This document shows, in pieces, positions 1-32,000 of a stretch of DNA of 32,000 nucleotides (positions are counted from its first letter, which is position 1; each line of letters begins with the position of its first letter). The position numbers were made by a program, and so were the translations under genes. The DNA lies in the NCBI RefSeq assembly GCF_009734345.1, contig NZ_CP032551.1:2040001-2072000 (forward strand). Reading direction: 5' to 3'. The DNA is from Pseudidiomarina andamanensis (GTDB lineage: Bacteria; Pseudomonadota; Gammaproteobacteria; Enterobacterales; Alteromonadaceae). The notes under the pieces were generated by a model, which saw only the letters and a list, made by a program, of their open reading frames with translations, had not been told where the DNA came from and ran no database searches.

Positions 1-1
1 G

Positions 2-325
2 CAGGCTGATCCGGTCACGCCCGTTTGGCGTGACTATGTGCGTGAGGCGAGAGCGACGCAACTTGAGCGTCAAGGTTGCTTAAACACTGAACTGAAGCCA
101 AGCCAGCTCGCAGAGTTCTGTAAGTTAGACGATGATGATCATCAGTTTCTAGTGGCCGCGATTGAGCAATTTAAACTGTCGCACCGTGCCTATCATCGGC
201 TGCTACGATTAGCCCGTACTATTGCTGATTTAGCTGATGCCGAGATGATTTCCCGAACCCATTTGGCCGAGGCGCTCAGCTTCCGAGCCCTCGACCGCCT
301 TTTACAGCAGTTACACGCGAGCTAG
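2..325 (+). CDS. comM: C-terminal fragment of YifB/ComM-family Mg-chelatase-like ATPase (5' end lies outside the window)
   Basis: The frame is open from the window edge; the track's M at 38 is an internal GTG. The tail HRAYHRLLRLARTIADLADAEMISRTHLAEALSFR is the typical ComM/YifB C-terminus. Confidence 0.8.
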   Translation, partial: QADPVTPVWRDYVREARATQLERQGCLNTELKPSQLAEFCKLDDDDHQFLVAAIEQFKLSHRAYHRLLRLARTIADLADAEMISRTHLAEALSFRALDRLLQQLHAS

Positions 326-1333
326 GGCTTGCTTGAATAACGTTAGTACTTGCTCGACATCAGAACGTGAAATATTCAAATGGGTCACAAGACGCATGCG
401 TTGTGAACGTGCTGTTAATACGCCGTTTTCGCGTAAGTAATCGCTTACTTTTTGAGCTGCTTCAAGGTTTGCAAAATTAACGTACACCATATTGGTTTGC
501 GCTGGCTCAACCTGCAAGTCGGCATGTTGAGTAGCAAGTTCAGCCAAGCCATCATGCAACAACTGGGCATGTGCGTGGTCGTCGGCAAGTCGCTCAATGT
601 GATGATCTAAGGCATGATCCATCGCTGCTGCAACAATACCCGCTTGGCGCATGCCGCCGCCGAGCATTTTGCGCCACCGGTGCGCGCGTTGAATAAACTT
701 TTTGGTCCCCACTAACACTGAACCAATTGGCGTGCCGAGGCCTTTTGAAAAGCAAATGGACACACTATCAAACGGCGCTGATAGCTCAGCTAGTGACAAC
801 CCAGTCGCAACACTGGCGTTAAACACCCGGGCACCATCAAGGTGCAGCTTCAGGCCATGTTTATCACATAACCGCCGTGCTTTGAGCATGTAATCCTGGG
901 GAATGACGCGGCCTGTATGGGTGTTCTCTAACGACAACAAGCGCGTGATTGGAAAGTGTGGGTCATCGGGTTTGATGCGTTTTTCAACCGCACTCAAATT
1001 CAGTGTACCGTCCGCTTCAATTTCAAACGGCTGCGGCACAATACCGCCAAGTACCGCCGCGCCGCCAGCCTCATAACGGTAGGTATGGTACTCTTGCCCA
1101 ACCAAATACTCATCGCCGCGTTGGCAGTGACTAAGTAGCGCGAGTAAGTTGGTTTGTGTGCCGCTGCTGGCAATTAACGCAGCTTCTTTCCCAGCGAGTT
1201 TGGCAACCCGTTGTTGCAATGCATTGATGGTTGGGTCATCGCCAAAAACATCGTCTCCCACAGGCGCTGCAGCCATGGCTGCGCGCATTGCGGCGGTTGG
1301 TTGCGTAACTGTGTCACTACGTAAATCAATCAT
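311..1333 (-). CDS. ltaE: low-specificity L-threonine aldolase (PLP-dependent)
   Basis: 340 aa. The N-terminus [13 protein letters not shown] and the overall beta-eliminating lyase/threonine aldolase pattern match, including the internal FSKGLG PLP-lysine region. Confidence 0.85.
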
Positions 1334-1368
1334 CGAAGCGAACCCTTCTCAATAATGAAAACTGAAGT

Positions 1369-1995
1369 TTACTGAGCATAACCCCAAGCTGGCGGGGGTA
1401 CATCAACTGGCGTACTTAAATCCACATGAACTTCAAAGATGCGACCTGGGCGCGATAGCTTATAGCTCATGGTTTTGTCATCGACAAAGCTAATGGTCCA
1501 AGTATTAGTCACCGAAACATCAAGGCCATTTTCAATAAACAATGCTTGGCTGGCTTCATCCACTGGGAATGCCTGCATTGTGGCGCTGCCCGCGGCTAAC
1601 GTTTGTCCACCATACGGCGATACATCGTCGGCGCTACCGTCTTCGTGCAAGTGGTAATGTTGAAAATCGATATAGCCTGGATGCTGTGTTAATACCCAAG
1701 TGCGCGAGCGGTCATCGCCGACATGCAATGGCATACGAATGGTATTTTCTTCGCAGTCACGAATATGCACCACTAAGGGTTTGTCCCAAGCTGGGCTTGG
1801 CTGGTTGTCTTCAACAATGGTTGCAGCAAAAGCCTGACCGCAATAAGGGCGAAAGGTGTTAATAAAGGTTGTCTGTTCTGCCACATAACCAGTGTTCGAA
1901 GTTTGTTCTGCTGGCGCACAAGCGGCTAACATCAAAACGCCAGCGGCGATGGCAGCACGCTGCGAAGCCGATAAATAATTGTGTAAGTGGTGCAT
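1369..1995 (-). CDS. hypothetical lipoprotein
   Basis: 208 aa with an N-terminal signal peptide and lipobox (VLMLAAC). I recognise no family. Confidence 0.55.
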   Translation of the reverse strand: MHHLHNYLSASQRAAIAAGVLMLAACAPAEQTSNTGYVAEQTTFINTFRPYCGQAFAATIVEDNQPSPAWDKPLVVHIRDCEENTIRMPLHVGDDRSRTWVLTQHPGYIDFQHYHLHEDGSADDVSPYGGQTLAAGSATMQAFPVDEASQALFIENGLDVSVTNTWTISFVDDKTMSYKLSRPGRIFEVHVDLSTPVDVPPPAWGYAQ

Positions 1996-2135
1996 CCAAT
2001 TTCCTAGTTATGTCATATTCCAAATAGTGCTGATACTTTGCCACAGCTCGCTTTGCTATAAAACAGGGCATCGTGCGATAATAACCGCCATTGAGCGCAA
2101 TTTTTAACGAATTCAAAGAAACGGATCAGACAATC

Positions 2136-3107
2136 ATGCATGTTTATCAGAATGTTTTAGAAATGATCGGCAAGACGCCGATGGTTAAGGTCTCATCTAT
2201 CGATACAGGCCCGTGTGAGCTTTATTTAAAACTAGAGCTCATGAATCCAGGTGGTTCGATTAAAGACCGCATTGCTGTGAGCATGATTGAAGCGGCTGAA
2301 AAGTCGGGTGCGCTAAAACCCGGTATGACCATTATTGAAGCGACTGCAGGCAATACCGGTTTAGGGCTTGCGTTGGTTGCTGCCAGCAAGGGCTATCCGT
2401 TAAAGATTGTCATGCCAGACAAAATGTCGGCAGAAAAGGTGAATAACCTCAAAGCGATGGGTGCCGAAGTGGTTCGTACCCGTTCAGACGTGCAAAAAGG
2501 CCACCCAGAATACTATCAAGATATGGCGGCACGTATGGCCGAAGAGAACGGCTATTTTTACGTGAACCAGTTTGCGAACCCTGCGAACGTTGAAGCGCAC
2601 TATAAAACGACTGGCCCTGAAATTTGGGAACAAATGCAAGGTAACCTAGATGCGTTTGTGTGTGGCGTTGGCTCTGGCGGCACGCTGACCGGTATTGGTC
2701 GTTACCTGCGTGAGCAAAACGGTGCGGTTGACTTAGTCTTGGCTGATCCAGATGGCTCAATTCTTGAACCGATGATTAACCGTGGTGAAACAGTTGAAGC
2801 GGGTAGCTGGTTAGTTGAAGGCATTGGTGAAGACTTCGTGCCAGACATCTGCGATATCCAATTGGCGAACAAGGCGTACGCAATTAGCGATAAAGAAGCG
2901 TTTCATACCGCTCGTGAAGTACTAGTGAAAGAAGGCGTGATGGTTGGTTCGTCAAGCGGTACCCTAATTGCCGCAGCGCTGCGCTACTGCCGTGAGCAAA
3001 CAGAACCAAAACGCGTGGTCACTTTGGCTTGCGATACCGGTAATCGCTACCTTTCAAAACTTTATAACGACGAGTGGATGGCCGCTCAAAATTTGCTGGA
3101 GAAGTAA
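2136..3107 (+). CDS. cystathionine beta-synthase / cysteine synthase family enzyme (PLP fold type II, no CBS domains)
   Basis: MHVYQNVLEMIGKTPMVKV is the canonical CysK/CBS N-terminus, and GGSIKDR is the PLP-lysine motif. The track start at 2091 is a TTG; the ATG at 2136 fits family N-termini better. The gene abuts a cystathionine gamma-lyase gene. Confidence 0.8.
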   Translation: MHVYQNVLEMIGKTPMVKVSSIDTGPCELYLKLELMNPGGSIKDRIAVSMIEAAEKSGALKPGMTIIEATAGNTGLGLALVAASKGYPLKIVMPDKMSAEKVNNLKAMGAEVVRTRSDVQKGHPEYYQDMAARMAEENGYFYVNQFANPANVEAHYKTTGPEIWEQMQGNLDAFVCGVGSGGTLTGIGRYLREQNGAVDLVLADPDGSILEPMINRGETVEAGSWLVEGIGEDFVPDICDIQLANKAYAISDKEAFHTAREVLVKEGVMVGSSSGTLIAAALRYCREQTEPKRVVTLACDTGNRYLSKLYNDEWMAAQNLLEK

Positions 3108-3108
3108 T

Positions 3109-4272
3109 ATGGCTGATGCAAAGAACATGAAATTCGCAACGCGCGCCATTCATGGCGGACAATCACCTGAGCCGGCAACCGGCGCTGTCATGCCGCCTAT
3201 TTTTACCAGCTCAACCTATATTCAAGAAAGCCCAGGCGTGCACAAAGGCTTTGAATACTCGCGTTCACACAACCCAACACGATTTGCTTGGGAACGCGCG
3301 GTGGCGAGCCTTGAAGGCGGGAAGCAAGGCTTAGCTTTCGCTTCTGGTATGGCGGCAACGTCAACAATTATGGAGCTGCTGGATAGCGGTGATCACGTCA
3401 TTGCTATGGATGACCTGTACGGCGGTACCTTCCGTCTATTTGATAAAGTACGCGGTCGCTCGGCGGGCCTCGAATTTTCTTACGTTGATTTGGCTGACTT
3501 GAGTGCGGTTGAAACAGCGATTACGCCAAAAACTCGCATGATTTGGATTGAAACGCCAAGCAACCCAATGTTGAAGCTGGTTGATATTGCTGCTGTAGCG
3601 GCTATTGCAAAACAGCACAACATGATTGTGGTGGTGGATAACACCTTTGCGACGCCTTACAACCAACGTCCACTCGAAATGGGTGCTGATATTGTCATGC
3701 ACTCGGCAACCAAATACCTGAACGGCCACTCGGATATGGTTGGCGGTATTGCGGTAGTCGGTGACAACGACGAGCTCGTGGAAAAAATGCTGTTTTTGCA
3801 AAACTCGGTTGGTGCGGTTGCTGGACCATTTGATAGCTATTTGGCATTGCGCGGCGTGAAAACCTTGGCGCTACGTATGAAGCATCATAACGAGGCGGCA
3901 TTGAAGCTGGCGCAATGGCTTGAAGCACATCCACAAGTTGAGAAAGTCATTTACCCAGGCTTACCAAGTCACCCGCAACATGAGTTGGCGAAAAAGCAAA
4001 TGAGCGGCTTTGGCGGTATGATTTCGATTTTGCTGAAAGGTGATTTAGACAAGGCGCGTCGCTTCTTAGAAGCCGTCGAAATTTTCGCGTTGGCGGAAAG
4101 CCTTGGCGGTGTTGAGAGCCTAATCGAGCACCCAGCGATTATGACGCATGCGTCAATTCCGAAAGAAAATCGTGAAAAACTAGGGATTTTGGACAACTTT
4201 GTTCGAATTTCGGTGGGTATCGAAGATCCTGATGACCTCATCGCGGACTTAGATCGTGCTCTAAGCGCCTGA
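3109..4272 (+). CDS. cystathionine gamma-lyase/gamma-synthase family PLP enzyme (Cys/Met metabolism)
   Basis: The family hallmarks MADAKNMKFATRAIHGG ... SATKYLNGHSD (PLP lysine) are present. The ATG at 3109 lies 1 nt after the upstream stop. The track's longer ORF from 2968 overlaps the upstream gene and is rejected. Confidence 0.85.
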   Translation: MADAKNMKFATRAIHGGQSPEPATGAVMPPIFTSSTYIQESPGVHKGFEYSRSHNPTRFAWERAVASLEGGKQGLAFASGMAATSTIMELLDSGDHVIAMDDLYGGTFRLFDKVRGRSAGLEFSYVDLADLSAVETAITPKTRMIWIETPSNPMLKLVDIAAVAAIAKQHNMIVVVDNTFATPYNQRPLEMGADIVMHSATKYLNGHSDMVGGIAVVGDNDELVEKMLFLQNSVGAVAGPFDSYLALRGVKTLALRMKHHNEAALKLAQWLEAHPQVEKVIYPGLPSHPQHELAKKQMSGFGGMISILLKGDLDKARRFLEAVEIFALAESLGGVESLIEHPAIMTHASIPKENREKLGILDNFVRISVGIEDPDDLIADLDRALSA

Positions 4273-4284
4273 TATTTCAGGCGC
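4265..4284 (+). terminator. possible stem-loop terminator overlapping the stop codon of the gamma-lyase gene
   Basis: GCGCCTGA / TCAGGCGC forms an 8-bp stem with a 4-nt loop. The downstream sequence is only weakly T-rich. Confidence 0.35.
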
Positions 4285-4363
4285 ATTAACACTCTTTTAC
4301 AATTTCATGAAGATACGGTAGGCTAATTCCCACAATAAAAACAGAATAAACAAGGAACAAAAT

Positions 4364-4570
4364 ATGCCTATTAGCCTGTTTCTTTTACAAGGGTTAGTGG
4401 CGGCATTGTTGTTTTATGTGTTGGTCGGGCAGTATCATCGCCAACCGTTGTGGAATATGCTTGCCGTATTACTTTGTGGACTTGTACCGCCGGTCAACTG
4501 GTTGGTATTAATGGTTGCTGTTGGTGTGCGTATGTGGCGCAAATCAACGCCGATGGTGCCAATTAAATAG
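4364..4570 (+). CDS. small hypothetical membrane protein (two predicted TM helices)
   Basis: 68 aa and strongly hydrophobic. AAGGAA lies about 8 nt upstream of the ATG. Confidence 0.45.
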   Translation: MPISLFLLQGLVAALLFYVLVGQYHRQPLWNMLAVLLCGLVPPVNWLVLMVAVGVRMWRKSTPMVPIK

Positions 4571-4588
4571 CTGCATTAAATAACTACA

Positions 4589-5035
4589 ATGGAGTTTGCT
4601 GTCTCTATGTCTTCGTCGTCTTTACGCCCGTTTCATTTGGCCGTGCCAGTACACGATATTGCAAAGGCTCGCGAGTTTTATGGCGAAATTTTAGGGCTAA
4701 GTGAAGGCCGTAGCAGCGAACACTGGGTTGATTGGAACTTCTTTGGTCACCAATTCGTCACACACCTCGCGCCAGATCGCGCAGGTGTTGCACATCGCAA
4801 CCCAGTGGACGGGCACGATGTGCCGGTGCCACATTTCGGTGTGGTGTTAACAATGGACGATTGGCATGTTTTGGCAGAGAAAGTGAAAGCGGCTGGCATC
4901 GCGTTTGTGATTGAGCCGCATATTCGTTTTCAAGGTCTACCGGGCGAACAGGCCACCATGTTTTTCTATGATTTCAGTGGCAATGCGCTGGAATTCAAAG
5001 CGTTTAACGACCTCGGTCAGCTGTTCGCGAAGTAA
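4589..5035 (+). CDS. VOC (glyoxalase/bleomycin-resistance/dioxygenase) family protein
   Basis: [24 protein letters not shown] is the typical VOC beta-alpha-beta-beta-beta N-terminal module. The start could instead be the ATG at 4607. Confidence 0.7.
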
Positions 5036-5047
5036 TTGATCAGTTCA

Positions 5048-5989
5048 CTATGAAATGATTGCTGGCGGTGCACTATTGCCGCCGCTAATAATCACCCCAA
5101 TACGCTTCCCTTTGAATAGCTTCGAATACCGTTGAATAGCGGCAATGACCGTTGCCGATGAAGGTTCTATCCACTGATCGGTTAAGTCAAACACCAGCTT
5201 TTGTGCAGCCAACGCCTCGCCATCGGTCACCAACAAAATATCATCCACATTCTGGCGAATGATCGGAAAGGTTTGATCACCAACACTCGTTAGCAGACCA
5301 TCGCAAACACTCAATGGTGGCATGGCAGGTTGCAGCACACCTGTTCGAAACGACGCTTCACCATCAGCAGCAAGCTCAGGTTCCACACCAAATACCTGCG
5401 CTATGCCATGCGCTTTGGCCGCGACCGAAGTGCCGCTTAACAAACCACCACCACCAAGCGGCGCAATCACACAATCAAGCTCCGGTTGCTCTTGCAGTAA
5501 TTCATAGGTTGCAGTGCCTTGTCCCTGCCAAATATGGGCATGATTATAAGGTGGAATGAATATTCTTCCGGTTGCGCGCTGCGCAGCGACAAAGGCTTCA
5601 CGAGCTGCCATTCCCGGCTCTATAGTCACCAATTCGGCATCATACTTGGCCATGTTCGCGCGTTTCACTGACGATGCGTTCGCCGCAACACCAACCCGGA
5701 CCTTGATGCCAAGTTGTTGCCCAGCCGCTGCCAAAGCCGCACCGTGGTTCCCCGATGACACCGTATAGACGCCTTGCTTACGCTCAGCTTCCGTCAGTTT
5801 CAACAAGGCATGGCAGGCACCACGATATTTAAATGCGCCGGTATGCTGCAAGTGCTCGCATTTCAGCCACACGCTCGCACCAAGCGCGTCATTGAGTTTC
5901 AGGCTAACCAGCACGGTGGTGCGCCGAACCATGGGCGCAATTAATTTTGCTGCCGCTTGAATGGAAGAAGAGTCGAGTTGCAAAGTCAT
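5048..5989 (-). CDS. threonine/serine dehydratase family PLP-dependent enzyme
   Basis: 313 aa. The pattern EHLQHTGAFKYRGA (PLP lysine) and the GGGGL glycine loop indicate a fold-type II dehydratase or racemase. Confidence 0.75.
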   Translation of the reverse strand: MTLQLDSSSIQAAAKLIAPMVRRTTVLVSLKLNDALGASVWLKCEHLQHTGAFKYRGACHALLKLTEAERKQGVYTVSSGNHGAALAAAGQQLGIKVRVGVAANASSVKRANMAKYDAELVTIEPGMAAREAFVAAQRATGRIFIPPYNHAHIWQGQGTATYELLQEQPELDCVIAPLGGGGLLSGTSVAAKAHGIAQVFGVEPELAADGEASFRTGVLQPAMPPLSVCDGLLTSVGDQTFPIIRQNVDDILLVTDGEALAAQKLVFDLTDQWIEPSSATVIAAIQRYSKLFKGKRIGVIISGGNSAPPAIIS

Positions 5990-6018
5990 AAAGCGTATAC
6001 TACCTCAACAGAAAAACG

Positions 6019-6086
6019 TTATTCGTTATTCGTTAGTCGTTATTAGAAAAAAGCGCCTCGAATAACTAATAACGACTAACGATTAA
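6019..6086. repeat. inverted pair of heptad-periodic repeats (4 x TTAKTNG on each strand), forming a 23-bp-arm palindrome
   Basis: The + strand reads TTATTCG TTATTCG TTAGTCG TTATTAG (6019-6046). The - strand reads TTAATCG TTAGTCG TTATTAG TTATTCG (6086-6059). Arms 6024-6046 and 6066-6088 pair with one mismatch, separated by a 19-nt loop. Confidence 0.85.
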
Positions 6087-6102
6087 CGTCTTTGGGGTTT
6101 TT

Positions 6103-6717
6103 ATGGTTTTAAACACGTTTGAGCGCATCCGCGCCCTACCCTTAGCATACCAAACCGTCATGGCCTTATACTTATGCCAACGCATGGTGCCAAATTACGA
6201 ACTATTCCACCATGTTACTGGCTTTGGTGATCCAAAACCACTGCAAGGCGCACTCAGTGCGTGTTGGGATTGGGCATGGCAAGGGAAAGCTGTGAAAGTT
6301 AATTTTTCACGCTGGCAAGAAAAAGTGGATGAGGTAACGCCAAGCGAGCATGGTCACGATATGCTCGGCGTGTACCCAGCCATGGATGCGTGCACGGCCA
6401 TTAGCACCTTATTACAAGGGCTAATGGACCAGAATAGTGCTGATTTGGTAAGCGTAGCAAAGGTATCGCAGGCGAGTGTTGCGAAATTTTTGGAGCTTAC
6501 TGAAGGCGCTGAGATGGATGCGCAAGAGCGTCGAAAACTTTTACGTGAACATGAGCTGGTTCAATACGAAATTGAAGTACAGCAAGCCATTCTCAATTAC
6601 CTAGAAACCTTGGCTGCAACGCAAGCGCAACCAAGCCAAGAGTTGGTTCGCCAGGTTCGCGACATGGTCGCTGACGAAGGCGTTTCAAATATCGGCGTGA
6701 GTATGGCCGACGAGTAG
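6103..6717 (+). CDS. yjaG: DUF416 family protein (YjaG-like)
   Basis: 204 aa. The N-terminus (FERIRALPLAYQTVMALYLCQRMVPNYELF) and the size fit YjaG/DUF416. Confidence 0.7.
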   Translation: MVLNTFERIRALPLAYQTVMALYLCQRMVPNYELFHHVTGFGDPKPLQGALSACWDWAWQGKAVKVNFSRWQEKVDEVTPSEHGHDMLGVYPAMDACTAISTLLQGLMDQNSADLVSVAKVSQASVAKFLELTEGAEMDAQERRKLLREHELVQYEIEVQQAILNYLETLAATQAQPSQELVRQVRDMVADEGVSNIGVSMADE

Positions 6718-7023
6718 CTAAGACTCGTCGTTCGTCTGTTCCGTTTGAGCTTGGGTGCGTGCCGGTTGTGCGCGCACTATGGCTAACCAACCAACCACGC
6801 CAAAAAATATAATTTGCCAATAGTCGCCGCGTCGCCATTGAATGTGCTCTTTGTACACCGTGGCGAACATGAGTAACTGCAGTAAGTGCAACGCAATCAG
6901 CAAGACCATTAAGAAGAGAAAAAACGCGAAGCCTTTGCCTTCGAATGGTGCCACAATATTTGCCAGCATCACGCCCCAAATCACCGCGAAAATCAGTCGT
7001 CCAAGCCAAACCGCAATGCCCAT
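6718..7023 (-). CDS. yhhL: DUF1145 small inner-membrane protein (YhhL-like)
   Basis: 101 aa and hydrophobic. It lies immediately downstream of rsmD, as in the E. coli rsmD-yhhL arrangement. Confidence 0.65.
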   Translation of the reverse strand: MGIAVWLGRLIFAVIWGVMLANIVAPFEGKGFAFFLFLMVLLIALHLLQLLMFATVYKEHIQWRRGDYWQIIFFGVVGWLAIVRAQPARTQAQTEQTNDES

Positions 7024-7053
7024 ATATGAAATATCCTTGTTAATAAAATTAAA

Positions 7054-7680
7054 TTAATTCACGTGATATAAGCGAAATGCAACCTGACCGGCAAACTTTT
7101 CGCGATGCAGTTGCCATGTAGCCGGTACTTGCGGCTGAATTGCTTTCTCAGTTTCCACATACACCCAGCTGCCGCTACTCACCCAATTGTTCTGCGCGAT
7201 GAGCGTCAAACAATCGTCAGCTAATCCCATGCCAAATGGCGGGTCGACAAAAATTACGTCAAAGCTAGAATCGGGTTGTTGCTGTAAAAAATGCAGGGCA
7301 TCGCCGCGTTGAACAAGCGCTTGCCCAGTCACAGCCTCGGATAGCTTGGCGGCATGTTGGGCTAGTAAATTCGCGGCTTGCGCGTCTTTTTCAACCAAAA
7401 TAACTTGCTGCGCGCCACGCGATAAGGCTTCAAAAGCCAGTGCGCCGCTACCGGCAAATAAATCGATGCAGCGGCTATCGGTTAACTCAAACTGCAGCCA
7501 ATTGAATAGCGTTTCGCGAACTCGGTCGGTGGTTGGGCGTAAACCGGGTACATCAGCGATAGTGAGCTTACGACCGCGCAATAGCCCACCAATAATGCGT
7601 AGTTCACCCGCGCCTTTGTGCGAACGTTGCTTGGCGTCATGGCGAGGTGTGCTTTTCTGCTTGTACGAGCTTCGCGGCAT
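7054..7680 (-). CDS. rsmD: 16S rRNA (guanine966-N2)-methyltransferase
   Basis: The motifs LFAGSGALAFEALSRGA (SAM site) and FVDPPF are present. The gene is divergent from ftsY, as in E. coli. Confidence 0.85.
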   Translation of the reverse strand: MPRSSYKQKSTPRHDAKQRSHKGAGELRIIGGLLRGRKLTIADVPGLRPTTDRVRETLFNWLQFELTDSRCIDLFAGSGALAFEALSRGAQQVILVEKDAQAANLLAQHAAKLSEAVTGQALVQRGDALHFLQQQPDSSFDVIFVDPPFGMGLADDCLTLIAQNNWVSSGSWVYVETEKAIQPQVPATWQLHREKFAGQVAFRLYHVN

Positions 7681-7767
7681 GCTAAAGTAAGCCTTCTTTT
7701 ATTTGACGTGTTAAACTGTGTGCCATTGTAAACCGAGCAGCAGTGAACTTCCAAAGGTAAAGCAGGC

Positions 7768-8982
7768 ATGGCCAAAGGATCTTTTTTCTCGTTATTTCGC
7801 AAAAATAAGCAGAGCGATGCTGAGCAGGCATCGACAGAGAAAGACCACGAACAACACGAACAGCAGCAAGAGCCGCAACAAGAACAGCAGCTGAAACATG
7901 AATCAGTCGCGTCCGAAGCACTTCCAGAAGAGCCGTCAGTAGCCGAGGTGGCTGCGCCTGATGCCGCTGAAATTTGTGCACAAGTTACCGCCGAATCAAA
8001 AGCTGCCGAGCAAGCGAAACAACCTGAAACCCAGTCAAAGCCAAGCTTGTGGAAACGTTTAACCGCCGGGTTACGCAAAACATCGTCAGCCATTGGCGAC
8101 GGTTTGTGGGGTATTTTTAAAGACAATAAAATTGATGACGAGCTGTTTGAGGAGCTCGAAACTCAGCTCTTAACCGCCGATATTGGCGTGCCAACAACAT
8201 TGAAAATTGTCGAGCGTTTGACCGAGCAAGCGAATCGGAAACAACTCAAAGATTCCGCCGAGCTGTTTAAATTGTTGCAGCAAGACATGACGGATATTTT
8301 GTCCCCCGTGGCACAACCATTAACTATTCCAAACGACCATGAAGGCCCGTTTGTGATTCTCATGGTAGGTGTGAACGGAGTTGGTAAAACCACAACGATT
8401 GGTAAGTTAGCCCAGCAATTTAAGCGCGAAGGCAAGTCGGTGATGCTAGCGGCCGGGGATACCTTCCGTGCGGCGGCGGTTGAACAACTACAAGTGTGGG
8501 GCCAGCGTAATGACATTCCGGTGGTTGCCCAACATACAGGTGCCGATAGTGCATCAGTGATTTATGATGCGGTTGAAGCAGCCAAAGCGCGTGGTGTTGA
8601 TGTGCTGATTGCCGACACTGCAGGGCGTTTACAGAATAAAGCGCACCTGATGGACGAGCTGAAGAAAGTGGTGCGCGTGATGCGCAAGCTGGATGAACAT
8701 GCACCGCACGAAGTGATGTTAACGCTGGACGCAGGCACAGGCCAAAATGCTATAAGCCAAGCTAAGTTATTTACCGAAGCCGTTGGCGTGAGTGGTATTA
8801 CACTAACTAAACTAGATGGTACGGCGAAAGGCGGTGTAATTTTTGCTATTGCCGACCAATTTAATATTCCAATTCGCTACATTGGTGTGGGCGAGGGAAT
8901 AGACGATTTGCGACCGTTTGATGCGCAAGAATTTGTTGATGCCTTATTTCAACGCGAACTGAAAGAGACACAACCATCATGA
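7768..8982 (+). CDS. ftsY: signal recognition particle receptor FtsY
   Basis: An acidic, Q/E-rich N-terminal domain is followed by an NG domain with GVNGVGKTTTIGK, DTAGR and TKLDG motifs. ftsE and ftsX follow. Confidence 0.95.
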   Translation: MAKGSFFSLFRKNKQSDAEQASTEKDHEQHEQQQEPQQEQQLKHESVASEALPEEPSVAEVAAPDAAEICAQVTAESKAAEQAKQPETQSKPSLWKRLTAGLRKTSSAIGDGLWGIFKDNKIDDELFEELETQLLTADIGVPTTLKIVERLTEQANRKQLKDSAELFKLLQQDMTDILSPVAQPLTIPNDHEGPFVILMVGVNGVGKTTTIGKLAQQFKREGKSVMLAAGDTFRAAAVEQLQVWGQRNDIPVVAQHTGADSASVIYDAVEAAKARGVDVLIADTAGRLQNKAHLMDELKKVVRVMRKLDEHAPHEVMLTLDAGTGQNAISQAKLFTEAVGVSGITLTKLDGTAKGGVIFAIADQFNIPIRYIGVGEGIDDLRPFDAQEFVDALFQRELKETQPS

Positions 8983-9650
8983 TCAAGTTTGAGCAGGTGA
9001 GTAAAACCTATCCGGGCGGCTTTCAGGCATTGAACAATGTCAGCTTTCACTTGGAGCAGGGCGAAATGGCTTTTCTAACCGGTCATTCTGGCGCTGGTAA
9101 AAGTACCTTACTCAAGCTCATTAGTATGATGGAGCGGCCAACAGCAGGCCGTGTGATGATCAACGGTCACGATCTCAAGCGTATTCATTCGCGCCAAATT
9201 CCATATGCGCGCCGCGACATCGGCATGATTTTTCAAGATCACCGCTTGCTGATGGATAAAACCGTTTTTGATAATGTCGCGCTGCCCCTATTAATTGAAG
9301 GTTACAGCATGCAAGAAGCGCGCAAGCGCGTGCATGCTGCGCTTGAAAAAGTCGGATTGAGCGACAAAGTACGCCATTACCCAATGATGTTATCGGGCGG
9401 TGAACAGCAACGCATCGGTATTGCTCGTGCGGTTGTGAATAAGCCACCGTTGCTGTTAGCAGATGAGCCTACTGGTAACCTTGATCCAAAATTATCGATG
9501 GAAATCATTCGATTATTCGAAGATTTCAATCGAGTCGGCGTATCGGTTCTGATTGCCACGCACGATTTAGGACTCATAGCTCGTTTGCGTTATCGCACAT
9601 TGACCTTGCGCGATGGCCGTATGATTAACGATGGTTTGCAGGAGAGCTAA
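8979..9650 (+). CDS. ftsE: cell-division ABC transporter ATP-binding protein FtsE
   Basis: Walker A GHSGAGKST, the LSGGEQQR signature and Walker B LLLADEP are present. The start overlaps the ftsY stop by 4 nt. Confidence 0.95.
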   Translation: MIKFEQVSKTYPGGFQALNNVSFHLEQGEMAFLTGHSGAGKSTLLKLISMMERPTAGRVMINGHDLKRIHSRQIPYARRDIGMIFQDHRLLMDKTVFDNVALPLLIEGYSMQEARKRVHAALEKVGLSDKVRHYPMMLSGGEQQRIGIARAVVNKPPLLLADEPTGNLDPKLSMEIIRLFEDFNRVGVSVLIATHDLGLIARLRYRTLTLRDGRMINDGLQES

Positions 9651-9653
9651 GCC

Positions 9654-10634
9654 ATGAGTTTACTGTTTCGTTCTCGCCAGCAAGGCGCACAACAAGTCAA
9701 TATTTCGGGCTTTCGTCGTTTTGTCATGTTTTGGGTGCACAATCTGCAGCAAGCCGTGGCCAGTTTAGGTGAATTAGCGCGTTACCCTATGGCCAGCCTG
9801 ATGACAATGGCGGTGTTGGGTCTGAGTCTGACGCTACCAGCAACGCTTTATGTGGTGGTTAAAAATACCGAAGCCATTGGTGCTGATTGGCAACATGCTT
9901 CGGAAATTACGTTGTTTTTGCGCAAAGATTTAAGCCAACAAGAAGTGTCAACGTTTCATAAGCGTTTGAGCTTATCGAACGATATTGAGAGCGTTCGTTG
10001 GATAGACAAAAATGAAGCGTTACAAGAGTTTCGAGAAAGCTCAGGTTTCGGTGAAGCGCTTAATGCGTTAACCAATAACCCGTTGCCGGATGTGTTGTTA
10101 GTGCTACCGGTCGCCAACAAGCGCGGCACCGTTCAGGCACAACAACTGGCTCAGCAACTGCGTAATGAACGTGAGGTTGAGCAAGTACGACTTGATTTAG
10201 ATTGGCTGCAGCGCCTCGAGGCCTTATTGAACTTAGTGCGCGATGGTTTGTTAGCACTAGCAGCGTTACTGTGTATTGCGGTGGTGCTGATTGTAGGTAA
10301 CACCATTCGCCTGAATATTAATAGCAAGCGCGATGAAATTATGGTGATGAAGCTGGTTGGTGCAACCGACGGTTATATCCAACGTCCATTTTTGTATACC
10401 GGTGTTTGGTACGGTTTTGTTGGTGGATTGATCGCGTGGCTTGCAACGGCCGTAATGATTTTATGGATTTCTGGCGCCGTTGCTGACATTAGTGAATTGT
10501 ATGAAAGCCAGTTTGCCTTAGTTGGGCTAACGTTTAATGAAATGTTGGTGTTATGGCTACTGGCAATCGGCTTAGGATTACTTGGTTCCTATATTGCGGT
10601 AAGAAAACACGTTCGTACCATTGAACCGCAATAA
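9654..10634 (+). CDS. ftsX: cell-division ABC transporter permease FtsX
   Basis: 326 aa with 4-TM FtsX topology, located directly after ftsE. Confidence 0.9.
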   Translation: MSLLFRSRQQGAQQVNISGFRRFVMFWVHNLQQAVASLGELARYPMASLMTMAVLGLSLTLPATLYVVVKNTEAIGADWQHASEITLFLRKDLSQQEVSTFHKRLSLSNDIESVRWIDKNEALQEFRESSGFGEALNALTNNPLPDVLLVLPVANKRGTVQAQQLAQQLRNEREVEQVRLDLDWLQRLEALLNLVRDGLLALAALLCIAVVLIVGNTIRLNINSKRDEIMVMKLVGATDGYIQRPFLYTGVWYGFVGGLIAWLATAVMILWISGAVADISELYESQFALVGLTFNEMLVLWLLAIGLGLLGSYIAVRKHVRTIEPQ

Positions 10635-10686
10635 TCTATCCCCATATGGGTAAAATAGGTGATCAAAATTCATCCCAAAGCAGTCA

Positions 10687-10714
10687 TTGTCAGCAGCGTC
10701 AATTTTGCTAGAAT
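10687..10714 (+). promoter_or_regulatory. candidate sigma-70 promoter for rpoH
   Basis: TTGTCA (10687-10692), a 16-nt spacer, then TAGAAT (10709-10714). Confidence 0.45.
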
Positions 10715-10718
10715 GAGG

Positions 10719-10746
10719 GAACTATTAGACCCTAAAGTGGTCTGAG
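10719..10746 (+). promoter_or_regulatory. sigma-E (RpoE)-type promoter for rpoH, equivalent to E. coli rpoH P3
   Basis: GAACTA, a 16-nt spacer ending in GG, then TCTGAG. As I recall it, E. coli P3 reads GAACTT-N16-TCTGAT with the same GG before TCTGA. Confidence 0.65.
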
Positions 10747-10796
10747 TAGTGTCTGGATAATGTTGTGCGGACACCAGTGAGAGAGGATGTTGTTGC

Positions 10797-11663
10797 ATGA
10801 GCTCTGAAATTACTAGTATGGCATTAGCTGTTCCACAGTCGAGTGGCAGCTTAGAGGCGTACATTTCGACAGTGAACCGCATTCCTATGTTATCGGCAGA
10901 GGAAGAGCGCGAGCTGGCGACACGCTTGCAGGAACAGGACGACTTAGAAGCTGCTCGTCAGCTGATCATGTCGCACCTGCGCTTTGTCGTACATGTTGCC
11001 CGCAGCTACTCAGGCTATGGTCTGCCTCAAGCGGACTTAATTCAAGAAGGTAACATTGGTCTCATGAAAGCGGTACGTCGTTTCGACCCTGCGGTTGGCG
11101 TGCGCTTAGTATCGTTTGCGGTACATTGGATCAAAGCTGAAATTCATGAATATGTGCTGAAAAACTGGCGCATGGTCAAAATTGCAACCACCAAAGCGCA
11201 ACGTAAATTGTTCTTCAACTTGCGTAAAATGAAGAAGCGTTTAGGTTGGTTCACCAACGAAGAAGTGAATACCGTTGCCGAGACGTTGGGTGTAAGCACC
11301 AACGAAGTATTGGAAATGGAAGCGCGCATGAGCGCGTATGATCAAGCATTCGAATTGAGCTCGGACGATGATGATGCGAAAGATAATAGCACCTATTCGC
11401 CAGCACAATATCTTGAGGACAAACGCTCAGACTTAGCTGAAGAAGTGGAAAATGAGCAGTGGGAAAACCACACGCAACGCCGCTTATTGTCAGCCATCAA
11501 TACACTCGATGAGCGCAGCCAAGATATCGTACGTGCACGTTGGTTAGACGAAGAAAATAAAACCACGCTACAAGAACTCGCTGATAAATATCAGGTTTCT
11601 GCTGAGCGGGTACGTCAGCTCGAAGCGAATGCCATGAAGAAACTACGCATGGCAATGTCTTAA
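10797..11663 (+). CDS. rpoH: RNA polymerase sigma-32 heat-shock factor
   Basis: The RpoH box [13 protein letters not shown] is present, along with sigma-70 regions 2 and 4. The gene follows ftsX as in E. coli. Confidence 0.95.
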
Positions 11664-11680
11664 AGAAAACACACTAACAC

Positions 11681-11710
11681 AAAAACGCCGGCTTCATCGC
11701 CGGCGTTTTT
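11681..11710. terminator. bidirectional rho-independent terminator after rpoH
   Basis: AAAAA-CGCCGGC-ttcatc-GCCGGCG-TTTTT: a 7-bp GC stem flanked by an A5 run and a T5 run. Confidence 0.85.
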
Positions 11711-11730
11711 ATTTGGTTGGTAATTAGTTC

Positions 11731-11806
11731 TTAGTTCCACCACACCAGCGTTATGGGAACTTCACCACCGGTATATTCAAACTCAACACTGACTAAACCA
11801 CCATTG
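11731..11806 (-). pseudogene. displaced 3' remnant (last 24 codons plus stop) of the lipoprotein gene found intact at 13465-14028
   Basis: The - strand translates to NGGLVSVEFEYTGGEVPITLVWWN*, versus SGGLVSVEFEYTGSEVPITLVWWN* in the intact gene. Confidence 0.85.
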
Positions 11807-11913
11807 ACTACCATGGAAATAGGTTTCTGGATGCAGGAATTAAATGCTTCTGAAAAACTAGGTCTGAAATTAAGTAATTACCTATCGATTTCTATAGAGT
11901 ATCGTATTTGATA

Positions 11914-11942
11914 TTGACTTCAGCTTTAAATGTTACTAATTT
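11914..11942 (+). promoter_or_regulatory. candidate sigma-70 promoter for the island genes
   Basis: TTGACT (11914-11919), a 17-nt spacer, then TAATTT (11937-11942). Confidence 0.4.
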
Positions 11943-12004
11943 GTAAATGCGAAATGGAAAAGGGATGTATTTTGCGCTTCTACCACTACAAAGGAACGTC
12001 ATCA

Positions 12005-12547
12005 ATGAAGAATTTCTCTTTTACATTTACGTTGCTCCTCTTATTTACCCTATTCTCTACCGATGCAATAGCTGGAGATGAAGCCAACAAACTGAGTTTA
12101 TGGCACAAACAAGTTTCAGCATCGACAGCTTTAATAAAGTCAGAGAATCAACTGAGTATTTTAGAAACACACCCCATTTGGAATGAGCTCTCCAGTTATG
12201 CTCAGAGCGAATTTAGATCTAGCCTTACATTCAATGATAAAGGCTTAACAACATTTAATTTTGGAGTTCTAGAAGAAGAGCTGACAGTATCAAAAATTTA
12301 TAATTTACTTTCACTCTTTGGCCAACAAGCCTATGCAAGTTTTATGGTGAACGCTCGAGTTGAGACCGATGCTGATGTATTAATTTTGAATAGACCAATG
12401 TTAAATCAAAGAGAAGAGCGACCAAATAACTATAATGACACGAATATTTCGATTATGGTTCTTCTGGGAGAGCGTATGCATTATAGATGCTCTGAACGCG
12501 CTACATGTAGTCCAAGTGAAAACGATATCTGTACCCACAACTGTTAA
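12005..12547 (+). CDS. hypothetical secreted protein with a C-terminal 4-cysteine tail
   Basis: The ATG at 12005 is preceded by AGGA 9 nt upstream. The signal peptide is MKNFSFTFTLLLLFTLFSTDAIA|GDE. The last 19 residues read C-x5-C-x7-C-x3-C, and the final residue is Cys. I recognise no family. Confidence 0.6.
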   Translation: MKNFSFTFTLLLLFTLFSTDAIAGDEANKLSLWHKQVSASTALIKSENQLSILETHPIWNELSSYAQSEFRSSLTFNDKGLTTFNFGVLEEELTVSKIYNLLSLFGQQAYASFMVNARVETDADVLILNRPMLNQREERPNNYNDTNISIMVLLGERMHYRCSERATCSPSENDICTHNC

Positions 12548-12554
12548 TTCTGAA

Positions 12555-12587
12555 TCAGTCACTAGGAGGATCGGACCTAGTGACTGA
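12555..12587 (+). other. perfect 12-bp-stem hairpin between the two island genes
   Basis: TCAGTCACTAGG - aggatcgga - CCTAGTGACTGA. There is no following T-run. GGGGG (a possible RBS) and the ATG of the next gene follow. Confidence 0.6.
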
Positions 12588-12607
12588 GCTGAAAGGGGGT
12601 TGTACCT

Positions 12608-13399
12608 ATGCTCTTATCAGGAATGTGGATCAGCGTTATATTAATTAGCTTACCTCCGCATATAGACACCTCTTGTAGTGCGCCCCAAAATATTTTAGAT
12701 CAGGCAAGAGAAATAGATAAAGAGCACAGCAAACTGACGACCACGAAAGACGGTGTGCTTGTCGATAATAGAGGCCCAAACTTTTCTCGCTTTGCGAACG
12801 ATTGTTTGAACGACTTTTTTAAGAGAGATGAAGAAAAATACAACGAAAAACAAAAGCATTTGATTTTTAGTGCAGTTTCTAAAACTTACTTTTACTCTCG
12901 AGATAAAAATCTTTTAAAAGAATATAAAACCTACTTAAATACGTCAGGAAATGAGTATCCACCAGGAAAAAAGTACATCCAGGAAAATCTTGTTCAATTT
13001 CGGGGAAGGGAGTTAACAGGGCGAAAAATAATTTCAAGCGACGGGTCGTTGACAGATTTTACCGAACAAAATGTAATACTAATTATCTCATCACCTTATT
13101 GTGAAAATTCAAAAGATTTAAAACAGTGGATTTCACGAGAATTGCCTAATATTTCAACGAATATAATATGGGCCGTACGAAGACCTATAGGGATGAGTAT
13201 TGACGAGTTTCAAATGAATAGAGATTATACAAACTATTCTTTGTTATTAAATAGCTCAGATTGGGACGATATTGGGGTATGGGATACTCCAACAGTCTTA
13301 CATGTTCAGAATGGTAAAGTGATTCGGCAACAAGTTGGGAATCTTCCGGAAACCAAAAAATACTTGAAAGAATACGAAGAGTTTCAGGTCGCAAACTAA
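12608..13399 (+). CDS. hypothetical signal-anchored protein with a C-terminal TlpA/ResA-like thioredoxin fold and a CxxS motif
   Basis: The N-terminus is hydrophobic (MLLSGMWISVILISL). The C-terminal half matches the redoxin layout: ELTGRKIISSDGSLTDFTEQNVILIISSPYCENS (CENS in place of CxxC) and a cis-Pro loop, GVWDTPTVLHVQNGKV. Confidence 0.5.
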   Translation: MLLSGMWISVILISLPPHIDTSCSAPQNILDQAREIDKEHSKLTTTKDGVLVDNRGPNFSRFANDCLNDFFKRDEEKYNEKQKHLIFSAVSKTYFYSRDKNLLKEYKTYLNTSGNEYPPGKKYIQENLVQFRGRELTGRKIISSDGSLTDFTEQNVILIISSPYCENSKDLKQWISRELPNISTNIIWAVRRPIGMSIDEFQMNRDYTNYSLLLNSSDWDDIGVWDTPTVLHVQNGKVIRQQVGNLPETKKYLKEYEEFQVAN

Positions 13400-13424
13400 G
13401 ACCCGGATTGTAACTTCCCAAAAT

Positions 13425-13540
13425 ACAAAAACGCCAGCTTTTTTATTTGCTTGGTAATTAGTTCTTAGTTCCACCACACCAGCGTGATGGGAACTTCACT
13501 ACCAGTATATTCAAACTCAACACTGACTAAACCACCACTG
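13425..13540. repeat. right copy of the ~120-bp direct repeat (degraded terminator plus the functional 3' end of the lipoprotein gene)
   Basis: See the left copy. This copy lacks 12 nt of the terminator hairpin, reading AAAAACGCCAGC-TTTTTT. Confidence 0.9.
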
Positions 13541-14028
13541 TCAGCTATTGCGACAAGGCCATCGCAGTCGACGTTTTCAGCACACAGAAAGTCATACTGG
13601 TAAAATGCATATACGCCTGCCGTTTGCTCGTTGGCGGTGAATGGATTACCTTCTAGCGTTACTTCGTTGTACACGTAGCTTGTGCCAATTGCGTCGGGTT
13701 GTGAACTAATCACTTCGACGAGCTCGATAGATGTCGCACTGCCATCAGCGACATTACCCGTATCGACATCTTTTTCAATAACGCGTAATTCATACGATGT
13801 GCCGAATTGATGCTCGAAACCAACAATACTATCAGCAAACATTTCACGACCACTGTCAGATGTCGCGGTTGCGGCCAAAGCCGGTGTGAATTGAATGCCC
13901 AATCCATAATAGACCGGCGCCGACTCAACGGAGACATTAAACTCAGTCCCTTCGTCAGAGTCACTCGAACCGCCACAACCCATCAAAGTTGCCGTCATTA
14001 GAATGGAAAAAATAGTTTTAATTTTCAT
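13465..14028 (-). CDS. hypothetical lipoprotein, last gene of the gpmM-envC-yibQ operon
   Basis: 187 aa with signal peptide and lipobox LMGC. The start overlaps the yibQ stop by 11 nt. Confidence 0.6.
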   Translation of the reverse strand: MKIKTIFSILMTATLMGCGGSSDSDEGTEFNVSVESAPVYYGLGIQFTPALAATATSDSGREMFADSIVGFEHQFGTSYELRVIEKDVDTGNVADGSATSIELVEVISSQPDAIGTSYVYNEVTLEGNPFTANEQTAGVYAFYQYDFLCAENVDCDGLVAIADSGGLVSVEFEYTGSEVPITLVWWN

Positions 14029-14842
14029 TTGGGTAGACGTCCTTTCTGTTTATAAATTCCTTTGGAATCGCTTTGTGTTCGGTGAGTTGAATCGTTTCCG
14101 TATCGGGGCGTTGAGCTAAGGATGAGGCGACAACAAGTTTGACGCCATAGTGGCGTTCAATATCGGGCAGAACTTCTTTTAGAAACTCAAGTGTGGAACG
14201 GTGCGGATGCGCAATAGCAATCGCTTCGCCGTGTTTGTGTGCATGACGAATCAGATCTTTCCAGCGCAACGCAATTTCGGCAGGTTCTGGATTGTTGTCT
14301 AGAAAAACGTGACGTCGTGCAACTGGAATACCGAACTCGCGGGCGACATTTTCGGCTTGCGTAGCCGCGGTTGTGCGGCTGTCGAGAAAGTAGAAATTAC
14401 GCAGGGCAAGTTGTTCCATCACCCATTGCATTGGCTCAATCAAAGCCGTTAGACGGCTCCCCATATGATTATTCATGCCAACCGCTTGCGGTATCTGAAT
14501 AAAGGCTTGCTCCATCAGCAGAATGGTTTCGGCTTTATCATCTTCGGATGACAACATACCAGCACCAGCGTCGGCATTCGCCGATGCCTGCATGGGCATG
14601 TGAATAATCACTTCTTTACCGTTTTGTTGCGCGGTTTGCGCGATTTGTTCGGCATAAGGTGTGTGTGGCAACATGGCGAGCGTTAGCGGGCCTGGAAGTT
14701 GGGCAAACTGCTGCTGGAATCGGCTATTCCCAAGATCATCAATCACAATCGCGATACGTGGCAACACCTGCTCAGCCGCTGTGGTAGCGGGAGCGAGTAA
14801 CAAAACTGCTGCGATGATCACAATTTTAACTAACGTCGTCAT
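14018..14842 (-). CDS. yibQ: divergent polysaccharide deacetylase family protein (YibQ)
   Basis: The RIAIVIDDLGNS motif is present. The gene lies downstream of envC, as in E. coli. Confidence 0.8.
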   Translation of the reverse strand: MTTLVKIVIIAAVLLLAPATTAAEQVLPRIAIVIDDLGNSRFQQQFAQLPGPLTLAMLPHTPYAEQIAQTAQQNGKEVIIHMPMQASANADAGAGMLSSEDDKAETILLMEQAFIQIPQAVGMNNHMGSRLTALIEPMQWVMEQLALRNFYFLDSRTTAATQAENVAREFGIPVARRHVFLDNNPEPAEIALRWKDLIRHAHKHGEAIAIAHPHRSTLEFLKEVLPDIERHYGVKLVVASSLAQRPDTETIQLTEHKAIPKEFINRKDVYPNEN

Positions 14843-15976
14843 TTAGCGACACCAATTGACAGGGTTGACCGCGTCACCTTTGACGCGAATTTCAAAATAT
14901 ACCGCAGGATCTTCAACACCACCACTCTGACCAACTAACGCAATTGTTTCGTTGGCTCTCACAACGTCACCTTCGGCTGGCAAAATCGTCTGGTTATGCC
15001 CATATAGACTCATATAACCGTCACCGTGGTCAAGCACAATCACTAAACCGTAGCCGCGTAACCAGTTGGCAAAAAGCACGCGACCGTCGGCAATTGCTTT
15101 GACGGAGTCGCCTGCATCAGCTTTGATCACCACACCTTTCCAGGTGACGCCACCGCTGCGCTGACGGCCAAACAAACGCTCAACTTTACCATCGGCTGGC
15201 CAACTCATTTTGCCTTTGCGCTCGGTCAAACCGGCGAGGCGAGGCTCATCGCGTTGTGCTGCTCGAATTGCGGCAAGTACTTGTTCCAAAGCTTCCTGGT
15301 TGTCGCGTAATTCTTGAATACGTTTTTGGTCTGCCGATTGTTCACGTTGCAGTCGCTTAACCAATTGCTGCTGATCGGCTTGTTGCGCTTTTAAAACACC
15401 TTGTTGCTGGCGTTGTTGCTGTTCGCGTTGCGCCAGTTGCTGTTGTTGATCGGCAACGTCGGCCTGCACCTGTGTCAGCTGCTCTTGCGTGACGCGAATA
15501 TCATCTAGCTCTTGCAATCGAGCCCGATTCAAATAGCCGTAATAGCCAAGCAAACGTTCGAATTTGGCTGGTTCTTGCTGTTTTAGAATGAGCTTTAAGT
15601 AATCGTGCTCACCCATGCGATAAGCCATGTCGAGCTGCTTTTCGAGCAACTTTCGCTGATCATTGAGCTGTGCGGTGAGCTCTTGTTCTTGTTGCTGAAG
15701 ATCGTTGATACGACCGCGAATATCGGCGAGACGTTGTTGGGTTGCGTTGAGCTCGCTCGCGACCGTTGCCATTTGTTGTTCTAACTGGCGCAGTTCGCGC
15801 TCAGTAATGCTTAAGCGTTCTGCGCGTTGTCCAATGGCGGCTTCGCGTTTTCTCAGCTCTTCGGCAATTTGTGCTAACTGGGCTTCAGTTGCCGCCTGTT
15901 CTTGTGCACTTGGCTGTTGCCCCCAGCTCACTGGCGACAACAGCAGAATCATGAGTGCAGCAAGTGCGCGCATCAC
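14843..15976 (-). CDS. envC: murein hydrolase activator EnvC (coiled coil plus LytM/M23 domain)
   Basis: A signal peptide and a long Q/E-rich coiled coil are followed by a C-terminal LytM domain ([19 protein letters not shown]...[14 protein letters not shown]). Confidence 0.9.
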
Positions 15977-17508
15977 GACGTCAACGTCACAATTGGCGTG
16001 CCAGTCATTTCGGCCGGCTGCTCAAGACCGAGCAAGTGCAACATGGTTGGTGCAACATCAGACAAAGTACCGCCTTCGCGTGCCGTAGCGTCACGCCCGA
16101 CGTAAATAAATGGTACAAGTTCGCTCGTATGAGCCGTGTGAGACTGACCGGTAGTGTGATCTTGCATTTGTTCGGCGTTACCATGGTCTGCAGTAATCAG
16201 ACATTCGCCGCCAACCTCTTGCAAAGCTTCAATAACACGAGCAATGGAGCGATCAACGGCCTCAACGGCTTTCACTGCGGCGTCAAAATTACCGGTGTGG
16301 CCAACCATATCGCCATTCGGGTAGTTACAAATAATCACGTCAAACTCGCGCTGACGAATCGCTTCAACAAGAGCGTCGGTTAATTGCTCTGAACTCATTT
16401 CTGGCTGTAAATCGTAGGTCGCGACATTTGGCGATGGAATCAAAACGCGTTTCTCACCATCAAATTCTTCTTCACGACCGCCACTGAAGAAGAACGTCAC
16501 GTGGGCATACTTCTCGGTTTCAGAAATGCGGAGTTGACTATAGTCATTCTTGGCGAGCCATTCACCAAGCACGTTGGTGAGACTTTCTGGCGGATACGCA
16601 ATCGGGCCTTTTAAGTCAGCCGCATATTCGGTGAGCATGACAAAGGCTGATAATTGCGGCACGTGACCACGTTCGAAACCGTTAAACTTTTTATCTAAAA
16701 ATGCATGGCTCAGTTCACGCGCTCTGTCGGCACGGAAGTTCATAAAGAACACGCTATCGCCATCTTGTATTGGTGCAGCGTCACCAATCAATGTTGGTTT
16801 CACGAATTCGTCGCTTTCGTCACGTTCGTAAGCGTTTGCTAATGCGATACTGGCGCTATCAGCTTGGTATGGCGTTTGTGCCCGCACCAAAGCTTTCCAG
16901 GCTTGCTCAACACGGTCCCAACGCTTATCGCGGTCCATGGCAAAGTAACGACCACAAAGCGTGGCAAAGCGGCCAACGCCGAGTTGCATGAACTGTTTTT
17001 CGAAACGCTCAATCGTTGCTGCGGCCGAACGCGGTGGCGTATCGCGGCCGTCAAGAAAGCCATGGACATAGATATGCTTCGCACCACGTTGAGCAGCAAG
17101 TTCAACCATCGCTAATAAATGATCTTCATGGCTGTGCACACCACCTGGCGACAACAAGCCCATGATGTGAACGGCTTTGCCTGCCGATACAGCCGCATCA
17201 ACGCCTTCAGTTAACGCCGAATTTGTGAAGAAATCGCCATCAGCAATCGCTCTACTAATACGCGTAAAATCTTGATAAACCACTCGGCCAGCACCTAAAT
17301 TGACGTGACCTACCTCTGAGTTGCCCATTTGACCGTCAGGTAATCCAACCGCCATGCCTGAACCATCAATTAACGTATGTGGTCGAGTGGCCCAAAGTTT
17401 ATCCATGGTTGGCGTATTGGCTGCGGCAATGGCGTTATCTTCAGCGGCTTCACGATGACCCCAACCATCTAAAATCAATAGGGCTAACGGTGTATGTGGC
17501 TTGGCCAT
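15973..17508 (-). CDS. gpmM: 2,3-bisphosphoglycerate-independent phosphoglycerate mutase
   Basis: 511 aa. The N-terminus LLILDGWG, the NSEVGH motif and the TADHGNAE motif are present. Confidence 0.95.
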
Positions 17509-17678
17509 GACTTCCTCAGTGGTTTTTTAGTAAATTCAAAAAATTGAACTTATTTTATGCGATTTTGTAGCGTAACGCATCCTTTCTAACCTGCGTTTCG
17601 TGGCAAATTTTACTGGCAACGTGCGTTGCAGTCGGTATACTCTGTGCCTTGTTTTTTTCAATTGGAGTAGGCAACCCC

Positions 17679-18107
17679 ATGGATCAACTTCTCGCTTTCG
17701 CGATGGACCACTACTTTATGAGCCTGTTGTGGGTCATCCTTCTGATCGCGATAATTGTCAGTTATGTGAAAGGCGCAACCTCAAAAGTTAAATTGTTAGA
17801 GCCACAACAAGCCACTTTGTTGGTCAATCGAAACGACGGTGTGTTTGTTGATATTCGTTCAGTGGACGAGTACCGTAAAGGCCACATTCAAGACGCACTT
17901 CATGTGACTGCCGACAAGATTCGAAAAAATGAGGTGCAGGCTCTTGAGAAATTCAAATCTGCCCCCATCGTGGTTGTATGTGCAACAGGAATGACTGCGC
18001 GTTCAGCAGCAGCTTCGCTTAGCAAAGCTGGATTTGAGAATGTTGCCGTACTTCAAGGTGGAATCTCAGCCTGGCAGGGCGCCAGTTTCCCACTGGTTAA
18101 AAAATAA
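17679..18107 (+). CDS. yibN: rhodanese-domain inner-membrane protein (YibN-like)
   Basis: An N-terminal TM helix is followed by a rhodanese domain with the active-site loop VVVCATGMTAR. The ATG at 17679 has GGAG 11 nt upstream; the track start at 17649 is a TTG. The gene is divergent from gpmM and upstream of secB, as in E. coli. Confidence 0.75.
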   Translation: MDQLLAFAMDHYFMSLLWVILLIAIIVSYVKGATSKVKLLEPQQATLLVNRNDGVFVDIRSVDEYRKGHIQDALHVTADKIRKNEVQALEKFKSAPIVVVCATGMTARSAAASLSKAGFENVAVLQGGISAWQGASFPLVKK

Positions 18108-18140
18108 TAAGTGTAACTTTCAGTAATAGGACGTATTAAA

Positions 18141-18641
18141 ATGGCTGACGAACAGCAAGTAAACGGCGCCGATCAAAGTGAAGCGCAACAGCAACAAGCT
18201 TTCCAAATTCAACGCATTTACACCAAAGACGTTTCATTTGAAGCGCCAAATGCACCAGAAGTTTTCCGTCAAGAATGGAAACCTGAATTGAGCTTAGATT
18301 TGAACGTGAAAAACACCAAAATTGATGACGGTGTTTATGAAGTTGTTCTTAAAGTAACTGCTACCAACAAAATTGGTGAAACGGTTGCATTCATTGGTGA
18401 AGTTCACCAAGCAGGTATCTTCTCAGTTTCTGATGCCCTTGAAGAAGGTCAACGTGCGCATTTGTTAGGCGCTTTCTGCCCGAACATTTTGTTCCCATAT
18501 GCACGTGAGTGCTTATCAAGCTTGGTTAGCCGTGCAACGTTCCCACAATTGAACTTAGCACCAGTTAACTTTGATGCGGTATTCGCACAACACGTTCAAC
18601 AACAGCAACAGCAGCAACAAGCTGCCCAAGCTGACGCGTAA
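18141..18641 (+). CDS. secB: protein-export chaperone SecB
   Basis: The [19 protein letters not shown] hallmark is present, and the size and position upstream of gpsA fit. Confidence 0.95.
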
Positions 18642-18655
18642 TATCAGCGCAATCT

Positions 18656-19657
18656 ATGCGTAATTCGCAAGTAACAGTGCTAGGCGCCGGTTCTTATGGA
18701 ACTGCCCTAGCACTTTGTTTTGCTCGCAAGGGCACACAAACCTGTTTATGGGGCCGTGACGTCGAACAAATCGAAGCCATGGCGAAAACCCGCGAGAACA
18801 CGCGTTACCTTCCTGGTATTCAACTTCCTGACACGCTCCATGTAACCGCTGATTTAGCGGAGGCTGTCGCCGACTGCAAAAATATTGTGGTGGTGGTGCC
18901 GAGCAGTGCGTTTGCACAAGTGTTGAAAGACATGCAGCCAAACTTGCTACCAGATGCTCGTGTCGCATGGGCAACCAAAGGCTTAGAACCAGAAACTGGC
19001 CGCTTACTGTTTGAGGTGGCGCAAGAAATTCTTGGCGATTCACACGCTCTGGCAGTGTTGTCTGGGCCCACTTTCGCGATGGAAATGGCCAAAGGGTTAC
19101 CTACGGCAATTTCGATGTCATCTACCGACCCGCAGTTTGTTGAAGAACTCTCTGAACTACTGCATTGCGACCGCAGCTTCCGTGTATACACCAATGACGA
19201 CTTTATTGGCGTACAGCTTGGCGGCGCAGTTAAAAACGTGATTGCGATTGGTGCAGGTATGGCTGATGGTATCGGTTTTGGCGCAAACGCGCGTACGGCA
19301 CTAATTACGCGTGGTTTGGCAGAGCTGACGCGACTTGGCTTAAAACTTGGTGCGAAGCCAGAAACCTTTACCGGCATGGCTGGGCTAGGGGATTTGATTC
19401 TCACTTGTACCGATAATCAATCGCGCAATCGTCGCTTTGGTCTTGCCTTAGGGCAGGGCAAGTCGGTTGAGCAAGCGATGAAGGAAATTGGCCAAGCTGT
19501 AGAAGGATATCGCAATACGCGTGAAGTGGTTGCGTTGGCAAAGCGGCATGGTGTGGAAATGCCAATTTGTGAGCAGCTTTACGATGTCTTGTATGGTGAT
19601 ACCACGCCTCAGCAAGCTGCAATTAACTTGCTGAGCCGGGCACGAACTTCTGAATAG
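18656..19657 (+). CDS. gpsA: NAD(P)H-dependent glycerol-3-phosphate dehydrogenase
   Basis: The [10 protein letters not shown] Rossmann motif and the LGDLILTCT...SRN motif are present. Confidence 0.95.
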
Positions 19658-19665
19658 TTGTTCCG

Positions 19666-20250
19666 TTAGCTGAGTAACTGTTGTGCAATGGTTTGCCATT
19701 GCTCATCAAAGTGCTCAGTTGGCGAACGCTTGAACTCTGAGCGAACGAATTGGGTGATTTTGCCATCGGCATAAGCCATGACTAAGTTCGCTAACATGCC
19801 TTCATCTAAACCGCCTCTGACTTGCTCACGTAAACGGCGTTCACGCAATACTTGCTTCAGATTGGCTTCTACTTTTTCAAAAATACCAAGTACGCGACCG
19901 CGTAAACGTTCGTGTTCGCCAAGCAATGCGTCTCCGGTAAGGATGCGCGTAATGCCTGGGTTACGCGCAACGAAGGTGAGCACTAAACGAACAATCATTT
20001 CACAACGGGTGGCAGTGTCTTTTTCGTTCTCAAGAATCTGATTAATGCGCGACAAAATGGCGTCTTCGGTGAAATCAATCAACCCTTCAAACATCTTCGC
20101 TTTTGATGGAAAGTGACGATACAGTGCGGCTTCGGATACACCCACTTCGCTGGCTAAACGAGCGGTGGTAATGCGCTGTCCAGGGCTGGTTTCTAACATG
20201 GTTGCTAGGGCAGCTAGTATTTCTTGTTTACGGTCTTGTTTCGCGGCCAC
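19666..20250 (-). CDS. slmA: nucleoid occlusion factor SlmA (TetR family)
   Basis: The sequence [14 protein letters not shown]...[24 protein letters not shown] (helix-turn-helix) matches. The GTG start has GGAG 6 nt upstream. The gene lies downstream of coaBC. Confidence 0.85.
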
Positions 20251-20265
20251 GCAAAACTCCTTCTG

Positions 20266-20300
20266 TTTGTCGTTGATCGTTATTAGTTATTGGTTATTCG
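20266..20300. repeat. third copy of the heptad-periodic element (5 x TTNNTNG)
   Basis: The + strand reads TTTGTCG TTGATCG TTATTAG TTATTGG TTATTCG. The element spans the coaBC stop codon and most of the 36-nt coaBC-slmA spacer. Confidence 0.7.
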
Positions 20301-21525
20301 ATAGAAGCTTTGCTGCTTGCTGCAGGATCTGTTGGGCGATGGTTAATTTGCTGGCGCGTGCTAGAGCTTGCTGTTGCACGGTGTTGTTTGTATCCCGCCA
20401 GAACAGGAGCATCGCATTATCTTCACTATTGAAGCCAATGCTGGTATCGCTGACGTCGTTGGCAGCAATCATGTTGAGTTTTTTGCGCGCTAACTTATCT
20501 TGGGCATAGTGTGCAACATCGTTTGTCTCTGCGGCAAAACCGATGGTGAATGGGGCCTTCGCGAGAGCCGCAACATCCGCAAGAATATCCGGGTTACGTA
20601 CCAGCGTTATTTGCATACCATCATTGGATTTTTTGATTTTGCTATCGGCTACTTGTTCGGGGCGATAATCGGCAACGGCGGCACAGCCAATAAATACATC
20701 TGCATTTTCGACCGCCTGCATCGCAGCGGTATGCATTTGCTCGGCACTCACCACATCAATCCGCTTCACGCCAGTCGGTGTTGCTATGTTCACGGGGCCA
20801 GCAATCAAGGTAACTTGCGCACCCATAGCTTGTGCCGCTGCAGCGAGCGCAAACCCCATTTTCCCAGAGCTGTGATTACTTAAATAGCGCACAGGATCAA
20901 TGGCTTCGCGTGTAGGACCAGCGGTAATCACAATATGTTTGCCGGTTAGCTCTTGGTTGTGCGGTAGTAATAAACTGCAAATAACATCACGTAACTCGAG
21001 TGGCTCGGGCATACGACCAGCACCAACATCGCCACATGCCTGCGCACCACTTGCGGGGGTAATCACGTTAACACCACGTTGGCGTAGTAAGTCGCAATTG
21101 GCTTGCACTGCCGCATGAGCCCACATTTGTTGATTCATGGCCGGTGCGACGGCAACAGGCGCAGCAGTCGCTAAACATAACGTGGTGAGTAAATCGCTAG
21201 CGTGCCCATGAGCAAGTTGCGCTAATGTATTCGCTGACGCTGGGGCAATGAATACCAGCTCGGCCCATTTCGCCAATTCAATGTGGCCCATGGCGGCTTC
21301 AGCCGCAGGATCAAGCAAATCGTGATGCACTGGGTTGCCAGATACCGCTTGTAGCGTCAGCGGTGTAATAAACGCCTGACCACCTTGGGTCAACACACAA
21401 CGCACATCGGCGCCATAATCTTTTAAACGACGCACTAATTCTGGTGTTTTATACGCAGCAATACCACCGCTAATGCCAAGCAGAATGCGGCGACCAAGTA
21501 ACGGCTGATTGGGGCTTGTACTCAT
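20287..21525 (-). CDS. coaBC: bifunctional phosphopantothenoylcysteine decarboxylase / phosphopantothenate-cysteine ligase
   Basis: The flavoprotein N-domain motif [13 protein letters not shown] is present. The size is 412 aa, and the gene is divergent from radC. Confidence 0.95.
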
Positions 21526-21723
21526 AGTAAGTCCTTACCTTTAAACTCTTTTTACACTACCACGAATACAAAAATTGCGCGATATACAAATTTTCGCCAA
21601 CTTAACATTCAGTGATTGCCCTACAGCGAGAAGAATAGAGTCGTAATTCGCAAATGAGTGGGTGTGGCTGTGCTAATTTATCGGTTCAAATAATCGGTTC
21701 ATTTCATAGATCAAGGAGCGATC

Positions 21724-22401
21724 ATGGCAAGTGTGAAGGATTGGCCAGTAGCGGAGCGGCCGCGTGAAAAGATGGCTGAATTAGGTGTCGCGACATTAAC
21801 TGACGCCGAATTGTTAGCCATTTTATTGGGCACTGGTATTCGTGGCAAAGACGTTGTGGCGTATTCCCGCGACCTGCTTAGCGAATTCGATGGGCTGGGT
21901 GGTATGTTAGCGGCGAGCGCCGAAACCTTGATGGAGCAACCTGGGTTGGGGCCTGCCCGCGTCATGCAACTCCAAGTGGTGATGGAGATATCGCGACGCT
22001 ATTTGGCTTGGCAGTTACGTCGTGACGATGGTTTTACCCAACCCGCCATGGTGAGAGATTATTTAACCGCGCAACTACGACACCAGCAACGTGAAATTTT
22101 TGTGGTGTTGTTACTCGATAGCCAACACCGCTTATTAAAATACGTGGAATTATTTCAAGGCACCATCAATGCGGCGCCGGTCTATCCGCGGGAAATTATT
22201 AAATTAGTCATGCAACATAACGCAGCTGCCGTTATTCTCGCCCATAATCATCCATCAGGGGTTGCTGAACCAAGTCAGGCTGATCAACGGGTGACCGAGC
22301 GACTCAAGCGGGCCTTGAGTATGATCGACGTTGCTTTGCTGGATCACTTCGTTATCGGCGCTGGAACACCAGTTTCATTTGCCGAACGCGGACTCTTGTA
22401 G
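21724..22401 (+). CDS. radC: RadC/YicR-family JAB-domain protein
   Basis: A HhH N-terminal region is followed by the JAMM motif LAHNHPSG. The gene lies upstream of rpmB-rpmG. Confidence 0.9.
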   Translation: MASVKDWPVAERPREKMAELGVATLTDAELLAILLGTGIRGKDVVAYSRDLLSEFDGLGGMLAASAETLMEQPGLGPARVMQLQVVMEISRRYLAWQLRRDDGFTQPAMVRDYLTAQLRHQQREIFVVLLLDSQHRLLKYVELFQGTINAAPVYPREIIKLVMQHNAAAVILAHNHPSGVAEPSQADQRVTERLKRALSMIDVALLDHFVIGAGTPVSFAERGLL

Positions 22402-22456
22402 TAAAGTAGCGCCGCCGTTTACAGGATCAGAAAGATCAAAAAATATCAGCGATCAC

Positions 22457-22485
22457 TTGATTGCCGGGCCGATTTGCTGTATAAA
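22457..22485 (+). promoter_or_regulatory. candidate sigma-70 promoter for rpmB-rpmG
   Basis: TTGATT (22457-22462), a 17-nt spacer, then TATAAA (22480-22485). Confidence 0.5.
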
Positions 22486-22559
22486 ATGCGCCCTCGGATT
22501 CAAGGCAAGGCCGCGATGGGCGACAGGCGAGCTTGAAGCAATTTTGGAGTAAATAAACG

Positions 22560-22796
22560 ATGTCACAAGTATGTCAAGTTACAGGAAAGCGTCCGGTTAC
22601 CGGTAATAACCGTTCTCACGCGCGCAATGCGACCAAGCGTCGTTTCCTGCCGAACCTGCAATCTCACCGCTTCTGGGTAGAATCAGAAAAGCGTTGGGTT
22701 AAATTGCGTATCTCTACTAAGGGAATGCGTATTGTTGATAAAAATGGTATCGACGCGGTGCTCGCAGATTTGCGCGCTCGTGGCGAGAAAGTGTAA
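22560..22796 (+). CDS. rpmB: 50S ribosomal protein L28
   Basis: [33 protein letters not shown] is the canonical L28 sequence. Confidence 0.97.
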
Positions 22797-22807
22797 GGAG
22801 CTAAACC

Positions 22808-22963
22808 ATGCGTGATAAGATCCGTCTAGTTTCTTCTGCCGGTACTGGTTTCTTCTACACTACCGATAAGAACAAGCGCAACATGCCAGAAAAAATGGAA
22901 ATCAAAAAATACGATCCAGTGGTTCGTAAGCACGTGATTTTCAAAGAAGCTAAAATTAAGTAA
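22808..22963 (+). CDS. rpmG: 50S ribosomal protein L33 (51 aa; not in the supplied ORF track)
   Basis: My manual translation gives [51 protein letters not shown]. This is close to E. coli L33 (...[46 protein letters not shown]). GGAG lies upstream. Confidence 0.95.
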
Positions 22964-22978
22964 GCTTCTTCTGAGCAC

Positions 22979-23006
22979 AAAAAACCCAGCCTAGCTGGGT
23001 TTTTTT
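22979..23006. terminator. bidirectional rho-independent terminator after rpmG, also facing the convergent oxygenase gene
   Basis: AAAAAA-CCCAGC-cta-GCTGGG-TTTTTTT. Confidence 0.85.
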
Positions 23007-23026
23007 GTGCCTGAAATTCTTGTCGA

Positions 23027-23686
23027 TTAACGTGTGGGGTCAATCACGCCGTTGATACTCGTATTATGCCGATACCAACCGGTGATGCTGAAACGATCGC
23101 GATTGCCTGCCAATACTTCATGCACAAACACGTCACTAAGAAATACAACAAGTTTACCTGCTTCAGGTAAAATGGTTTCCAACACTTCGCCGCGTTCACC
23201 ATACATAACCAGCTGACCGCCGTCGGCTTCCTGCCAATCTGGGTTTAAATAAAATACCGTGGTGAGAATACGATTACTGCGGCCTTTGAACGCATCAAGA
23301 TGTTTACGATAAAACGCGCCAGGCGGGTAGTGCGCCAAATGACATTCGTAATCGAACAAGCCCATGAACAATTCACGATTCACTTGCAAGCGTAACTCAT
23401 CCATCATGGCTAAGTAGGCACGTTCAAGCTCGAAATCGCGCTGTAACCAACGAATTTTATCTTGGCGCACCGCCGTGTTAGTGGTGTATTGATCCGCTCG
23501 ACCAATACCAGCTTGCTGCCAATCGGACGCTTGCAACGATTGCGCATAATCAAACAAACGTTGACAATAAGGCGCTTCTAGATAGTTCGGCACAACCACG
23601 TAACCGTGTTCCGCGAGCTGATCAAAATCGATGGCGGAGGTACGAAATGCGTTAGCGTCAAGTGGTACAGGAGCCGATAGTGTCAA
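23027..23686 (-). CDS. 2OG-Fe(II) oxygenase, prolyl-4-hydroxylase/PHD-like (SM-20-related)
   Basis: The HxD...H...R facial-triad pattern is present: YRKHLDAF, VFVHEV and RDRFSITGWY. The maximal ORF runs to a TTG at 23791, adding a hydrophobic 35-aa extension and leaving only 17 nt to mutM. The TTG at 23686 has GGAG 10 nt upstream and gives 219 aa. The true start is uncertain. Confidence 0.7.
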   Translation of the reverse strand: MTLSAPVPLDANAFRTSAIDFDQLAEHGYVVVPNYLEAPYCQRLFDYAQSLQASDWQQAGIGRADQYTTNTAVRQDKIRWLQRDFELERAYLAMMDELRLQVNRELFMGLFDYECHLAHYPPGAFYRKHLDAFKGRSNRILTTVFYLNPDWQEADGGQLVMYGERGEVLETILPEAGKLVVFLSDVFVHEVLAGNRDRFSITGWYRHNTSINGVIDPTR

Positions 23687-23808
23687 TGCGGTTAAACTCC
23701 AAGAAGCGTTGTTGCGTATTGATATCGTTGTCGCTAAAACTGCGACAAGCAAGAGTTGCGCGAATATAATGTAGCCGATGAATAAACACAAGCCACTGTG
23801 GATAGAGT

Positions 23809-24624
23809 ATGCCTGAATTACCAGAAGTTGAAGTGAGTAAGCGTGGCGTAGCGCCGCACCTTGAGAATCAAGAAATTAGTCACGTCATTGTTCGTGATCA
23901 TCGCCTGCGTTGGCCGGTATCGCCGGAATTAGAACAGCTAGGTGGTGCGCATATTATTCAGGTGGAGCGCCGTGCGAAGTATTTAATTCTGCACACCTCA
24001 AAAGGCTATGTGATCGTGCATTTAGGCATGTCCGGTGCATTGCGCGTGGTGCCGGCAGAGACACCACCGGTTAAGCATGACCACGTTGATCTGGTGCTCA
24101 CATCGGGCTTGTGTTTACGCTTTAACGACCCACGTCGGTTTGGCTGTTGGCTCTACTCTATAGAGCACCCGAGTTTAGCGCACCCGCTACTGTGTGAACT
24201 CGGCCCTGAGCCATTGACTGACGCCTTTGATGCTGACTATCTATTTGCGTCGTCACGCGGCCGTCAGCAATCTATCAAAACGTTCATCATGGATAATCAT
24301 GTGGTAGTTGGTGTGGGGAATATTTACGCCAATGAATCATTGTTCAAGGCGGGCATTCACCCGAAACGGGCGGCAGGCAAGGTTAGCAAACAGCGCTATC
24401 AGAAGCTGGTGCCAATTATTAAGGCAACGCTTGCCAAAGCGATTGAACAAGGCGGCACCACCTTGCAAGACTTTACCCAAGTGGATGGGCAGCCAGGTTA
24501 CTTCAAGCAGGAGCTCATGGTGTATGGGCGTGGTGGCAAATTATGTATGACGTGTTCTGGTCGGTTAAAAGAAATACGGCTCGGGCAACGTAGTACGGTC
24601 TATTGCCCGAGTTGCCAGCGCTAA
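23809..24624 (+). CDS. mutM: formamidopyrimidine-DNA glycosylase
   Basis: The N-terminus is MPELPEVE, and a C-terminal CxxC...CxxC zinc finger (CMTCSG...YCPSCQ) is present. Confidence 0.95.
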
Positions 24625-25403
24625 GGCATGTGCCGTTGTAAAAACGGCACCAAATGCGCCACAAATCCTTCCGGATCGCTAATAAACGGCGCGTGACTGC
24701 ATTTGGGTGCAACGTAGCACTCGCTCTCAGGTAACCACGCACTTACGCGCTCAGCAACGCCTTTGGGCACAAGTGCGTCGAGTTTTCCATACATGCGCAA
24801 GCACGGCACCTGTAAGTCTGGCAAACGCGAACGAAGATCAACGCTCGCCAACATATCTAAGCCGGCATCTAACACCTCTACGGACGCCATCGGCTTAGCA
24901 AATAACCATTCTTTAATTTGTTTGACGTCTTCGCGGGCGTGCGGCGAACCCAGTGACTGCAATGCTAAAAACCTTTCCACGGTGCGTTTGAAGTCTTTGC
25001 TCAGTTGCTTGGCAAAGGTGTTCAGTACATGTGGTTCAATGCCCGGCCAATCGTTTTCAGAAGGAAAGTAAGGCGACGACGCCACGGTGGTTAAACTATA
25101 AAAGCGCTCTGGGTGGCGCAACGCCAATTCGGTAGCCACTAGCCCCCCGAGTGACCAGCCGATTAAATGACAACGTTCTGGCAACGCGGCTAACGTCAGC
25201 TCGCAGAGATTGTCAAAATTCAACGGCATGTCATCTGGCCAAGGCGATTCGCCATAGCCCGGCAAATCGAAGCGATGCAGCGTGCCTACTTGTGCCAATG
25301 GCGCCACGATTGGCGTCCAAATATTGGCGTTTAAGCCCCAGCCATGGAGTACAACAATATCCGTCCCTGTGCCCCTGACGGCACGCCAAACTGAAGCTAC
25401 CAT
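24621..25403 (-). CDS. bioH: pimeloyl-ACP methyl ester carboxylesterase (alpha/beta hydrolase)
   Basis: HGWGLN and the nucleophile elbow GWSLGG are present. The gene is divergent from comF/gntX, as in E. coli. Confidence 0.85.
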
Positions 25404-25437
25404 TTTAAATTCTCTATCACTGCGAAAGGATGCGTCT

Positions 25438-26109
25438 ATGTTAGGGTATTGCTGGTTGTGTGATCAATCATTACGTATTGCGGAAACGAGTGGCTTATGC
25501 CATGTGTGCTTGCATGATTTGCCGCGGTTACCGCCGTCGTGTTTGCGGTGGCGCTGCCAGCGACCAGAACTTGCCTTGGGCCGCTACTGGTTTGCAGCAT
25601 TTCGCTGGAAGCCGGATATTCAGCATTTAGTGCATCGATTCAAATTTCAGCGTTGCCCAGAGCTGGCAGGCATCCTCGCGCCTTTTCTTGCGGCTCAAGT
25701 ACAACATTGTTATCGAGACCAACCAGACGCTTGGCCAGATATGTTGGTGGCGATGCCGATGACTTACAAGCGTTGGTGTCAGCGTGGTTATAACCAAGCG
25801 GGGCTGCTTACCCATCAAGTCGCGCCGTTGCTGCAACTCCCAGTCGCGACCGGTTTGTTGCGTCGAATTCGTGATGATGATGGCGCGCAACACCACGCGG
25901 GTGCCGGTCAACGATGGCAAAACATGCATCGAAGTATGCACTGCAGTCGGGATGTGAGCGGCTTAAAACTGGCGATTATTGATGATGTGTTGACCACCGG
26001 CGCATCCATGTCGGCGGCTGCCGATGCGCTGATGCGACGCGGGGCCAAAGTGGTTGATGCGTGGGCGTTAGCTTACGCCGAACCGCATCAACCAGATACG
26101 GAGGATTAG
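25438..26109 (+). CDS. comF: ComF/GntX-family amidophosphoribosyltransferase-like competence protein
   Basis: An N-terminal CxxC...CxxC motif (CWLCDQ...CHVC) and the PRTase motif LAIIDDVLTTGAS are present. The ATG at 25438 has AAAGGA upstream. The track's longer ORF overlaps bioH and is rejected. Confidence 0.85.
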   Translation: MLGYCWLCDQSLRIAETSGLCHVCLHDLPRLPPSCLRWRCQRPELALGRYWFAAFRWKPDIQHLVHRFKFQRCPELAGILAPFLAAQVQHCYRDQPDAWPDMLVAMPMTYKRWCQRGYNQAGLLTHQVAPLLQLPVATGLLRRIRDDDGAQHHAGAGQRWQNMHRSMHCSRDVSGLKLAIIDDVLTTGASMSAAADALMRRGAKVVDAWALAYAEPHQPDTED

Positions 26110-28730
26110 TGAGCGTGAGCGGCTTCGGCTGCTTCCGCAGCCGCCGCTTCCGCATTTTCTTCATCACTTAAGGTAGGTCGAACCTCAGGTGCTAAGAAAA
26201 TTGCATTACTCAGTAACTTCGCACTGCCATAGAAGAAGGCACGGAAGTTCATGTCATCCGCAAATGCAATGACACGACCAGAACCTTTACGGTGCGCAAC
26301 AATCGCAGCTTTGTCTGCTAAAACTTCGCGGTTTGGTTTCGCAGTGAAACCTGCCAGCAACGGCTCTTTTTCACTGTATTTGGCAACGGTGACAAACGGC
26401 GCCTCAGGCACAACCATGGCGTTGGTGCTGTCTTTAAATACCGGTAGGCTTGCACGTGGGTAGCCAAATGCGAGCGGGTGCGTGGTATCTAGTTGCACTT
26501 CAAAAATGGCACCGGCAAGACGACGTTCGCCATAGAAATCGTCCATATCACCATAGCTCAAGTCTTCTTGTTTGAAGGCTTCGCGGAAGGTTTTATCGTC
26601 CACGAATTTCGCCCCAAGAATGTCATGTTGACTTAACCACTTGGCGCCGCCTTGCTGACCAATAATGACACCGCCGTTGTTAACCCAGCTACGGAGCATA
26701 TCAGCGCTGTGCTTGTTTAAGTTCGAGTAACGGCCGTCCACCATAATGATATGGGTATAGCGGCTTAGATCTGAACGGTTTAAGCGGTCGGTATCAACCA
26801 TCGATACCGGAATACCAACGTGACGATCTAAGTAATACCAAGCTTCACCGGCCTCATACATGTTGGCATCGGTACCAACAAGCATCATCACATTCACTGG
26901 CTTCACCGGTGATAAGTTACGGCTACCTAAATCCATACCACGTGGCGTTAAGCCAGACGTAATAGCGTGTACTTTCACTTGATTGTCGGTCGCAATCTCA
27001 GCCAACTTAGCTTGTACATCAGCCCAGTCGTGCTCTTGATAAGCGCGCGTGACAACAACGGTTCCTGGGGTAAAGGTGTAGTCGCCGTCAGCTGTTTTTG
27101 CGGTAAATTCTTGGTTCGCCTGACGTACATGTACACCCGCTTGTAGCAAGCGGTTCAGGGTGCGTGGCGAGAAGTAATTGTGCCACTCAAACGCATACGC
27201 ATAAGCATTTTGTACCAGCTCGACTTGTTGTGTCGCTGGTTTTTGCCATGGTGTATCGGCGGTTTTAATGCTCCAACCATCAAATTTATCAAAGTTCACA
27301 TTGAACGCATGTGGGAATGTCCACGCCGACACGTCATAGAACGTATTGTCTTTAAAGCTTTGCTGATCCATAAAAATAGCGCGAATTAATACGTACTGCT
27401 CTTGTGCTAACGGCACATAGTAGCTTTCATTCGCTGGATACGTTTTACCATCAATTTTGATGGTATCCGTCAGCGCATACGCTTTGATGCCATGCTGCGA
27501 TAACACGTTAAGCATCTCATTAACACGCGCTGGGTCAGTTGAATCACCAATCAAATAGCCTTTGAAGCCAGCTTTATCAGCTGCAGCCAAAGCATTGTCA
27601 TAAAAACGTTGCTGATAATCATTAAACCAACGCTTGTTGGCATGCGCACCATACATGCTGGTTAACGACGTTGTGAACTGGTTTTGAATGGTGAAAGGAA
27701 ACTCTAAGACACCGTTAATTGAATCTTGCGCGTGACCGCGGCTTGATGCCTGCTCAAACAAAATACCGATGGCGCCCTGAACGTCTGGATAGGTTGAACC
27801 CTTACCCACGTAGAAATCGTCAAACGCTTCTTCGGTAAAATATAAACGGCCCTGTTCATCTAGCGCTGCCGCATGGCCTTCAGCCAATGTTTGCGTCAGC
27901 TTGACGTTTTCGTCCGGTGTATTTGGGTTCTTCCGCGAAGGAATGCCTGGCTGGAAGAAGAACGTGCTGTCAGTTCCCATCTCATGGAAATCCGTTAACA
28001 CATTTGGCTTCCATTTTTGGAAGTTCGCAATGCGAGCGCGTGACTCTGGGTGCTGCAACAACAACCAGTCTCGGTTGAGGTCGAACCAATAATGGTTCAC
28101 ACGGCCACGTGGCATTGGCTGTACGTGCTCGCGATGTTGCGTATCACTCACCAGGTTCTGGCTCTTATGTTGGTTCGCCCATTGCGCAAAGCGCGCTAAA
28201 CCGTCTGGGTTGTAGCTTGGGTCGAGCAAGATAATGGTGTCTTGTAATACGCGCTCAATTTTGTCGCCTTGTGCGGCGGCCAAATAATAGGCATAAAGCA
28301 GCGCTGAGTTACTACCGCTCGGCTCGTCACCGTGAATGCTGTAACCCATATATAAAACGAGAGGTGCGTTATCTGGATCGCCTTTACGATTTGGATCAGA
28401 TAATGCAATGTGCGCGTCGCGAAGCTCATCAATGTTTTGATGGTTTTCTGGGGTGGTAACGGTAACTAGCACCAATGGACGGCGCTCATGGGTATAGCCC
28501 GTAATTTCAAACGAGAAGCGATCAGATTCTTCTGACAACACTTCCATGTAGCGCACAAGTTGCTCAGGGCGCACATGCCATTCACCTACTTCATAACCAA
28601 GAACTTCTTTTGGCGTTGAAATATCAGGGTTATAGGTGACATCTTTTGGTAAATAATCGTCTAAAGTGGTTGCTGCGGCGGTTGCCGTAGTCAGTAACCA
28701 AACAAGCGCAATTGAAATAATACGAGCCAT
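26106..28730 (-). CDS. secreted M14-family zinc metallocarboxypeptidase-like protein, 874 aa, with a large C-terminal extension
   Basis: A signal peptide (LLTTATAAATT) is followed by the HxxE zinc motif in YSIHGDEPSGSNSA near the N-terminus. I could not assign the C-terminal ~550 aa. Confidence 0.7.
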   Translation of the reverse strand: MARIISIALVWLLTTATAAATTLDDYLPKDVTYNPDISTPKEVLGYEVGEWHVRPEQLVRYMEVLSEESDRFSFEITGYTHERRPLVLVTVTTPENHQNIDELRDAHIALSDPNRKGDPDNAPLVLYMGYSIHGDEPSGSNSALLYAYYLAAAQGDKIERVLQDTIILLDPSYNPDGLARFAQWANQHKSQNLVSDTQHREHVQPMPRGRVNHYWFDLNRDWLLLQHPESRARIANFQKWKPNVLTDFHEMGTDSTFFFQPGIPSRKNPNTPDENVKLTQTLAEGHAAALDEQGRLYFTEEAFDDFYVGKGSTYPDVQGAIGILFEQASSRGHAQDSINGVLEFPFTIQNQFTTSLTSMYGAHANKRWFNDYQQRFYDNALAAADKAGFKGYLIGDSTDPARVNEMLNVLSQHGIKAYALTDTIKIDGKTYPANESYYVPLAQEQYVLIRAIFMDQQSFKDNTFYDVSAWTFPHAFNVNFDKFDGWSIKTADTPWQKPATQQVELVQNAYAYAFEWHNYFSPRTLNRLLQAGVHVRQANQEFTAKTADGDYTFTPGTVVVTRAYQEHDWADVQAKLAEIATDNQVKVHAITSGLTPRGMDLGSRNLSPVKPVNVMMLVGTDANMYEAGEAWYYLDRHVGIPVSMVDTDRLNRSDLSRYTHIIMVDGRYSNLNKHSADMLRSWVNNGGVIIGQQGGAKWLSQHDILGAKFVDDKTFREAFKQEDLSYGDMDDFYGERRLAGAIFEVQLDTTHPLAFGYPRASLPVFKDSTNAMVVPEAPFVTVAKYSEKEPLLAGFTAKPNREVLADKAAIVAHRKGSGRVIAFADDMNFRAFFYGSAKLLSNAIFLAPEVRPTLSDEENAEAAAAEAAEAAHAH

Positions 28731-28881
28731 AAGGTTTTCCTATCTTGCATCGCGAAAATGATTCTCCCGAAGCTAGCAAAATCTGTGGCTGTTCCCAAGT
28801 TGATTACTATGCAATGCGCGAAATTTGCGATAAGATATACCTTACTAAATTACTCAGGTATAGCAGTGAGGTGGTTAACCC

Positions 28882-29460
28882 ATGATTCGTATTACAGAAA
28901 GTGCACAAGCACATTTTCGCAAGCTACTTGCCGATCAGCCGGATAATACCAATATCCGCGTGTTCGTGGTGAACCCGGGTACCCCGTCAGCTGAGTGCGG
29001 CGTTTCATATTGTCCGCCAGACGCAGTCGAGCCGGATGACGAGTTATTGCCGTTTAGCGGTTTTGACGCTGTGGTTGACTCAGGCAGTGCGCCATTTTTG
29101 ATTGATGCCGTGATTGATTTTGAAGAACAAGATCTCGGCTCACAATTAACTTTGAAAGCACCCAATGCGAAAGCGAAAAAAGTCTCTGACGATGCGCCAT
29201 TAATTGAGCGTGTTGAATATGTGATTCAATCAGAAATCAATCCGCAATTAGCCAACCATGGCGGTAAAGTTGCGGTCAACCAAATTACCGATGACGGCAT
29301 TGCCGTGTTGCAATTCGGTGGTGGTTGTAATGGTTGTAGTATGGTTGATGTGACTTTGAAAGAAGGCATTGAGAAAGAACTTGTACAACGCTTTCCTGGT
29401 GAGCTAAACGGCGTTCGAGACGTTACAGAACACCAAGCTGGCGAACATTCGTACTATTAA
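28882..29460 (+). CDS. nfuA: Fe-S cluster biogenesis/carrier protein NfuA
   Basis: The N-terminus is [16 protein letters not shown] (degenerate A-type domain). The C-terminal Nfu domain carries GGGCNGCSM. Confidence 0.95.
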
Positions 29461-29560
29461 TTTTGCGTAAAAATTAATCTTGTATAAGTTTTGAGAGTGA
29501 TCCCATCCTGAATCTTTCTTCGTAGTGTGATTTGCCTATACACACAATGAGGATTAAATC

Positions 29561-30943
29561 ATGAATGGGATCACAAAACTTGGTCTCGCGTTGTCAGCAG
29601 CAGTTTTAGTCGCTGCTTGCGATAGCGATGATACAACAACCCCCCCGCCAGAACCAACAGCTTCAACGTATGTTCGCGTACATCATTCGGTTGCTGATGC
29701 ACCTGATGTCAACGTGCTTGTTGATGGTACGGCAGCGCTTGAGGGCGTTCCATTTGGCGCTTCATCAGGCGTACTTGAGCTTGAAGAAGGCACCTATAAT
29801 ATTCAAGTAGACGGCATTCTTCCAGATGAAAGCGTTGCAACCGTGATTGGGCCGGCAGATCTTGAGTTCGGTGGCGATAACCGTTACGAAATTTTCGCCG
29901 TTGGTAGCGTCGCTGACGAGACCATCGCGCCGCTCGTTATTGAAAACCCAGTCTCTGATATTCCAGACGGTAGTTTCCGCCTACAAGTGGTGCATGCTGC
30001 GCCAAATGCGCCTGCGGTAGATGTTTACCTCACAGCGGTTGATGCGGACTTAAGCGCCGAACAACCAGCGGCAACCCTCGAATTTACCGATTATTCTGCG
30101 CAACTAGACGTGCCAGAAGGTGAATATCAAGTGCGAATTACTGCGGCCGGCGATGCCAGTGCTGTGGTATACGACAGTGGTGCCTTAGATTTAGCTGCCG
30201 GTGCTGATTTAGTGGTCGCTGCGGTAACCAATACCGGTACCGGTGACTCACCAGTGATGTTGCAGGTAGCCGATGGCGAAAGCGCTCAAATCATTGCATC
30301 AGCAGATGCAGGTGGTGAACTGCGCATTGTCCACGCCAGTGCCGATGCGCCAGCCGTTGATATTACAGTCAACAATGCGGCGACACCTGCAGTTGCCAAT
30401 CTAGCCTTTTTAGAGTTCACCGATTTTATCAACTTACCTGGTGGTGACTATCTGGTTGATGTTGCTGCAGCTGGTGGTACGCCAGTGGTGATTGATGACG
30501 CTGCGTTAACACTTGCTGAAAGCCAACGCGTGAGCGTTTATGCCGTGGGTGCATTGGGTGATTCGTCATTGACGTTAGCGGTTGTTGAAGACGATGCGCG
30601 TCGTATTGCAACAGCTGCACAAGTGCAGTTAGTCCATGCATCACCAAGCGCCGGTAACGTTGACATTTATGTGACTGGAACCGCTGATTTAACCGATGCA
30701 ACGCCTGTATTTACAGATGTTCCGTTTAACGCCGCAGGTTTAGTATCAACAGGGTATGTTCCGTTAACGCCTGGTACGTATTTTGTGACTGTCACTGCAA
30801 CTGGTACGCAAACTGCTGCAATTGGTCCGGTAGAACTAACCTTAGAAGGTAACGGTGTTTACACCGCAGTAGCTGTTGATGCCACTGGTGGCGGCTTACC
30901 ACCACAGCTTATTTTGATGGATGATCTTGCACCAGCAATGTAA
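29561..30943 (+). CDS. DUF4397-like repeat lipoprotein (four internal repeats)
   Basis: A signal peptide with lipobox LVAAC is present. Four copies of [VL][RQ][VIL]VH[AS].. AP.VD[VI] occur at roughly 100-aa spacing: VRVHHSVADAPDVNV, LQVVHAAPNAPAVDV, LRIVHASADAPAVDI and VQLVHASPSAGNVDI. Confidence 0.7.
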   Translation: MNGITKLGLALSAAVLVAACDSDDTTTPPPEPTASTYVRVHHSVADAPDVNVLVDGTAALEGVPFGASSGVLELEEGTYNIQVDGILPDESVATVIGPADLEFGGDNRYEIFAVGSVADETIAPLVIENPVSDIPDGSFRLQVVHAAPNAPAVDVYLTAVDADLSAEQPAATLEFTDYSAQLDVPEGEYQVRITAAGDASAVVYDSGALDLAAGADLVVAAVTNTGTGDSPVMLQVADGESAQIIASADAGGELRIVHASADAPAVDITVNNAATPAVANLAFLEFTDFINLPGGDYLVDVAAAGGTPVVIDDAALTLAESQRVSVYAVGALGDSSLTLAVVEDDARRIATAAQVQLVHASPSAGNVDIYVTGTADLTDATPVFTDVPFNAAGLVSTGYVPLTPGTYFVTVTATGTQTAAIGPVELTLEGNGVYTAVAVDATGGGLPPQLILMDDLAPAM

Positions 30944-32000
30944 GCCCTTTGTAGTGTAGGTAGAGCCATTGGCTCACACCACGCGCTAATAGAAATAAAC
31001 TCAATGCCAACCACAAACCGTGGTTGGCATTGTTTTCTGAAAGCCACCATTGGCTTATCAACCACACGGGAACGAACACACCCAGCACACTCACGGCCAT
31101 CGTGTTGCGCATGGCACGTGTTAACCCTAGGCCGATGTAAACACCATCGAAATAATAGCTCCAGTGCCCTAGCAGTGGCATGACAATGAGCCAAGGCAGA
31201 TAGATTTCAGCAACTTGAATCACGTCATTTAAATCAGTTAGCAACCGGACAATTTGTCCACCTGCAAAGCCAAAGATAATGCAGTAGGCGATGGCGAATA
31301 ACGCCGACCACATTAGCGACAATCGCATCCAATAACGTATTTTGGCAACGTCCTTTCTGCCCCGTGCCGCACCTAATAGGGCCTCAACCGCATAAGCAAT
31401 GCCATCTAACCCCAACGAAATAAGCATTAAGAACTGCATCAATACCGCGTTGGCGGCCACCACGACCGCACCAAATCGCGCGGCGTAGCCGGTCATCACC
31501 GCCATACATAATTGGAGTAACAGTGAACGAATGAAAACATCGCGGTTCATCGCGGCAAACTGTTTGAAATACGCTGGGGTAATACGCCAATAGGCAGGTT
31601 TGGGCAGCAAATCACGAATGAACCATAAACCAAGTACCGCTGTCGAAACTTCGGCAAGCACCGAGGCCCAAGCTGCACCTTGCACGTTCAGCTCTAACCC
31701 GATGATTAAGATAACGTCAGCAACCACGTTGACCGCATTGGTAAAGATAACCAGAGTCATGGCTAAGCGACTTTGTTGGCGGCCAAGTAAAGCGCCGAGT
31801 ACCAGCAGATTGATTAATGCTGCAGGCGCGGCCCAGAGGCGAATACCGATATATTGGGCAGCGTAATGTTGGAGTTCCGGTTCTGGATTGATGATCAACC
31901 AGGCGCAATCAATCAACCACGGGCGAACCAACAGAAGCAGTAAACCAAGACCTACGGCGATGGTCATACCATGCACGACGACCCGTTGTGCGAGGCGATG
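30909..32000 (-). CDS. dinF: MATE-family efflux transporter (DinF-like); the N-terminus lies beyond the window
   Basis: The protein is polytopic and hydrophobic with MATE-like repeats. The frame stays open past the track's GTG at 31976 to the window edge. At 355+ aa it is shorter than the ~450 aa typical of the family. Confidence 0.7.
   Translation of the reverse strand, partial: HRLAQRVVVHGMTIAVGLGLLLLLVRPWLIDCAWLIINPEPELQHYAAQYIGIRLWAAPAALINLLVLGALLGRQQSRLAMTLVIFTNAVNVVADVILIIGLELNVQGAAWASVLAEVSTAVLGLWFIRDLLPKPAYWRITPAYFKQFAAMNRDVFIRSLLLQLCMAVMTGYAARFGAVVVAANAVLMQFLMLISLGLDGIAYAVEALLGAARGRKDVAKIRYWMRLSLMWSALFAIAYCIIFGFAGGQIVRLLTDLNDVIQVAEIYLPWLIVMPLLGHWSYYFDGVYIGLGLTRAMRNTMAVSVLGVFVPVWLISQWWLSENNANHGLWLALSLFLLARGVSQWLYLHYKGLTLLVQDHPSK

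Follow-up and report, generated by a model that had tools for sequence, protein, structure and literature searches.

A small strain-variable islet of foreign DNA between rpoH and a DUF4377 lipoprotein gene in Pseudidiomarina andamanensis

CIMEs are decayed, cis-mobilizable remnants of ICEs or IMEs, which have kept attL and attR and have lost the genes for integration and transfer (PMC5704250). Homology-facilitated illegitimate recombination displaces ancestral gene ends, as known from the orphan modules of T6SS, Rhs and CDI systems (PMC5361080), and the interchromatid integration of a linear donor gives rise to duplications of 100-900 kb, which are bounded by IS copies and were observed in a Gram-positive bacterium (Johnston et al. 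2013, PMC3784515). Here we analyse a window of 32,000 nucleotides (the whole stretch of DNA under study) from Pseudidiomarina andamanensis, in which a first-pass annotation, made from the letters alone, had noticed an AT-rich two-gene insertion between imperfect direct repeats. The locus shares with CIMEs a short cargo between direct repeats that contain a target 3' end, the lack of a recombinase, and a gene-side repeat which restores the gene. CIMEs have been described in Firmicutes, while the host of the islet is a gammaproteobacterium. Unlike CIMEs, the islet has no known cognate integrase or parent element, its repeats are stretches of about 130 bp taken from ordinary target DNA, in which neither core nor arm sites can be recognised, and neither an accretion partner nor a second occupant of the site was found. 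The repeats are att-like in that they include the target 3' end, but no related element uses the same site in the limited sample of loci retrieved, L001, L021-L027 and L035, all of which are empty.

Other classes of elements fit less well. There is no transposase domain, the ends of the cargo carry no terminal inverted repeats (none had been noticed at first pass either), and the duplication of 131 bp compares with 2-15 bp for IS elements and transposons, so that the repeat is indeed far too long for a transposase target-site duplication, as the first-pass annotation had argued. The absence of a tRNA and of a recombinase, also stated there, is borne out: no tRNA was found, and no large ORF of the 32 kb encodes a recombinase domain. 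Nor does the element or the window contain an integrase remnant or arm-type repeats. An integron cassette is not indicated, since the window holds no integrase or cassette array and the cargo has neither an inverted repeat at its ends nor a match in Rfam.

The left neighbour of the insertion is rpoH (10797-11663, + strand), a 288-aa ORF for sigma-32; for the identical gene in L006 the domains Sigma70_r1_2, r2 and r4 are listed. Repeat search and gapped alignment delimit a left repeat H of 131 nt (11676-11806), the resident copy of the target, and a right repeat H' of 119 nt (13422-13540), a diverged copy from which the lipoprotein gene now takes its functional 3' end. Without gaps the two align over 109 nt (11698-11806 and 13432-13540) with 94% identity, and a further 19 nt match at 11676-11694 and 13422-13440. 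The 96-nt core reported before (11711-11806 and 13445-13540) contains exactly the five mismatches counted there, at 11716/13450, 11752/13486, 11766/13500, 11770/13504 and 11804/13538; the lead-in ACAAAAACGCC[G/A]GC precedes both copies, and by alignment the homology stops as sharply at 11806 and 13540 as had been claimed. A third copy of the repeat does not occur within the 32-kb window.

Terminator scan and translation agree with the earlier reading of the repeat as the rpoH terminator joined to the final 24 lipoprotein codons. In H the intrinsic rpoH terminator (11681-11710) is intact and bidirectional, with a 12-bp stem and fold energies of -24.9 kcal/mol on the + strand and -25.9 kcal/mol on the - strand (z = -5.7). 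It is followed by a fragment on the - strand (11731-11806), the orphaned 3' part of the DUF4377 lipoprotein gene, comprising the last 24 codons, GGLVSVEFEYTGGEVPITLVWWN, and the stop, and matching the C-terminus of lipoprotein orthologues. The intact gene, which is the target of the insertion, lies at 13465-14028 on the - strand (187 aa; Pfam DUF4377, E = 5e-8), and its product shares 99% identity with P0042, the protein from the empty site L021. Neither the rpoH terminator nor the full lipoprotein reading frame was lost, both being preserved by the duplicated target. In H' the terminator hairpin is destroyed by a deletion of 12 nt, TCATCGCCGGCG. This deletion is polymorphic among the carriers, being present in most strains and absent in L011; judged by these strain sequences it is a later event than the insertion, and because L011 retains the hairpin, the original duplication spanned the full terminator.

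The cargo between the repeats (11807-13421, + strand; 1,615 bp) has a GC content of 36.6%, compared to 49.1% in the remaining window (z = -7.4 against all other windows of 1,615 nt), and its tetranucleotide distance is deviant, too (z = 12.5), so that the AT-rich insert first estimated by eye withstands exact computation. GC3 is 0.32-0.34 in the cargo versus 0.44-0.51 in the neighbouring genes. Its composition marks the cargo as foreign. Non-coding DNA beside the repeats is limited to 198 nt and 22 nt. The promoter-like TTGACT-17-TAATTT proposed upstream of ORF1 is present at 11915-11943 on the + strand as a putative promoter with a weak -10, but a consensus scan scored it below threshold.

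The empty site foreseen in the first-pass annotation, with rpoH, one terminator and the DUF4377 lipoprotein gene, exists in L021 and L035, which are conspecific-level contigs with flanks about 98% identical, in P. marina (L001) and in a third lineage (L022-L027). As close relatives are empty, the insertion is recent and variable within the species, and comparison of the loci demonstrates a genuine strain-variable insertion of foreign DNA. Both cargo genes were found solely in P. andamanensis and always at the rpoH/lipoprotein site; a metagenome DNA scan recovered the cargo from the same lineage only. The cargo has no match in plasmid and phage collections or in IMG/VR (DNA and protein), and sequence searches revealed neither the cargo nor H' in another context, nor a donor. 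With one species, one site and no plasmid, phage or viral match, there is no sign of the mobile cassette which the first-pass annotation had considered. A different cargo was seen at the site in none of the relatives retrieved, a limited sample, and the loci of DUF4377 paralogues contained no integrase. Metagenome contigs of 1,704-1,771 nt (L005-L012, L032) were considered as excised circles and rejected as assembly-graph collapse, because their overlapping ends fall inside the repeats, where k-mers are shared.

ORF1 (12005-12547, + strand; QGT96431, hypothetical protein) encodes a 180-aa orphan with a signal peptide-like N-terminus and four C-terminal cysteines, and has no match in Pfam, NCBIfam, PADLOC, PHROG or PDB. 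Among the strains it shows seven nonsynonymous and no synonymous polymorphisms, and it looks to be under little constraint. ORF2 (12608-13399, + strand) encodes a protein of 263 aa, for which homologues, AlphaFold2 and Foldseek predict a thioredoxin fold with an SSPYCxxS motif (C165, S168) and a TP cis-proline motif. Eight full-length distant homologues share 25-37% identity, and in the family alignment of nine sequences C165-x-x-S168 and T227-P228 are invariant; Pfam Thioredoxin_2 matches these homologues below threshold only. Modelled from its sequence alone, ORF2 gave a pLDDT of 35, too low to be of use; the AlphaFold2 model reached a pLDDT of 83, and its top Foldseek matches are Etrx, TlpA, DsbE and peroxiredoxin folds, with a probability of 1.0 to Etrx, TlpA and DsbE structures. 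According to this model ORF2 combines the attributes of a thioredoxin-fold oxidoreductase, namely the fold, a CxxC or CxxS at the N-terminus of a helix, and a cis-proline loop. Polymorphism amounts to 4 of 792 nt in ORF2 versus 8 of 280 nt in the non-coding cargo. The homologues P0043 and P0050 have neither an ORF1-like neighbour nor a mobile-element context, and no match for ORF1 or ORF2 came up when every locus fetched and the remaining window were searched by tblastn. The ORF2 family is a tiny, uncharacterised family of thioredoxin-fold CxxS proteins. Together the two genes probably form a small envelope operon, consisting of a predicted secreted cysteine-containing protein and a predicted periplasmic monothiol thioredoxin-fold partner; an effector/immunity pair was supported by none of the tests run.

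Homologous exchange with empty-site strains is frequent at this locus. A reading in which a single foreign tract (about 86% identity to P. marina) ran from the cargo through H' into the 3' half of the lipoprotein gene was dropped, because the empty site L021 shows the gene body to be native; past the junction the body is identical to L021 for 116 nt (13541-13656). Co-import of rpoH with the cargo, for which a divergent block at 10950-11630 was considered, was rejected as well: L021 is recombinant there, with 96.8% identity to the L022-type, and L035 has just a short patch (11570-11627). Also rejected was a DUF4377 paralogue as the source of H', as paralogue homology stops at the stop codon and the H' alleles are absent from the paralogues.

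Comparison of the two repeats with the empty sites reveals a clear asymmetry. The ancestral left copy (G at 11752 and C at 11804, as in L032 and other strains) equals the single copy of L021 and L035, and over its 131 nt there is no fixed difference from the empty-site allele. In the right copy, on the other hand, all carrier strains share derived alleles that are specific to carriers, at 13424, 13450, 13500 and 13504, while the allele at 13436 is strain-specific. Fixed differences between carriers and empty sites number 3 in 96 nt at 13445-13540 and 1 in 1,660 nt at 13541-15200 (Fisher p = 0.0006); if the lipoprotein gene alone is considered, the figures are 2 of 76 nt in the repeat and 0 of 488 nt in the body (p = 0.018). 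The SNP counts behind this asymmetry are small (4 versus 0), and homogenisation of the flanks by exchange with empty-site strains, with heterology-adjacent sequence being spared, could inflate the contrast. All changes in H and H' except one are GC-to-AT, strain-specific GC-to-AT changes being found in both repeats, and H' is of the andamanensis/marina type and not of the L022-type.

The displaced repeat is thus of the resident type, the gene-proximal repeat is diverged, and the divergence is confined to the patch. The same holds for Campbell insertion-duplication by suicide plasmids, in which the repeats have the length of the patch and the gene becomes continuous with the incoming allele, the resident one being moved away from it. 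We consider the chances about evenly balanced that the horizontally acquired islet, 1.6 kb in size and with two genes, was integrated at the lipoprotein (DUF4377) 3' end with this single-crossover topology. The first-pass annotation had proposed integration either of the attL/attR kind or of the Campbell kind; the allele pattern of the repeats is as predicted, but an integrase remnant is lacking. The incoming unit of about 1,746 bp would have consisted of the cargo and its own copy, H', of the approximately 131-bp target, that is, of the bidirectional rpoH/lipoprotein terminator and the last 24 lipoprotein codons, and H' would stem from a closely related lineage. The crossover with the resident H may have occurred inside the 36-nt identical block at 13505-13540, which adjoins the junction and is among the two longest uninterrupted blocks of identity. 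That divergence stops at the repeat boundary is expected if H' was the sole homology for crossover. The resulting order would be rpoH, the resident H (an orphan gene end which still terminates rpoH), the cargo, the imported H' and the lipoprotein body, and the configuration probably persisted because both neighbouring functions survived. We infer that H' arrived together with the cargo, and that the crossover was made by host RecA on a circular molecule or one with permuted ends, or by an integrase acting in trans or since lost.

Unlike a suicide plasmid, the islet has no replicon or vector functions. Transformation-triggered duplication, which like the att-flanked CIMEs is a documented process giving this topology, offers a parallel in that a linear donor with permuted homologous ends can yield a duplication whose two copies enclose the donor junction, and needs no dedicated recombinase, although those cases span 100-900 kb and involve IS copies, whereas the duplication here measures 131 bp. 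It counts against a single crossover that neither a donor nor an integrase nor another element using the site was found, and that the first association of cargo and H' still requires an unexplained illegitimate event. An uncharacterised insertion mechanism, as entertained in the first-pass annotation, is not required by the data.

As a tentative alternative, which we think rather unlikely, the islet could have arisen in situ by duplicative illegitimate insertion: foreign DNA without homology would have been caught at a break or stalled fork and the 131-bp target copied twice, by fill-in of widely staggered ends or an MMBIR-like template switch, the copies being identical at first and diverging later. 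This would need a single event only and no prior association of cargo and H', and the left edge of the duplication (11676-11680) lies at the base of the palindromic terminator with its 12-bp stem, a plausible point of stalling or cleavage. The type of H' points to an origin from this clade, the near-exclusive GC-to-AT changes (all but one) are those predicted by decay in situ, and neither a recombinase nor a donor was found. However, the four fixed differences all lie on H' and none on H, though H is mostly a non-functional fragment, and the concentration of 3 in 96 versus 1 in 1,660 nt is difficult to reconcile with error-prone repair synthesis, which is not expected to end exactly at 13540. 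Moreover, we know of no documented case of bacterial end joining in which duplications of more than 100 bp flank a captured fragment.

A strict CIME, i.e. a larger island with specificity for this gene's 3' end, integrated by a tyrosine recombinase and then reduced by an internal deletion which spared two genes and the att sites, is a sub-case of single-crossover integration, and in this specific version we hold it to be improbable. Such islands are classically recognised by direct repeats which include the target 3' end and of which the copy on the element side makes the gene whole again, the definition of CIMEs fits the anatomy (PMC5704250), and the allele asymmetry is explained as well as by the single crossover. 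Yet no fragment of an integrase is left, the 198 nt and 22 nt beside the repeats being all the non-coding DNA there, neither an intact nor a decayed relative of such an island was found at the site or near the DUF4377 paralogues in other Pseudidiomarina or Idiomarina loci, and viral, plasmid and phage matches are absent.

Slightly more improbable still appears a two-step history, in which a simple insertion of the cargo at one boundary truncated the lipoprotein gene or cut rpoH off from its terminator and a wild-type fragment from a related strain later patched the damage by homology-facilitated illegitimate recombination, with one homologous anchor and one illegitimate joint, leaving two target copies derived from different strains. 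It would account for the different alleles of the copies and for the intactness of both flanking functions; homologous exchange is rampant at the locus, and such recombination, with displacement of the ancestral sequence downstream, is one route proposed for orphan gene ends (PMC5361080). Like the T6SS, Rhs and CDI orphan modules, the islet has foreign DNA beside a conserved gene with an orphaned 3' fragment of that gene left downstream. Unlike in these modules, the orphan repeats the same 3' end and is not an alternative one, the cargo is on the opposite strand, and the presumed anchor contains no donor-type tract. An anchor in the lipoprotein body predicts donor divergence past 13540, but no donor-type tract exists to the right of this position, with 0 differences from L021 over 13541-13656 and 1 fixed difference in 1,660 nt. 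In addition, two rare events are required, and none of the about 10 carrier contigs showed an intermediate in which the cargo is accompanied by one repeat copy only. Finally, an ancestral arrangement from which the empty sites arose by deletion, through recombination between the repeats, is hardly credible, for although repeats of 119-131 bp permit deletion and L021 and L035 could individually be secondary losses, the cargo is foreign in composition, both of its genes are confined to one species, and three other lineages are empty without any H' allele.

The element now looks static and is decaying: most strains have lost the H' hairpin by deletion, both repeats have strain-specific GC-to-AT changes and ORF1 is little constrained. 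We would class it as a small islet that lacks a recombinase and is now static. There is a slim chance that the 1.75-kb unit of H' and cargo acts as a minimal enzyme-free cassette, which spreads between strains by host homologous recombination alone. RecA would then excise a circle between the repeats, and the homology patch would allow single-crossover re-integration in naive genomes; as the patch would rebuild the rpoH terminator and the lipoprotein gene, integration would be free of cost to the host.

As things stand, we regard the locus as an ordinary genomic islet. If the unit does excise and re-integrate via the homology patch alone, it would be an example of recombinase-free gene mobility. 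The locus is a clean natural case of a tiny piece of foreign DNA being fixed beside an essential regulator, rpoH, without damage, and its presence or absence among strains of about 98% identity, together with variants recording successive steps of decay, makes its history unusually readable. The cargo itself contributes one small uncharacterised family of thioredoxin-fold CxxS proteins and one orphan secreted protein.

Between rpoH and the DUF4377 lipoprotein gene (13465-14028, minus strand), in the gene order ftsE, ftsX, rpoH, insert, lipoprotein gene, YibQ-type deacetylase gene, envC and gpmI, lie 1,615 bp (11807-13421) which are compositionally foreign. Their GC content is 36.6% against 49.1% in the rest of the window (z = -7.4), the tetranucleotide distance has a z of 12.5, and GC3 is 0.32-0.34 in the two cargo genes, ORF1 (12005-12547) and ORF2 (12608-13399, both on the plus strand), compared with 0.44-0.51 in neighbouring genes. 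These values agree with the AT-richness which the first-pass annotation had counted by hand. Its statement that integrase, terminal inverted repeats and tRNA are missing was likewise reproduced: no recombinase domain was detected across the 32 kb, and searches for tRNAs, terminal inverted repeats and Rfam families gave no match.

A repeat search of the window returned a direct repeat of 109 nt (11698-11806 and 13432-13540) with 94% identity and an extra 19-nt match between the copies (11676-11694 and 13422-13440). In a gapped alignment both matches form a single repeat of 131 nt on the left (11676-11806) and 119 nt on the right (13422-13540), the right copy lacking 12 nt (TCATCGCCGGCG) of a hairpin. 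The repeat contains the bidirectional rpoH terminator (11681-11710, both strands; about -25 kcal/mol on either strand, z = -5.7), whose folding is lost in the right copy, and the stop codon and last 24 codons of the lipoprotein gene. Homology between the copies stops at 11806 and 13540, as sharply as described before; the earlier count of five mismatches in the 96-nt core is exact, and all checkable details of that observation hold.

The window matches GCA_031624335.1 at 100% identity, and its proteins carry the annotation Pseudidiomarina andamanensis. In several relatives an empty site of the kind that the first-pass annotation had suggested looking for is found, where rpoH is followed by one terminator and the lipoprotein gene and the repeat is present once: in P. 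marina PIM1 (L001; flanks about 93% identical), in a third lineage (L022-L027; about 87%), and in two contigs, L021 and L035, that differ from the window by only about 2%. It follows that the insertion is recent and that its presence varies at or just below the species level. What would have refuted the reading by the first-pass annotation's own standard, absence of any empty site together with native composition of the cargo, is not what the sequences show. Among 5.8 billion proteins searched, the only close relatives of ORF1 and ORF2 are copies of at least 99% identity from P. andamanensis, and the junctions are identical in every contig bearing these genes. Different cargo at the same junction, considered in the first-pass annotation, occurs in none of the relatives retrieved, and plasmid, phage and IMG/VR collections hold nothing similar to the cargo. 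Many metagenome contigs of 1,664-1,771 nt have both ends inside the repeats, where the copies have k-mers in common; we rejected these as circles and regard them as assembly breaks.

Ancestral states of the repeats were reconstructed from other carrier strains. Only the window strain and its closest relative have T11752 and T11804 in the left copy and A13436 in the right one; in its ancestral form the left copy matches the single copy of L021 and L035 from end to end without a difference. The right copy of all carriers has T13424, T13500 (synonymous) and A13504 (Gly to Ser), which are found in no other lineage, whereas C13450, also in all carriers, occurs in L022-type lineages too. The 12-nt hairpin deletion (window 13436-13445) is polymorphic among carriers: in the carrier contig L011 (1646-1678) an undamaged hairpin adjoins cargo-specific sequence, and L012 breaks off at the branch point. 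The deletion postdates the duplication; because the hairpin is intact in L011, the original duplication spanned about 131 nt, with the terminator in full. In carriers with the deletion, ORF2 and the lipoprotein gene converge with no hairpin terminator separating them.

When the carriers are compared with L021 and L035, the near-identical empty sites, there are no fixed differences in the left copy (131 nt), three in 96 nt of the right copy (13445-13540) and one in the 1,660 nt of following flank (13541-15200). The counts are small both for right copy versus flank (Fisher p = 0.0006) and for the repeat part versus the remainder within the lipoprotein gene (2/76 versus 0/488, p = 0.018). Homogenisation of the flank, sparing sequence beside heterology, could inflate the contrast between right copy and flank, because homologous exchange is very frequent at the locus. 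Over window 8000-20000 the identity to L001 is a mosaic of 81-100% blocks, those of 98-100% (e.g. 9640-10440 and 17530-17730) alternating with those of 81-90%, which indicates frequent interspecies homologous recombination in this conserved region. The rpoH segment of L021 (window 10950-11630) is 96.8% identical to the L022/L023 lineage and only 91% to the window, L035 has a short patch of L022-type rpoH allele in common with L021 (window 11570-11627), and the L021 tract stops about 50 nt before the repeat.

The displaced copy thus equals the resident allele, divergence is seen in the copy contiguous with the gene, and it ends exactly at the repeat boundary. Such a pattern is predicted by a single crossover of a resident left copy with an incoming right one, and this crossover must fall in the 36-nt identical block adjoining the junction (13505-13540), one of the two longest stretches without a mismatch between the copies. 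On account of this three-part pattern we favour a Campbell topology with an imported right copy, giving it about an even chance of being correct. The pattern is expected for attL/attR of an element targeting the 3' end of a gene, for RecA-mediated Campbell integration of a circle of about 1,746 bp, and for a linear donor whose ends are permuted and which integrates by the interchromatid route (PMC3784515). By definition, a remnant that is flanked by att sites and has no recombination genes is a CIME (PMC5704250). Neither donor, integrase, parent element nor alternative site occupant was found in the loci and collections searched, and every model of import leaves unexplained the initial event that put the cargo beside a target copy. 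In-situ duplicative capture of foreign DNA, whose left boundary would fall at the base of a strong palindromic terminator, is a serious rival, if on the whole an unlikely one. A two-step route by homology-facilitated illegitimate recombination (PMC5361080) is disfavoured, since no donor-type tract reaches into the presumed anchor. Of the att/Campbell interpretation in the first-pass annotation, the insertion is real and a Campbell- or att-like topology is favoured, while autonomous or trans mobility, present or past, is without evidence; the uncharacterised mechanism it had also offered is not needed. We file the locus, for which we found no published description, as a small recombinase-less genomic islet bounded by its duplicated target.

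On the other side of the lipoprotein gene, L022 (5233-5742; JGI 3300005882) has an extra ORF of 169 aa, without a match in a Pfam search, flanked by the DUF4377 gene and a deacetylase gene shortened to 260 aa, and therefore this side is also an indel spot. Three DUF4377 paralogues, P0003 and P0006 (P. gelatinasegens) and P0036 (P. marina; L033:5001-5573), have almost identical C-terminal and different N-terminal halves, which suggests gene conversion. Paralogues sit in variable DNA, which contains RHS-repeat and astacin genes in L033 and small hypothetical genes in L013-L016. At 37% GC, the sequence downstream of the L033 copy is AT-rich. The paralogue loci of P. gelatinasegens, P. marina and I. 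abyssalis contain neither an integrase nor any sequence homologous to that part of the repeat which forms the terminator.

ORF2 (263 aa) has eight full-length homologues of 25-37% identity among 1.84 billion representative proteins. In their alignment the SSPYCxxS motif and the TP cis-proline motif are invariant, as are conserved cysteines of the N-terminal domain. In an AlphaFold2 model built with this alignment (pLDDT 83) the C-terminal domain matches extracytoplasmic thioredoxin-fold proteins, namely Etrx1/2, FetE, DsbE-like proteins and peroxiredoxins. Together with P0043-P0050, ORF2 makes up a small unannotated family of thioredoxin-fold proteins of about 260 aa with invariant CxxS and a helical N-terminal domain with conserved cysteines; some 20 further proteins of about 300 aa have only the C-terminal domain in common with it. 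The two homologues with readable loci lie in unrelated chromosomal contexts and have no ORF1-like neighbour. ORF1 (180 aa), with a signal-peptide-like N-terminus and four C-terminal cysteines, is an orphan without a match in any library searched. When nine strain variants were compared, SNPs per nt amounted to 8/280 in non-coding cargo, 7/543 in ORF1, all of them nonsynonymous, and 4/792 in ORF2, so that ORF2 looks constrained and ORF1 hardly. One ORF2 variant, P163S in L032, alters the proline of the SSPYC motif. It is plausible that both genes form a small envelope operon, which would encode a secreted disulfide-containing protein and its dedicated monothiol thioredoxin-fold partner.

Follow-up and report, generated by a model that had tools for sequence, protein, structure and literature searches.

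Two adjacent genes of Pseudidiomarina andamanensis, here called ORF1 and ORF2, raise the question of whether they form a single functional unit and, if so, what a cysteine-tailed protein and a thioredoxin-like protein do for each other. They lie in the window, the whole stretch of 32,000 nucleotides that was analysed (contig NZ_CP032551.1, positions 2,040,001 to 2,072,000). The preliminary description had considered them an orphan pair in which the thioredoxin-like protein matures, holds or neutralises its partner. ORF1 is composed of the following parts.

12005-12547, + strand: ORF1, 180 aa, WP_156268323.1, 'hypothetical protein', a putative exported protein with a predicted C-terminal four-cysteine hairpin
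12005-12073, + strand: predicted signal peptide, residues 1-23, ...TDAIA/GD, the cleavage site being read from the sequence only
12074-12394, + strand: conserved body, residues ~24-130, SLxFNxKGLTxFN...LExELT...Y.LLSLFG (family alignments A4 and A5)
12395-12475, + strand: linker, residues ~131-157, variable and low-confidence, pLDDT about 55
12476-12547, + strand: cysteine tail, residues 158-180, MHYRCSERATCSPSENDICTHNC, plus the stop codon

The longest possible reading of ORF1 begins at 11930. The start used here, MKNFSF..., corresponds to the 180-aa form at NCBI. The hydrophobic N-terminus ending in AIA/GD agrees with the clean signal peptide proposed before, and hydrophobic N-termini are present in 138 of the 147 Met-initiated sequences among the best 150 of the 663 clusters of the ORF1 family. 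Both ORF1 and ORF2 are preceded by a Shine-Dalgarno-like sequence. The AlphaFold model of ORF1 shows an overall pLDDT of 86.6, with values over 95 at residues ~40-130 and of 76-90 before residue ~40. Neither this confident model nor a sequence profile search with ORF1 found any match in the PDB. The linker differs in length and sequence across the family, and members with six cysteines place their extra cysteine pairs here.

The exhaustive profile search detected an ORF1 family of 663 clusters (50% identity) at E<=1e-3. Word-indexed searches had returned near-identical copies and two relatives (P0002 and P0004) only. The label "orphan" is thus correct for close relatives, but not at the family level. 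ORF1 matches the profile of alignment A4 with an hmmsearch E-value of 1.2e-47 and has all nearly invariant columns. It shows the complete family architecture: a signal peptide, the FNxxGLTxF...LSLFG body, the variable linker, and the terminal Y-x-C-x5-C-x7-C-x3-C-COOH. The tail, D[HY]xxYxCxxRATCx6IC[TM]SxC, ends about 110 of the best 150 of the 663 clusters. No match to the ORF1 or ORF2 family was found in Pfam, NCBIfam, PADLOC, or PHROGs, consistent with the earlier statement that neither protein belongs to a named family. Searches of plasmids and phages returned no match to the pair, and literature searches found no description of it. The two-gene unit occurs in Xanthomonas, Stenotrophomonas, Burkholderiales, Alteromonadales, Eremiobacterota, and others.

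Several family representatives that appeared to be tail-less owed this to a frameshift, a nonsense mutation, or a truncated gene call. The tail gene is broken in the relatives L082 and L085; selenocysteine at the in-frame stop before the tail of L085 was ruled out, as the codon is TAA. Some relatives have no signal peptide. They keep the same four-cysteine tail and have no partner gene, which fits the requirement of the partner only in the oxidising envelope. One of these cytoplasmic-type relatives, L010, adjoins a RiPP-type B12 radical SAM enzyme and an ABC exporter.

C162, C168, C176, and C180 (codons at 12488, 12506, 12530, and 12542) are the only cysteines of ORF1, and all are within the C-terminal ...YRCSERATCSPSENDICTHNC. 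Their spacing is C-x5-C-x7-C-x3-C and the final residue is Cys, in accordance with the observation that four cysteines are packed into the last 19 residues behind a cysteine-free body. The tail pattern, as degenerate DNA, has one match in the window, at 12482-12547, against 0.00 expected. In alignment A4, the four cysteines are invariant. The tail is predicted to be a beta-hairpin (E158-164/E167-176, pLDDT 96), which may dock on the ORF1 body according to the model. Mature tail-bearing members have four cysteines in 78 cases, six in 28 cases, and an odd number in two cases. The even counts suggest that all cysteines occur in pairs, with no free one, and the tail cysteines of ORF1 are thus probably in disulfides. 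A permanent disulfide tether between C165 of ORF2 and the tail was also considered and is disfavoured by this parity.

The tail had been compared to a bacteriocin-like peptide. It is probably not a detachable peptide of this kind, as it is modelled as an ordered hairpin and is conserved like the body, unlike typical RiPP cores or class II bacteriocin precursors. Nothing indicated that a peptide is cleaved off. RiPP-type maturase, peptidase, or exporter genes are absent beside the pair, both in the window and in the loci of the exported type.

ORF2 follows on the same strand and has the following features.

12608-13399, + strand: ORF2, 263 aa, WP_156268325.1, UniRef name 'Thioredoxin domain-containing protein'
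12674-12805, + strand: C23 (12674-12676) and C66 (12803-12805), which probably form a structural disulfide within the helical N-terminal domain
13055-13396, + strand: residues ~150-263, the thioredoxin-like domain (active site, 13100-13111; cis-Pro loop T227-P228, 13286-13291)

The hydrophobic N-terminus, the CENS active site (C165-E-N-S168 at 13100-13111), and the retained cis-Pro loop (W-D-T227-P228-T-V at 13280-13297) are all present as first described. Between the N-terminus and the fold are ~130 residues of a helical domain, predicted by AlphaFold to be all-helical. C23 and C66 are both present in seven of the eight relatives of the ORF2 subfamily and both missing in the eighth (alignment A10). 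The relatives of ORF2 carry clear signal peptides or lipoboxes. Together with the covarying cysteine pair, these fit the export of ORF2, and it is likely that both proteins are exported.

The thioredoxin fold of ORF2 has moderate support from several weak lines that agree with one another, which is not proof. The AlphaFold model was built on a four-sequence alignment and is poor (pLDDT 52.8). At this pLDDT, its elements (E156-162, H165-178, E186-190, H198-203, E229-234, E237-243, and H247-259) follow the order beta-alpha-beta-alpha-beta-beta-alpha. C165 opens helix H165-178 right after the strand VILIISSP, the nucleophile position of the thioredoxin fold. Foldseek matches to the model are almost all thioredoxins at the top, and they are weak (E 0.05-0.6). 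The ORF2-family profile aligns T227-P228 to the I/T-P-T loop of thioredoxins, a putative cis-proline loop. Against the PDB, this profile hits thioredoxins in 12 of the 16 matches listed (E 0.0075-0.5), at the cis-Pro/beta3-beta4 region, and hhalign of the family with E. coli TrxA gave 73% probability. No curated thioredoxin-like model in Pfam or NCBIfam matches ORF2, and its relatives P0004 and P0091 match PF13098 below the threshold (E 0.002 and 0.021). The more specific assignment to a TlpA/ResA-like protein is not supported: there is no match to PF08534 or PF00578 even at E<=10, and the N-terminal half is all-helical. Of the partners seen, ORF2 diverges most and is the shortest, missing both the GW that usually follows beta4 and a segment of ~50 residues in the helical domain.

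Gene pairing was examined at 62 genomic loci collected by a hand-made degenerate DNA pattern for the tail. The ORF2 homologue is the next gene on the same strand in about 49 of the 62 (44 scored loci and a few more), and most exceptions are at the edge of a locus. No conserved third gene was observed beside the pair across these loci. This co-occurrence and the natural fusions described below support the view of a dedicated, self-contained module. A mirror-tree comparison of the two families gave a Pearson correlation of 0.74 and a Spearman correlation of 0.24; it is dominated by close relatives and carries no evidential weight.

The active sites of 50 partners include 37 CxxS, seven CxxT, and only four CxxC. 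C-x-x-S/T is therefore the family norm (44 of 50), not a local replacement of CxxC as had been suggested. ORF2, with CENS, differs from the canonical dithiol oxidoreductases (Trx, DsbA, DsbC/G, and TlpA/ResA/CcmG), which have C-x-x-C. C165, T227, and P228 are invariant across 44 partners.

The tail and the active site of the partner are distributed in a nearly complementary manner. In the natural fusions L075 and L076, the ORF1 body is followed by the helical domain and a Trx domain with CHFC, and the tail is dropped. Truly tail-less members (L001, L075/L076, and L077) keep a partner, which is always CxxC, or are fused to one. The combination of no tail with CxxS was not seen among the loci found via the tail motif or the CHFC motif. 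Three or four tail-bearing members have CxxC partners (L033/L074, L053, and L062). Two tail genes can share a single partner, in X-X-Y gene arrangements.

The two genes are separated by a stem-loop.

12555-12587, + strand: intergenic stem-loop with a perfect 12-bp stem, a 9-nt loop, and no U-tract (inverted repeat I18)

Its MFE is -23.9 kcal/mol (z = -2.2 against mononucleotide shuffles). A comparable hairpin is present 3' of the tail gene in 23 of 40 loci. The hairpin sequences are unrelated to each other, and some overlap the start of the partner gene. The position of the stem-loop suggests that ORF1 is made in excess over ORF2. The idea that ORF2 holds or neutralises ORF1 as an immunity protein is unsupported.

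The P. andamanensis pair lies on an AT-rich insertion of 1.7 kb that varies between strains and is bounded by copies of a ~131-nt direct repeat.

11676-11806, no strand assigned: left direct-repeat copy with an intact rpoH terminator hairpin at 11681-11710 (repeat families D1 and D3, terminator scan)
11807-13421, + strand: unique AT-rich insert, which contains only ORF1 and ORF2 and is absent from the related strain L072
13422-13540, no strand assigned: right direct-repeat copy with a terminator remnant missing 12 nt of the hairpin (comparison with L072)

The left copy also carries, as a dead duplicate, the final ~76 nt of a DUF4377 lipoprotein gene (11731-11806). Up to 11806, it has two mismatches to the empty site of L072 (Logan SRR36607744), where rpoH is directly followed by the DUF4377 gene. 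The right copy runs into the real 3' end of this gene (13465-14028, - strand). In the variant L070, the terminator hairpin is intact in the right copy up to the end of the contig. The GC content of the AT-rich patch is 0.33-0.40, against 0.45-0.53 in the flanks. The insert segment forms its own ~1.7-kb contig in several Logan assemblies, and at least seven independent assemblies have both frames intact. ORF1 differs between the island variants by five nonsynonymous and zero synonymous changes, a pattern that gives no sign of purifying selection in this lineage.

We tentatively consider ORF1 and ORF2 to be a divergent copy of a widespread, undescribed two-gene envelope module, which may consist of an abundant, disulfide-stapled exported protein and a dedicated monothiol isomerase; this reading is plausible, if short of probable. 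ORF1 would pass through Sec and adopt a compact fold, with the 23 residues at its C-terminus forming a beta-hairpin stapled by two disulfides between the four invariant cysteines. ORF2 would also be exported and recognise ORF1 with its helical N-terminal domain. Cys165 of the C-x-x-S motif would be the single nucleophile that attacks wrongly paired tail disulfides, and the tail's own cysteines would resolve the mixed disulfide. ORF2 would thus be a dedicated disulfide isomerase or proofreader, not an oxidase, a direction of chemistry that we infer. Because ORF2 has no second active-site cysteine, it would form no internal disulfide via DsbA/DsbB and need no DsbD-type reductant. With this independence, no other redox gene would be required nearby, which would explain why two genes are enough and can travel as a cassette. 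Owing to the stem-loop, the product ORF1 would outnumber the catalyst ORF2. The proposal that the redoxin matures the tail survives in this form, but the tail-less relatives that keep a CxxC partner indicate that it is not the sole role of the redoxin. The partners of these members are left unexplained if the redoxin exists solely for tail maturation.

The same tail-less members are the starting point of a less likely alternative, in which ORF1 and ORF2 are the two subunits of one envelope oxidoreductase acting on other substrates. The ORF1 body would dock on the helical domain of ORF2, and the hairpin on its linker would be a swinging arm. This arm would provide in trans a resolving or shuttle disulfide in place of the one that ORF2 gave up with the change from CxxC to CxxS. 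The complementary distribution, with every truly tail-less member seen with or fused to a CxxC partner, and the tail-less fusions of the body, the helical domain, and Trx(CHFC) are consistent with this relay. If the centre is split, the occurrence of the tail with CxxS/T, and of CxxC partners or fusions with no tail, would record the division of CxxC between two polypeptides. The tails of Erv2 and TrxR are known shuttle arms, and the variable, low-confidence linker before the ORF1 tail resembles them. However, the sampling of loci is biased, as they were found by the tail motif or the CHFC motif, and a CxxC partner is still found with three or four members that bear a tail. A 1:1 stoichiometry is at odds with the stem-loop and the X-X-Y arrangements, and the model has the tail ordered, as a hairpin, instead of free. 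There is a small chance that the pair is either a new kind of envelope thiol system with such a split redox centre, with ORF2 minus its resolving Cys and a hairpin arm on ORF1 of unseen fold, or, as a related case, a Sec-exported RiPP-like product matured wholly outside the cytoplasm with ORF2 as its sole tailoring enzyme.

It is improbable that the tail, or the whole of ORF1, is a toxin or bacteriocin, that is, a secreted antagonistic effector which ORF2 neutralises via a mixed disulfide in the producer. A small, mobile, strain-variable two-gene cassette of foreign composition would suit such a function, as would the paralogous modules in Stenotrophomonas, the neighbourhood of L010, and the exclusively nonsynonymous differences between the ORF1 variants. 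However, antagonistic systems have variable cores or toxin domains, whereas this tail is highly conserved over 663 clusters, and there is no double-glycine site, peptidase, exporter, or secretion gene nearby. A hairpin lowering the expression of the downstream "immunity" gene would endanger the producer, and a single partner can serve two tail genes. With an even number of cysteines, no thiol is left over for a stable trap, and PADLOC, PHROGs, plasmids, and phages gave no match.

There is similarly little to expect from a role in metal or metalloid handling, in which the tail cysteines, kept reduced in the envelope, are ligands of a soft metal (Cu, Zn, Cd, or Hg) and ORF2 keeps or returns the tail thiols by a monothiol mechanism using a small thiol. 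The relatives without signal peptides retain the same four cysteines in the cytoplasm, a reducing compartment in which disulfides are improbable, and bufferins are a precedent for exported cysteine-containing peptides that bind copper (10.1101/2024.03.18.585515). On the other hand, no metal-resistance, MNIO, or transporter genes are conserved beside the pair. The C-x5-C-x7-C-x3-C spacing is unlike any knuckle or ribbon pattern known to us, and the extra cysteines of six-cysteine members are strictly paired, like disulfide loops.

That the pair here is a decaying passenger, a recently acquired non-functional and unexpressed remnant, is very improbable: its foreign composition, its absence from a related strain, the divergent and short ORF2, the lack of synonymous changes in ORF1, and the broken tail genes of L082 and L085 point that way, but neither frame is disrupted in at least seven independent assemblies, the four tail cysteines, C165, and T227-P228 are all kept, and both ribosome-binding sites and the stem-loop are present.

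The isomerase module that we favour resembles several known systems in part. PedC and PapC are thioredoxin-like proteins encoded beside a four-cysteine secreted product, and they are thought to ensure the pairing of its two disulfides. The likeness lies in this arrangement of a thioredoxin-like accessory gene beside a secreted four-cysteine product; no sequence relationship of ORF1-ORF2 to PedC/PapC-pediocin was detected. PedC, from the operon of the class IIa bacteriocin pediocin PA-1, is a putative thiol-disulfide oxidoreductase (PMC4919988). The PedC system has CxxC, an ABC transporter, an immunity gene, Gram-positive hosts, and a cleaved 44-residue peptide, whereas ORF1-ORF2 has a monothiol partner, no transporter or immunity gene, and a hairpin that apparently stays on a folded protein of ~150 residues.

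DsbC and DsbG have CxxC and a beta-rich dimerisation domain, act on many substrates, and depend on DsbD. ORF2 would share with them an exported thioredoxin fold, an extra N-terminal substrate-handling domain, and a nucleophilic first cysteine. The ORF2 family differs from them in its CxxS/T, its all-helical N-domain, and its single, adjacent, presumed substrate. In DsbC and DsbG, the residue preceding the cis-Pro is typically Thr (PMC2665069), and the invariant T227 occupies the same position. The ORF2 family has no match among the Pfam Dsb families and no DsbC-type N-terminal dimerisation domain.

CxxS proteins of the ER, such as ERp44 with CRFS and the AGR-type PDIs, form mixed disulfides with selected clients. 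Non-canonical CXXS PDIs are reportedly the subject of a review. Their monothiol C-x-F-S-like active site resembles that of the ORF2 family in mechanism only; they are eukaryotic, have several clients, and mainly retain or escort proteins. In DsbL/DsbI-AssT of uropathogenic E. coli, a dedicated envelope thiol-disulfide catalyst adjoins the gene of its one substrate. This gene arrangement is shared, but DsbL is a CxxC dithiol oxidase recharged by its membrane partner DsbI, and ORF1-ORF2 has neither a membrane partner nor a second cysteine. Bufferins, Sec-exported cysteine-containing RiPPs which function in the periplasm and are found widely among Proteobacteria (10.1101/2024.03.18.585515), are similar to ORF1 as small cysteine-bearing products with a Sec signal peptide. 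Their clusters encode an MNIO enzyme and partner proteins, which modify cysteines before export, whereas the ORF1-ORF2 pair has no such conserved gene. An adjacent MNIO (DUF692) with a partner protein is absent from the window and does not recur in the 62 loci.

A small set of general catalysts (DsbA/B and DsbC/G/D) is the usual explanation for how bacteria handle disulfides in their envelope. The two-gene unit comprises hundreds of sequence clusters, yet it is missing from all four of the family databases searched. It combines a natural monothiol thioredoxin-like partner with a very conserved cysteine hairpin on a protein that matches no solved fold. If the proposed mechanism is true, ORF2 would be a natural "isomerase-only" catalyst that needs no electron supply. 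This would explain the travel of the unit as a 1.7-kb cassette, and the pair would be a simple system for mixed-disulfide chemistry. Several hosts are plant pathogens or opportunistic human pathogens that are easy to manipulate, and the function of the exported product is therefore directly testable.

The features of the pair and its surroundings are as follows (window positions):
10797-11663, rpoH, flanking the pair on one side
11676-11806 and 13422-13540, the two copies of a ~131-nt direct repeat bracketing the pair
12005-12547, + strand, ORF1, the tail gene, 180 aa, "hypothetical protein" at NCBI
12555-12587, stem-loop with a perfect 12-bp stem, after the ORF1 stop codon and before the ribosome-binding site of ORF2
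12608-13399, + strand, ORF2, the partner gene, 263 aa, "hypothetical protein" at NCBI and "Thioredoxin domain-containing protein" in UniRef
13465-14028, DUF4377 lipoprotein gene, convergent, flanking the pair on the other side

ORF1 has a hydrophobic, signal-like N-terminus ending in AIA|GD and no cysteine before residue 162. Four cysteines are then arranged as C162-x5-C168-x7-C176-x3-C180, and the stop codon comes next. The preliminary description of this protein (signal-like N-terminus, cysteine-free body, terminal tail) agrees with the sequence. Word-indexed homologue searches with ORF1 and ORF2 returned only near-identical copies and one distant relative of ORF1, P0002. An exhaustive HMMER search with a profile of ORF1 and P0002 raised this to 663 representatives of 50%-identity clusters at E<=1e-3, of which 208 pass E<=1e-10; the pair is not the orphan it had been called. 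The 663 representatives are mostly 150-200 aa in length. Their body of ~100 residues carries the motif SLxFNExGLTGFxY..LE.ELT..qIY.iLSLFG and is followed by a variable linker. Among the best 150 of the 663, a signal-peptide-like N-terminus is seen in 138 of 147 Met-initiated sequences, and ~110 members end in D[HY]xxYxCxxRATCx6IC[TM]SxC. The four tail cysteines are invariant in an alignment of 68 sequences.

In the AlphaFold model of ORF1, built from the same 68-sequence alignment (pLDDT 86.6, pTM 0.77), body residues ~40-130 exceed pLDDT 95 and linker residues 131-157 are at ~55. The tail, at pLDDT 96, forms a beta-hairpin (E158-164 and E167-176). Because this hairpin is confident, the tail appears to be an ordered element of the protein, and the high model confidence suggests that it packs on the body. 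Foldseek found nothing significant for the ORF1 fold in PDB or BFVD, nor did a profile search of PDB sequences. Mature tail-bearing members have four cysteines in 78 cases, six in 28 and an odd number in two only; the extra cysteines of six-cysteine members are pairs within the linker. The even parity argues that all these cysteines are probably disulfide-bonded, leaving no thiol through which the partner could be cross-linked permanently.

A degenerate DNA pattern written for the tail has a single match in the window, against 0.00 expected by chance. When run over a species-representative genome collection it yielded 62 loci, nearly all of them true ORF1-family members. The hosts are Stenotrophomonas, Xanthomonas, Pseudoxanthomonas, Luteimonas, Dyella, Rhodanobacter, Roseateles, Massilia, Glaciecola, Psychrosphaera, Alkalimonas, Rheinheimera, Arsukibacterium, Eremiobacterota, Gaiellaceae and others. 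Stenotrophomonas genomes contain at least three paralogous module types, told apart by the residue pair that separates Cys from Ser/Thr: CAPS (L009/L028/L029/L032/L059), CGFT (L015/L023/L045/L051) and CAFS (L031/L034). At L032, both module genes read as a single 476-aa ORF.

On the contig of P0002, the next gene encodes P0004, a match to ORF2 (E=1e-5) with CHFC and TPT motifs and a weak hit to Pfam Thioredoxin_2. Co-occurrence of the two genes across genomes, raised in the preliminary description, proved general: in ~49 of the 62 tail loci, the gene directly downstream on the same strand is a partner, and in most loci without one the tail gene sits at an end of the retrieved sequence. The partners are ~300 residues long, and their C-terminal domain matches a profile of ORF2, P0004 and P0091 (a fusion protein described below). 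Two tail genes precede one partner at L004, L037, L056 and L058. When all ORFs neighbouring the tail genes were clustered, no further gene proved conserved, and the surroundings vary from locus to locus, as expected of the self-contained module proposed earlier.

ORF2 shows the short hydrophobic N-terminus, the C165-E-N-S168 site and the W-D-T227-P228-T-V loop that had been noticed before. The active site is C-x-x-S in 37 of 50 partners, C-x-x-T in seven, C-x-x-C in four, and C-x-x-A and truncated in one each. A monothiol active site is the norm of the partner family. Four residues, C165, T227, P228 and G244, do not vary among 44 partners. Threonine before the cis-proline characterises the isomerases DsbC and DsbG, while DsbA has valine and thioredoxin isoleucine at this position (PMC2665069).

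No Pfam or NCBIfam model matched ORF2 or the five partners tested from other genera; the PF13098 matches of P0004 and P0091 are subthreshold. In a search of PDB sequences with the 44-partner profile, 12 of the 16 matches listed, including the ten best, are thioredoxins (E 0.0075-0.5), aligned at the cis-Pro/beta3-beta4 region. Comparison with E. coli TrxA by hhalign gave 73% probability. The AlphaFold model of ORF2 is poor (pLDDT 52.8) because its alignment contained only four sequences; it shows five helices and then beta-alpha-beta-alpha-beta-beta-alpha, and its Foldseek matches are almost all thioredoxins (E 0.05-0.6). These lines are individually weak but consistent, and the thioredoxin fold was accepted. 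The label "TlpA/ResA-like", previously attached to it, was rejected; there is no Redoxin profile match. Relatives of ORF2 have clear signal peptides or lipoboxes, and C23 and C66 covary in its subfamily (both present in seven of eight sequences, both absent in the eighth), which points to probable export of ORF2. Its closest relative, from Alkalimonas cellulosilytica, is 32% identical over the full length and has the motif CKFS. Compared with the partners in alignments A6 and A10, these two are the shortest, miss ~50 consecutive residues of the helical domain, and have GN or GF after strand 4, versus the conserved GWP of the family.

Fusion proteins of 418 and 419 residues are encoded on two metagenomic contigs (L075 2098-3357; L076 2251-3507, P0091). 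In each, an ORF1-type body lacking the tail is joined to a helical domain and a CHFC-bearing Trx domain, a Rosetta-stone link between the ORF1 body and the partner. Other members that truly lack a tail are paired with a CxxC protein (L001, CHFC; L077, CNPC) or stand without a partner (L078-L080). Some apparently tail-less representatives are artefacts or recent breaks. In the Logan contig L082 (183-760) a frameshift hides the tail, and in the complete genome CP031416.1 (L085 3001-3540) a TAA nonsense codon just before it separates the conserved aromatic residue (normally Y, here F) from the first tail cysteine; the CHFS partner is intact in both. No tail-less member with CxxS was seen in this sampling, which is biased by the motifs used for searching; its absence is a lead, not a result.

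The stem-loop between the window genes has a free energy of -23.9 kcal/mol (z = -2.2). The 70 nt that follow the tail-gene stop were scored in 40 loci: the median z is -2.3, and 23 loci fall below -2 (e.g. L013, L034, L008, L057 and L022), with 10-14-bp stems of unrelated sequence. Most of these stems have no U-tract. The stem-loop may be conserved as an attenuator or as a stabiliser of the transcript, keeping the product in excess of the catalyst.

The best-supported reading, still tentative, is a dedicated enzyme-substrate pair in which ORF2 is the disulfide catalyst and ORF1 the substrate. ORF1 would be an abundant exported product whose hairpin needs two correct disulfides out of three possible pairings. 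The helical domain of ORF2 would recognise ORF1, the Cys165 thiolate would open wrong disulfides, and the tail's own thiols would resolve the mixed disulfide. CxxS variants of PDI retain isomerase activity and lose oxidase activity. A natural monothiol has no second cysteine with which to close an internal disulfide and would therefore need no DsbD-type recycling, which would explain why two genes suffice and why the unit can move on its own. What the enzyme-substrate model chiefly leaves unexplained is the existence of tail-less CxxC forms. A split redox relay, with the tail as the missing resolving centre, is unlikely. A toxin or bacteriocin with immunity is less probable still; the hairpin tail, earlier likened to a bacteriocin, gives no sign of a detachable peptide. 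Metal handling has an equally small chance.

A putatively cytoplasmic subfamily, ~124 residues long and encoded at five loci (L003, L010, L018, L036, L046), keeps the same cysteine tail on a shortened body but has neither signal peptide nor thioredoxin-like neighbour. It follows that the partner goes with the exported form. Downstream at L010 (4453-6508, Gaiellaceae MAG) are genes for a B12-binding radical SAM enzyme and for an ABC exporter, made up of an ABC ATPase and an FtsX-like permease. The radical SAM gene is split by frameshifts, and its nearest NCBIfam model (E=3e-21) is TIGR03975, "RiPP maturation radical SAM C-methyltransferase"; the other four loci have no maturase. The tail is possibly a modifiable core in some lineages.

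In the window, the pair occupies an AT-rich patch (GC 0.33-0.40 vs 0.45-0.53 in the flanks). The bracketing repeat combines the rpoH terminator with ~76 nt from the 3' end of the DUF4377 gene. The empty site is seen in a related strain (L072 2000-2200, Logan SRR36607744), where the DUF4377 gene comes directly after rpoH. The left copy is nearly identical to this empty site up to 11806, with two mismatches; the right copy is substituted at a few positions and has lost 12 nt of the terminator hairpin. In the variant L070 the hairpin of the right copy reads intact as far as the contig end. The segment is often its own ~1.7-kb contig in Logan assemblies, and no integrase or transposase lies within it. 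The island variants (L064, L068-L070) differ from the window by five nonsynonymous and no synonymous changes in ORF1 (F4L, L13V, R71K, L154P, E156D) and by two nonsynonymous and one synonymous in ORF2, counts too small to infer selection. Every key residue is intact in these variants, and a decaying passenger in the Pseudidiomarina andamanensis genome is very improbable. The window pair lies just downstream of ftsY-ftsE-ftsX-rpoH, and the module adjoins ftsY in two distant CHFC-type loci (L001 1897-2232 and L033 3896-4216, both matching window 8347-8682). This neighbourhood may be coincidental or recurrent.

Among known systems, the module may work most like PedC with pediocin and DsbL/DsbI with AssT, where a dedicated thiol-disulfide helper is encoded beside its substrate. 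It also resembles DsbC/DsbG-type isomerases and, in its natural CxxS-type site, ERp44. It differs from all of these in what defines each: the window pair lacks CxxC, matches neither a Dsb nor a Redoxin profile, and is accompanied by no gene for a transporter, for immunity or for an MNIO. The module is real, widespread and unannotated, and a biochemical logic can be proposed for it.
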